The notes beneath the pieces were generated by a model, which did no database searches, was not told where the DNA came from, and saw only the letters and a program-made list of their open reading frames with translations. A stretch of 64,000 bases of DNA from Candidatus Babeliales bacterium. Lineage in GTDB: Bacteria; Babelota; Babeliae; Babelales; JANWKD01. The stretch lies in NCBI GenBank assembly GCA_963701665.1, contig OY969622.1, forward strand, positions 736,001-800,000. The letters run 5' to 3'. Position numbers and translations under genes: made by a program. Positions within the stretch are counted from its first letter, which is position 1, and each line of letters opens with the position of its first letter. Shown here in pieces: positions 1 through 64,000 of the stretch.

Positions 1-67
1 TATGCAAAACACGGAATGTTAACATCAAATGGCGTAACATAATTGCATGAACACGGTATAATTTCAT
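1..67 (-). CDS. 5' fragment of a probable ABC-2 type permease (runs off window edge)
   Basis: ATG at 67 with upstream AAGGA; reads MKLYRVHAIMLRHLMLTFRVLH; directly downstream of an ABC ATPase. Confidence 0.6.
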   Translation of the reverse strand, partial: MKLYRVHAIMLRHLMLTFRVLH

Positions 68-99
68 AAATTCCTTATTTTTTACTATGAACTAAAATT

Positions 100-1077
100 T
101 TATGCCAACCTCTTATTGTTATTTTTAGCAATATAGAGGAAATAATCTTCTAAGGTAGGTTTATCGATAGAAATTTGCGTATAATCGACCCCGATTTTAG
201 CAAGTCCTATTAATAAAGCTGCAACATCAACTTCATCAACATGAATCTCGAGAAAATTCTCTTTGATTTCACTACGCCATGAACGATCTTTGATGAAAGC
301 TTGCGCTTTCGCGATGTCTTCAGGTGCCATAATAAGATTTACGCGGGTTTTGGAAATACTTGCTGCAATTTCATGGGGCTTATTATCTGCGATAATGTGC
401 CCATTTTTTAAAATAAGAACGCGGTCACAAACTTGCTCAACCTCCGTCATATTATGAGAGGTAAATAGTACTGAAATATTACGCTCTCGTTGTTGTTGCA
501 CAATAAACTTTCTGACATCTTCTGCAACATCAGGGTCAAGCGACGCCGTTGGTTCATCAAGGAGAACAATTTTAGGTTCAGTCATAAAAGCTTTTGCAAG
601 CATAACGCGTGTAATTTGGCCAGCAGACAAGGGCCCAACGGGTTTGTCCCTCAATTCCCATATACCAAATAACCGTAAATATTCTTCTATTTTTTGCGCG
701 CGTTCTTTGCCAGATAAACCATATAAACGGCCATAAATATCGAGATTTTCATAAATGGTTAAACGGCCTGGCAACTTTGTATAGGCACTCGCAAAAGAAA
801 CATATTGCAAAATGTTTGAACGATTGGTAAAAAAATTTAATCCAAAATAATTAATAATTCCCGAGGTTGGGGTCATAAGTCCTAAAAGCATTTGAATGGT
901 TGTGGTTTTTCCTGCACCATTAGGCCCTAAAAACCCAAGTATTTCTCCCTCGTGTAAATTAAATGAAATATTATCAACGGCAACAAAAGTTTTATGAGTG
1001 GATCGTAACAATTTTTTTTGGGTAAAGATCTTGGTAAGACCTTGCACATTAAGAACTATTTTTTTTGCGTGTGACAT
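100..1077 (-). CDS. ABC transporter ATP-binding protein (DrrA/NodI-like exporter)
   Basis: Walker A GPNGAGKTT, signature LSAGQ, Walker B VLLDEPT, H-loop TSH. Confidence 0.93.
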   Translation of the reverse strand: MSHAKKIVLNVQGLTKIFTQKKLLRSTHKTFVAVDNISFNLHEGEILGFLGPNGAGKTTTIQMLLGLMTPTSGIINYFGLNFFTNRSNILQYVSFASAYTKLPGRLTIYENLDIYGRLYGLSGKERAQKIEEYLRLFGIWELRDKPVGPLSAGQITRVMLAKAFMTEPKIVLLDEPTASLDPDVAEDVRKFIVQQQRERNISVLFTSHNMTEVEQVCDRVLILKNGHIIADNKPHEIAASISKTRVNLIMAPEDIAKAQAFIKDRSWRSEIKENFLEIHVDEVDVAALLIGLAKIGVDYTQISIDKPTLEDYFLYIAKNNNKRLA

Positions 1078-1249
1078 GTTTTTTTACCTTGTATAAATTT
1101 TTTATAGTCTAACATTATACGTTGTTAACTGCAATACATGACTGTTGGCAATTAAAAATTAGTATAAGAAGGCCTTGCATTTTGACATCTGAAATTGCTA
1201 CTCTTGATGATAAGGCATAGAAAACTATCGCCTTAAATTAGGGGAAAAA

Positions 1250-2212
1250 ATGAATAGTAGTAGTATGATGCTTAATACATTATTGTTGCCGTCTATGTTA
1301 CTTGGTACTGAACCAAATTTCATGATACATTTACCTCCCCCTGATTCTATGACGTCGATCGTTTATTTATATGCGCACGGTCTTGGTGCTACACAACAAC
1401 AAGCACAAGCACTACTCCCTCATAATAAACATTGGATTCTGAATAGACCTTTAGCGGCCTTTGATTTTCCTGATTCTAAACCTGCATATATGGAATATGA
1501 TCCCAAACATGTAAACTTGGGCCAGCAGGTCGATATTGATCGTTTGCGCTATGCTTACTGGAGAACAAGGCAAGAATTGCCTAATCATATGCAGGTTATA
1601 GCGGCAGTATCGCGTGGCGCAGTAACCGCTTTTAATTGTATGGCTTTACACCAACTCGACCATGTTAAAGCGTTAGTGTTGGAATCTCCTTTTGATACCT
1701 TTGCAAACGTTGTAAAACATTTACTCAGAAGATTCCATATTGGATGGATTCCCTTTTCAAGAAAATTGGCAATTCGTTATGTCAAAAAAACATTCCCATC
1801 ATTTGATATAAATGGCGTCTTTCCACTCACCGTTGCGCATATGATTCCTCATGATCTTCCTATTATAATTATTCATGGAAAACGTGATAAAACAATTCCT
1901 ATAAAAAGCTCACGACTCATTTATTGTGCACTTCTTGAAAATGGCCATAAAGATGTTTATCTACTTGAACTCGATGAAGGGGATCATGGAAAATTGATCG
2001 CTGGCCCCAACGGAGAAATATATCAAAATGTTGTACACGCATTTTATAGACGATACGATTTACCGCATGACCCTCTCCTTGCACAACGCGGTGAAGCCAT
2101 TTTAAATCAATGCCAACCGTCTCTTGATTCAATGAGACGCTATGTAAAAAAATTGAAAAAAATAAGAAAGAAAATGAGAAGAGATCTACTCGAAGCAGCA
2201 GAAGAAGCTTAA
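1250..2212 (+). CDS. alpha/beta hydrolase fold protein
   Basis: YAHGLG oxyanion motif, AVSRG nucleophile elbow, IHGKRD, GDHG; RBS GGGG. Confidence 0.8.
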   Translation: MNSSSMMLNTLLLPSMLLGTEPNFMIHLPPPDSMTSIVYLYAHGLGATQQQAQALLPHNKHWILNRPLAAFDFPDSKPAYMEYDPKHVNLGQQVDIDRLRYAYWRTRQELPNHMQVIAAVSRGAVTAFNCMALHQLDHVKALVLESPFDTFANVVKHLLRRFHIGWIPFSRKLAIRYVKKTFPSFDINGVFPLTVAHMIPHDLPIIIIHGKRDKTIPIKSSRLIYCALLENGHKDVYLLELDEGDHGKLIAGPNGEIYQNVVHAFYRRYDLPHDPLLAQRGEAILNQCQPSLDSMRRYVKKLKKIRKKMRRDLLEAAEEA

Positions 2213-2300
2213 GATACACGCGATGTAATCACAACGCAAAATATCAAGCTGAAAAAATTAGCTATAATAAAATTATATTTATCTGCAGAAAAAATTATTT

Positions 2301-3245
2301 TCAGTTATTTTTCTTCAAATCAAAATATCCTTGCCTCATTTCTTCATGATATACGATAAACAATCCACTTAAAAGAAAAACTGAAGAAACGATGAAAGAC
2401 ACCGAAATTGATTCGCCTAAGAAAAACCATCCAAAAAGTGCTGCAAATGCAGGCGTCATAAGCTCCCCAAAGGTAACAAGAGTCGCCGTAAAACGTTGCA
2501 ACAAGAACCCATACAAAAGATAACAGATGATGTTACCAAACAAAATCAAAAGAACAGAATAGCCAAGGAATGGTATCAGTTCTGTCACCGGGAACCACTC
2601 TGAAAGTAATGGTTGTGTAAGACATCCACCATTTTCAATAAAGTATGAAGTAATCAATGCTGCGATACCACCACATAACATACCAACGCCATTTATAAAG
2701 ATAATGGGAAGCGCGTGCTTTTTAATACCTTTTCTAATGACAACCCATCCATAAGAAAAAGAAACAATAGCCGCAAATATTGCAAGTTCAGGTAATGAGA
2801 CAGCAACGAGGTTACATCCATCATAAGAACCCGATGCAAAGATAACGGGAAGTGAACCGATTAAACTGAGCGCAAGCCCGCACGCTTTTTTAACCGTCAT
2901 TTTTTCATGGAATATATAATAGGAGAATAAAGCTGCAATAGCGGGAGAAAGGCTATAAAGAAATGCCGTTTTTGCCGACGACATGTATTGTAATGACCAG
3001 AACTCCATTATATAAGCAAAGTAAAAACAGAAAAATGATACTTGTATAAAGAGGAAGTAATCAGATCGAATAAGTTTTGGAAATTTTCTGTTGGTACACC
3101 AATAAGCAACTAAAAAAGCAACGCCTGAAACAATAAGACGAAAACTAATTAAAAAGATAGGGGGAGAATAGCCAAGGAGAATTTTACCAAGCGTATAAGT
3201 ACTAGCAGAGAAAGCGGAAAGTAACATTAAAAGAAACATGCGCAT
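2301..3245 (-). CDS. EamA/DMT family transporter (chlamydial SAM/SAH carrier-like)
   Basis: About 10 TM helices, FGWFFLGE motif, C-terminal YHEEMRQGY; paralogue of 19629-20537. Confidence 0.85.
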   Translation of the reverse strand: MRMFLLMLLSAFSASTYTLGKILLGYSPPIFLISFRLIVSGVAFLVAYWCTNRKFPKLIRSDYFLFIQVSFFCFYFAYIMEFWSLQYMSSAKTAFLYSLSPAIAALFSYYIFHEKMTVKKACGLALSLIGSLPVIFASGSYDGCNLVAVSLPELAIFAAIVSFSYGWVVIRKGIKKHALPIIFINGVGMLCGGIAALITSYFIENGGCLTQPLLSEWFPVTELIPFLGYSVLLILFGNIICYLLYGFLLQRFTATLVTFGELMTPAFAALFGWFFLGESISVSFIVSSVFLLSGLFIVYHEEMRQGYFDLKKNN

Positions 3246-3289
3246 CCTTTATATATGAAGGCCTTACTTAGATTTGACGATGATATTTT

Positions 3290-4117
3290 TTATTCTTTTT
3301 CATCATGTGCAACATGAATTTCATCATCAACTACTCTAACACGTTCAATATGTGTTGCTTTTCCTGTTGTGGTATCAATCTCAACCCAAACTCCTGATAA
3401 TACAAAAGGACCTTGAATATCGACTTCAAATTTTTGCGGCATCTGCGTTAAATAATTTTTTATAATTGATTCTTTTTTCATCCCTATCATAGAATTGAGT
3501 GAACCTGCCATACCAAGATCCGTTATATAGGCTGTACCGTTGGGTAAAATTCTTTCATCCGCAGTTTGTACATGCGTGTGAGTTCCGACCAAAGCACTCA
3601 CGCGACCATCAAGATAATAAGCAAGTCCTAATTTTTCCGATGTTGTTTCAGCATGAAAATCTACAAGGATAATATTTGTTCGTGATCTTAAAAAGGTAAG
3701 TGCCGAGTCTGCCGTGCGGAATGGATCATTGACATACTCACGCATAAAAACTCTTCCTTGCAAGTTCAACACACCAATTGAATATTCTTTGCATGAATAT
3801 ATACCAACACCGGTGCCAGGACAATCGGTTGGAAAATTTTCTGGTCTTAAAAGATCCTTATTTTCAGACAGATAAGAATAAATTTCTTTATTATGCCAAA
3901 TATGATTACCCGATGTAACAACGTCAACGCCAGCGTGTCTAAAAAAACGGACGATGCGTGAGGTAATGCCTTTACCTTGACAACTATTTTCTCCGTTTAC
4001 AACCACGAAATCAATTGAAAATTTACTTTTCAAAGAATTTATGTGCTTTTGGAAAATTATTCTTCCTGGAAATCCTACAATATCGCCTAAAAGTAAAACT
4101 CGTAAAGATTTACTCAT
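3290..4117 (-). CDS. ymdB: YmdB-like metallophosphoesterase (TIGR00282)
   Basis: GDIVG, NGEN, GNH, DFHAETTSEK, GTHTHVQTADE; downstream of rny. Confidence 0.92.
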   Translation of the reverse strand: MSKSLRVLLLGDIVGFPGRIIFQKHINSLKSKFSIDFVVVNGENSCQGKGITSRIVRFFRHAGVDVVTSGNHIWHNKEIYSYLSENKDLLRPENFPTDCPGTGVGIYSCKEYSIGVLNLQGRVFMREYVNDPFRTADSALTFLRSRTNIILVDFHAETTSEKLGLAYYLDGRVSALVGTHTHVQTADERILPNGTAYITDLGMAGSLNSMIGMKKESIIKNYLTQMPQKFEVDIQGPFVLSGVWVEIDTTTGKATHIERVRVVDDEIHVAHDEKE

Positions 4118-4120
4118 TTT

Positions 4121-5686
4121 TTACCTTGCGTACTCGATTGAGCGTTTTTCTCGGATTACATTTATCTTAATTTGACCAGGAAATGTCATTTCTAATTCCA
4201 CCTTTTTTGCAATATCACGCGCTAACATTGCTGCTTTTTCATCATCTAAGAAATCTTCTTCAACAATCACGCGCACTTCTCTACCTGCTTGAAGTGCGTA
4301 CGCTTTCTTTATACCTTCAAAGGATAGCGCCAATTCTTCAAGTTTTTCAAGACGTTTGATATAAGCAGATAATGTTTCACGACGAGCGCCCGGACGGGAT
4401 GCCGAAATAGTATCTGCAATCATAACGATCGGACCATATAATGATGTGAACGGCACTTCCTCGTGATGAGCTGCAATGGCATTAACAACCATTGGATCTT
4501 CGCCACAACGTTTTGCAATATCACCACCGATAAGTGCGTGCGGGCCTTCAACTTCAGCTGTAACTGCTTTACCAATATCATGTAATAAGCCGCAACGCAA
4601 TGCCATTGCACCATCTAATCCAAGTTCTTCAGCAATCATTCTGGCAAAAATACCAACTTCCTTGCAATGTTCAAGAACATTTTGTGAAAAGCTTGTTCTA
4701 AAATGGAGTTTGCCAAGCAACGTTACAATTTCTGGATGTACGCCCTGCAAGTTAAACTCAAGCACAACTTCTTTACCGTATTCTTCAACAATTTCATCAA
4801 TGTCTTTTTCACATTGTGCGACGGTTTCTTCAATACGTGATGGATTAATACGTCCATCGGCAATTAATTTTTCTAGCGCTCGTTTTGCAACTTCACGTCG
4901 AATAGGGTTAAATCCAGAGATGGTAATGATTTCCGGCGCATCACCAATGACAAATTCCATGCCGGTTGCCATTTCGAGTGATTTAATATTACGCCCTTCT
5001 TTACCAATAATTCTTCCCTTCATTTCCTCGTTGGGTAAATGTACCACACCAGATGAATGAGGGGCTACCTGATCAGCAGTATATCGCTGCATAGCGCTTA
5101 CAACAAGCTGAATCGAGCGATCCTTAGCAGTCGTTCGCACATCCTCTTCAACTTTTTGCAACCATTTTTCACTCGTTAAACGAACTTCGGCTTGTAACGT
5201 ATCAAATAAGCTTTGACGAGCTTCATCCCTCGTCATGCCACTAATGTTTTCTAATTTTGCGATTAAATCAGTATATAATGATTTAATTTTAGTTTCATCG
5301 AGACGCAAGCGATCACTCAAGCGAGATAAGTTACGTTCTTTTTGCTGCAGCTCTTGGCTTAAATCATCAAGGCGTTGTTCTTTTTTTTCAATATTTTCAT
5401 ATTTACTTGTGATTTTAGCTTGAAAACGTTCGAGTTCGAGTTTTTCTCGCCTCATTTCAAATTCAAATTCATTTTTCCTTTTATGAAGTTCATCTTTCAA
5501 CTTTAATGATGCTTCTCGCCGCTCAACTTCGATGTCTCGTTTAACATGTTTCCATTTTTCCTGTGCTTCGTTGAAAATCAATGAAGCTTTATCCATTTTT
5601 CTTTTTGCTAAAAATAGGAGCACAATGGCAATGCCAATGCTCACTATACTTATAAAACCTAACAAACCAAGTGTCATAAATTCCAT
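4121..5686 (-). CDS. rny: Ribonuclease Y
   Basis: N-terminal TM, coiled coil, KH domain MKGRIIGKEGRNI, HD domain LLHDIGK, ASRPGARRE. Confidence 0.97.
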   Translation of the reverse strand: MEFMTLGLLGFISIVSIGIAIVLLFLAKRKMDKASLIFNEAQEKWKHVKRDIEVERREASLKLKDELHKRKNEFEFEMRREKLELERFQAKITSKYENIEKKEQRLDDLSQELQQKERNLSRLSDRLRLDETKIKSLYTDLIAKLENISGMTRDEARQSLFDTLQAEVRLTSEKWLQKVEEDVRTTAKDRSIQLVVSAMQRYTADQVAPHSSGVVHLPNEEMKGRIIGKEGRNIKSLEMATGMEFVIGDAPEIITISGFNPIRREVAKRALEKLIADGRINPSRIEETVAQCEKDIDEIVEEYGKEVVLEFNLQGVHPEIVTLLGKLHFRTSFSQNVLEHCKEVGIFARMIAEELGLDGAMALRCGLLHDIGKAVTAEVEGPHALIGGDIAKRCGEDPMVVNAIAAHHEEVPFTSLYGPIVMIADTISASRPGARRETLSAYIKRLEKLEELALSFEGIKKAYALQAGREVRVIVEEDFLDDEKAAMLARDIAKKVELEMTFPGQIKINVIREKRSIEYAR

Positions 5687-5858
5687 ATCTGAATAATCCT
5701 ACAATAGAGTCCATAAAAAAGACTATCTCAATTTTTTTTAAACTATCATAAAATAGCTTTAAAATTGAGTAGCTTCATTTTTTTTAATTAATCAAGAGAG
5801 ATACTATGATCCTAAACCGGATGCAGAAAGTTAAGGGAACAGCTACAAAAGAGCGCAC

Positions 5859-6134
5859 TTATAAGGAAGGCATTGCTTGAATAAGATTCTTAATTGCAGC
5901 TTTTGTTTCGTCATGCTCTAGGCAAGTAGCCTGCATTTGTAAAGCGATTTTCAACGCTGCCAAAATAGCAACTTTTTGACTTGGCATATCAGAAGCTTTT
6001 GAAGCAATTTCTTTCATGAGCTGATCAACGTACAAAGCAGCAGTTAAAACACATTCTTCTGATTCGTCACTAACAACGGTATAAGAGTCACCAAAAACAG
6101 TAATAGTGTATTTTTTTACTTCAGGCTTCATCAT
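5859..6134 (-). CDS. zapA: Cell division protein ZapA
   Basis: ITVFGDSY..YVDQLMKEI..KVAILAALKIA; conserved zapA-rny-ymdB order. Confidence 0.85.
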   Translation of the reverse strand: MMKPEVKKYTITVFGDSYTVVSDESEECVLTAALYVDQLMKEIASKASDMPSQKVAILAALKIALQMQATCLEHDETKAAIKNLIQAMPSL

Positions 6135-6355
6135 TTTCGATCGTGATCGCCTATAAGTGAATCAATATTTTTAATCAGATCATCCACAGCACTACGTGTC
6201 AACGCTTTTTCTTCTTCGAAGTTTTCTTTCCCACGAAGCATGGACGTTTCAAGAGCATCAATTTTTTTAAGCAAAGCGGCATTTTCTGCTTGCAACGCTC
6301 TAATCCGCTCTATGAGCTGTGCAATTTTTAACTCTAAAATTTGCAGTGTTTCCAT
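6131..6355 (-). CDS. Short coiled-coil protein (ZapB-like)
   Basis: Heptad coiled coil, overlaps zapA start, RBS AAGGAG. Confidence 0.65.
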   Translation of the reverse strand: METLQILELKIAQLIERIRALQAENAALLKKIDALETSMLRGKENFEEEKALTRSAVDDLIKNIDSLIGDHDRK

Positions 6356-6442
6356 TAACTCTCCTTTTTACCTTAGCTCATGTATAGTTTTTTTTAATGG
6401 CTATACATTAATTCTAAGAAGCTGCACTCGTACTTGTCAAGA

Positions 6443-6790
6443 TTATTTCTTTATTAACGTAACAATACGAGTAAAAGCCATAGGATCATAAATCGCAATT
6501 TGGCTTAACATTTTTCTGTTCAAAGAAATATTAGCCTGCTTTAATCCGTGCATTAATTTATTGTATGACAGTCCATTAAGCTTAGATGCAGCACCAATAC
6601 GAGTAATAAAAAGTGCTCTCATATCACGCTTTTTAAGCTTTCGCCCTTTATAGGCAAATGCCATGGCACGCAACAACGTTTCTTTCGCACGCTTAATGAT
6701 ATTCTTTCTTTGTCCCCAATATCCTTTAGTGCTTTTTAATAAACGTTTATGTCTTCTCTTGGTATTAAGACCTCTTTTAACTCTTGTCAT
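6443..6790 (-). CDS. rplT: 50S ribosomal protein L20
   Basis: MTRVKRG..KGYWG..RKMLSQIAI. Confidence 0.98.
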   Translation of the reverse strand: MTRVKRGLNTKRRHKRLLKSTKGYWGQRKNIIKRAKETLLRAMAFAYKGRKLKKRDMRALFITRIGAASKLNGLSYNKLMHGLKQANISLNRKMLSQIAIYDPMAFTRIVTLIKK

Positions 6791-6828
6791 GTATCAAATC
6801 CTTGTTAATAAACAATAACGTGTTACCG

Positions 6829-7029
6829 TCATTTTACGTACGGTAATAATGGTGCAATAGTGCGATAATCAGCAGCATTAACATATGCTGATTGACGCAT
6901 AGTTCTTTTTTTGCGGGATGATTTTTTTGTTAAAAGGTGGCGTCTGCCAGCTTTTGTAAATTTAATCAAACCGCTTTTTAATTTTTTAAAACGCTTGCTT
7001 GCGCCAGAATGAGTTTTCTTTTTTGGCAT
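6829..7029 (-). CDS. rpmI: 50S ribosomal protein L35 (start MPKKKTHSG at 7029)
   Basis: MPKKKTHSGASKRFK..RRHLLTKK; between infC and rplT. Confidence 0.96.
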   Translation of the reverse strand: MPKKKTHSGASKRFKKLKSGLIKFTKAGRRHLLTKKSSRKKRTMRQSAYVNAADYRTIAPLLPYVK

Positions 7030-7040
7030 AGTAAAATCCT

Positions 7041-7592
7041 CTAACTTTTCCCTGATTTCATATAATAGGTTCTTGACCATAGTTGACCAATTTTTGCATC
7101 TTTTTCCTGCATAAGGTTGGTTAGACCACTGTCTTTTAAGTACGAATCAATTTTTTCAAACAGTTGAGAACCGCGCTCTTCTTTATTCATAATTTCACGG
7201 CCACGAAATGCTACGGTAATCTTCAAATGTTTCCCATCATGAAGAAATTGAACGCCTTGGTTCATTTTTGTTTTGAAATCATGTTCACCAATTTTAGGAC
7301 GAACCTTAATTTCTTTAACTTGTATTGTCTTTTGGTGCTTTTTAGCCTCAGTGAGCTTTTTCTTTTTCGCGTACTGCGCTTTACCAAAATCCATGATTTT
7401 AGTAAGAGGAAACCCATCACTGCCACTTTCAGCGATCAGTACCAAATCAAGACCTGCCAGGTGAGCTTGCCTAAGAGCTTCATCACGCGAAACAACACCA
7501 ATATTCTGACCCTCATGAGTTATCAGTTGAACTTTGGGAAAACGGATATTCTCATTGACGGGATGTATATTTTTTTCTGGTTTTGTACTCAT
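7041..7592 (-). CDS. infC: Translation initiation factor IF-3
   Basis: NENIR, LDLVLI, KIMDFGK, KEIKVRPKIGEHD, FRGRE. Confidence 0.96.
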   Translation of the reverse strand: MSTKPEKNIHPVNENIRFPKVQLITHEGQNIGVVSRDEALRQAHLAGLDLVLIAESGSDGFPLTKIMDFGKAQYAKKKKLTEAKKHQKTIQVKEIKVRPKIGEHDFKTKMNQGVQFLHDGKHLKITVAFRGREIMNKEERGSQLFEKIDSYLKDSGLTNLMQEKDAKIGQLWSRTYYMKSGKS

Positions 7593-7614
7593 GGTCAGTT
7601 ATATTAATCCTTTA

Positions 7615-8718
7615 CTAATCTGCCGAGGCAAGGCTCATATCAGCCTCTTGAAATTCAGTTACTTTTGCCTGCTCTGGCATGGCTAAAATCTTTTTTACTT
7701 CAGTTAAAACGGCTTGCGCAAAATCATGCTTTTCTCTTATATAGATAAGCGCTTGTTCTCTTCCTTGAGCAAATTTTTCTCCCTTAAAGGAAAGCCATGA
7801 ACCCGATTGCTGCACTACCCCATAGATAAGTGCCGCATCTAAAAGATCAAGCTCTTTACTAATTCCTTCACTAAAGAGCAAATCTAACTCTACCTTCTTA
7901 AAAGGAGGAGCCATTTTATTTTTTACTACTTTAATAACAACTCTGTTACCAAAATGGTTATCATTCTTTTTTAATGAACCTATTTTTCTTACTTCCAAAC
8001 GAAGTGATGCATAGAACTTTAGTGCGTTACCGCCAGTTGTGGTTTCTTTATTGGCAAAAGGCATAGAGTTCATAGTATGACGAATCTGGTTAATAAAAAT
8101 TAAGACCGTCTTTGATTTATGAACAACGGGTGTTAATTTTCGTAATGCTTGCGACATCAAACGTGCCTGTAGACCCATATGAACATCGCCCATGTCACCT
8201 TCTAATTCTGCTTTTGGTACGAGCGCTGCTACTGAGTCAATGACTATAATGTCAACGGCACCAGAACGAATAAGCATTTCAGCGATATCGAGTGCTTGTT
8301 CACCGTAATCAGGCTGAGAAATGATAAGTTCATCGATATTAATGCCTAAATTAGAGGCATATTTCGGGTCGAGGGCATGTTCGGCATCTATAAACGCGCA
8401 AATCCCACCCTTTTTTTGCGATTGTGCAATTGCTTGCATTGCCAAGGTTGTTTTTCCTGAAGCTTCAGGACCGTATATTTCAACGATGCGCCCACGTGGC
8501 AATCCGCCAATACCAATCGCATGATCAATCAAGATAGAGCCAGTTGAAATTGCATCGATCGTACCATGAGGCGTTTGCCCAAGGAGCATCACGGAACCCT
8601 TACCATACTCTTTATCAATTTGAGAGAAGGTAACCTCTAAAGCTTTTCTTTTTGCGTCTTTTTGCTCATTTTCATGAGTATTAGGCGCTGTTTTATCAAC
8701 TTTTGCTGGTTTAATCAT
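7615..8718 (-). CDS. recA: Recombinase RecA
   Basis: [36 protein letters not shown]. Confidence 0.99.
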
Positions 8719-10690
8719 ATGGTAGATTTTCTTCTTGAGTGTTAAGCGATGGTTCTATAAATTGTAGTGTAGCAGTTCTATATAAAGAAGCAACAAAGCC
8801 ACGTTCAATAAAGGATTTTTCATCGGCGTATAACGCTTGGGTAACCTTACTCTTTTGCGCATCAAATTCAGCTTGTACAAACGGTTCTCTGCTTTCAAAA
8901 TAAATCAGGAAATCCCTCGCATGCCCCCCAGAATTTATTGAAGTACCTTCAAGCTGGGAAAGTGCGAGCATTTCCTCAACGGGAACGCCTTGCTTGATAA
9001 GGTCCTTTATTTTCTCTTTGTCATCTTTTTTTAGGGGGCCATATTGTTTCTCAAGTCCGCCGAGTTTTTTTATCTCATCAAATTTATGCTCGCGCGCCAA
9101 GTTTGCTGCCTGCTTGAGCGTTTCTTCTTGTAGTTCACGCGCTTTTTGTAAAAAATAATCCGAGCGCACTTTTTCCTTAGCCTGTTCAAGCTCTGGCTTA
9201 TGGGCTTTTTCGATCGATTTGAGCTGTAAGGCATACCCTTTATCACCTTCTACAAAAAATGCCCAATCACCAACTTTGAGTTTAAAAAGCTTACTTACAA
9301 TACGCGACTCGTCATTTCTTTCTTGATTATCAAGCGTTTTTGCCACTGCTTTTTTGTCTTGTGCAAAGGTTTTTAATAATTCTTGGGTGGTTGACCGGTT
9401 CATAAACTTGGTCATATCTTCATTAAAGAGAGTTTTAAATTTTTGTAGCCTTAATGTTGCAAGAATATCAGGAGTTACTTCAGTGAGGGTTTTATAGGTA
9501 ACAGGTTTTCTTGCCACACGCTGTAAAATCTCAAAGCCTTGATCAGTTACAACCATATCGGAAATATCACCATCATGTTGTAAGCGGAATGCAGCACGCT
9601 CAAATTCAGGATTTTTTTCACCTTTTTTGAAAAACTCAAGTAATCCACCTTTACTTGCCGATGCTTTATCATCAGAATATTTCTGAGCGAGTGCATCGAA
9701 ATCGCTTGGGTTAGCAGAGAGTTCAGATTTAATCTTTTGAGCTTTTTCTTCGGTTGCTTTCACAGCTTCATTATCGGCAGTGTCAGCAACGCCAATCAAA
9801 ATTCTTTTTACCTGTACTTGTGCAGGCGTTTCAATATATTTTTTTGTTTTTTGTGCTGCATAGTATGCTTCAATTTCACCGGCAGATACTGATACATTGT
9901 AGGTATCTGGAGAAAATTCCCAGTAAAAACCTGATCTTTTTTCTGGCACAAGGTAATTTTTGCTATATTTTTCAAAGAATGCAGCAAGCTGCTCATCAGA
10001 CACTGATCCTTCATGAGCTTTTTTTAAAAACGCATTTAAGGAAAACTCAAAAACACGGAAGCTTTTACCCAAATAATTTTCTATGTAATAATTTTTAATG
10101 GTTGTTGGGGAAAGATACAGTGCGGTTGTAACCATAGAACGCAATACCGATCTTTTTATTGCATCTTCAATTGTTTTTTCAAAATCACTAAGATTGAGTT
10201 TATAACGATGCAAATATTGATTTAACCGTTGGGTATTGATCGTCGTTTTTTGTTCATCAAAAAGATAATACGGTATCACATCACCCAATTCTTTTGAAAA
10301 CCCTGCAGGATTTTGTAAAAGTTGGACAACATAATCAGGCGAAATACGAAGCGGTATAGCCCCAGCAGCCTGATTTAAAAGTTCATCTTGGATAAGAGAC
10401 TGTAAAGCCATACTTCTAGGGTTATTTAATCCTAATTGTTGCAAAAAGTCTTCGGCTTGCGCGCCAAATTGTTCCCTGAAAAAATGTATACGTTCTGTTT
10501 CTTGTGCTACTTTTCTTTCATAAGGTAATGTCTCAATAGGCTCATTATTTACCGTAACAACAGCTGAACGCATACTGCTTTGCCGTCGAAAAAGTGCCGG
10601 AGAAAAGAGAAGCGCCATAGCAAGCAAAGTAATCCAAAGAACTACCTTGAATCCTTGTCCTTTTAATTGATTACGAATTTCAATTATCAT
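8711..10690 (-). CDS. ppiD: PpiD/SurA-like periplasmic chaperone with parvulin domain
   Basis: N-terminal TM, SurA-N-like region, rotamase motif [28 protein letters not shown]. Confidence 0.8.
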
Positions 10691-11313
10691 GCATTACCTT
10701 TCTTATCCGATCGCAGCGAAATTATTTCAACATTTTTTAATTTTTCAAGATCAGTGATGGTAGTAACCACCGCCATTAAATCATCTTTATTACTATAAGG
10801 AGTAGTTACTGCTTGATACCAATGTCTCGTTTTTCCTTTAGCGGTTTTACCTACACGCTCACGAACTTCGACAGTAATACCACGATTTTGTAACCGATGG
10901 GCAAATTCTGTAACTGCCTTTTTAGTACCACCAAATAACAATGCACGATGCTGCAAACCTTTATCAACAGCAGTGGCAACAACAGCTGGAGCACAAATAG
11001 CTTTATCTGCTTCCACTGTTTGAATTTTTTGATTATCAACTCCTTGTTCTTGCGGCATAGCTTGAGCGAGCGCTTCGTGATCAGGAGAAGCATTAAGCGC
11101 AAAAGAAACATGATCAGCAAAAGCAGTGCGTTCGGTATCCAGCATAGCTTCTTGTGCTAATGACCGCTTACCCATAAAATAACCGGCTGCAAACACAAAA
11201 AATGAAACAAGCAAGAGAACTGCAAGAATCCTGCTAGCCGAATATCTATCAACAATTAAGGTGGCAGGGTCTCCGCAATGACAATTTTTTTCAAAGTTTT
11301 TCACGGTAATCAA
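10687..11313 (-). CDS. Membrane-anchored protein with possible C-terminal SPOR-like domain
   Basis: Single TM ending FAAGYFMGKR; C-terminal WYQAVTTPY similar to SPOR WYRV.vGP. Confidence 0.5.
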   Translation of the reverse strand: MITVKNFEKNCHCGDPATLIVDRYSASRILAVLLLVSFFVFAAGYFMGKRSLAQEAMLDTERTAFADHVSFALNASPDHEALAQAMPQEQGVDNQKIQTVEADKAICAPAVVATAVDKGLQHRALLFGGTKKAVTEFAHRLQNRGITVEVRERVGKTAKGKTRHWYQAVTTPYSNKDDLMAVVTTITDLEKLKNVEIISLRSDKKGNA

Positions 11314-12259
11314 CCTTTTTTTGCATAAATGGCATCAAAAATGACAGCTGTTTAATATATAAATCAAGGTCCAATAATGTCAAGTCCACCGTTGAAATCT
11401 GCGGCAACGCTATAGGTGCATCATTTTGATGCATAACAATTTTTTTTACCAACCCACGCCAAAATGTTTCCTGCCGCTTTGCATAGTTGCGTGTTTTTTG
11501 TGCAATAATCTCTGAAAGATGGCCAAGATCTTGATTGCAATCCATAAGATACTGCAAACAATCGTCATACCCTATAATCTTTTTTCCCATAAGGAAATCA
11601 ACCCACGCGGTTCCTTGTAATGCACGCGTTTCATTGAGCAAACCCTCGTTCATCATGAGATCCACGCGTTTATTAATGCGCTCGTATAAATCTTTACGAG
11701 TGCGTGTGCATTGTATAAGCAAATAAGGCGCTAGGGGATTATAGACCGGTTGTTGAGTCGAGGGCAGTTTTCCCGTTTCTTGCCATAAAGAAAGCGCGCG
11801 TTCAATACGATACGTATCATTTTTATGAATCTGAGACGCGCGCACCGGATCAACGCGTGAAAGCAATTCCCACGCATCGCCAGAATAACGCTCGTTTTCT
11901 TGATTCTGCTCCACGTGCCCATGCTCGCGCGGCGGAAATAATAATGATTGGATATAAAAGAAAGAGCCGCCAACAAAAAATGGAATCGCGTTTCGCGCCC
12001 AACATTCTTTAATCAACGAGTGTGCCAAGGTTCTATACTGAATCACCGTCATTGATCGAGGTTCATCAAGAATATCAAACAAATGATGTGGCACGTGTTC
12101 ACGACGCCAATCAGGCTTTGCTGTTCCAATATTCAACGGCGCATAAAATTGTCCAACATCTGCATTAATGATCTCAATAGGCAGATGATCAGCTAATTTT
12201 AATACGAAATCTGTTTTACCAACGCCAGTTGGCCCAGTAATAATCCCAATAAAATTCAT
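11291..12259 (-). CDS. miaA: tRNA dimethylallyltransferase
   Basis: GPTGVGKT, NIGTAKP, PHHLFD, RIERAL, TRNYAKRQETF. Confidence 0.95.
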   Translation of the reverse strand: MNFIGIITGPTGVGKTDFVLKLADHLPIEIINADVGQFYAPLNIGTAKPDWRREHVPHHLFDILDEPRSMTVIQYRTLAHSLIKECWARNAIPFFVGGSFFYIQSLLFPPREHGHVEQNQENERYSGDAWELLSRVDPVRASQIHKNDTYRIERALSLWQETGKLPSTQQPVYNPLAPYLLIQCTRTRKDLYERINKRVDLMMNEGLLNETRALQGTAWVDFLMGKKIIGYDDCLQYLMDCNQDLGHLSEIIAQKTRNYAKRQETFWRGLVKKIVMHQNDAPIALPQISTVDLTLLDLDLYIKQLSFLMPFMQKKVDYREKL

Positions 12260-12271
12260 ACATTAAAAAAT

Positions 12272-12297
12272 GTGCTGGAAAACAGAGTTTCCAGCAC
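12272..12297. terminator. Inverted repeat/terminator-like hairpin between carD and miaA
   Basis: GTGCTGGAAA-acagag-TTTCCAGCAC with flanking A/T tracts. Confidence 0.6.
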
Positions 12298-12328
12298 CGA
12301 CCTTTTTGTTTTTTTTATAAAAAGAATG

Positions 12329-12865
12329 TCACAATGAGTTTTGTCTATTTGAATGAGAACTTTTTTCAACATAGCCAAATACTGAGCGCAAATGCTCAAT
12401 TGCTTTTTGCGGCTCAAGCTTTTTTACAATCGAAATCTCTTCTGCAATTAATGCTTCTGTCTGATGTAAGAGATTCTTCTCTCCAAACGAAAGCTCTTTT
12501 TGTTGCGCTATATGCTTCAAATCACGATATATTTCAGATATTTTTTGCAAATCTCCTGTTCTTAATTTAAGCTGGTACTCTTTATTTTTTTTATTCCAGT
12601 TCGTAGCACTCAGCTCATAAGAATTAATTTTTTTTGCAGGCTCAGCCAACATTTTAACGATATCATTTATCTCATCTTGGGAACTTAACGGTCTGATGCC
12701 AATACTCTCTGTATTTTGTGTCGGAATAAGAATGGTCATTTCTTTGTTAAGAAAGGTAAGTTCATAAAATAACGTGCGATTACCGCCGATGTTTTTTTCA
12801 ACAATTTGGTTTATTTTTGCAACACCATGGCCAGGATAAACAACCTTATCATTTAAGCGAAACAT
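12329..12865 (-). CDS. carD: CarD/CdnL-family transcriptional regulator
   Basis: F..NDKVVYPGHGVA, IGIRPL, NWNKK, LSFGEK. Confidence 0.9.
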   Translation of the reverse strand: MFRLNDKVVYPGHGVAKINQIVEKNIGGNRTLFYELTFLNKEMTILIPTQNTESIGIRPLSSQDEINDIVKMLAEPAKKINSYELSATNWNKKNKEYQLKLRTGDLQKISEIYRDLKHIAQQKELSFGEKNLLHQTEALIAEEISIVKKLEPQKAIEHLRSVFGYVEKSSHSNRQNSL

Positions 12866-13251
12866 AGGGAATCCCTCTTTTTTTAAGAAAACTCCCGACT
12901 ACGCTTATATACGCAGCTTTTACCTGTACCGTAACATCATAGCACAAATCTATTTTTTTAGAAACATAATAAAGGAGAATACTCAAGAATTTTGTCAAAA
13001 AATTCTTGCGCAAAAAAAGGGGCGCGCTCTTTCCCTTTTTAAGGAAAAAAGAAGCTATAAAGTATACGTCAACTTTCTAAGAAAGAATTTGCTCTGATGT
13101 TTTTATCACCACTACAAAAAAACAAATAAAAATCTACAGAACTATCATCTTTTCATCTTTATTTTCGTTCTTGCGTATAAGCGCTATTTTTAAACAACTG
13201 GCGTTAATTGGTTCAATTACTAGATTACTCCATTTTTTAGGATAGCACCCT

Positions 13252-13287
13252 ATATAATCACCCTTCTTAATATAATCACCCTTCTTA
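13252..13287. repeat. Perfect 18-bp tandem direct repeat ATATAATCACCCTTCTTA x2
   Basis: 13252-13269 is identical to 13270-13287. Confidence 0.9.
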
Positions 13288-13412
13288 TTTATCTATGTTA
13301 TTAATTACTATTAATTTGCTAAATGGAAGTTAGGCATGTCCGCGCATAGGTATCTAGTAAGTATCTAATAAGTACTCCTCTATAAGTATATAAACATATG
13401 GCATAGAGACAT

Positions 13413-13580
13413 GAGATATGATAGTCGGATACCCCCGGATAACCAACGTAGGTATAAACGGAGTCAAGAGCCCGGCAGCCCGTTAATTCTTCAACGGAAA
13501 GCTGCCGGGCTCGAAGACGGAGTGCCCGGTCCGCGCCCGGGGATTGGCGATAGCTCAATAGCATTTGGCTGATTCATCTC
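13413..13580 (+). ncRNA. Candidate structured non-coding RNA (rod-like, possibly 6S-type)
   Basis: GC-rich island in AT-rich intergenic DNA; perfect 12-bp stem GAGCCCGGCAGC/GCTGCCGGGCTC plus nested outer helices. Confidence 0.4.
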
Positions 13581-13604
13581 GATAAAAGCTCAACAAACAG
13601 AGCG

Positions 13605-13665
13605 ATGTCATCCCGAGGCGTTAGCCGTGGGGATCCAAACTTTAATTAATCCTTATAGAACAAAA
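13605..13665 (+). repeat. Truncated copy of an RPE-like palindromic element
   Basis: ATGTCATCCCGAGGCGTTAGCCGTGGGGATCCAAACTTTAATTAATCC matches 43354-43460 (reverse) and 46615-46720. Confidence 0.85.
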
Positions 13666-13777
13666 CATGACATAAGGGGAGAATTATGCGACGTAATAGG
13701 CTTGCCCTGCAGTCATCTGGCGCCCCCTCCCCTAAGAAAGTTGAGTCACTTACACTAATATATTCTTACAAAAAAAA

Positions 13778-13808
13778 TTGACATTTCCTCATAAAGAGAT
13801 TATATAAT
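13778..13808 (+). promoter_or_regulatory. sigma70-type promoter of dnaK
   Basis: TTGACA at 13778-13783 followed by TATATAAT at 13801-13808. Confidence 0.55.
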
Positions 13809-13864
13809 CTTAAGTGAAAATGCTTTTGAAATCGAACGAATATCAACTTATAAAAGGATATAAA

Positions 13865-15745
13865 ATGGGAAAAATTATAGGAATAGATTTAGGAACAACC
13901 AACTCTGTCGTAGCATTCATGGAAGGCGGAAAGCCTAAAGTAATACCAAGCAGTGAAGGTTCAAATATTATACCATCTGTCGTAGCTTTTACAAAAGACG
14001 GCAAAAGGCTCGTAGGAACCTTGGCAAAACGACAAGCGATAACCAACCCAGAGAATACTATTTACTCAGCAAAGAGATTTATTGGCCGCAAATACGATGA
14101 AATGCGTGATGAGTTCAAGAATATCCCCTACAAAGTAATCAAAAGATCAAATGGCGACATTGGCATCATGGCACAAGGCAAAGAATATACGCCAGAAGAA
14201 ATAGCAGCGTCAGTGCTAAGTCTTATCAAGCAAACGGCTGAAGAATATCTTGGGCAAAAAGTAACAGAAGCGGTAATCACTGTACCTGCTTATTTTAATG
14301 ACTCACAAAGACAAGCAACAAAAGATGCAGGTAGAATTGCTGGCTTGGATGTTAAAAGAATCATCAACGAGCCAACAGCTGCTGCACTCGCCTATGGTGA
14401 AGATAAGAAAAAGAATGGAACGGTGGCCGTATTTGACTTTGGTGGTGGCACCTTTGATATTTCAGTTTTAGAAATTAATGACGGTGTTATTGAAGTTAAA
14501 TCAACCAATGGCGACACACACTTAGGTGGTGATGACATTGATCAACGCCTGATTAACTATCTGGTTGAAGAATTTAAAAAAGAGCAAGGCATCGATTTAA
14601 GAAATGATAAGCTTGCTTTGCAACGACTCAAAGAAGCTGCAGAAAAAGCAAAGATCGAGCTTTCTACCGTAGCAGAAACAGAAATCAATCTTCCTTACAT
14701 TACTGCTGATGCATCAGGCCCAAAACATCTTAATATAAAAATCACACGAGCAAAATTAGAATCACTGTGCTCAGACTTGTTCACACGTTTACTTGAGCCA
14801 TGCAAAAAAGCAATCGCTGATGCAAAAATATCACGCGATGCAATCGACGAAGTAATTTTGGTTGGTGGTTCAACACGTATGCCAAAAGTACAACAATTAG
14901 TAAAAGAATTTTTTGGCAAAGAGCCGAACAAATCAGTTAACCCAGATGAAGTTGTTGCATTAGGTGCGGCAATACAAGGTGGCGTACTCGCAGGCGAAGT
15001 CACCGATGTGCTGCTACTAGACGTTACTCCCCTCTCATTGGGTATTGAAACACTCGGCGGCGTTTCAACAAAATTAATTGAACGCAATACAACGATCCCA
15101 ACAAAAAAATCACAAGTCTTCTCTACCGCTGAAGATAATCAAACAGCAGTGGACATTCGAGTGGTACAAGGCGAACGCGAATTAGCAAAAGATAATAAAT
15201 TCCTTGGTCAATTCAGACTCGATGGAATTCCAACAGCCCCACGCGGCGTACCGCAAATTGAAGTAACTTTTGACATCGATGCAAATGGTATTGTGCATGT
15301 TTCTGCAAAAGACAAAGCAACAAACAAGGAACAAAAAATCACTATCACAAGCAGCAGTGGATTAAGCAAAGAAGAAATCGAAAAGATGGTGCAAGATGCT
15401 AAATCCCATGAAGCGCAAGACAAAAAGACACGCGAAGCAATCGATAAGAAAAACCGTCTTGATGGATTAGTGCTGGATATCGAGAAAACACTCAAAGAAA
15501 ATAAAGAAAAATTGAGTGAAGATGATATCACAAAAACAGAAGATGCTCTTGCAAAAGCTCGTACAGCATTAACAGAACACGCGCAAGATCCTGAAGCATT
15601 GCAAAAAGCAACTGATGATCTTATTCAAGCATCGCACAAAGTAGCCGAACTGCTTTATAAACAAACACAAGAAGCAGGTAAACATCCTGAAGAAAAAGAG
15701 ATTGAGCCTGAAAACCAAGGTCCAATCGATACTGACATCAGCTAA
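13865..15745 (+). CDS. dnaK: Molecular chaperone DnaK (start [10 protein letters not shown] at 13865)
   Basis: [41 protein letters not shown]. Confidence 0.99.
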
Positions 15746-15874
15746 TTAATAATATGGTAGGGAGAAGAGCAGCAACATTAACCGCTCTCTCCTGCCACAC
15801 CAGCTTTCGCTAAAATTACAGCTCGCGACCAGTTCTTTAAATGAATTTGAACTTTTAAGGTATGGGATAAAATA

Positions 15875-16414
15875 TTGGATAGATTTACATTAATACAAAT
15901 GTTACAGAACTATTTTCCAGTTTCAGAAGAAGAAATCAAATTCAAGAAGGAAATGATTAATTTTATCAAGAAAAATCCTGACTGCTTTGAGAGATCCTTA
16001 GAAATTGGGCATATCACCGCATCATCATGGTTGCTCAACAAAGATCACTCAAGAGCCCTTCTCATGCATCATACAAAATTAGATAAATGGTTCCAGCTTG
16101 GAGGACATTGCGATGGAAATCCTGATGTTTTAGCTGTAGCAATTAAAGAAGCTCAAGAAGAATCTGGTATCAAAGGAATAGCCCCTGTGTATAAAGAAAT
16201 TTTTGATATTGATATTCACCTCATACCCGGAAATACGCGGGAAAAAGAACATTATCATTATGATGTTAGATTTTTATTACAAGTTACCAGTGATGAACAA
16301 ATAGTACAAAATCGTGAATCAAAGGAATTGCGGTGGATAGAGAAAAAATTGACCTCATTACCAACACAGGATCCATCAGTAATTCGCATGTTCAATAAAT
16401 GGATAAATAATTAA
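15875..16414 (+). CDS. NUDIX hydrolase
   Basis: Nudix box GGHCDG..AIKEAQEESGI; GHITAS; HYDVRF; TTG start. Confidence 0.9.
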   Translation: MDRFTLIQMLQNYFPVSEEEIKFKKEMINFIKKNPDCFERSLEIGHITASSWLLNKDHSRALLMHHTKLDKWFQLGGHCDGNPDVLAVAIKEAQEESGIKGIAPVYKEIFDIDIHLIPGNTREKEHYHYDVRFLLQVTSDEQIVQNRESKELRWIEKKLTSLPTQDPSVIRMFNKWINN

Positions 16415-16697
16415 CACTTAATATATTTTTAAAATTCTTATGGGGGAATCAATATTATGAATACTAAACAACTTATCTTTTTTTGCTCGTTCATTACTAA
16501 CCCACTATGTGACGCTCACATACAACCGAGTATTTCGAGATTCATAGCCGGTAATGCTTTGATCAGCAAGCTTTAAATTCAATTCCTAAACTATCTTTAA
16601 GGCAATTCAATTTTGCGATAGAGAAGTTTTGATACTATGCTATCCTCACAGGATATACAAACTTATTATACAAAACTCGCTGTAATGAGGTACGCAC

Positions 16698-18305
16698 ATG
16701 ACATCACTTCTCATAACACTCTTTCTCACCTTTATTTTTTCTTGTCTTTCAACGGCAATCTTAAGTTACATCTCAATGGCAGTCATGCTTGGGCCTTGGA
16801 TTGATTCGACCATTGTCCTTGCTTCAAGTATGATTCTTGCGCTTTTTGCACAAAAAATATCGCTTTCTAGCCGACAAAATTCAATCGCATTGATAACTAT
16901 TGGCGGCTCAGTTGGCGGTATTGTGGCCACCGCATGCGGATTTGCATTTCCAACACTCTATTTTTTAGACAAAGAACTTTTTAATTCTTGGCTTTCACAA
17001 CCACTCTATTTTGTTGTGATAATGGGCATTTTGGTTGCATGTGCCGGCGCATTTGGTTTATTACTTGCTAATCTTTTTGAACATCATTTTATAGCCATCG
17101 AACAACTCCCCTTTCCTATCGGTGAACTCTCCTACAAAATGATTTCTGCGCAAGAAAGTAGCAAAAAATCACGCGAACTTTCTTTTGGATTTATAGTGAG
17201 CGCGTTATATAGTATCGCAGTCAAATATATTCCAGGCATTCCAAGAATGATTACTGCATTGCCTGCGTTTCATTATCGCTGGTTCAATCTACCGACACTA
17301 AAAATTTCCCTTCTTGAACTTCCTATGCTCTGGGCAATTGGATTCATCGCAGGGCACACCATCGCAATTCCCCTTGGTATTGGCATTTTGGCAAAGAACC
17401 TCATTTGTGGACCGGCACATCTTGCCTGTTTTACACATCTTCCTTTTGGCGATTTTTTAGTCGCTTTTGCAGGTGGCATGGTGGCATATGGGGCTCTTAT
17501 AAGTTTTTTAACGCTGCCTTCTGCATTTAAAGGTTCCAAAAGAAAACAAAAAACCAATACTGTAACATTAAAACAAATCGCATCGCTCGTATCAATCAAA
17601 GATAGGGTTCAATGGCTCATTTTTCTCATCTGTACAGGAATATTTTTACATTATTTCAACTTTAGCATTATCTCTCAGCTTTATTTGCTTATCACCATAA
17701 TCGCTTGTACCTATCAATTAATTATTATTGGGGGAAAAATGGGAATTGCACCATTTCCGCGGTATGCAACATTTGTTATGATTCCTGGCATAATGCTTTT
17801 TGGCTATGACGCCATACAAATTACATTAGTCTCTACGTTTGTTGAAATTTGCGGAGGCGTTGCTGTTGAAATATTATTTGGTCGTAAAGTTGCCCAGTTA
17901 AGTGAGCTGCCATCACACAAGGTACGATTATTTCAATGGTTAGGATTGGCAATAAGCGCTTTAGCAATTGGCATTTGTTTTTGGATTTTAATTACGAATC
18001 TTGGTCTTGGATCAGCACAGCTCATTGCACAACGCAGTCAAAATCGCGCATTATTAGTTATGGTACAATCATTTGATTTTTTCGCACTTATCTTAGGAGC
18101 ATTATTTGCTTCCATTCTTAAAGAATTGAAAATTAATGCAATCATGGTACTTGGTGGCATTTTAATGCCTACAGAGTTAGCATTACCATTAGTATTTGGC
18201 GGTCTATCAAGCTTGGCGGTTAAGAACAACGAATCCCAGTATCCATTTTGGTCAGGTATTTTTGCCGCCAATTCACTCTGGATGTTCATTAAAATATTGT
18301 TGTAA
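16698..18305 (+). CDS. OPT/YSL-family oligopeptide transporter
   Basis: Many TM helices, QLPFPIG motif typical of the OPT family. Confidence 0.7.
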   Translation: MTSLLITLFLTFIFSCLSTAILSYISMAVMLGPWIDSTIVLASSMILALFAQKISLSSRQNSIALITIGGSVGGIVATACGFAFPTLYFLDKELFNSWLSQPLYFVVIMGILVACAGAFGLLLANLFEHHFIAIEQLPFPIGELSYKMISAQESSKKSRELSFGFIVSALYSIAVKYIPGIPRMITALPAFHYRWFNLPTLKISLLELPMLWAIGFIAGHTIAIPLGIGILAKNLICGPAHLACFTHLPFGDFLVAFAGGMVAYGALISFLTLPSAFKGSKRKQKTNTVTLKQIASLVSIKDRVQWLIFLICTGIFLHYFNFSIISQLYLLITIIACTYQLIIIGGKMGIAPFPRYATFVMIPGIMLFGYDAIQITLVSTFVEICGGVAVEILFGRKVAQLSELPSHKVRLFQWLGLAISALAIGICFWILITNLGLGSAQLIAQRSQNRALLVMVQSFDFFALILGALFASILKELKINAIMVLGGILMPTELALPLVFGGLSSLAVKNNESQYPFWSGIFAANSLWMFIKILL

Positions 18306-18407
18306 TTCTATGATAAGATATATTTTTATTATTCTATTGTTCTCCTTATTGACTAAAAAAATATTATGATTATTACTGTCATTAAAAATTCAAACTTAAG
18401 GAGAAAC

Positions 18408-18920
18408 ATGTACAAAAATACATCACTAATTTTATTATTTTGCCTAACAACATTAAAACTAGGTTGCGCAAATACAGAATTAATTATTAGTAATGCAATG
18501 TCATTCAATATGAACTCTATTGTCGACCGTTACAAAAAAGAATTCCAAGTTACTGATGAAGTTGCAAAAGAACATGAAAGAGAACTTAAACGCTATTTAG
18601 CTTTATGCGCAATATATCCTGAACAAAACTTTCATATGTTTAGCAACAGCGTAGACAATTTATGGCATACTTTTTTAATTTTTACAAAAGATTATAAGAA
18701 TTTCTGTAAAAATGTTGCAGGAAAATTTTTACATCATGTTCCAATCGAAAATAAATCAGAAGAAGATGTTTCTGCTAAAAATAAATTCATAGATAAATAT
18801 TCTTCTACTTTTAATGAAAAACCTTCTACTACTATCTGGTCGACATTAGAAAGTTCCAACGGAGCTGACTGCAATCCGGATTATTGCTCAAATTGTCAAT
18901 CGGGTTGTTTAGTTAGATAA
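18408..18920 (+). CDS. Glycine-rich-domain (GRDP/DUF1399)-like protein with signal peptide and Cys-rich tail
   Basis: ELKRYLAL..VDNLWHTFLIFTKDY..FC..GKFLHHVP; RBS AAGGAG before ATG 18408. Confidence 0.65.
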   Translation: MYKNTSLILLFCLTTLKLGCANTELIISNAMSFNMNSIVDRYKKEFQVTDEVAKEHERELKRYLALCAIYPEQNFHMFSNSVDNLWHTFLIFTKDYKNFCKNVAGKFLHHVPIENKSEEDVSAKNKFIDKYSSTFNEKPSTTIWSTLESSNGADCNPDYCSNCQSGCLVR

Positions 18921-18940
18921 TACAAAATCTAAAAATGATA

Positions 18941-18978
18941 AGAAAAAGAGCTGGAAAAATTTCCAGCTCTTTTTCTTA
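18941..18978. terminator. Bidirectional intrinsic terminator
   Basis: AAGAAAAAGAGCTGGAA-aaat-TTCCAGCTCTTTTTCTT between convergent genes. Confidence 0.85.
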
Positions 18979-18993
18979 TATATACAATTCTTA

Positions 18994-19548
18994 TTAATTT
19001 TTTTCATATTGACGCGCAACACGGCGAACATTATCAGGAATAATGAGTGAATCAAGAACATGAATAACACCATTGCTCGCAGGAATATCAACCGCAACAA
19101 CTTTTGACTTTGTAACACTCGGTGTTACAAAAAGTGATCCTGAACCATCTATTTGTAGATAGATTGGTGTGTTCAGGGTTTGAATAGCGTTGAGCTCACG
19201 TAAATTAAATGAAGGAATATTTCCTTGAATAAGGTGCATACTCACCAAAAGTTTTACGCGAATTCTATCTTGAGCAATAGAGTCTAAAAAATTAGGTGAA
19301 ACCTTTCTGAACGCATACCATGCCGGCACTAAAACAGTAACTTGACCCATCTCTTGCAACGTCTTGACCATATCAGCTTTTTGAACAAGCTGAAAAAATT
19401 CAGGAAAATCTTTTTCAAGAATAGTTACGATGTTTGGATTACTTTTGCCTAAACGCTCGGCAGGCATAACAAAATCATCAGGAAAAGCGTTGAGCAACGA
19501 GAAACAAAGACATTGTACCAGCAACAATTTTTCAACTGATATTTTCAT
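18994..19548 (-). CDS. Fasciclin (FAS1) domain secreted protein
   Basis: VTVLVP..AF (H1) and DIPASNGVIHVLDSLI (H2); signal peptide; RBS GGGAG before ATG 19548. Confidence 0.85.
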   Translation of the reverse strand: MKISVEKLLLVQCLCFSLLNAFPDDFVMPAERLGKSNPNIVTILEKDFPEFFQLVQKADMVKTLQEMGQVTVLVPAWYAFRKVSPNFLDSIAQDRIRVKLLVSMHLIQGNIPSFNLRELNAIQTLNTPIYLQIDGSGSLFVTPSVTKSKVVAVDIPASNGVIHVLDSLIIPDNVRRVARQYEKN

Positions 19549-19628
19549 GACTCCCCTATTTGAAATAGCAATGTTCATTATTATTGATGATACATAACAT
19601 CAACTCAAATAGGCAATATTTTGATATT

Positions 19629-20537
19629 TTAGGCCTTTTCTGCCGTTATCATATATCCTTGTTTTAATTCTTCATGGTAAAAAATATATAATCCAATACA
19701 GACAACAATGAGTGACATAAAAAAGCTTATACTCACGCGCTCGCCTAAAAATAACCATCCAAATAATGCCGCAAAAAATGGTGTCGTAAATCCCGCAAAT
19801 GCAAGGAATGTCGCGGTATAACGCTTGAGTAAATAGCCATAAAAATTATAAAAAACAATATTAGCAAGAAGAATAATAAGCGCTGTTAGCCGAACAAACG
19901 GCCAAAAATCAGTCACCGGAGAAACCGTCCACCCTTCAATGCAGTAGGAAGTAAGAAGTGCTAATATACCGCCACCAACCATACCAATACCATTCACCAT
20001 GATTGGCGAATATTCCCCATCTTTTACTAATTTACGCATAGTCACCCAACCATATACCGCTGATCCCACAGCAAAAAGCATAATAAATTCTGGTAACATA
20101 GTCGCTGAAGAAAAAGAAGTCATATCTATATTGGCAATAATCTCAGGCGCAAAACCACAAAAGCCAATACCAAGCCCCAACCATTTTTTTAGCGTCATTT
20201 TTTCAGAAAAACAGAAATATGAAAATAAAGCTGCTAAAAATGGAGAGAAATTGTAAAGAAAGGATGATTTAAAAGAAGTTAGATATTGTAATGACCATAA
20301 ATCTAAGATATACGCGAAATAGACGTGAAAAAGAATAATCTGGAAAAACAATAAACGATCTTTCTTATGTATAAAAAACGTACGTTTATCTTGAAAATAC
20401 GAGTAACCGAGCAAAAGCATGCCCGCAACAAGCATGCGTACGCCAACCAAAAAAAGCGGTTTCACATATGCCAACAAGGCTTTACAAATGGTGAAAGTAC
20501 TAGCACACACAGCATACAATGCAATAATAGAAAACAT
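19629..20537 (-). CDS. EamA/DMT family transporter, candidate SAM/SAH carrier
   Basis: About 10 TM helices; FLYNFSPFLAALFSY, FGWLFLGE, C-terminal YHEELKQGY; downstream of the SAM hydrolase. Confidence 0.85.
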   Translation of the reverse strand: MFSIIALYAVCASTFTICKALLAYVKPLFLVGVRMLVAGMLLLGYSYFQDKRTFFIHKKDRLLFFQIILFHVYFAYILDLWSLQYLTSFKSSFLYNFSPFLAALFSYFCFSEKMTLKKWLGLGIGFCGFAPEIIANIDMTSFSSATMLPEFIMLFAVGSAVYGWVTMRKLVKDGEYSPIMVNGIGMVGGGILALLTSYCIEGWTVSPVTDFWPFVRLTALIILLANIVFYNFYGYLLKRYTATFLAFAGFTTPFFAALFGWLFLGERVSISFFMSLIVVCIGLYIFYHEELKQGYMITAEKA

Positions 20538-20756
20538 AGAAGACCCTTTTTCTTAAAAGTCATTTGAACTTGAGGCAAGATAAAGTTATCGTGCCCCATA
20601 AATAATTTAATCAATCGCCCTTAGATTGCAAATGCATAGGCTCAAACATCAGCACTAATCCGCGCTGATCAGCCCTCCAACTTTTTTATCAATTTCTTCA
20701 AGATCATAAAACTGTAAAAATTTTTTAATATCCATAATATCCTTTAAAAAAGCCTA

Positions 20757-21527
20757 TTAAACAGTAACAACAATCTCTTGCCCAGGGAATGCTTGCAAAT
20801 AATCTCTCGCGCAACCTTGGTTAACCGCAATTTCAAGCGTTTCATTGCTCCCTTTATAGCACAGCAATTTTCCTGGCTGCACATTATCAAATGTAGTCAC
20901 AAAAAGCGCCTCAAAAGATTTTTCCTCTATCTTGAGGCATATCACTTTATTAAACCATGCAGCATCAGCTGGTATATTAGTTTTAATATTCCCAAAACTA
21001 TCGATATAGGTAATAATTTTTTGTGTTTCGAGAATATCACAATATTTAATATCTTTTTTATCAATCGGCAAAAGAGCATCACAATTGCCTTGAGCCAACC
21101 GAATTGCAATTGGTGCAAAAATATCTCTGCCATGGAATGTATTAGATTTTTCTGGGAAACAGAATTCGTTAATTTTAAAAACCGTTACACCCTCTTGCTT
21201 CAAAATATAATGAAACAAGCCATTATTGGGCCCAATAAAAGTATACGAGCCAAGTTTTACCACCAAACCACTCCGTTCAGTACCAACTCCTGGATCAACA
21301 ACCGCAATAATATAACTATTTTCTGGAAAATAGGCGTATATCTTTTCAAGCACAAATGCACCACTCACAACAGAAAACTTTTCTATAGAATGATCAATAT
21401 CGATAACTGAACTGTCAGGAATCGCACGCAATAAGGTTGCTTTTATTGTAGCAACGGCAAAGTCAAACCCAAAATCAGTCAATAGGCCAAAAGTAATATT
21501 CGTATTTTTTGAAGATAATAAATTCAT
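20757..21527 (-). CDS. SAM hydroxide adenosyltransferase / SAM hydrolase (DUF62, chlorinase-fluorinase family)
   Basis: LLTDFG, VVDPGVGTER, TFHGRDIFAP, YIDSFGN, LEIAVNQG; RBS GAGAGG before ATG 21527. Confidence 0.93.
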   Translation of the reverse strand: MNLLSSKNTNITFGLLTDFGFDFAVATIKATLLRAIPDSSVIDIDHSIEKFSVVSGAFVLEKIYAYFPENSYIIAVVDPGVGTERSGLVVKLGSYTFIGPNNGLFHYILKQEGVTVFKINEFCFPEKSNTFHGRDIFAPIAIRLAQGNCDALLPIDKKDIKYCDILETQKIITYIDSFGNIKTNIPADAAWFNKVICLKIEEKSFEALFVTTFDNVQPGKLLCYKGSNETLEIAVNQGCARDYLQAFPGQEIVVTV

Positions 21528-21614
21528 AATCAAACCTCTCTCATTAAAATAAATGAAATAAAAGCATAACAAAAGCACATACCCTAAAAAGGGTTTAGCT
21601 TATAAAAAAAATAA

Positions 21615-21675
21615 GGGTAAAAAGAAAGATATATGGCCTTAGGCCATCATATAAAGAAGAGAGTATGACATAGCC
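21615..21675 (-). promoter_or_regulatory. Candidate attenuator (terminator hairpin with U-tract and competing upstream pairing)
   Basis: Minus strand ATATGATGGCC-TAA-GGCCATATAT-CTTTCTTTTT; alternative pairing GGCTATGTCATA with TATGATGGCC. Confidence 0.55.
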
Positions 21676-21737
21676 ATAAATGCCAAAAACAAAATTTTGC
21701 TTGTCTGAAGAGAACAGAAAATAATGTTAGGATTCAT
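21639..21737 (-). CDS. Putative Met-rich leader peptide (32 aa) MNPNIIFCSLQTSKILFLAFMAMSYSLLYMMA
   Basis: GAGG RBS just upstream; 4 Met codons in the last 12 codons; stop codon forms the loop of the terminator hairpin. Confidence 0.55.
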   Translation of the reverse strand: MNPNIIFCSLQTSKILFLAFMAMSYSLLYMMA

Positions 21738-21777
21738 AGATACCTCACATGAATTGAATTGTTACTATTATATTTTA

Positions 21778-21806
21778 AGTTTAAGAATCAAATTCTAATT
21801 TGTCAA
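21778..21806 (-). promoter_or_regulatory. sigma70 promoter upstream of the leader/DUF62 gene
   Basis: TTGACA-N17-TAAACT on the minus strand. Confidence 0.65.
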
Positions 21807-21910
21807 TTTTTTCCAAAAATAGCCTCCAAAGATGACCTTCCAATTATCACTAAAACGGGTTAGACTACGGGTAAAAAAAAATAGTTAATGTGTAAAAAAG
21901 AGAACTTAGT

Positions 21911-23455
21911 ATGAAGCATGTAAACACCCTCCTTTACCTAGCGTTGTTAGCATCATCAACATTTTTTTCTCATCTTCATGCAGGAGATTTATTTTTTGAC
22001 CATCATGAAACGTTTGGAAAGACATTCTATAATCCACGTTCTCCTGGTCTTAATAAAGCTCAAGAGTCTTCCGGCGTTGCACGTTTTATAGGGCCTTCAG
22101 AGGATTGCACAGTCGAAGGCTTTTTCGATATCACATCAGAATTCGGTATAAGTTTCAATAAAAATGCTGTAGGCCAATTTATTTTTTTTAATGGCTCTAG
22201 CACCATGAAAACCGGTACAGCCGGAGGGCCAGGTGTCGATATTTTTGGTCCAAATTTTTTATTAAATGATAATTTTACCGATGCCATCACAGCACGTCCG
22301 CAAGTTAAAACTGAAGTAATAGATTTTGGTTTTTATTGTTCTTTAGATCCCTTTATAGATGGTCTTTATGTTATAGCTAATGCAGCAGTTTGTTGGGCAT
22401 TTTGGGATGTAGATTTAATTGAATCACCAAGCTTCGTAGGAACCACCATTCAAGCTTTTGAATTAGGCAATCCGGTAGCAGAACCCGCACCATTCGATAA
22501 TTTAATTGATGCTTGGAATGGCCAAGCAACCTTCTTTGATGTTACACAACCATTGCAATATGCTCGCATTAATGGAACGCAAAAAAAATTCAGCGGCAGT
22601 GATATAGAGCTAGGTGTCGGTTATTTCTTCATTAGAGATGAATGCGCATACCTTAGCTTTAATGGACGTGTAATAATTCCAACGAGCAATAGACCGCAAG
22701 GAGTCTTCCTTTTTGAGCCCTGTACGGGAAATTTTCATCATGTTGAAGTAGGTTTTGGCATCTTAGGTGCAAAAGATTTGTGGTATTGTGAAAATAAACT
22801 GTTGCAAGGTTTTGTGAATGCAAACTTATATCATGCGTGCAGGAGCCGCCAAAGAAGATCATTTGATTTAATAAACAACGGCCCTGGCAGTCGATATTTA
22901 CTCTTCAAAACCTTTGATAGCACAGGCCACTATGCAGGAGAAATGGTACGTGGTCCAAATATTTTAACGTTGGATGTTGATGCACGAAACATGGTACACG
23001 GAGATGCCGTCTTTATGCTTGATTACAATCAAGGCGGATTCAATTGGAACATTGGCTATAATATTTGGGGCAGAACTAAAGATCAGCTTACATTGAAACA
23101 AACTATTCCCGGTAGTACCTATGGCATTGCGGGAGTTACCGGAACTAATCCTGCAGGAGATCGTGACAGGACTGCAAGCCAAACTACTATTAGCGGAGAA
23201 AACGCTGATTTGATCGATGGAGGCGCCACGGGCTCCTTCCTCAATAACGTATATCTAACTACCGAGGATATCGCTATAGGGTCAGCCGCCCACCCGGGCT
23301 GCTTTAGCCATGGCATTTTTACCTATATTGGCTATGTATGGGACTGCCAAACAGCCCCTTTTATAGGTTTGGGCTCTGAAGTCGAGTTTTCAGGGTCAAG
23401 AAACGATGCTTTGAGGGTCTGGCACGTTTGGGGTAAAGTAGGCTTAAATTTCTAA
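21911..23455 (+). CDS. Secreted, probable outer-membrane beta-barrel protein
   Basis: Signal peptide (..HLHA), aromatic/Gly-rich alternating strands, C-terminal WGKVGLNF. Confidence 0.6.
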   Translation: MKHVNTLLYLALLASSTFFSHLHAGDLFFDHHETFGKTFYNPRSPGLNKAQESSGVARFIGPSEDCTVEGFFDITSEFGISFNKNAVGQFIFFNGSSTMKTGTAGGPGVDIFGPNFLLNDNFTDAITARPQVKTEVIDFGFYCSLDPFIDGLYVIANAAVCWAFWDVDLIESPSFVGTTIQAFELGNPVAEPAPFDNLIDAWNGQATFFDVTQPLQYARINGTQKKFSGSDIELGVGYFFIRDECAYLSFNGRVIIPTSNRPQGVFLFEPCTGNFHHVEVGFGILGAKDLWYCENKLLQGFVNANLYHACRSRQRRSFDLINNGPGSRYLLFKTFDSTGHYAGEMVRGPNILTLDVDARNMVHGDAVFMLDYNQGGFNWNIGYNIWGRTKDQLTLKQTIPGSTYGIAGVTGTNPAGDRDRTASQTTISGENADLIDGGATGSFLNNVYLTTEDIAIGSAAHPGCFSHGIFTYIGYVWDCQTAPFIGLGSEVEFSGSRNDALRVWHVWGKVGLNF

Positions 23456-23641
23456 AAACCTTCAAATTTGACCCTTTTTTGGCTGTTTTTGACCTTAATC
23501 GTTGACTAGTAGAATATTTTAATAAAAAATTATTGATTTTTCAATTCTCCCTGTGCGATACTATTACTAAGTCCTATTACAAGCGTACGGTGTAAGCGGA
23601 CATATGAAGTAATATATAAACCTTATTTAAAGGAGAATCTA

Positions 23642-23917
23642 ATGAAAAAGCTTTTATTAGTTACCTTAATCGCCCTCGGTATGGGCTTAGTAGTTGCTGA
23701 TGCATCTGCTCGTTATAACAACTGTAATACATGCGCAAAACCTTGCAGAACATCTTGCCATGACGCGTGTGAAGTTATTGAAGAACCTTGTGGTTTACCA
23801 CCTTGCTGTTTAACAGCTGTCGAAGTACCTGCTAAAAAAGTTAAACATATTAGTTATTCATGGTACTGTCCAAAAGGTTGCAGAACAACTGGTATGGATA
23901 GCAGCTTCGTAGAGTAA
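23642..23917 (+). CDS. Small secreted cysteine-rich protein
   Basis: Signal peptide ..ADASA, 10 Cys in the mature part, strong RBS AAGGAG, own terminator. Confidence 0.75.
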   Translation: MKKLLLVTLIALGMGLVVADASARYNNCNTCAKPCRTSCHDACEVIEEPCGLPPCCLTAVEVPAKKVKHISYSWYCPKGCRTTGMDSSFVE

Positions 23918-23945
23918 TTTGCATTAACAAGTCTAGTATCTTAAT

Positions 23946-23987
23946 AAGAAAATAACGCTGATGTATTTCAGCGTTATTTTCTTTTTT
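23946..23987 (+). terminator. Intrinsic terminator
   Basis: AAGAAAATAACGCTGA-tgtatt-TCAGCGTTATTTTCTT followed by T tract. Confidence 0.8.
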
Positions 23988-24103
23988 ATCCCCATTTTTC
24001 AACTACTTAATCCTCTATACCTTTGCTATAAGAGCTACTATACTGAGTAACAAAAAGAATAACGAAAATAGATGTACCTAGATCCTCGAAAAAAACAGCT
24101 TTT

Positions 24104-25441
24104 ATGGCAAACAACTCGGTATTTAAACCACATTCCTGGCACTCAGTTTCTTCTCAAAAAAGCCTAGAAGAAGTATATAAATCTATACCAATTCAGGACA
24201 AAACCTCTTTTTTTAAAAAATTACTTTCATTCACCGGCCCAGGTTACTTAGTTGCCGTTGGCTATATGGATCCAGGCAATTGGGCAACTGATATCGCTGG
24301 AGGATCCAAATTCTCCTATTCATTATTATCAGTTATTTTAATCTCTAACTGCATGGCCGTAATCTTACAATATTTAGCCCTTAAATTAGGTATTGTAACA
24401 GGTAGAGACCTTGCACAAGCATGTCGGGATCACTATTCTCAAGCAACATCATTTTGTTTGTGGATCCTTGCTGAAATAGCTATTATTGCCTGTGATTTAG
24501 CTGAAATTATTGGATCTGCTCTTGCCCTTAACCTTCTCTTTTCAATACCCCTGCTATGGGGCGTTATCATAACTGCATTTGATGTATTTTTATTACTGCT
24601 GTTGCAACACCGAAGCTTCCGCTATCTTGAAAGCATTGTTATCATCCTTATTGTTACTATTTTAAGCTGTTTTGCTATTAATATATTTTTATCGTCCCCA
24701 AACCTCACGGACCTCTTAAAAGGCTTTATTCCAACAAAAGAGTTAATAACTAACCCTGAAATGCTCTATATTGCCGTCGGCATCCTTGGAGCAACCGTTA
24801 TGCCTCATAATTTATACCTGCACTCGTCGGTGGTCCAAACGCGCGGATATGCAGAAACGGATAGTGCCAAAAAAGAGGCTATTTTTTTTAGTACCCTCGA
24901 CTCAACTATAGCGCTCTCGTTAGCCTTCCTGGTTAACGCGGGTATCCTTATAGTGGCAGCAGCCGTTTTCTATACGCGCGGATTATATGAAATCGCAGAA
25001 ATCCAGGACGCCTATCAGTTATTAACCCCCCTTCTAGGCTCCCAAATGGCCAGTATCGTCTTTGCCTGTGCCCTGCTTGCCGCAGGCCAAAATGCCACCA
25101 TTACCGGCACCCTAGCCGGCCAAATCATTATGGAAGGCTTTACATCCTTTTCCCTTGCTCCCTGGGTACGTCGCTTTTTAAGCCGATCTTTAGCCATTGT
25201 TCCTGCCATTTTTGTAGTTTGGCATTATGGCCAAAATGGCCTTTCCCATCTACTTCTATTGAGCCAGGTTATTTTGAGCCTTCAACTCCCCTTTGCCGTA
25301 TTCCCTCTGGTACAATTTACCTGCCATCAGGGAAAAATGGGCATTTTTGCAAATTCCTTTTACCTTAAAATTACCGGCTATTTCTTGGGTTTCTTTATTG
25401 TCCTATTAAATAGCTGGCTTTTGATAAAAATACTATTTTAA
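24104..25441 (+). CDS. mntH: Nramp-family Mn2+/Fe2+ transporter MntH
   Basis: GYMDPGNWATD, GATVMPHNLYLHS, TGTLAGQIIMEGF. Confidence 0.95.
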   Translation: MANNSVFKPHSWHSVSSQKSLEEVYKSIPIQDKTSFFKKLLSFTGPGYLVAVGYMDPGNWATDIAGGSKFSYSLLSVILISNCMAVILQYLALKLGIVTGRDLAQACRDHYSQATSFCLWILAEIAIIACDLAEIIGSALALNLLFSIPLLWGVIITAFDVFLLLLLQHRSFRYLESIVIILIVTILSCFAINIFLSSPNLTDLLKGFIPTKELITNPEMLYIAVGILGATVMPHNLYLHSSVVQTRGYAETDSAKKEAIFFSTLDSTIALSLAFLVNAGILIVAAAVFYTRGLYEIAEIQDAYQLLTPLLGSQMASIVFACALLAAGQNATITGTLAGQIIMEGFTSFSLAPWVRRFLSRSLAIVPAIFVVWHYGQNGLSHLLLLSQVILSLQLPFAVFPLVQFTCHQGKMGIFANSFYLKITGYFLGFFIVLLNSWLLIKILF

Positions 25442-25503
25442 GGTGTTTTCCCCCCCTTCTCCCCCTGCTTAATGGCAGGATTTATTGATTAAATATATGA
25501 TTT

Positions 25504-25531
25504 TTGACAAATTGTAATATTTATATAAACT
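25504..25531 (+). promoter_or_regulatory. sigma70-type promoter of the peptidase/ankyrin cluster
   Basis: TTGACA-N16-TAAACT. Confidence 0.5.
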
Positions 25532-25567
25532 GAGATATATGAAGATAAATTTAAAGGGAGAAAAATA

Positions 25568-26389
25568 ATGAAATTTTTAAAGAATAATAAGGTATTTTTG
25601 ATAGCGGCAATAGCCTTAGCAGGCTTGATCATTATAGGTATAGGACTTATAGAGAAAAACACCTACCAAAGTAGTGAATCAATTCAGCCTAACTTGCTTT
25701 CGCAGCTTTCACTTGATTCGGCTCAAGAAATATCTAAAGAAACGTATCAAACTTTTCTAAAAGATGAAGAAACACGTATTTGGGGTCTTTTAAAAGGAAT
25801 CTTAAATATGTCTCAAGATGAATGTAATGCAAAAAAAATACAGTGGCAAAGCTACTACGCCAATGATGCAAAAGAGTTACAAGATTTGAACAAGAATTTA
25901 CCTCCTCTTTCATCAGATACTTTAAAGGTTGTCAAAGCTGTTTTAGAAGATTTTAATATATCTGAAGATGCCGTTGTCATTTTACCATTTGAAGATTATT
26001 GTCCGGCAGCTGCTGATGATTGCAGCCTATTTATTAATGAAACACTATTTAAACAATTATCACCCAATGCTCAAAAATTCTGTATTGGTCACGAATTACA
26101 GCATTTTTTAAACAAAGATGATTCAACAAATTATGTGTTATTACAGCATTGCGATCAAGATAAATCAGAATTACCTGCTGAACATTCTATTCAACAAATT
26201 TCAAGACTACAAGAGCTCAGAGCTGATCTTAGCGCAGCAGCAAAAAATGATGAATATGCTCAAGGATTCAAAGAATTTATCAACATAGCATTAGAAATTG
26301 TTGGTGACGGTCCAGGAACAACACATCCAAAAAATACATTAAGATTAAGCTATGCAGAGAAATTAATTGCTCAAACAATAGTAACTTAA
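25568..26389 (+). CDS. M48-like zinc metallopeptidase, N-terminally anchored (paralogue 1)
   Basis: HELQH, ELRAD, THP..R motifs. Confidence 0.75.
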   Translation: MKFLKNNKVFLIAAIALAGLIIIGIGLIEKNTYQSSESIQPNLLSQLSLDSAQEISKETYQTFLKDEETRIWGLLKGILNMSQDECNAKKIQWQSYYANDAKELQDLNKNLPPLSSDTLKVVKAVLEDFNISEDAVVILPFEDYCPAAADDCSLFINETLFKQLSPNAQKFCIGHELQHFLNKDDSTNYVLLQHCDQDKSELPAEHSIQQISRLQELRADLSAAAKNDEYAQGFKEFINIALEIVGDGPGTTHPKNTLRLSYAEKLIAQTIVT

Positions 26390-26405
26390 TACTGAAACTA
26401 AAAAA

Positions 26406-27254
26406 ATGGAGAAGATCATGGAATTTGTTAATAAAAAGAATATTTTAATCGCATCAGCACTATTAGGTATTATTCCAGCACTTTATTATATCAATCATAG
26501 ACAAACAGCTATCACACCAAATTTAATACATCAACTGGGTATTGATGAAAATAGCCTTAAGAATGATTATTATGTAGGCATTTCACCTAACTCGGAAAAA
26601 AGCACAAAAGAAGAATATCTTGCATGGCTTGCTTCGGAAGAAAAAAAAGTATGGCATGATGTTACAGCATTAACAGGAATTACCTACGATGAATGCAAAA
26701 AATTAGTTCAAGAATACCTGCCAACACATGCTAAAGAAACTGAAGGGCTTAAAAAGCAATTAAGTACTGGCAAGGAAGTTGCGCCCCATGTTAGAGAAGT
26801 TATTGAAACCGTTATTCATGATTTAGGTTGCCAACCACTTGAAATTATTTCATGCACCTATCCCGTTGCTGCGGCAACTCACGGCCCGATCGTTTTGGTA
26901 AACGAAGAAATTTTCAATACTATGCCAACGCTCGCACAAAAATTCGTGGTGGCTCATGAAATTAGTCATATTTTCTTACAAGATGACGAGATACGCTCCG
27001 TGCTTAGAAGTAAAGGTTTTGCGCCTAACGAAGAATCACTCGATTATGCTATAAACAAGCTTTACCGTTTCCAAGAGTTACGAGCTGATATGCTTGCAGC
27101 GCTCACAAGTCTTGAATATGCAAAAGGTTATACTGAATACGTTCATAATGCTTTAGGCAGAAGAGACAATGAAGAAATTACTGAATTATTTTATCCGACC
27201 TACGTACTGAGACAAACAACTAGTGAAAAAATTCAACAAATAGTTTTTGCATAA
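26406..27254 (+). CDS. M48-like zinc metallopeptidase (paralogue 2)
   Basis: HEISH, ELRAD; distal HP motif replaced by YP. Confidence 0.7.
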   Translation: MEKIMEFVNKKNILIASALLGIIPALYYINHRQTAITPNLIHQLGIDENSLKNDYYVGISPNSEKSTKEEYLAWLASEEKKVWHDVTALTGITYDECKKLVQEYLPTHAKETEGLKKQLSTGKEVAPHVREVIETVIHDLGCQPLEIISCTYPVAAATHGPIVLVNEEIFNTMPTLAQKFVVAHEISHIFLQDDEIRSVLRSKGFAPNEESLDYAINKLYRFQELRADMLAALTSLEYAKGYTEYVHNALGRRDNEEITELFYPTYVLRQTTSEKIQQIVFA

Positions 27255-27280
27255 TTTTGAATTTAAATAAGGAATAGAAC

Positions 27281-28759
27281 ATGAAAAGATTAATATTAAT
27301 AGTATTAACAATGATATCGCTACAAGCGTTCGCCATGGAACAAAAGCCTACGGCAAACCAAAACACTCTCAGAGAAAAATTAGGTGCACTTTTCAATGCT
27401 GTTATCCAACGCGATGCATTGAAAGTACAAAATTTATTATCTGATCATGAAATCAGTTCCCATAAAACAATTTTGGATACCCGCGCGTTAATTAAAGGGA
27501 TGCCAACAGCAGCATCACTCATCGATTTTGCGGTTGAGCTCCCAGATCCTACTATTTTAAGACACTTAATTAAAGCTGGTGCGTCAATAGAAACAAGAAA
27601 TAGTGAAGGTCAGACTCCGCTGTTGAAAGCTGTTTATAATAGAAATGTTCCTGCTGTTAGAGTCCTCTTAAAAAATAAAGCAGATGTAAACGTCAAAAGT
27701 CTTAGGAGCAAATCTTCTCCATTAAAGTATGCTGTTAATAACCACGACTACTCTGTGATTGAACTCTTGATTGGCCACGGTGCTCGTCTTGATGAATTTC
27801 AACGAGGATCCCGTACTGAAATAGAGAATGCGCTTTTGCATAAATCACAGAATGATTCAAATTTCTATCCTGAAAAATTTTTGCTCAAAGCAGCAAAAAC
27901 TAACCCCAATATTATTATGAGAGACAACAGTAGAACTCGTATGCCGGCTTTGCACTATCTTCTCAGAAAATTTTATGAAGAATATTACAACCCTCAATTT
28001 GTGCAAGGGCTCAATGCTGCAACAAAAAAAGGTGAAGACATCTTAATGAAGCCAGAAGAATCAAAATTAATCCAATCAATTTTACAGCAAATTGAAGCCG
28101 GATTTAATATTAATAAGATAGACAGCGATGATCGTACAGCTTTAGCAATTGCTATCGAAAATACAGATCCAACTTTCGTAAAATGGATTTTGTCTCATCA
28201 CAAGGCTAATGCCATGACTTACGATAGTAGCAAACGCATTACCACTATTACCGGACTTTGCACCATAGATCCTACATCTCGACGTCCAATGCAATATGTC
28301 TTAAATGAATTAGAAAAGGTAATCAAAGATAAGCAAATATACTTAAAATTACAATTTTCTGATCGAGTGGATGAATTGTCTCTTAAAAAGGATCGGCTAC
28401 TTTCAATAGCTGAGCATCTTGTCAGCTATAACCCTTATTTATGCACTCAAGAAATAATGTTTAGCAATTACCTTATTTCACCTTTTGAATTTGCAGAGCA
28501 ACAAGGATTGCACGAGCTTACGGAAATACTTCAAAAATATAATCAATTAAGTTTAGTTGAACAAACTGCAAAGCAGCTTATAAATAACATACTTGCAACG
28601 GGTTTTGATGATCCAAAAAATAATTTAGGTGCATTGCCAAAAGAAGTCATTAAAAACTTGGTGGATGAAATCGATAAATTAATTACTGTACGTCAAGATA
28701 AAGAAGCATTACATAATTTGAAAGACGGCATTATTAAAACATATTTAATTCAGTCTTAA
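27281..28759 (+). CDS. Secreted ankyrin-repeat protein
   Basis: GQTPLLKAV..VRVLLKNKADVN, SPLKYAV..LLIGHGA, RTALAIA; signal peptide ..AFAME. Confidence 0.88.
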   Translation: MKRLILIVLTMISLQAFAMEQKPTANQNTLREKLGALFNAVIQRDALKVQNLLSDHEISSHKTILDTRALIKGMPTAASLIDFAVELPDPTILRHLIKAGASIETRNSEGQTPLLKAVYNRNVPAVRVLLKNKADVNVKSLRSKSSPLKYAVNNHDYSVIELLIGHGARLDEFQRGSRTEIENALLHKSQNDSNFYPEKFLLKAAKTNPNIIMRDNSRTRMPALHYLLRKFYEEYYNPQFVQGLNAATKKGEDILMKPEESKLIQSILQQIEAGFNINKIDSDDRTALAIAIENTDPTFVKWILSHHKANAMTYDSSKRITTITGLCTIDPTSRRPMQYVLNELEKVIKDKQIYLKLQFSDRVDELSLKKDRLLSIAEHLVSYNPYLCTQEIMFSNYLISPFEFAEQQGLHELTEILQKYNQLSLVEQTAKQLINNILATGFDDPKNNLGALPKEVIKNLVDEIDKLITVRQDKEALHNLKDGIIKTYLIQS

Positions 28760-28794
28760 CTGTTTTATAACTAACTATAAATGGAGAGAGACGA

Positions 28795-29649
28795 ATGAAT
28801 TTAAGAATTTTAGATATTAAGCTAAACAAAAGAATTATTGCATCAATCGCTGTACTTATAATTGCAATATCATCCTTAACTTTGCATCGCATTCACCAAA
28901 CACAAAAAAATACGAGCATTGAACCAAATCTAAACGCGCGCATTGATCTTACAGCTTTTGAGCAAACGAGTGCGCTACAAGATTTTCAAACATTATTAGA
29001 TAATGAAGAAACACTCGTTTGGCACGAGATTGAACACGCAAGTGGGATGTCAAAAAAACAAATTATAGCTATAAAAAGTGAAAAGAGTTGGCAAAAATAT
29101 TATGCAGAAGATATCAAGAATCTAAAAGAGAAAAAACATAGTGATCACAAGATTAGCCAAAAAAATACGGAACTCATCAAACGAATGATCCACTTATGTG
29201 GTCTCGATTCAAACAACATAGAAATTGTAAGCTCTAATGGTTTTTCTCCAGCGGCCGCAACTGATATCGTTCTATTCGTAAATCCAGAAAAATTTGATGC
29301 ACTTTCTCCTAATATACAAAAGTTCGTTCTAGTACATGAGATGAGCCATATTATTAATCAAGATCACTCAACACGTTGTATACTCGAAGATATGCAAGAA
29401 AATCAGAAAGATAACGAGCGCTTAGAACATGCTATAAATCATATTAAATACTTTTCTGAAACAAGAGCTGACGTCTTTGCTATTCTTCAAGGACAAGAAT
29501 TTGCACAAGGCCAAATCGATTTTATGGAACAATGTTTAAAACTACACGGAAATAAGCCAGGCCGTAGCCACCCATCAAATGGTGAACGTCTTGCAATGGG
29601 GCAAAAACTATTAGCATTGATAGAACATAAAAACAATTCACAAGCATAA
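28795..29649 (+). CDS. M48-like zinc metallopeptidase (paralogue 3)
   Basis: HEMSH, ETRAD, SHPS..ERL. Confidence 0.75.
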   Translation: MNLRILDIKLNKRIIASIAVLIIAISSLTLHRIHQTQKNTSIEPNLNARIDLTAFEQTSALQDFQTLLDNEETLVWHEIEHASGMSKKQIIAIKSEKSWQKYYAEDIKNLKEKKHSDHKISQKNTELIKRMIHLCGLDSNNIEIVSSNGFSPAAATDIVLFVNPEKFDALSPNIQKFVLVHEMSHIINQDHSTRCILEDMQENQKDNERLEHAINHIKYFSETRADVFAILQGQEFAQGQIDFMEQCLKLHGNKPGRSHPSNGERLAMGQKLLALIEHKNNSQA

Positions 29650-29665
29650 CTATTCAAAAAAAATA

Positions 29666-29694
29666 AGTACCGCAACATACAAATTGCGGTACTT
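29666..29694. terminator. Bidirectional terminator
   Basis: AAGTACCGCAA-catacaaa-TTGCGGTACTT between convergent genes. Confidence 0.75.
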
Positions 29695-29945
29695 TATTTT
29701 GTTCGTGTGCGATTAATCGCTTCAACAGCTTCTTGCACCGTCTTTATATGCGCTGCATCATCATCATTTATTTCAATGCCAAATGTATCTTCAAATTTCA
29801 TAATAATTTCTAACATATCCAGAGAATCAGCCCCCAAAGCTTCAAAAGAAGATTGAGGCGTGATTTGTGCTTTATCAATATTCAAGGTATCAACAATGAT
29901 AGTAGCAACTTTTGCAAACGTATCGTTAACATCAAATTGTGCCAT
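29694..29945 (-). CDS. acpP: Acyl carrier protein
   Basis: LGADSLD phosphopantetheine site, FEDTFGIEI. Confidence 0.96.
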   Translation of the reverse strand: MAQFDVNDTFAKVATIIVDTLNIDKAQITPQSSFEALGADSLDMLEIIMKFEDTFGIEINDDDAAHIKTVQEAVEAINRTRTK

Positions 29946-30032
29946 TAATTGAGCTCCTAAGAAAAAAAATCAAGGGATAGTATTAGTATACTGCATCAAT
30001 GCACACGTAGCTAGATTTGCATAAAGATTTAC

Positions 30033-30965
30033 TCAAGCAGTCTGCTGAATAAAGCTCTTGAGTGCATCAATATCTGAACGCGTGTTAATGGTGAAATGTG
30101 CTTTTTCTGGGAATAACGCGCGCACTAATGAAGATAATGTTTTACCCGGGCCAATTTCAAGAATTATATCCCAATCAGCGCACTGTTGCAGCACTTTGTT
30201 CCACATAATTGGCGCGTGCAGTTGTTTCATCACGCGTTGCTTAATAGCGTCATGTTTTTGAACGAGTGCACCATCGGCGCACGCAATGAGTGGAATCGAG
30301 GTTGTTCTGAAATCAATTTTAGTGCAATATTTTTCGAGTGTGTCGACAACAGGATTCATCAAATCACTGTGAAGACCGCCCTTAACCGATATTTCTTGCA
30401 TAAAACCATTTTTTTCAGCAACCATTTTTGCTAGATCAGGAAATAATGCAGCGTTACCAGTAACAATATGCTCATAATCAGAAGTATATACTGCCAAGGA
30501 AAGTTTCAGATCACGCTCGTTCAACGAAGAGCAGATCTTTTTAAGCGTTGCAGCATTAATGCCTTTCACGAGTGCAGCACGTACATCAACTGTTTGCAAA
30601 AGTTCGCTATAAAATAACGCATATTTTTGTAAAAAATATAAGCCGTCTGGCAAACTTATACCATCGATGGTGCACAGCGCACTCAATTCACCAATACCAT
30701 GACCTGCAACAGCATCGATGGTAATTCCCTCTTGTTTGACCAAAAGAGCAAGTGAAACACTCGTCAGAAAAATTGAAACGTACGCATTCTCTAATGCTGA
30801 TAACTCTTCATCAGACGAGGCAAAACATAATTTTACGAAATTTATAGAAAGACAATTATACGCTTCTTCAAAATATTCTTGCACCAGGCGAGATTCATCA
30901 TAAAGTTCTTTTCCCATACCAACATACTGACTGCCGTAATCAGGAAATAACATACCTATTTTCAT
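30033..30965 (-). CDS. fabD: FabD (malonyl-CoA:ACP transacylase)-like protein with degenerate active site
   Basis: FPDYGSQYVGMG, GHGIGE (canonical GHSxGE), LHS, LEIGPG; adjacent to acpP. Confidence 0.8.
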   Translation of the reverse strand: MKIGMLFPDYGSQYVGMGKELYDESRLVQEYFEEAYNCLSINFVKLCFASSDEELSALENAYVSIFLTSVSLALLVKQEGITIDAVAGHGIGELSALCTIDGISLPDGLYFLQKYALFYSELLQTVDVRAALVKGINAATLKKICSSLNERDLKLSLAVYTSDYEHIVTGNAALFPDLAKMVAEKNGFMQEISVKGGLHSDLMNPVVDTLEKYCTKIDFRTTSIPLIACADGALVQKHDAIKQRVMKQLHAPIMWNKVLQQCADWDIILEIGPGKTLSSLVRALFPEKAHFTINTRSDIDALKSFIQQTA

Positions 30966-30977
30966 CACAACACCCTT

Positions 30978-32399
30978 CTAGAGTGACGCCTTGCACTGTA
31001 CAGAAAATTTTTGCAATCGTTTCACTGTTTCATCTTTGCCCAATAATGTCATCAACTCAAAAATACCTGGGCTCGCTGTAGTTGATGTTAATGCAAGACG
31101 AATTGGCTGTGCCAGCGTGACAAGTTGAATGGTATATTGAGCGCAAATATCTTTAAGCAAAGCTTTGAGTGAATCGACAGAATACGTATCAAGGCCCATA
31201 ATTCTTTTTTGTAGCACTTCAAATTGTTCAATAATAGGAGGTGTAACCCATTTTTTCATATCTTCGGCTGATGCTTGCTGTTGATTATCGTGTAATCTTT
31301 GTAAGGTATTCATGAGATCAACAAGTGTTGTATTCCGTTCTTTGTATAAGGTAATACCAAGCAGCACTTGATCATGCTTCCACCCACCAAGAGGTCGTGG
31401 CCAAGAAGCATCAATATCACGAACAATATGATCAAAAATTTTTTGTGCAGAATACGAGCGCATGTACATACCATTCACCCAGTGCAACTTTTGATTATCA
31501 AAGACAGCACCATGCTTACCCACTTTTTCCATGGTAAAATGATCAATCATCTCTTGGCGAGTGAAAATTTCTTGATCTCCATGCGCCCATCCTAAGCGCA
31601 CGAGATAATTGCACAACGCTTCTGGAAGAAATCCATTTTTTTTGTAATCAAGCACCGATGTAGCAACATCGCGTTTACTTAATTTACCACCCGAAGGCGA
31701 AAGAATAAGCGGCAGATGCGCAAATATTGGCACTTTAAATCCTAATGCCTGATATAACAAAATTTGTCGTGGTGTATTGGGAATATGCTCTTCACCGCGA
31801 ATGACATGCGTGATATTCATTAATGCATCATCAACAACCACAACAAAATTATAAATCGGTGTGCCATCAGAACGAGCGATTATGAAATCATCAATTTGAT
31901 CACGATCAAAGCTAATACGACCATGAATTAAATCATCAAAAGCTATTTCACGAATATCTTGTGGAACTTTCAAACGTATAACATACGGTTGATCATGTAA
32001 CTTAGTAGTTGGTTCTTGTAATCTACAGCGCGAGTCATATTTAAAATAACTTTCACCATCAGCGGCAGTAGCTTGCACCGGGCAATAACAACGATAGGCT
32101 TTCCCATTTTGGACCAATGTTTCAATCATTCTTTTATGTTCAGCAAGAAATTCTGATTGAATGTGCAACGGTTCATCGCTCATAATGTCAGTCCATTGTA
32201 AAGAATCAATGATTGATCGCACATATTCAGCTTTTGATCGTGCAAAGTCAGTATCCTCAATGCGAATTACAAAAGAGCCTTTATTATGGCGTGCAAAGAG
32301 AAAGTTAAACAAAGCCGTACGCAATCCACCAATATGCAAATGTCCCGTAGGCGAGGGCGCAAAACGCACGCGTATAGATGATGATGCTGAAATACTCAT
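30978..32399 (-). CDS. gltX: Glutamate--tRNA ligase
   Basis: RFAPSPTGHLHIGG, IRGEEH, KLSKR. Confidence 0.97.
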   Translation of the reverse strand: MSISASSSIRVRFAPSPTGHLHIGGLRTALFNFLFARHNKGSFVIRIEDTDFARSKAEYVRSIIDSLQWTDIMSDEPLHIQSEFLAEHKRMIETLVQNGKAYRCYCPVQATAADGESYFKYDSRCRLQEPTTKLHDQPYVIRLKVPQDIREIAFDDLIHGRISFDRDQIDDFIIARSDGTPIYNFVVVVDDALMNITHVIRGEEHIPNTPRQILLYQALGFKVPIFAHLPLILSPSGGKLSKRDVATSVLDYKKNGFLPEALCNYLVRLGWAHGDQEIFTRQEMIDHFTMEKVGKHGAVFDNQKLHWVNGMYMRSYSAQKIFDHIVRDIDASWPRPLGGWKHDQVLLGITLYKERNTTLVDLMNTLQRLHDNQQQASAEDMKKWVTPPIIEQFEVLQKRIMGLDTYSVDSLKALLKDICAQYTIQLVTLAQPIRLALTSTTASPGIFELMTLLGKDETVKRLQKFSVQCKASL

Positions 32400-32406
32400 G
32401 AATTCC

Positions 32407-33075
32407 TTAAACGCGCTCTATTGCTTGTAATTTTTCTTGCGCAAGTGCAGCCCAAGGTGACGTTGCTTGACCACCTTCGGGGAATGAAACGACTAGATTA
32501 TGAAAAATTTCTTTTGCGCGAGCAAAATCACTGAGGTTTTCATAATAGGTTGCTAAATAAAAAAGCGCTTGATCTCTATTTTTATTTTTTGTGTTCATCG
32601 CCAATGCTTCTAAATCCCGTAGCCCAGTATTTTTTACGGTGTCATCTGTGCTATCCATTTTGATCGCCGCAGATTCGATCGCATAAAGATAATATAATGG
32701 CGAACTTTTTGAAATTGAACTCAATACACGGTCCAAAGTCGTTATCGCTTCTGCCGACTTTCCTTCTGCAACGAGCGATTGCGCTTCAATAGCAAGAAAA
32801 TAGGGCGCAAGTGATGAATTACTATGTTGACGATATCCCGTAACACTAGCAAGATTCACATTAGGCCATTGCGTCTCATCGTGAACCGCATTTTTTAATT
32901 CTTCCAAACAAGTACTCAATGCCGCTTGAGCTGCTTCTTCCTGGTGCACACGATATAACCAATACCCATAGCCTGCTGCAACGGCACCGGCGATTAAAGC
33001 TACAGCAAATAGGGATTCTTTGACATGTTTTTTTACATAATCTTGTATAGAATTTACTGAAATGAATGAGAGCAT
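32407..33075 (-). CDS. Membrane-anchored TPR-like protein (YfgM-like)
   Basis: N-terminal TM ending GYGYW followed by helical TPR-like repeats. Confidence 0.6.
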   Translation of the reverse strand: MLSFISVNSIQDYVKKHVKESLFAVALIAGAVAAGYGYWLYRVHQEEAAQAALSTCLEELKNAVHDETQWPNVNLASVTGYRQHSNSSLAPYFLAIEAQSLVAEGKSAEAITTLDRVLSSISKSSPLYYLYAIESAAIKMDSTDDTVKNTGLRDLEALAMNTKNKNRDQALFYLATYYENLSDFARAKEIFHNLVVSFPEGGQATSPWAALAQEKLQAIERV

Positions 33076-33152
33076 AATGAATATTTCTCCTTGCTATAAA
33101 TGTTCAATGTTACCAAACCTTAGCATACTCCGCTAAAAACTCAAGTTGGATG

Positions 33153-34208
33153 CTAGACGAGCGTTAGATCACGAGAGGTGCTTGATCGCGCCACAGAATG
33201 AGCAGCTAGACGTTCGGCGAGTGATGTATTAAAAGTCTCTAAGATTTTTTTCTGAACCACACTGTGTGCATAAAGAATGGCATTTTCTATTGCCTGTTCA
33301 TTTGAGCACCCGTGAGCAACTATGAGCGGTTTTTGAAGTCCCAAAAGTAATGCCCCACCATGTTTGCGATAATCAATTTTATGTCTTAAGGGCTTCATGA
33401 GAGATTTTGAAAGGTAACCAATCAAAAGACCATACCATGAGGTCGAATAAGCTTGCTTGATCCAATCAAAAATCGCTTGACCAGTACCCTGAATTGATTT
33501 TAAGAGAATATTACCGACAAAACCATCACATACCACGACATCGGCTAATCCATTAAAGAGAGCACGCGATTCTAAATTGCCTATGAAATTCAATAAAGGT
33601 GTTTCCTGAAGCAAATCATACGCAGCTTTTACTGCCTGACTTCCTTTATATGGTTCCTCCCCATTAGCTAGAAGTGCTACCCGAGGATGCCGGCATGAAG
33701 TTGTTTGTTGCACAAAAAGACTGCCCATAAGGGCAAATTGACGTAGATGTTCGGCTTTGCAATCAGTGTTGGCCCCAACATCAATAACAAAGATAGGATC
33801 TTTTTTTGTGGGTAAAAATGTACCGAGAGCAGGTCTTAAAAGCCCCGCTATCCTACCCAAAACCATAATGCCACCAACGAGAGCCGCACCTGAATTTCCT
33901 GCCGAGACAACCGCTTGCGCTGTACCTTCAGAAGCTGCATGTAACGCGCGAAAGAGTGATGAATCTTTTTTTCTAAGCAAATCTCTTGTAGGCTCGTCGC
34001 CCATATCCACCACCGTTGTACAGTCAACAATAGAAATAGGCAGTTTGGCCCAGTTTTGATCACAATCAGATAAGATTCCTTCTATGACATCCTGGTAACC
34101 AAACAGCGTAACTGCGATCGAGCCGGAAGAATTTTTCACTGCATTGAAGGCCCCTTGAACGGCAACTTTAGGAGCAAAATCACCACCCATAGCATCAACA
34201 GCGATCAT
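33153..34208 (-). CDS. plsX: Phosphate acyltransferase PlsX
   Basis: IAVDAMGGDFAP, SAGNSGA, DVGAN, CDGFVGN, GGALLLG. Confidence 0.97.
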   Translation of the reverse strand: MIAVDAMGGDFAPKVAVQGAFNAVKNSSGSIAVTLFGYQDVIEGILSDCDQNWAKLPISIVDCTTVVDMGDEPTRDLLRKKDSSLFRALHAASEGTAQAVVSAGNSGAALVGGIMVLGRIAGLLRPALGTFLPTKKDPIFVIDVGANTDCKAEHLRQFALMGSLFVQQTTSCRHPRVALLANGEEPYKGSQAVKAAYDLLQETPLLNFIGNLESRALFNGLADVVVCDGFVGNILLKSIQGTGQAIFDWIKQAYSTSWYGLLIGYLSKSLMKPLRHKIDYRKHGGALLLGLQKPLIVAHGCSNEQAIENAILYAHSVVQKKILETFNTSLAERLAAHSVARSSTSRDLTLV

Positions 34209-34211
34209 ATC

Positions 34212-34478
34212 TTATTCTTCAGATTTTGTATCGATAGGTGCTTCTTTAGCTGCTTTTGCTGAACGAACTTGATGAGTTTCGGCACGCTTAAGACCACGTT
34301 CAACTTTAGTTTCAAGTACCTTTGCTCCTTTATAAAAACCACAGCTTTTGCAAGCTTGATGAGGCGCTAGGGCTGCTTTGCATTGAGCACAGCTGGTAAA
34401 AGCTTGGACTTTGAGACCTTTATTGGCAAATCTTTTATCTCTGCGGGCTTTCGACCGCTTCCGTTTTGGTACTGGCAT
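34212..34478 (-). CDS. rpmF: 50S ribosomal protein L32
   Basis: MPVPKRKRSK..CxxC..HQACKSCGFY; upstream of plsX. Confidence 0.96.
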   Translation of the reverse strand: MPVPKRKRSKARRDKRFANKGLKVQAFTSCAQCKAALAPHQACKSCGFYKGAKVLETKVERGLKRAETHQVRSAKAAKEAPIDTKSEE

Positions 34479-34615
34479 ACGTAAATACTCCGAAATAACA
34501 CGAATAAAAAAAGGCTTTTAAGCCATAAATTTTACTGTTTACTTTAGCAGATTTGGCAAAAAAGACAATTTTTAGCCATTAAAAAAGATCGAATAATCTT
34601 CTTATCAGGGCTTAA

Positions 34616-35032
34616 CTAGCCTATTTTTGTAGATAATCTAATAAGCGATGTATGGAGGTTTTTTAGTGCTTTGGTAAGACGCTTCGCTTTAATGCGCGCC
34701 TCCCGTTCTCTCATTCCTCTCGCTATTGGTTCCGTTGTTGCAGCAATACGCTTCCTCGCCGCTCTATGTTCCATTTCAAGTTCAGCTCTTTCTTCTAATT
34801 CTTTTCGCCTGGTCTGTTCTCTGCGCAATAACCGCTCCTCGTCCATTAATTGTCCAGGTAAAACCCCATTCATCTGCTCTGATATGCCTTCTATTTCTCC
34901 CAACCTTCTAGTAATTTGATCATTGGGCCAGTTCTTAATTTTTTCTATGAACGGCGCCCCCATACTGAATAAATGAGAAAAGAATGCACACATAATCATA
35001 AAAAATAATTTTTTAACATTCTGCTTCATCAA
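34616..35032 (-). CDS. Secreted hypothetical protein with conserved C-terminal helix
   Basis: Signal peptide, charged coiled coil, ends LTKALKNLHTSLIRLSTKIG; RBS GGAGG. Confidence 0.65.
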   Translation of the reverse strand: MMKQNVKKLFFMIMCAFFSHLFSMGAPFIEKIKNWPNDQITRRLGEIEGISEQMNGVLPGQLMDEERLLRREQTRRKELEERAELEMEHRAARKRIAATTEPIARGMREREARIKAKRLTKALKNLHTSLIRLSTKIG

Positions 35033-35061
35033 GCCCTCCTTAAAATGAGTCCATTTAATTT

Positions 35062-35958
35062 TTATAAGCTATTGGCTATATGTAATAAGCTGATATTTAA
35101 TTGTTGCAGTGCTTTTTTTAACTGCTCTTCTTTTTCTCGTTGTATTACCAGTTCTTTTCTAATTCGTCCGGGAGATTTTAATGATGGCGATACTTTGGTA
35201 GCTCCTGGTTTTCTTAATGGTTTTAAAGGCTCGTGAATAATTTTTTCGCCGGGGGCTAATATTAACAATTCTTCTTGAGTTTTTGGCTTGCGTTCTTTCT
35301 CTATACGTCTGGCTTCATGTTTAGCCTTTAAGAGTCTTTTTCGCTCTTCTAATTTTTTTCTTACTTCTTCCATAGTAAGCTTTTTAGGTTCCGCTTTTGG
35401 CTCTTCAGGCAATTCTAGAAGAAGCTTTTCCTGTTCTGCTCTGAGTCTTTCCTCGCGAGCTTTTATATTTTTTTGTTTTGTCATTCCCATTTCAAGGAAA
35501 CCACCTGCACTCGCTTGATATAATCTTCTATAAGGAGCATTTTCAGGTTCTTGAAATGCAAATCCACCAGGTCCCTGCTTTGTCTTCTCTAGTTGAACAT
35601 TCAATTTTTCTAGTTGCGCATTCAATTTTTGCTTAGTTTCATAAATTTGATCGCCTTCACTAATCAATTCATCAAATCTTTTTTTATCTTCCGCGTGAGC
35701 AAAAACACCATATTTTTTTTGATAATCAGCCAAACGAGTGAATTCTGCTGTAATTTCAGAATATCTTTCTTCTAAACTTTCATATTTTTTCTCCAAATCT
35801 CTTATTTTTTTTTCAACCCTTTGTTGATACGTTAGTGCTATTGTTGGTCTTGGTTTTTTTTGTGAAGGCACAAAGCTTCTTGAAACAACACTACAATCAG
35901 TTTCCAAAGAACTTAGTAAAGTAACCATGAAAATTATAAGGGAAAGAGTCAACTTCAT
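35062..35958 (-). CDS. Secreted coiled-coil hypothetical protein with conserved C-terminal helix
   Basis: Signal peptide, K/E-rich coiled coil, ends LKKALQQLNISLLHIANSL. Confidence 0.65.
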   Translation of the reverse strand: MKLTLSLIIFMVTLLSSLETDCSVVSRSFVPSQKKPRPTIALTYQQRVEKKIRDLEKKYESLEERYSEITAEFTRLADYQKKYGVFAHAEDKKRFDELISEGDQIYETKQKLNAQLEKLNVQLEKTKQGPGGFAFQEPENAPYRRLYQASAGGFLEMGMTKQKNIKAREERLRAEQEKLLLELPEEPKAEPKKLTMEEVRKKLEERKRLLKAKHEARRIEKERKPKTQEELLILAPGEKIIHEPLKPLRKPGATKVSPSLKSPGRIRKELVIQREKEEQLKKALQQLNISLLHIANSL

Positions 35959-36027
35959 TTTATAACCTTTTTTTTAATGCACATTATCAGCAATAACAGT
36001 AAAAAAAGGCGATTAGAAAAGTCAATA

Positions 36028-37149
36028 TTAGGAAGATCGTTGCCACATGCCCATGAAATTTTGCGTAACTTTTCCAGCAAGTTGCAAATCAAATAATTGC
36101 GTTTGCAATTCTAAAAGAGAAAGGCCCGTTTTTTGTTCAAGTTCATCGATAGAGACAGGATATTTACATAAGTGAAGCAGTTGAGGGTTTTTATCAGACA
36201 CGTGCATTTGTGCACTCGTTTCATCTTCTTGAACGCGTGTATCATCATCCGCTCGTTCCGCACTCTGATATCCGCACTCGCGTAAAATATCGGTTGCACT
36301 CGTTGCGACATGAGCACCTTGGCGCATCAGTTCATGACAACCCGCGCTCAACGGATCATCAAAAAGTCCAGGAACGGCAAAAACTTCTTTGCCTTGTTCA
36401 AGCGCATGCGATGCCGTAATTAAGGAGCCGCTTTTTGATGCAGCTTGCACAACAACGCACGCTTTGCTTAATCCCGCAATGATACGGTTTCGTGCAGGAA
36501 AATTAGCCGGTAGGGGATACATGTTCATAGGATAGGAAGTAACGAGCGTACCACCATGTTCAATAATAGAAGAAAATAAGCGTACGTTTTGCACCGGATA
36601 AAGATTGTTAAAACCCGCGCCTAATACAACAACAGTTTTGCCGCGTGCATTAAGAGCAGCTTGATGCGCAAAAGTATCAATGCCGCGCGCACCACCACTC
36701 ACGATGGTAATGCCGCACTCGACTAATGGGGGAATAAATGTATCAACACACGTTTTTCCATATGAAGTTGCCTTGCGTGCGCCCACAAAAGCAATACTTT
36801 CAGCGTGATCTGATAAAGGAGTACCTTTTACATACAACACCGCAGGCGGAACATGAATAGAACGGAGCATCGCTGGGTAGGCATCATCTACAAACATAAC
36901 TATGCTCACTCGTTCTTTCTGGATTAATGTTAATTCTTGATCAAGCTTTGCACGATCAAGCAATCCTTCCACAATGAGATGTGCACTTTTTTCAGCGATA
37001 CCACACCGATGCATAAGATCTGTAACTGAAAAATTGTACACTTCAGCAAGAGTATCGTGAGGAATTTTTTCCAGAATGCGATTGATCAGTGCAGGACCAA
37101 CATTATCGATTAATGAGAGGTGCAGTATAAAATCGTGAATGTTCATCAT
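36028..37149 (-). CDS. dprA: DNA-processing protein DprA
   Basis: VGARKAT, VSGGARGID, FPARNRIIAGLS, SGSLITA. Confidence 0.96.
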   Translation of the reverse strand: MMNIHDFILHLSLIDNVGPALINRILEKIPHDTLAEVYNFSVTDLMHRCGIAEKSAHLIVEGLLDRAKLDQELTLIQKERVSIVMFVDDAYPAMLRSIHVPPAVLYVKGTPLSDHAESIAFVGARKATSYGKTCVDTFIPPLVECGITIVSGGARGIDTFAHQAALNARGKTVVVLGAGFNNLYPVQNVRLFSSIIEHGGTLVTSYPMNMYPLPANFPARNRIIAGLSKACVVVQAASKSGSLITASHALEQGKEVFAVPGLFDDPLSAGCHELMRQGAHVATSATDILRECGYQSAERADDDTRVQEDETSAQMHVSDKNPQLLHLCKYPVSIDELEQKTGLSLLELQTQLFDLQLAGKVTQNFMGMWQRSS

Positions 37150-38801
37150 TAGATAAAGTCTAAGCTATCATCCTCTTTGCTAGAATCCGAAGATGGTACA
37201 TCATTCTGTTCCTCTTGCCCAATGAAAATAAAATGCGAATCTTCAAACCCAGAAGCTTTGATCGGCGTATTCTTAGGCGCTTTTGGTGCGTTTGCATTTT
37301 CTTCATGATCAACTGTTGGTTCTTCAAAAGAAACAACTGCCGATAATCTTTGATCTTCATTTAAGCGAATGAGACGCACACCTTGTGCTTGACGGCCCAT
37401 AGTACGAATTTCTGTTGGTGAAAGACGAATAATTTTTCCGGTGGTATCAATAAGCAACACATTTGAACTATCGGTGACAACGGTCAAGCCAATGACATTA
37501 CCATTACGCTCGGTCGTTGGGATAGTGCGTACGCCATAGCCACCGCGATGCGCCACGCGGAAATCATCAGCTTTCACGCGTTTACCATACCCTCGTTCTG
37601 TTGCAAATAAGATATCATTATCATCGTGAATAACTTCCATACCCACCACAAAATCTTTTGATTTCAAGCGAATACCCATCACGCCAGAGGCTTGGCGGCC
37701 CATTTGCCGCACTTCAGTTTCTTTGAAGCGAATTCCTTGGCCTTTTGCTGTTGCAATAACAATTGAATCATTGCCTGAACTGAGTGCACAGAAGACTAAA
37801 TGATCATTGTCACGCAAATTAATTGCACGAATACCTGAGCTTCTAATTTTTGCAAATGCCATTGCATCCGTACGCTTAATAATACCTTCTCGCGTTAACA
37901 ATACTAACGATTTGCCTTCCAAATCACGTGCAGGCAATAATTTTACCACTGTTTCATCCGGCGCTAATGGCAATAAATTAACTATAGCGCGGCCTTTTGC
38001 AATACGAGATCCTTCAGGAACTTCAAACACATTTAAACTATACACGCGGCCTAAATTGGTGAAGAACAGAAGTTCATCATGGGTTTTTGCAACAAAAATA
38101 TCTTGAATTAAATCACCTGATTCATCGAGTGCCGTCATACCCATCTTCCCGCTTCCACCACGATGTTGTACGCCATACGTTCCCAGCGGCACGCGTTTGA
38201 TATAGCCTTTGCTTGTGAGGGTAACGACCACTTCTTCATCAGGAATTAAATCTGCTTCAGTCAGAATATCAATTGGCCCTTCAATTTTGGTGCGACGAGC
38301 ATCAGCATATTCACTTTTAATGGCGATTAATTCTGCTTTTACTTCAGTACGCAAAATAGTTCTATCGGCAAGAATTGATTTATAATATTGAATCGTTTTT
38401 TTCAACTCTTCCATTTCAGTGTAAATTTTTTCTTGCTCCATCCCCGTCAAACGTTGTAAACGCAATTCAAGAATCGCTTTACCTTGTTCAAGTGTTAGTA
38501 AGAAGCGTTTATTAAGGTGAGCAATGGCTTCTTCGGCAGAACGCGACTGTTTGATCAACGCAATAACTTCATCAATATTATTCAAAGCAATGATAAAACC
38601 AGCAAGAATATGCTCGCGCATTTCTGCTTTTTTAAGATCATACACCGTACGCTTATAAATAATCTCATGACGATGTACTAAGAATTCATGCAATAATTGA
38701 CGTAGGGTAAAAACAGATGGCTTATTATCGAGCAACGCTAGCATCAAAATCGATATCGTTGATTGCAAGGAGGTGTATTTAAATAACTGATTGAGCACCA
38801 C
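37149..38801 (-). CDS. gyrA: DNA gyrase subunit A, C-terminal part (frameshifted relative to the N-terminal part)
   Basis: [25 protein letters not shown], GyrA-box-like QHRGGSG, beta-pinwheel repeats, acidic tail. Confidence 0.93.
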
Positions 38802-39756
38802 GTGATGGAATTTCACCACGTTTGAGTTCAATAACTAAACGCATACCCTTTTTATCAGATTCATCACGAATATTTGAAATACCTTCAATAATCTTATTCT
38901 TTACTAAATCAGCAATTTTAATTGCTAACTCAGCTTTATTAACTTGGAATGGTAATTCAGTGACAATGAGTGCGGAGCCTTTTTTTGTTTCTTCAGTTTC
39001 AACCACACCGCGCAAAATAAGATTCCCTCGTCCCGTTTTATACGCGCGCACAATGCCCGCTCGTCCGCAAATAATGCCACCCGTTGGAAAATCTGGCGCG
39101 GGAATGAGTTGAAAGAGAGCCTCGTCATCGATTGTTTCATTATCAAGATATGCAAGACACGCATCGATAATTTCGCCTAAATTGTGCGGTGGCACGGCGG
39201 TTGCCATACCAACAGCAATACCAGCAGTACCGTTCACTAATAAATTGGGTAATCTGCTTGGCAAAATAACTGGCTCAACGGTTGAATCATCAAAGTTAGG
39301 CACAAAATCAACCGTCTCTTTATCAAGATCAGCTAAAATTTCGCTGGCAATTTTTGCCATACGCACTTCGGTATAACGCATTGCTGCTGCATTATCGCCA
39401 TCGACCGAACCCCAGTTACCTTGACCATCCAGCAATGGATATCGTTTTGAAAAATTTTGGACAAGCCCAACCATACTATTGTAGACAGCCTGATCGCCAT
39501 GCGGATGGTATTTACCAAGAACATCACCCACAACACGCACCGATTTGTGATAGGGCTTATTGTGATAGAAACCAAGTTGTGCCATGGTATAAAGAATACG
39601 CCGATGCACGGGTTTCAACCCGTCACGCACATCAGGTATTGCACGACTGACTATAACCGACATGGCATAATCAAGAAACGACGTCTTTAATTCTTCTTCA
39701 ATAAGAACCGGCTTAATGCCTAACTTTGAAACTTTTTCTTGAGTATCACTTGCCAT
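38779..39756 (-). CDS. gyrA: DNA gyrase subunit A, N-terminal part (ends prematurely after a +1 frameshift near 38802)
   Basis: [21 protein letters not shown], catalytic AAMRYTE, PDFPTGG, RDESD. Confidence 0.93.
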
Positions 39757-40071
39757 TGAAGGTGACCTTTCGTCAGAATCAAATTTAATTTTTATTTGTT
39801 ACAAAAAGTATAACGAAAATTGTTTTTTTAACAAGGATGGGAGAAGTACATTGGTTTTAAATTAATTGATCTAAGTTAGTCAAGGAATGCAAAAAAAATA
39901 TTAAAATAAAATTGTCTGGTAGCACGAAAAATACTTACTTGTTTTTTCTATATTTTCTATAGGGTATCTCTAAAAGAAGTATCGCGATTGTAACGCTCAG
40001 TAAAATTACTGAGCCAATAAGAGAGTACCAAAAATAGGCTTTGAGAAAAGAAAAAAAAGTCCATTATTTTT

Positions 40072-40269
40072 TTATTTCTTTTTATTTTTATAGTGCATCA
40101 AGGCTTTTTCAAAAAATAAGCTAAAAATAGGCACAAGAATTCCAACTATGACTCCATAGGCCATTGCATGAAAAATAGTAAAATCTTTACAATATTTACT
40201 TAACAACCCTGCACCAAGGCCAACAAGTGCTCCAGAAAGCAATGTACGAATAAAGATTGTAGTATTCAT
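40072..40269 (-). CDS. Small two-TM membrane protein
   Basis: Two hydrophobic helices, basic tail, RBS AAAGGA. Confidence 0.55.
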   Translation of the reverse strand: MNTTIFIRTLLSGALVGLGAGLLSKYCKDFTIFHAMAYGVIVGILVPIFSLFFEKALMHYKNKKK

Positions 40270-40384
40270 ATAAACGGTTCCTTTCCCCCCCGAATTTTAT
40301 TAATTTTTCAAATTTTGCTATGCTATATAGTATCATTTTTACTAGAAAAGATAAACTATATAAACTAAGCCGATCACACAATTC

Positions 40385-49863: not shown

Positions 49864-51234
49864 TTAGGAAATGATACAACGTTTGCGACGCGCATTATCA
49901 GGTCCTTTCTCATCCAGCTTCTCCTGTATTCTGTAACGTAATATATCTGGTTGCGGGAATGAAGATAAGGTGGCTTCATCGCTAAGCAAACGCGTTAATA
50001 TATCTTTTCTATTATGGTCAATTGCCTTTTCAACAGCAAGTTTAAACGCCAGCTTATACACTGAATCAATGGTTAGCTTTTCAGGAACGCAGAAAATATC
50101 GACCTGCTGATCTTTAGATTCATAATCAACATTTATAAAACTAGGAAAATTATTCTGATCGGCAACAAAATAACACGGATTATCCCCCAATGAGCTTCTT
50201 ATGGTGAATTTTTTAAGCAACTTACCATGAATATCGTATCCCAAAAGGTCACCATATTGGCCTGATGTTATAACTACGTTATTTTTTATGCAAAGTACAA
50301 TTCCATCGATAGACTCCTCTTTTTCAGGTATTTCTTTTTTAGCCATTATTTTTGTTTTTTTTGTATGATGTTCTGCAATTGCTACGATTGAATCATCATC
50401 AGCAATAATAATACGATCGATTTTTTCTTCCGGTATCTCTTCCACCATTTTACTTGCTAAACAGATTTTATAGGATGGTTTTTTTTCGCAGCCAACATAA
50501 AGAAATTGATTATCATGCGTTAACGCAAGAGATTTGATTGGATTATCAACGCTCTTAATCCTATTGTTAAAAAAGCTAAGTTCAGCCAAACTCTGGCTTT
50601 CAATAGATGTTTGATCTTTAATGCCATCGCAGGGAAACGTTAAGATTTTATGCCGAGTAGCTATATACACCACTGGTTTCTTGTCAGTTGAAACGACACA
50701 GTCCTTTTCTTCATTTAATTCTTTTTTCCCCAAAAATCTCAATGGAATTTCGGACGAAAAAAATGAAATTGCTTGCTCAGAAATCCCGAGTAATAAAGCG
50801 ATGTTAGGCACCCGCTCGATATACTGAATTGGATCATTTCTATCCTGATTATTTTTTTGATAGGTAATTTTATTCTCGCTATCGTGCACAAAAAATCCTA
50901 AAGAATTACACCCAAAATGGCATGATTTATATTTTGTTAAAGAGTGCAAATAATAACGTTCATGCAATGAGCGCGTCACTTCTTGCCACTGCGGACATAG
51001 CATAAAATCAATGCGTTCAATAACTTTTTCTTGCAAGGAATCTGGCAAAGATTCTAGGGTGCCCTTAATTCTTTTAACCTCTTTAAATAAAGGCTCATCT
51101 AGATTAAAATTGTCGTAGAAATAATGTGCAGCTGGGCTAATGCAGATAGTTAGGAGCGAAGGCACTTCCATCGCATCGAGACTGAAAAATAAACCCGCTA
51201 AAAAAATTGGTATGAAATTTCTATTCATAGTCAT
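49864..51234 (-). CDS. Secreted beta-propeller (WD40-like) protein with N-terminal BC-box-like motif
   Basis: Signal ..LDAME, VPSLLTICISPA, IKSLALTHDNQFLYVG blade-like repeats. Confidence 0.55.
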   Translation of the reverse strand: MTMNRNFIPIFLAGLFFSLDAMEVPSLLTICISPAAHYFYDNFNLDEPLFKEVKRIKGTLESLPDSLQEKVIERIDFMLCPQWQEVTRSLHERYYLHSLTKYKSCHFGCNSLGFFVHDSENKITYQKNNQDRNDPIQYIERVPNIALLLGISEQAISFFSSEIPLRFLGKKELNEEKDCVVSTDKKPVVYIATRHKILTFPCDGIKDQTSIESQSLAELSFFNNRIKSVDNPIKSLALTHDNQFLYVGCEKKPSYKICLASKMVEEIPEEKIDRIIIADDDSIVAIAEHHTKKTKIMAKKEIPEKEESIDGIVLCIKNNVVITSGQYGDLLGYDIHGKLLKKFTIRSSLGDNPCYFVADQNNFPSFINVDYESKDQQVDIFCVPEKLTIDSVYKLAFKLAVEKAIDHNRKDILTRLLSDEATLSSFPQPDILRYRIQEKLDEKGPDNARRKRCIIS

Positions 51235-51611
51235 TATTTTTTAAAACAACGATTCCTTATAGCTTGTTGTTCAACAATACATCGAGAACATTCTTTCAAT
51301 GCATTTCGCATTTTTTGCGTACATTCATCATATTGATGTCGCTGCTGCTGCGAAGCATCTTTGACAAAATTTGGTTTTTCTTGACTGATTGTTGCCCGTA
51401 CATCATTGTGCGTAGCATCTAGGAGTTCTGTAACATTTTTCAGATGTGTTGTTATGTCTTGTAGAAGATCACCATCACCGGCAATAATGTGTTCGGGCGT
51501 AATGCGCGGCTTTTTTTTGGTGCTTTCTTTTTTTGATAAGACAAAAGTATCTGCACCCAAAATAGTAAGCACAATACCTCCCATGGCAAGCGTATATACT
51601 ATTTTTTTCAT
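51234..51611 (-). CDS. Secreted hypothetical protein
   Basis: Signal peptide; overlaps pgsA stop. Confidence 0.55.
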   Translation of the reverse strand: MKKIVYTLAMGGIVLTILGADTFVLSKKESTKKKPRITPEHIIAGDGDLLQDITTHLKNVTELLDATHNDVRATISQEKPNFVKDASQQQRHQYDECTQKMRNALKECSRCIVEQQAIRNRCFKK

Positions 51612-52216
51612 ACGTCTTCTCTAGATTCATCGGTAATTTTTAACAAATTAGTTGCAATGAGCGTGTAATGCACTAAGCATGCTCCACTTAAAATGCTCAA
51701 GAGCCCTAGCATAAAAAAATAGGTTTTAACCGGCATCCAATTAAAAAAATAACAAGAAAAAAGCCAAATAATAAAGCAAATTTGTACAAACGTAGTCATT
51801 TTACCAAGGGTAGTTGGGCGTATTTCAAGAAATCCTTTCAGCCAATACACAAGGCATGAACCAACGATCATGACAAGTTCTTTAATTAAAACTAATGAAA
51901 CAAACCAACGGGGAATAGAAAAAAGCGGAGAATTGATAAAAGCGAGGGTAGTAAAACAACTCAAAAGCAGTAATTTATCTGCTAATGCATCTAAACACGC
52001 GCCTAAAAATGTTTTTACATTCCACCAGCGAGCGAGTGCACCGTCGATCAAATCCGTGCACGCGGCCATTAAAAAAAGATAAAAGCTCACACCCCATTGT
52101 TGCTGCATCATGGTAACTATAATCCAAGGGACAAGAAAAAGACGCGTGATGGTAAAAAGCGTGGGTATAGTAATACGCCACTCGTTGTTGCTGCTATAAG
52201 AATAGAATGAGTTCAA
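51608..52216 (-). CDS. pgsA: CDP-alcohol phosphatidyltransferase (PgsA-like)
   Basis: TDLIDGALAR..LGACLDALADK, GKMTT. Confidence 0.88.
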   Translation of the reverse strand: MNSFYSYSSNNEWRITIPTLFTITRLFLVPWIIVTMMQQQWGVSFYLFLMAACTDLIDGALARWWNVKTFLGACLDALADKLLLLSCFTTLAFINSPLFSIPRWFVSLVLIKELVMIVGSCLVYWLKGFLEIRPTTLGKMTTFVQICFIIWLFSCYFFNWMPVKTYFFMLGLLSILSGACLVHYTLIATNLLKITDESREDV

Positions 52217-52305
52217 GAGAAAGCCCTATACTATAATAATGTTGAGTGCACAAGCTAAGTACTTTTTAAGAATAGCACAAAAAACAGTAATGAAAATAAG
52301 CTTTT

Positions 52306-53364
52306 TTATGAACTTTTTTCAATTCTCCCACTGCCAAGGCAAATAGGCCCATCATATAAAGCTGCAAATTGTCCCGGCGCAATGCCTTGATCATGATCAT
52401 TGAGCGTCAGATATGCCTTTTGACCCTCAAAGGTTACGTGCGCTTCATGTTTGTGCGCCCCGTGACGAAGTTTTACCCAAAGACGCGCGGCATTTGGACG
52501 CTCGCCTGAGATCCAATTGAAATGAGCAACTTCGCACGCGTTCCGTTTTTTATCTGGCGCATAATACGCGCGGGAAATGTAGACAATGTTTGCTTCAGGA
52601 TCTTTGGCGACCACATACCACGGCCCTCCCGCCAAACCAATACCCTGCCGTTGCCCAATGGTGTAATACCAAAAACCTTGATGGGTTCCCATGCGTTCAC
52701 CCGTTTCAATTTCAACGAGATCGCCCGGTTTTTTGCCCAGATGGAACGATAAAAATTCATCGAATTTTAGTTTGCCAAGAAAGCAGATTCCTTGGCTATC
52801 TTTTCTTTGCTTGGTCGGCAAATCATAGTCATGTGCTAGCGCACGCACTTGCACTTTTGTCAGATGCCCGATCGGAAATAAAGCGCGCGAAAGTTGTTGT
52901 TGGCTGAGGTGGGATAAAAAATAGGTCTGATCTTTGATAGGATCTGGTGCTTGCACAAGAGAAAAAATACCGTTTTCTTCCACTACTTGGGCATAATGGC
53001 CGGTAGCCACTTTATCAAATTCATCGCCAATGACATCATAAAAAGCACCGAATTTGACCTGCTGATTACATAAAATATCAGGATTGGGAGTCAAACCCGC
53101 TTTTACTTGATTGATCGTATAGGAAACCACGCGTTCCCAATACTCTTTTTGCAAAGAAACCACGCGCAATGGCACATCCAATTTTTGGCACACGCCCTCG
53201 ACATACTGAAGATCCTCTTGCCAAGGACAATTGCCTAAAAAAGAAAGTTCATCTTCAAGCCAAATTTTTAAATAGAAGGCGGTAAGCTCATGCCCCTGAT
53301 TTTTTAAAACCTGTAGGGCTACCGAGCTATCAACGCCACCGGAAACTAACACTGCTATTTTCAT
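52306..53364 (-). CDS. mnmA: tRNA 2-thiouridylase MnmA
   Basis: SGGVDSS, TPNPDILCN, ATGHY, KDQTYFL, DSQGICF, GQFA. Confidence 0.97.
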   Translation of the reverse strand: MKIAVLVSGGVDSSVALQVLKNQGHELTAFYLKIWLEDELSFLGNCPWQEDLQYVEGVCQKLDVPLRVVSLQKEYWERVVSYTINQVKAGLTPNPDILCNQQVKFGAFYDVIGDEFDKVATGHYAQVVEENGIFSLVQAPDPIKDQTYFLSHLSQQQLSRALFPIGHLTKVQVRALAHDYDLPTKQRKDSQGICFLGKLKFDEFLSFHLGKKPGDLVEIETGERMGTHQGFWYYTIGQRQGIGLAGGPWYVVAKDPEANIVYISRAYYAPDKKRNACEVAHFNWISGERPNAARLWVKLRHGAHKHEAHVTFEGQKAYLTLNDHDQGIAPGQFAALYDGPICLGSGRIEKSS

Positions 53365-53521
53365 TATATCTCTCTATGAGTTGAACTTATGAGATAGTGT
53401 ATAACAACAACCAAAAATTGTCTATTTGGCTAAAATTCAAAAAACTAAATATATCGTTACAAATGGCTTATTTTTTGTTATTATATAGAAATAATTAAAT
53501 CCATAAAAAGAGGTTCATTTC

Positions 53522-54094
53522 ATGTTGAGAAAAATAGTTTTAATTCTATGCTTAGCGCCTTTAACAATCTGCCCTTATCAAGATAAAACTCTCCAAGATA
53601 CCTTCAATAAACAAGAAGGCATCTTTCTTGCCTCAGTTCAAGAAGCAGCGAAGGACACTCCTAAAGAAATACTACGCTGTGGAGTAACATTAGGTGCTCT
53701 TATTAAGAAAGCACTTATAAAAATCAAAAAACACACTATTCATTATTATACTCGTTCAAATGGATACGATAAAAATCTCTATAAAGAAAACCTAAAAAAA
53801 ATTGAAAAAAATATTGGAAATAAGCTGTTCAAAAATATTCTTGAGATGGATATTAAATACAAAACATACAATGCAATGACCAATGATATGACTAAGTTAG
53901 CAGCGCTCAACAAAAGTCTTGATCAATTATTTCAATTACTTGAAAAAAAATATGCAAAACAACTTACCATCATTAAGAGAAAACACCTTCATGAAATATC
54001 TGAATATCTCCCGTATGAAGAGATTAAAGAAATAATAGAATATATCGAGTCATTAGTTGATAAAGTAACGCAAGAATTTAAAAAAGCATTATAA
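53522..54094 (+). CDS. Secreted helical hypothetical protein (paralogue of 54110-54592)
   Basis: Signal peptide; NKQEGIFLAS and KHL..LPYEE motifs shared with the next gene. Confidence 0.6.
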   Translation: MLRKIVLILCLAPLTICPYQDKTLQDTFNKQEGIFLASVQEAAKDTPKEILRCGVTLGALIKKALIKIKKHTIHYYTRSNGYDKNLYKENLKKIEKNIGNKLFKNILEMDIKYKTYNAMTNDMTKLAALNKSLDQLFQLLEKKYAKQLTIIKRKHLHEISEYLPYEEIKEIIEYIESLVDKVTQEFKKAL

Positions 54095-54109
54095 AAAAAT
54101 AGGCCCGCT

Positions 54110-54592
54110 ATGTTAAAAAAATCATTACTTACGTTTTTAATTTTAATCACAACGCTACAAACATTCTCCCATCAAGACAACCAAGCTGAAATTAATAAAC
54201 AAGAAGCAATTTTGCTTGCGTCAATAAAAAATTTCAATCCAGAAGAATTAAGCATAGTAAAAGAATATATAAAAACCTTAAGAAAAATAGTTATTTACAT
54301 GGATAGTTATCTTAATAATGAACCACTCAGAGCAAAAAATCCTGAACCGGCTTCAGTATTTAATACGAGAATAAGCACAAGCTCAATGAAGATAGCAAAG
54401 CTGAAAGACCTTTATGGCTTTATACAAAATATATATATACAAATTTGTGCCCTATCTTCTTTAGTACTAAATAAACATCTTGAGTATAATGGTGAAATAA
54501 TTCCTTTTGATGAAGAAGGAAAATCATTACATTATATGGCAGAATTGATAGAAAAAATGCTCGATGAAATTAGAAAATTGCAAGCAAACTAA
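54110..54592 (+). CDS. Secreted helical hypothetical protein (paralogue of 53522-54094)
   Basis: Signal peptide; NKQEAILLAS and KHL..IPFDE. Confidence 0.6.
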   Translation: MLKKSLLTFLILITTLQTFSHQDNQAEINKQEAILLASIKNFNPEELSIVKEYIKTLRKIVIYMDSYLNNEPLRAKNPEPASVFNTRISTSSMKIAKLKDLYGFIQNIYIQICALSSLVLNKHLEYNGEIIPFDEEGKSLHYMAELIEKMLDEIRKLQAN

Positions 54593-54593
54593 A

Positions 54594-54669
54594 GTGACAT
54601 TCGCCCATTTTTGTTTATGCTAATCTGAGTACCATAAATAATATCTTTGCAGTCGTAGCGAATTTCAAT
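54594..54669 (+). repeat. 76-bp direct repeat, copy 1 (duplicated argS promoter/leader)
   Basis: 73/76 identical to 55135-55210; contains GTGACA-N16-TATGCT. Confidence 0.92.
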
Positions 54670-54682
54670 AAGGAATTTTAAT

Positions 54683-55123
54683 ATGGCAATGACTTTACAA
54701 GAAATTTCAGATCGTTTTGAGATAATGGATTTATTAACTGCTTATTGTTCTGCTATTGATTCTAAAGACATTGATGCTCTGGACCTTGTTTTTACTGATG
54801 ATGCTTGCATTGACTATTCAAAGGCAGGCGGGCCGAAGGCTGATTTGAAAACTATTAAAAAATTTTTACGCGAAAACTTAGGCAATTTGCCACGCCAACA
54901 TATTATTTCCAACTTCCAAATACAGATCAACGGTGATTCGGCAGATGTGCGTTCTCTTTGTTATAATCCATTGGAACTACCAAGCCAAGGAGATGTTCCT
55001 GAGGTAGCAATTTGGGGATTTTGGTATAATGACAAGCTAATTCGTACCTCAAATGGTTGGCGAATTAAAGAAAAAATCACTGAGCCTTGCTATAACTGGA
55101 AGATTCAAAGAACCAGTTCTTAG
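54683..55123 (+). CDS. NTF2/SnoaL-like protein
   Basis: ISDRFEIMDLLTAY..AID..VFTDDA..QHIISN..YNDKLIRT..GWRI. Confidence 0.88.
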   Translation: MAMTLQEISDRFEIMDLLTAYCSAIDSKDIDALDLVFTDDACIDYSKAGGPKADLKTIKKFLRENLGNLPRQHIISNFQIQINGDSADVRSLCYNPLELPSQGDVPEVAIWGFWYNDKLIRTSNGWRIKEKITEPCYNWKIQRTSS

Positions 55124-55134
55124 TTCAGACTAGG

Positions 55135-55210
55135 GTGACATTCGCCTATTTTTGTTTATGCTAATCTGAGTACCGTAAATAATATCTTTGCAGTTGTAGC
55201 GAATTTCAAT
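55135..55210 (+). repeat. 76-bp direct repeat, copy 2 (argS promoter/leader)
   Basis: Ends within the argS ATG. Confidence 0.92.
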
Positions 55211-56864
55211 GAAGAAAAATTCTTTAGACACTCTCAAACAAGCTTTTTATCTCTATCTCACCCAAACGTTTTCTAATGTCGAATCATTGCTGCCAAGCAT
55301 CACCTTTGAGCTCAATGCTGATGAAACCAAAAAAGATTTTGGTGATATCAGCACCAATGCTGCACTCGTTCTAGCCAAAGCATTAAAAAAGAACCCTCGC
55401 GACGTTGCTCAAACGATCAGCAAAGATTTTGTCCATTCACACGTTCAAAAAAGTGAAATTGCGGGCCCGGGATTTATCAATTTTTTCCTCACCCAAGCAT
55501 CCATGGATGAGCTAGCACAAACTCTTTTTGAGAATCATACCCATTTTTTTTCAGAATCATTGTCACCAAACAAAAGATATTGCATTGAATTTGTAAGTGC
55601 CAATCCAACGGGGCCTTTGCATCTTGGGCATGGGCGTGGCGGCATTATCGGGGATGTACTTGGCAATGTACTGAAATTTTTAGGTAACGACGTCATTAAA
55701 GAATACTATATCAATGATGCTGGTTCTCAAATTATCAAACTTGGCATTTCACTCAAAATTCGCTGTCAACAAGCCTTGGGCTATGATGCTGTTATTCCCG
55801 AAGATGGTTACCACGGTGAGTATCTAAAAACAGTGGCACAAGAATGCATTGATGAATTTGGGCAAACGATTGTCAATGAACCCGATTCAATTCTTGCACA
55901 ACACGCGCAAACAAAATTATTGCGCCTTATTAAAAAAACACTCGAAGATTACGGCATTCATTTTGATATGTGGTTTTCTGAAAAAACATTGCATGATGCA
56001 CAATCAGTCAAAAAAGTTCTTGAACAGCTTGAAAAAGGCGAATTCACTTATTTTCAAGATGGCGCACGTTGGTTTAGTTCCACGCGTTTTGGCGATGATA
56101 AAGATCGCGTTTTACAGCGCGCGAATGGTGAATATACCTACATTGCCGCAGATGTTGCCTATTTAGAAAATAAATTGAAACGAGGGTTTGATAATCTCAT
56201 TTTAATTCTCGGGCAAGATCACCACAGTTATGTTATTCGCATGAAAGCCATCATGCAGGCACTCGGAGAAAATCCCGAGCGTTTGGACATCATTCTTTAT
56301 CAACTTGTTACGCTCAAGGAAGATGGCGAACTATTGCGCATGTCAAAACGCGCGGGCACCATGGTGAGTCTTCATGAAATTATTGAAACGGTCGGCACTG
56401 ATGTCGCGCGTTTCTTTTATTTGAATCGAAAAGCGGACGCGCATCTTGAATTCGATGTTGGGCTTGCACTCAAAAAGAGTGAAGAAAATCCGGTTTATTA
56501 TATTCAATATGCCTACGTGCGCATCTTAAGCATTTTAGAAAAAGCACAGCAAGAAGAAGCACTCAACAACTGTTCATTAAAAGATCTTATAAATCTTGAT
56601 GAAGATGAAAAAATGCTGCTCAAAAAGATTATCGCACTCAAATCGCTTCTTGCCACCATTCAAACAACCTTTCAAACGCATTTATTAGCCTATTATACTA
56701 TTGAACTTGCTCACGCATTCCACCGCTATTACAGCAAAAATCGAGTCATCGATACAAAACAGGTAGAAATAAGTCGTATGCGCTTAGCATTGTTGCATAT
56801 TTTACGTGATTCTTTTGAGTTATGTTTGAAGCTACTTGGTGTCAGTGCGCCAAAAATCATGTAA
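55209..56864 (+). CDS. argS: Arginine--tRNA ligase
   Basis: EFVSANPTGPLHLGHGR, RMSKRAG, NPVYYIQYA, C-terminal APKIM. Confidence 0.97.
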   Translation: MKKNSLDTLKQAFYLYLTQTFSNVESLLPSITFELNADETKKDFGDISTNAALVLAKALKKNPRDVAQTISKDFVHSHVQKSEIAGPGFINFFLTQASMDELAQTLFENHTHFFSESLSPNKRYCIEFVSANPTGPLHLGHGRGGIIGDVLGNVLKFLGNDVIKEYYINDAGSQIIKLGISLKIRCQQALGYDAVIPEDGYHGEYLKTVAQECIDEFGQTIVNEPDSILAQHAQTKLLRLIKKTLEDYGIHFDMWFSEKTLHDAQSVKKVLEQLEKGEFTYFQDGARWFSSTRFGDDKDRVLQRANGEYTYIAADVAYLENKLKRGFDNLILILGQDHHSYVIRMKAIMQALGENPERLDIILYQLVTLKEDGELLRMSKRAGTMVSLHEIIETVGTDVARFFYLNRKADAHLEFDVGLALKKSEENPVYYIQYAYVRILSILEKAQQEEALNNCSLKDLINLDEDEKMLLKKIIALKSLLATIQTTFQTHLLAYYTIELAHAFHRYYSKNRVIDTKQVEISRMRLALLHILRDSFELCLKLLGVSAPKIM

Positions 56865-56865
56865 G

Positions 56866-57888
56866 CTATTTTTCAAAACTTATACGATATGTTTCTAATT
56901 CTTTAATCCACGCTGTTTTTTGTTCTGCTGATGCAAATGATGATGCAAATGAATTCCGTGCGCATTGTACAAGATCATTATGTGATAAGCCTATTTTGGC
57001 GAAAGCTGCTTCATAGTTTTCATTAATATAGCTGCAAAAAAAGGCCGGATCATCTGAATTGATACTCACCAGAATGCCAGCATCAAACATCTTTTTGAGC
57101 GGGTGATTACGCACGTCGCCTACAATACCAAGAGCAACATTTGATAAAGGACACACAGTAAAAGCAATATTTTTCTTAATCACTTCTTGCACTAACGCCT
57201 GATCCTCAAGCACGTGAATGCCATGATCAATGCGTTCCACATCAAGTAATTGAATAGTGTCTCGAATCATTCCTGCATCGCATTCGCCCGCATGTGCAAC
57301 ACGATGAAAGCCATGCTTTTTTGCTTGCGCAAAGACATCAACAAATTTTGAAGGCGGGTTACCTTTTTCTGTTGAGGCCAAACCAACGCCAATTACGTAT
57401 TGTTTAAACGGCAGCAAAAGTTCAAGTGCTTCATGAGCATTTGCTTCACTTAAATGCCGAATAAAGCACATAATCATTTCAGCTGACATGCCAAACATTT
57501 TTTTGGCATCTTCAATGGCATGATAAATACCCATAATGATCGTTTTAGCAGGTAGCGCGCGCGGCATGTATGTTTGCAGATCAAAAAAAATCTCCGCGTG
57601 CATCACCTGTTGAGCGTACGCTTTTTTTAAATAAGCGAGGGTGAGATCATAAAAATCTCGCTCGGTACATAAAACGCGCGTTATCTGAACGTACGCATCA
57701 ATAAATGATTGATAATCTGAAAATTGATAGGCCTGTTTTGCTTGTTCGAGCGTTGTATAAGGAATCTTAATTTTATTGCGCTCGGCAAAGAGCAAAAATT
57801 GCTCCGGTTCCATCGTACCTTCAAAATGCACATGCAACTCTGCTTTCGGCATGTTTTTTATAAAATTTTCTTCATTATTTTTGAACAT
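56866..57888 (-). CDS. add: Adenosine/adenine deaminase
   Basis: PKAELHVHFEG, VAHAGE, RIDHG, CPLSN, NSDDP. Confidence 0.92.
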   Translation of the reverse strand: MFKNNEENFIKNMPKAELHVHFEGTMEPEQFLLFAERNKIKIPYTTLEQAKQAYQFSDYQSFIDAYVQITRVLCTERDFYDLTLAYLKKAYAQQVMHAEIFFDLQTYMPRALPAKTIIMGIYHAIEDAKKMFGMSAEMIMCFIRHLSEANAHEALELLLPFKQYVIGVGLASTEKGNPPSKFVDVFAQAKKHGFHRVAHAGECDAGMIRDTIQLLDVERIDHGIHVLEDQALVQEVIKKNIAFTVCPLSNVALGIVGDVRNHPLKKMFDAGILVSINSDDPAFFCSYINENYEAAFAKIGLSHNDLVQCARNSFASSFASAEQKTAWIKELETYRISFEK

Positions 57889-58010
57889 TGGCTTTTAAAT
57901 ACCCCTTATTTTTAACCTACTTGTTTAACAATTGATACTTTAATAAGTTATGATATAGTATGCACAACATTTCAATAATAACTTTTTTTATACGCTGAAA
58001 GGATAGCTCA

Positions 58011-58784
58011 ATGATGGTTTTTAAAAAAAGTTTAGCTGCGTTATCTCTCATGATGTTTTTTCAGGCCTATGCAGGACTCACACAAGAAGCACGAGAAAAA
58101 GGATTTGTATATTTGAAAGACATCGATCCAACAATTCGTGTTTCATTGCGGTATTTCTCTTCAGAAAATTTTGTTGGCAAGCCGGTTGATAGTTATAACA
58201 GTGACGTATTAATTGTACACAAAAAAACAGCAAAAAAATTAAGAAGAGTACAACGAGATGTCCAAAAAGATGGGTATTCATTGGTTATTTATGATGCGTA
58301 TCGCCCTCAAGATGCCGTTAATCATTTCATGCGTTGGAGTGAAGATCCATCAGACCAAACAAAAAAAGAAGAATATTATCCTCGTGTTGATAAAGCAAAA
58401 GTTTTTGAACTTGGCTATGTTGCAAAAAAGTCAGGACATAGCAGAGGAAGCACGGTTGATTTAACGCTAATTAAAAATGATGCACAATTACATCCGATAG
58501 AAAAGAAAGAACGTACCCTATTAGATGGTTTTAAAATTTTCTTACTAGATGATGGAACCGTTGATATGGGTTCATCATTTGATTTATTTGATAAGGCCTC
58601 CCATTATGAAGGTAATGATGATCTTATTGAGCCGCAGTATAAGCAACGAAGAACTTATTTAAAAGAAAAAATGGAAGCTCATGAGTTCAATAACTATTCA
58701 GAAGAATGGTGGCACTATACCCATAAGAATGAACCGTATATACGCAGTGAAGAATCGAGCTATTTCAATTTCCCGGTAGAGTAA
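58011..58784 (+). CDS. ddpX: D-Ala-D-Ala dipeptidase (VanX/DdpX, M15D), secreted
   Basis: YDAYRPQ, SGHSRGSTVD, EEWWHY; signal peptide. Confidence 0.92.
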   Translation: MMVFKKSLAALSLMMFFQAYAGLTQEAREKGFVYLKDIDPTIRVSLRYFSSENFVGKPVDSYNSDVLIVHKKTAKKLRRVQRDVQKDGYSLVIYDAYRPQDAVNHFMRWSEDPSDQTKKEEYYPRVDKAKVFELGYVAKKSGHSRGSTVDLTLIKNDAQLHPIEKKERTLLDGFKIFLLDDGTVDMGSSFDLFDKASHYEGNDDLIEPQYKQRRTYLKEKMEAHEFNNYSEEWWHYTHKNEPYIRSEESSYFNFPVE

Positions 58785-58807
58785 CACTTTTAATATTTTC
58801 TATAATA

Positions 58808-58840
58808 AAAAAAAGCCTGGCAAACAACCAGGCTTTTTTT
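58808..58840 (+). terminator. Intrinsic terminator
   Basis: AAAAAAAGCCTGG-caaacaa-CCAGGCTTTTTTT. Confidence 0.85.
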
Positions 58841-58983
58841 ATTTGTGAGACACTTTCCCCGTCTAACTTATCAAATATGCATGTCAAAGAGAGATTATTC
58901 AGTTTTTTGATAATCAAAATTGCTACTTTATAATAGCTTATGCTAGAGTATGCACAATATTGTCATAACGTTTTAGCGAAAGG

Positions 58984-59802
58984 ATGCTTTCAATGGTATT
59001 GACGGAAAAAAAAGCATTTTTATTCTTACTCATACTATTAAGCTGTAGTATTGATCATACTCTGCAAGCAAAAAAATTAATTGCTTCAAACCTTGGAAAT
59101 GAAGCGCATTCAAAGGGCTTTGTATATTTGTGTAATATAAAAGATACAGATGACATCAAACCCTCTTTAAGGCTTGTTTCCTTACAAAATTTTGCCGGAA
59201 TGCGTATGAAAGGATTCTCAAGAAAAGATCAGGTAGTTCTTACTAAAAAAACAGCAAAAAAACTTAAAAAAGTACAACGAGATGTCCAAGAAGATGACTA
59301 TTCATTAGTTATTTATAATGCGTATCATCCTCAAGATACCGATGATCAACTCATGAATTGGGCTGCAGATCTTTCAGATCAAAAAAACAAAGCAGATTAC
59401 TATCCTAATGTGGATAAATCAGAATTAATTAACCTTGGTTATATAACTCCTACATCAGCCAATAGCGTAGGACGTACCGTTGAGGTAACCTTAATTGAAA
59501 AAAATAAAAAATTACAAACAATAGTTAAGAGAAAGCGAATATTACAAGATGGAAGTAGCATTGTGCTTCTCGATGATGGTACGGTTGATATGGGCTCATC
59601 GTATGGATTATTTGATAAGGCATCTCACACTGATGACAACGGGCTTCTTGCACCAAAATTCAAAAAACGAAGAATGTATTTGCGCCGGATGATGGCTGCA
59701 CACGGATTCGTTAACACTGATCCAACAAAATGGTGGCTTTTCACCCTTGTAGGTAAGCCCAATACAGATGACAATCAGCACTTCAACTTTCATGTTCAAT
59801 AA
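58984..59802 (+). CDS. VanX/DdpX paralogue lacking Zn ligands (pseudo-enzyme)
   Basis: Colinear with 58011-58784 but has YNAYHPQ, SANSVGRTVE, TKWWLF. Confidence 0.85.
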   Translation: MLSMVLTEKKAFLFLLILLSCSIDHTLQAKKLIASNLGNEAHSKGFVYLCNIKDTDDIKPSLRLVSLQNFAGMRMKGFSRKDQVVLTKKTAKKLKKVQRDVQEDDYSLVIYNAYHPQDTDDQLMNWAADLSDQKNKADYYPNVDKSELINLGYITPTSANSVGRTVEVTLIEKNKKLQTIVKRKRILQDGSSIVLLDDGTVDMGSSYGLFDKASHTDDNGLLAPKFKKRRMYLRRMMAAHGFVNTDPTKWWLFTLVGKPNTDDNQHFNFHVQ

Positions 59803-59982
59803 ATCAATTTCAAAAACTTATGGTAAAAAGGCTTGGTTTTTAAACCAGGCCCTTTTATATCCTTTTTGATCTCCTCCCTTGCCAAAGCCCTAGTTGCTCA
59901 AAATCAACATTTTTGGCACACTAGAAATTGGTATCCCTACCTTTATAATTACTTGTATTATCCCCTTCAGGAGTTTTTCACA

Positions 59983-60579
59983 ATGACTAAAATTAGCATT
60001 GAACTTATTCAACAATTACGCGATCGTACCGGCCTTGGCATGATGGATTGCAAAAAAGCACTTATTGAAGCTAATGGCGATCTAGAAAAGGCCGTAGAGC
60101 TTTTACGCAAAAAAGGTGCTTCAGTTGCTGCTAAACGTTCTGGTAACGTAACTGCTGAGGGTTTAGTTCATGCCTATATCCACCCAGGAAGCAAAGTCGG
60201 CGTATTATTAGAAGTTAATTGTGAAACCGATTTTGTCGCTAATACTGATACTATCAAGCAATTTGCTGCCGATGTCTGCCTTCACATTGCTGCTATGAAA
60301 CCTCTTTTTATTAATCCTGAAGATGTTGATGCTGCGCTCATTGAAAAAGAACGTGAAATTTTTAGAGCACAAATGGAAACTTCAGGAAAACCTGAAAAAA
60401 TTGTTGATCAAATTGTGCAAGGGAAAATAAACAAATTTTTTTCAGAAATTTGCCTCATGCAACAACCCTTCATAAAAAATGATAAGCTCACTATTGATGA
60501 ATACTTAAAAGAAACCGTCGGTAAATTGGGTGAAAATATCAAAATTAAACGTTTTGCGCGTTTTGAAGTTGGTCATTAA
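59983..60579 (+). CDS. tsf: Elongation factor Ts (short form; start MTKISIE at 59983)
   Basis: LRDRTGLGMMDCKKAL, EVNCETDFVA; RBS AGGAG. Confidence 0.97.
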   Translation: MTKISIELIQQLRDRTGLGMMDCKKALIEANGDLEKAVELLRKKGASVAAKRSGNVTAEGLVHAYIHPGSKVGVLLEVNCETDFVANTDTIKQFAADVCLHIAAMKPLFINPEDVDAALIEKEREIFRAQMETSGKPEKIVDQIVQGKINKFFSEICLMQQPFIKNDKLTIDEYLKETVGKLGENIKIKRFARFEVGH

Positions 60580-60587
60580 AGGTTATC

Positions 60588-61304
60588 ATGAAAGACTCTA
60601 TACCCAGCAAAAAGACTATTCTTTTAAAGCTTACGGGTGAAGTTTTTTTATCATCAACACGCACCTTGGACGCCTCTCTCATTAATTCCATAGCTCACCA
60701 AATCAAAGAGCTATCAGATCGGTATTACTTTGGTATTGTTATTGGCGGTGGCAATTTTTTTCGTGGCAACGTCCAAGGAAAAGCGCTGGGTTTATCTCCT
60801 TCAGTTGGTCACCAAATTGGTATGTTAGCCACCGTTATGAACGGTTTAATCATCAAAGATTTGTTCGAGCAACAAGGAGTGCAATCCGCCGTTTTTTGCG
60901 CATTACCTTCTTCTGAAATTGGTACCGCCATTTCGCAGCAAGCTATAAACAATGCCATTGAAAAAGGCACCTGTATCATTTTCACGGGCGGCACAGGAAA
61001 CCCTTTTTTCACCACGGACACCACAGCAGTGGTACGCGCGTTGCAAATGCAAGCTGATATGGTATGGAAAGCTACCCATGTCGAGGGCATTTATGATGCA
61101 GACCCTCGCCAAAAAGAAAACGCTCAACTATTGAAAACCATATCTTTCAAAGAAGTATTAGATAATAATTTAAAAATTATGGATTCAACTGCTTTCACCC
61201 TTGCGCGAGAACATCGTTTACCAATACGGGTATTTAATATTTTTCATGAAAATGCGTTATTAAAAGCAGCTGAATCATCTGATTTTGGCAGTATAATTCA
61301 GTGA
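60588..61304 (+). CDS. pyrH: Uridylate kinase
   Basis: LLKLTGE, GGGNFFRG, GTGNPFFTTD, IMDSTA. Confidence 0.95.
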   Translation: MKDSIPSKKTILLKLTGEVFLSSTRTLDASLINSIAHQIKELSDRYYFGIVIGGGNFFRGNVQGKALGLSPSVGHQIGMLATVMNGLIIKDLFEQQGVQSAVFCALPSSEIGTAISQQAINNAIEKGTCIIFTGGTGNPFFTTDTTAVVRALQMQADMVWKATHVEGIYDADPRQKENAQLLKTISFKEVLDNNLKIMDSTAFTLAREHRLPIRVFNIFHENALLKAAESSDFGSIIQ

Positions 61305-61323
61305 TTTTTCACAAAGGATTTAT

Positions 61324-61911
61324 ATGATAGATTTAAAACTTACCGATACAAATATAAAAGAATTTGAAAAAGCAGCGACTGGTGAAATGGATAAAGCTGT
61401 TAAACATTATGAACGAGAGCTTATAACCATTCGCACGGGAAGAGCACATCCCGCACTCGTTGAAGGCATCAAGTTCACCGCATATGGAACGAGCGTTCTA
61501 ACGATAAAAGAAGCAGCCTCGATTACTGTTCCTGAACCTCGCTTCATAGTAATTCAACCGTGGGATCAAAACACCATCCAAGATATTGAAAAAGCGCTTT
61601 CAACATCTGACGTAGGGTTAACGCCTGTTATTGACGGCAACATCATCCGCATTCGCTTGCCAGAAATGAGTACTGCACGTCGTGACGAGCTTGTAAAAAT
61701 TTTAAGTAAAAAAACAGAAGATTCACGCATCTCCGTACGCAATGTTCGTAAAGACTTTCATAATTTGATTCGTGATTCAGAAAAAAATAAATCGATCTCA
61801 GAAGATCATAGCAGAAGGCTCGCTGATACGTTACAAAAGATAACTGATAAATTTATTGGCACTATTGATCAGATGGCTCAGAAAAAAGAAAATGAGATTA
61901 AAACCGTATAA
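61324..61911 (+). CDS. frr: Ribosome recycling factor
   Basis: IRTGRA, IQPWD, VRNVR, ISED. Confidence 0.96.
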   Translation: MIDLKLTDTNIKEFEKAATGEMDKAVKHYERELITIRTGRAHPALVEGIKFTAYGTSVLTIKEAASITVPEPRFIVIQPWDQNTIQDIEKALSTSDVGLTPVIDGNIIRIRLPEMSTARRDELVKILSKKTEDSRISVRNVRKDFHNLIRDSEKNKSISEDHSRRLADTLQKITDKFIGTIDQMAQKKENEIKTV

Positions 61912-61986
61912 AACGCTTTTATTTCTTTCTTATTTTGTTAAACTTTGAAGAAGTAATTGAAGTATACGGTGGTATGCATATACAGA

Positions 61987-62062
61987 GGGCCGCTAGCTCA
62001 ATTGGTAGAGCGACAGACTCTTAATCTGCAGGTTATTGGTTCGATTCCAATGCGGCCCACCA
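61987..62062 (+). tRNA. tRNA-Lys(CTT)
   Basis: Cloverleaf GGGCCGC/GCGGCCC, anticodon loop CTCTTAA, T-arm ATTGG-TTCGATT-CCAAT, encoded CCA. Confidence 0.96.
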
Positions 62063-62066
62063 ATCT

Positions 62067-62381
62067 ACGCCTGCATGGGGAAAAACTTCGATGTGACGTT
62101 TGGCTACGATTGGCTACGCCATTTTCTTTACGGAGATGATAGCGTAGATTGCCCGTCGTAGCTTGCCAAGCCGGAAGGCGTGGATAAGCGAAGACTGGGC
62201 AGACGCCTGCATGGGGAAAAACTTCGATGTGACATTTGGCTACGATTGGCTACGCCATTTTCTTTACGGAGATGATAGCGTAGATTGCCCGTCGTAGCTT
62301 GCCAAGCCGGAAGGCGTGGATAAGCGAAGGCGGAAGCTCAATTTCTCTTCGAAGACATTCCATTGCAAGCGAAGACTGGGC
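62067..62381 (+). repeat. 136-bp-period tandem repeat of a REP-like structured element downstream of tRNA-Lys
   Basis: 62067-62193 matches 62203-62329 with one mismatch; AAGCGAAGACTGGGC recurs at 62367-62381. Confidence 0.92.
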
Positions 62382-62606
62382 GAACCTGCTCTATGAGAAT
62401 GACTGGCAAGCCAGTTTCTTAATGGATATGTATTAAAATTTGAAATATGCGAGGTAGAGATCACTTTTTGAATCATTAATCGTGATGGGTTGCGCACTTT
62501 TATAAAAGTAACTATATTGACATTACTGTACGTAGCAACGATGGATTGCTTATGTAAAAATTGTTAACGTGTGTGGCAAGCCTTCGTTCTTTGAAGAAAG
62601 TTACCT

Positions 62607-62693
62607 GCAAGAGTGGCGGAATTGGTAGACGCGCTGGACTTAGGATCCAGTTCCCGAAAGGGAGTGGGGGTTCGATTCCCTTCTCTTGCACCA
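62607..62693 (+). tRNA. tRNA-Leu(TAG)
   Basis: GCAAGAG/CTCTTGC acceptor stem, CTGGA-CTTAGGA-TCCAG anticodon arm, long variable arm, encoded CCA. Confidence 0.96.
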
Positions 62694-62711
62694 AAAAAAG
62701 GAGAACGTAGA

Positions 62712-64000
62712 ATGGCATTACCCAATCAAGGTCTACAATTCAAACTTCATCGTGATTTTCCACATCTCTATCGCGCGACCATTATTATCCCAGAGCTCAT
62801 TGTTAATGGTATTTATAATCAAGCAACACTCGCACATCGTAACATTGTGCACACGCATGGTTTTGCAAAAGGTGAGACACCACGCACCTACGTTGAAAAA
62901 AATTATCGCTCGAGCATTCTTGTCCATGTCAAAGAGTTTCTATTCAAATACCTTGTCATTGGTTTTTTATTTAACCAGATAAAACTGCAAAAAGTGGTCG
63001 TCGCTGGTGACCCTCGCTTGCTTGAAATTTCGATTGAACCAAATAAATCTGCTGAATTTGTGTTTGAACTTTCCATCGGCCCAACCATAAACTTAAAATC
63101 TTGGAAAAATATTGTTTTTAAGGCACCCAAGAGAAAAAATTACAAAGATATTGATCGACAAGTTGAAACATTCATTAAAGATGAACAAAATTTAATGAAA
63201 AAGTTTACCAATACTGCTATTCGCGTTGGCGATTGGGTATGTTTTGATATTCATATTCTTGGTGAAGATGCAACAGCAACTTTCAATGATTATCGTGAAA
63301 ATCTTTGGCTGCATATTGGCAATGAAGAAGCTGATGAGCCATTCCAATCACTTTTTATAGGAAAGAAAAAAGGTGATACATTCTGCACACGTCAGCAATG
63401 CCTACAGGAATATTTTAGTTCATCAATTGCAACTAACTATGAATTTTGCATCGAAGTAAAAGATGTCGTTCATAACTCTTATTTTTCGGTCGATCATTTG
63501 AAACATCATTTCCGACTAAAAACAAATAAAGATTTACAACAAAAACTTATTGAAGTTTTTTCGTACCGCAATGATTTATCACTACGGCGCGCAATTGTAG
63601 AAGAAGCACTCACCTTACTCATCAATAAACATGAATTTGATGTTCCCAATTATTTAGTATTGCGGGAACAACAGATCGTTCTTGAATCGGTGGTAACTAA
63701 TCCAGATTATTTAGTGTATAAAACACAACCCAATTTCAAAGATTACATTCACAAACTCGCGTTAAAACAAGCAAAAGAAACACTTATTATTGATCAATTA
63801 TGCTTTGAAGAAAATATAAGTGCATCAACTGAAGATATTAAAAGTTTGTTACATTTAACAAAAACACCAAGAACTAAAGAGTTTATTTACTTTAAATTGC
63901 CATCGACTAAACTTGAAGCACAAGAAGTGCCGGTTTCTGCGGCATTTTTTAAACAAAGTTGTTTACGCGAAAAAACATTGAATCATGTAATTTATCATTG
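62712..64000 (+). CDS. tig: Trigger factor (divergent; open to window end; absent from the ORF track)
   Basis: Manual translation: HGFAKGETP (TF signature GFRxGxxP), VGDWVCFD, FIGKKKGD, FDVPNYLV, LREKTL; follows tRNA-Leu as in tRNA-Leu-tig loci. Confidence 0.8.
   Translation, partial: MALPNQGLQFKLHRDFPHLYRATIIIPELIVNGIYNQATLAHRNIVHTHGFAKGETPRTYVEKNYRSSILVHVKEFLFKYLVIGFLFNQIKLQKVVVAGDPRLLEISIEPNKSAEFVFELSIGPTINLKSWKNIVFKAPKRKNYKDIDRQVETFIKDEQNLMKKFTNTAIRVGDWVCFDIHILGEDATATFNDYRENLWLHIGNEEADEPFQSLFIGKKKGDTFCTRQQCLQEYFSSSIATNYEFCIEVKDVVHNSYFSVDHLKHHFRLKTNKDLQQKLIEVFSYRNDLSLRRAIVEEALTLLINKHEFDVPNYLVLREQQIVLESVVTNPDYLVYKTQPNFKDYIHKLALKQAKETLIIDQLCFEENISASTEDIKSLLHLTKTPRTKEFIYFKLPSTKLEAQEVPVSAAFFKQSCLREKTLNHVIYH

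Follow-up and report, generated by a model that had tools for sequence, protein, structure and literature searches.

The window, a stretch of 64,000 nucleotides, holds a DUF62 gene and with it the question of why a cell retains an enzyme that breaks down SAM, a costly compound. The question is approached here through the short open reading frame (ORF) that precedes this gene. The source genome, a single 1.34-Mb contig that is 93.6% complete, belongs to the phylum Dependentiae, which comprises bacteria living inside protists.

Anatomy of the leader

A first-pass annotation of the window had described a promoter TTGACA-N17-TAAACT, a GAGG, a 32-codon ORF (21737-21639) and a hairpin upstream of a SAM hydrolase gene. 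All four elements lie on the minus strand at the positions it gave (Table 1), and the downstream gene is indeed a DUF62 gene (SAM_HAT_N, E 4e-45; SAM_HAT_C, E 8e-20). The leader peptide reads MNPNIIFCSLQTSKILFLAFMAMSYSLLYMMA*, with Met at codons 1, 21, 23, 30 and 31, and its ORF is pyrimidine-rich with an excess of C over G. In the window the hairpin has a 10-bp stem interrupted by a single bulged G (-8.8 kcal/mol) and is directly followed by CTTTCTTTTT at 21628-21619; after the U/C tract the DUF62 gene starts a further 110 nt on, at 21527.

Table 1. Features of the leader and of the downstream genes in the window.
Feature	Position	Strand	Remark
Sigma70-type promoter-like site TTGACA-N17-TAAACT	21778..21806	-	TTGACA 21806-21801, TAAACT 21783-21778
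Shine-Dalgarno-like GAGG of the leader	21743..21746	-	Read from the sequence
Leader ORF	21639..21737 (incl. stop)	-	32 codons, ends Met-Met-Ala-stop
Hairpin with the last Met-Met-Ala codons in the 5' arm and the stop codon in the loop	21629..21652	-	Conserved
Upstream strand able to pair with the 5' arm of the hairpin	21664..21675	-	Significant only in the genus of the window
U/C-rich, G-poor tract, predicted termination zone, rut-like	21599..21628	-	Composition
Second weak terminator-like hairpin	21581..21594	-	Minority of homologues
DUF62 / SAM hydrolase-family gene, 256 aa	20757..21527	-	SAM_HAT_N and SAM_HAT_C
Cupin remnant (Cupin_2; 113-aa gene with internal deletion, intact in relatives)	20594..20735	-
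Transporter of the EamA (drug/metabolite) family, 302 aa; putative importer of SAM	19629..20537	-	EamA family match

The promoter-like site scores 10/12 and is joint best among 8 matches, where shuffles give 4.2, and is not significant on its own; a loose TTG..-N15-19-..T pattern is located 5' of 14 of the 27 leaders analyzed below, a raw count without control. Most homologous leader starts are preceded by purine-rich, Shine-Dalgarno-like words. Two terminator-like sites are observed at the locus compared to 0.2 in shuffles, and the strand of 21570-21770 folds with z = -3.0. An Rfam search of the window returned two tRNAs at gathering score and otherwise nothing, the leader locus included.

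Conservation at DUF62 loci

DUF62 is present in 16 of 261 Dependentiae genomes, at 16 loci. At 14 of these an upstream ORF ends in Met-Ala/Gly-stop, with the stop codon situated in the loop of a short hairpin. In a variant locus, L044, the hairpin is preserved and followed at once by the stop codon, and upstream of the DUF62 gene of G214, one of the 16, no leader was found. Among 23 metagenome DUF62 loci the leader is found in 13, two carry variants (a broken frame in L018, a moved stop in L026), six have none and two are too short; four of the six leaderless loci lie in a different gene context. At L042 (G042) two Met leaders are arranged in tandem, and at L043 one precedes a cupin gene and another DUF62.

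The exact core pattern gave seven matches in six of the 261 genomes, all of them at DUF62, and no control match. A layout rule that is blind to the amino acid placed leaders at 13 of the 16 DUF62 loci with Met as top residue (27 counts compared to 11 for the next); applied to the metG loci of the phylum, it gave 0 of 30, and no Met leader was found before metG. The RNA model R1, run on 150 genomes, matched at DUF62 loci only, in 6 of the 150, plus one Ile-type leader in G191, and has one match in the source genome. Conservation of the upstream ORF and its Met codons in orthologous leaders had been set beforehand as the first refuting test of the proposal; both were found to be conserved, together with one covarying pair in the hairpin. 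At the level of sequence comparison the leader is confirmed as real and conserved, and a chance origin can be excluded on the grounds of this conservation.

Several further matches were dropped. In L056/L033, Met-His-Met-Ala-stop is part of an ankyrin-like gene and has no hairpin, second matches in L021, L022 and L046 were ascribed to chance, and a second Met-Met-Ala-stop, at G000:350315, belongs to a repeat with many copies and does not represent a leader. Copies of a dispersed repeat, about 140 nt long (85-93% identity), occur at G000:C1:350237-350376 and in about 12 other places of the source genome.

Selection at the codon level

The codon analysis covers 27 leaders from 26 loci, close relatives included, chosen by their Met-Ala/Gly-stop end, which renders positions -1 and -2 circular; the set leaves out L018, L026, L034, L044 and the second L043 leader. 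At positions -3 to -12, Met accounts for 65 of 270 codons (24%) compared to 7 of 551 (1.3%) further upstream, and at codons -12 to -4 ATG occurs 45 times in frame but 2 and 0 times in the other frames. Among the upstream Met codons, those at -11, -10, -8 and -5 are conserved. Outside the last three residues the mean identity of the leader peptides is about 11%, and their length is mostly 30-37 codons. The low peptide identity in combination with the in-frame enrichment of Met indicates that codons are kept, not a peptide.

This result bears on nascent-peptide arrest, in which the peptide inside the exit tunnel would respond to free Met or SAM by blocking its own termination, comparable to the TnaC arrest peptide, whose own termination is blocked by tryptophan. 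An invariant Met at -2, a small residue at -1, the length distribution and a downstream gene encoding a catabolic enzyme are all compatible with such a sensor. However, tnaC needs a conserved arrest peptide, which the Dependentiae leaders with their low identity do not have; moreover, their last residues are accounted for by the RNA stem, and the sister leaders described below swap residues along with the target gene, all of which makes arrest by the peptide rather improbable. SAM genes are often controlled by riboswitches, and a riboswitch, a T-box or a chance ORF has also been considered. Besides the two tRNAs the window holds no Rfam match, the conserved structure is just a helix of 5-6 bp and the ATG enrichment is frame-specific, which leaves these readings hardly credible.

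The stop hairpin and competing helices

The hairpin was analyzed in a model-fitted alignment of 27 matches, in which model fit and kinship inflate the covariation signal. Two G-C pairs are invariant, and one stem pair, the only one that covaries, changes from C-G to G-C in 4 of the 27 aligned matches, where Ala becomes Gly, a pattern reached by 0 of 500 shuffles. Stem pairing amounts to 82%, compared to at most 49% in slid controls. With ORF, Met cluster and hairpin conserved and one pair covarying, one part of the proposal of the first-pass annotation, a translated Met-codon leader probably controlling read-through into DUF62, is supported.

It had further been proposed that two mutually exclusive helices act as the switch: an upstream strand assigned to Met21-Met23 and the 3' arm of the hairpin would compete for the 5' arm, and the position of the ribosome would decide. 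The strand does exist at 21675-21664, where it begins with the final base of Met21 and reaches Tyr25. In the window its duplex with the 5' arm (-9.2 kcal/mol) exceeds codon shuffles with p 0.003, and the alternative fold wins once the 5' end is shortened. A trace of this helix persists in the enrichment of Ala(GCY)-Met, with GCC or GCT directly before 10 of 48 upstream Met codons compared to 10 of 715 codons elsewhere; GCA precedes an upstream Met codon once. As a general switch, however, the two helices are not supported. Only two of the 27 leaders, both members of the window's genus, have an upstream helix better than codon shuffles, and the stop hairpin prevails whether or not the upstream strand is available, its mean probability being 0.92 free and 0.93 with the upstream Met region masked. 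A decision by competing helices therefore appears quite improbable. A classical pair of 2:3 and 3:4 helices was likewise rejected, since it is not conserved in the 27 leaders; in the same set, the search for a conserved antiterminator found the 3' arm pairing downstream better than shuffles in one leader only. The second terminator-like hairpin is present in 5 of 27 leaders, with 0.6 expected.

Alternatively, the position of the ribosome could act on translation, either by freeing or hiding the DUF62 ribosome-binding site or by boosting reinitiation. The pyrimidine-rich leader could pair with a purine-rich site, and mycobacterial polycysteine leaders have been described as attenuators. However, the predicted accessibility of the downstream site (24 of 27 leaders, called start) is 0.30 free and 0.32 and 0.33 with a ribosome, and spacers extend from 82 to over 300 nt. 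Ribosome-dependent sequestration of the DUF62 site was rejected on the basis of this unchanged accessibility, and translational control altogether is considered very unlikely.

Sister leaders for other amino acids

A scan of the source genome for the same layout gave seven matches, and a second scan found nine hairpin-bearing ORFs among 129 short ORFs with a Shine-Dalgarno sequence before genes. Five layout leaders precede amino-acid genes, namely DUF62, thrS, ileS, an orphan gene followed by leuS, and brnQ. The thrS leader (G000:C1:805331-805429 (+), corresponding to L068:832-930) ends in ...AQTTA* with the stop in the hairpin loop, and the ileS leader (G000:C1, stop at 708889 (+), L074) ends in ...SFIIVR* within the hairpin. 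A Leu-rich leader is located before the leuS operon (G000:C1, stop at 322102 (-), L070/L077), and the leader of brnQ, which encodes a branched-chain transporter, displays the same layout with 49 codons, Val, Ile and Thr among them (G000:C1, stop at 523650 (-), L069). The four sister leaders are also pyrimidine-rich. The orphan between the Leu-rich leader and leuS encodes 294 aa with a weak match to M48 peptidases (E 0.0009, below cut-off), and in G001 (L112) an Ile-rich leader is followed by an inserted 306-aa gene resembling the orphan and then by ileS; both inserted genes possibly encode starvation-induced peptidases. A Pro-ending short frame with its stop in a hairpin loop and no clear Shine-Dalgarno sequence is found before an APC amino-acid permease (G000:C1, stop 1065957 (+), L071).

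Across the phylum, such leaders turn up sporadically. A TTA* leader is found again in a second genus, in G003 (L083), and a Thr-rich leader is found in G014. The Ile-Val-Arg pattern has seven matches in 6 of 261 genomes, which are leader-like only in G000 and in G191, where an IIVR-like end (L066) precedes an unrelated 114-aa gene. The blind rule matched at 2 of 30 thrS and 1 of 29 ileS loci, its matches outside the source genome look like chance, and it missed the ileS leader of the source genome itself.

In a sample of other phyla, DUF62 was present in 5 of 251 genomes, which provided four new loci, one of them with only 112 bases upstream. At one of the four a Met leader (L183:1339-1448) precedes DUF62-metG. 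It comprises 13 codons and has the organization of a classical four-segment Met attenuator with an antiterminator and a strong terminator, in which predicted folding couples stalling at Met to the antiterminator, i.e. ON under Met shortage.

Probable direction of the proposed switch

Synthetase genes are expected to rise under amino-acid shortage. Since synthetases are needed under such conditions, the layout shared with DUF62 argues that stalling on codons of the 5' arm means read-through. On the direction, which the first-pass annotation held could not be settled from sequence, comparison says a good deal: both the synthetase sister leaders and the L183 attenuator point to ON under shortage. 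That annotation had missed the sister leaders, the EamA and cupin genes and the rut-like composition.

The leader is probably a methionine-sensing transcription attenuator, which would induce the DUF62-(cupin)-EamA unit once charged methionyl-tRNA becomes scarce. When Met suffices, the ribosome would reach the stop codon and leave, the hairpin would refold, the C/U-rich leader would be bare and RNA polymerase would terminate within the U/C tract, probably with the help of Rho. Under Met shortage, a stall at the final AUG codons would place the ribosome over both arms of the hairpin, while queued ribosomes would cover the C/U-rich leader, giving rise to read-through into DUF62. An antiterminator helix would not be needed. 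Met shortage may also lower initiation at the leader.

The opposite polarity has to be weighed against this attenuator. In a coupling-type mechanism, a fast ribosome on the 5' arm would block an intrinsic terminator, and a stall at Met21 or Met23 would let the terminator form; DUF62 would then be on when Met is plentiful, serving disposal or (R)-SAM damage control. The stop-in-loop geometry and the conserved upstream Met positions are in line with this polarity, the hairpin stays intact when the leader is folded with a ribosome on Met21 or Met23, and DUF62 enzymes have been described as (R)-SAM salvage enzymes. However, in the Met, Thr and Ile leaders the cognate codons lie within the arm itself, with the 3' arm after them, and before thrS and ileS a layout that is OFF under shortage would be senseless. 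Together with the classical DUF62-metG example, which predicts ON under shortage, this renders the opposite polarity unlikely.

Predicted termination

Pyrimidines make up 67% of the leader and 73% of the tail, with a C over G skew of 0.29 and 0.48, respectively; the corresponding values for 288 intergenic controls are 50% and about 0. In the 27 leaders the C/G ratio reaches 5.2 at +20 to +40, and in a rut-like test, which considers composition only, the RNA near the leader stop is C-rich, G-poor and weakly structured. A rho gene is present in the source genome.

The hairpin has a median of -8.5 kcal/mol compared to -14.1 for gene-end terminators, the two values being measured differently. Only 2 of 107 terminator-like hairpins at gene ends overlap a stop codon, and the overlap of hairpin and stop is thus unusual in the source genome. 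The U-tract is uneven: of the 8 bases after the hairpin a median of 5 are U, 7 of 27 leaders have 4 or fewer, and in several the tract is poor or distant; a weak hairpin with a U-tract within reach of the ribosome fits the window. TTNTTT words occur in 20 of 27 leader ORFs compared to 34% of controls. Compared by eye, NusG of the source genome has no W-Y-x-x-R-N-T stretch, the residues of Bacillus pausing.

Estimated from known footprints, the ribosome would reach the stop in the loop only after the polymerase passes the first U-tract, and termination slightly further on, helped by Rho, is therefore favored. By the same kind of estimate, the 5' arm would also lie under a ribosome following close behind while the polymerase is at the first U-tract, so that purely intrinsic termination would invert the logic. 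An intrinsic route is possible, as illustrated by the weak msrDL terminator; on balance, termination with Rho is somewhat more likely than purely intrinsic termination.

Comparison with known leaders

The short ORF led by a Shine-Dalgarno sequence and enriched in cognate codons, with a hairpin over the regulatory codons, resembles classical attenuators (trpL, hisL, thrL, pheM/pheST and leuS and trpS of Streptomyces), which likewise use a short translated leader with cognate codons. In the 1:2 pause hairpin of trpL the regulatory codons are situated in the 5' arm and the stop in or near the loop, which resembles the hairpin of the window and is seen likewise in L183. Use before synthetase genes is also described for classical attenuators (PMC1262725). 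In contrast to these, the Dependentiae leader reads Met, is long and pyrimidine-rich, lacks a conserved 2:3 antiterminator and a separate 3:4 terminator, and targets a salvage enzyme and a transporter. The leader L183 of CPR bacteria shares the Met codons, the DUF62 target and the stop in the loop of the first hairpin, but combines 13 codons with a full antiterminator and a strong terminator, whereas the Dependentiae leaders have 30-37 codons and one hairpin.

The leader would act like a leader-peptide attenuator without the classical antiterminator, and comes closest to msrDL-type occlusion and to actinobacterial cys and ilvB leaders. In msrDL, a weak intrinsic terminator (-7.9 kcal/mol) is occluded by the stalled ribosome itself, stalling means ON, and the account given mentions no antiterminator (PMC10314930). 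However, msrDL senses macrolides via a 6-residue peptide and has a NusG-type pause, whereas the signal here would be uncharged tRNA. For actinobacterial cys leaders Rho and polypyrimidine sites have been proposed, and ilvB leaders overlap candidate terminators (PMC1262725); both have cognate codons beside the stop. In contrast, the Dependentiae leader reads Met instead of Cys or branched-chain residues and has a conserved, covarying stop-loop hairpin.

Bacterial methionine genes are generally described as being read by riboswitches, T-boxes and repressors, and according to PMC1262725 the methionine operons of Actinobacteria are preceded by no conserved structure. Attenuators for other amino acids are covered in PMC2965389, PMC13236596 and PMC11857589. 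Within the literature searched, whose scope ended at subscription journals, supplements and Russian-language surveys, no Met-codon attenuator was found, and none in Dependentiae; attenuator lists in supplements, e.g. of PMC2965389, could hold Met cases.

A broader reading is put forward tentatively. Dependentiae may possess an attenuator of their own, consisting of one cognate-codon hairpin with the stop in its loop and a Rho-loading leader, with codons swapped for Met, Thr, Ile or Leu; its Met version would reveal DUF62 and EamA as a unit scavenging methionine from host SAM, under an RNA design unlike that of CPR bacteria. If true, the Met version would be a ribosome-read methionine sensor of a kind absent from the literature searched, and the one-hairpin design, with its specificity changed by a swap of two codons, a compact test case for competition between ribosome and Rho.

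The downstream unit

The DUF62 protein of the window matches PH0463 over its full length, with the motifs DPGVGTER and FHGRD aligned. Its D78, its R85 and the FHGRD histidine are aligned with residues of PH0463 and are taken to form the Asp-Arg-His catalytic triad of DUF62. Against the NCBIfam models of (R)-SAM hydrolases the protein stays below the cut-offs (134 vs 350 and 130 vs 470). DUF62 enzymes are described as yielding Met and adenosine from SAM, and characterized members prefer (R)-SAM (bioRxiv 2025.08.29.672840). Since (R)-SAM represents a minor share of SAM, the yield of DUF62 as a Met source would be limited. Hydrolysis of (R,S)-SAM as the physiological role of StDUF62 is doubted in PMC12120602.

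EamA follows DUF62 at 10 of the 16 loci of the phylum, and a SAM transporter of Chlamydia belongs to the same superfamily as EamA (PMC3104491). Families for metK, MetE-type enzymes, homocysteine methyltransferases and MetQ were not found in the source genome (one contig, 93.6% complete). None of the 16 DUF62 genomes was found to contain metK, which is not significant, as an overlap of about 1 is expected. We infer that under shortage the DUF62-EamA unit supplies the cell with Met drawn from host SAM: once induced, it would import host SAM and split it into adenosine and methionine, SAM import and cleavage being putative functions assigned from sequence. A Met-responsive leader suggests that the role of DUF62 is Met supply rather than damage control, and a Met-starvation switch in SAM-auxotrophic parasites would offer methionine supply as a testable answer to the question of why the enzyme is kept.

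In relatives, the intact cupin gene is placed before or after DUF62, sometimes with a Met leader of its own (L043, L057, L020). In L004/L042 (G042), a Vut_1 transporter replaces EamA after DUF62, and several DUF62 homologues (L004, L043, L057) display a hydrophobic N-terminal extension. The genome encodes three EamA genes, and a second one lies in the window at about 2349-3236 (-). By eye, several similar genes of 270-285 aa with HEXXH-like motifs are arranged around an ankyrin-like gene at 25568-29649 (+) of the window.
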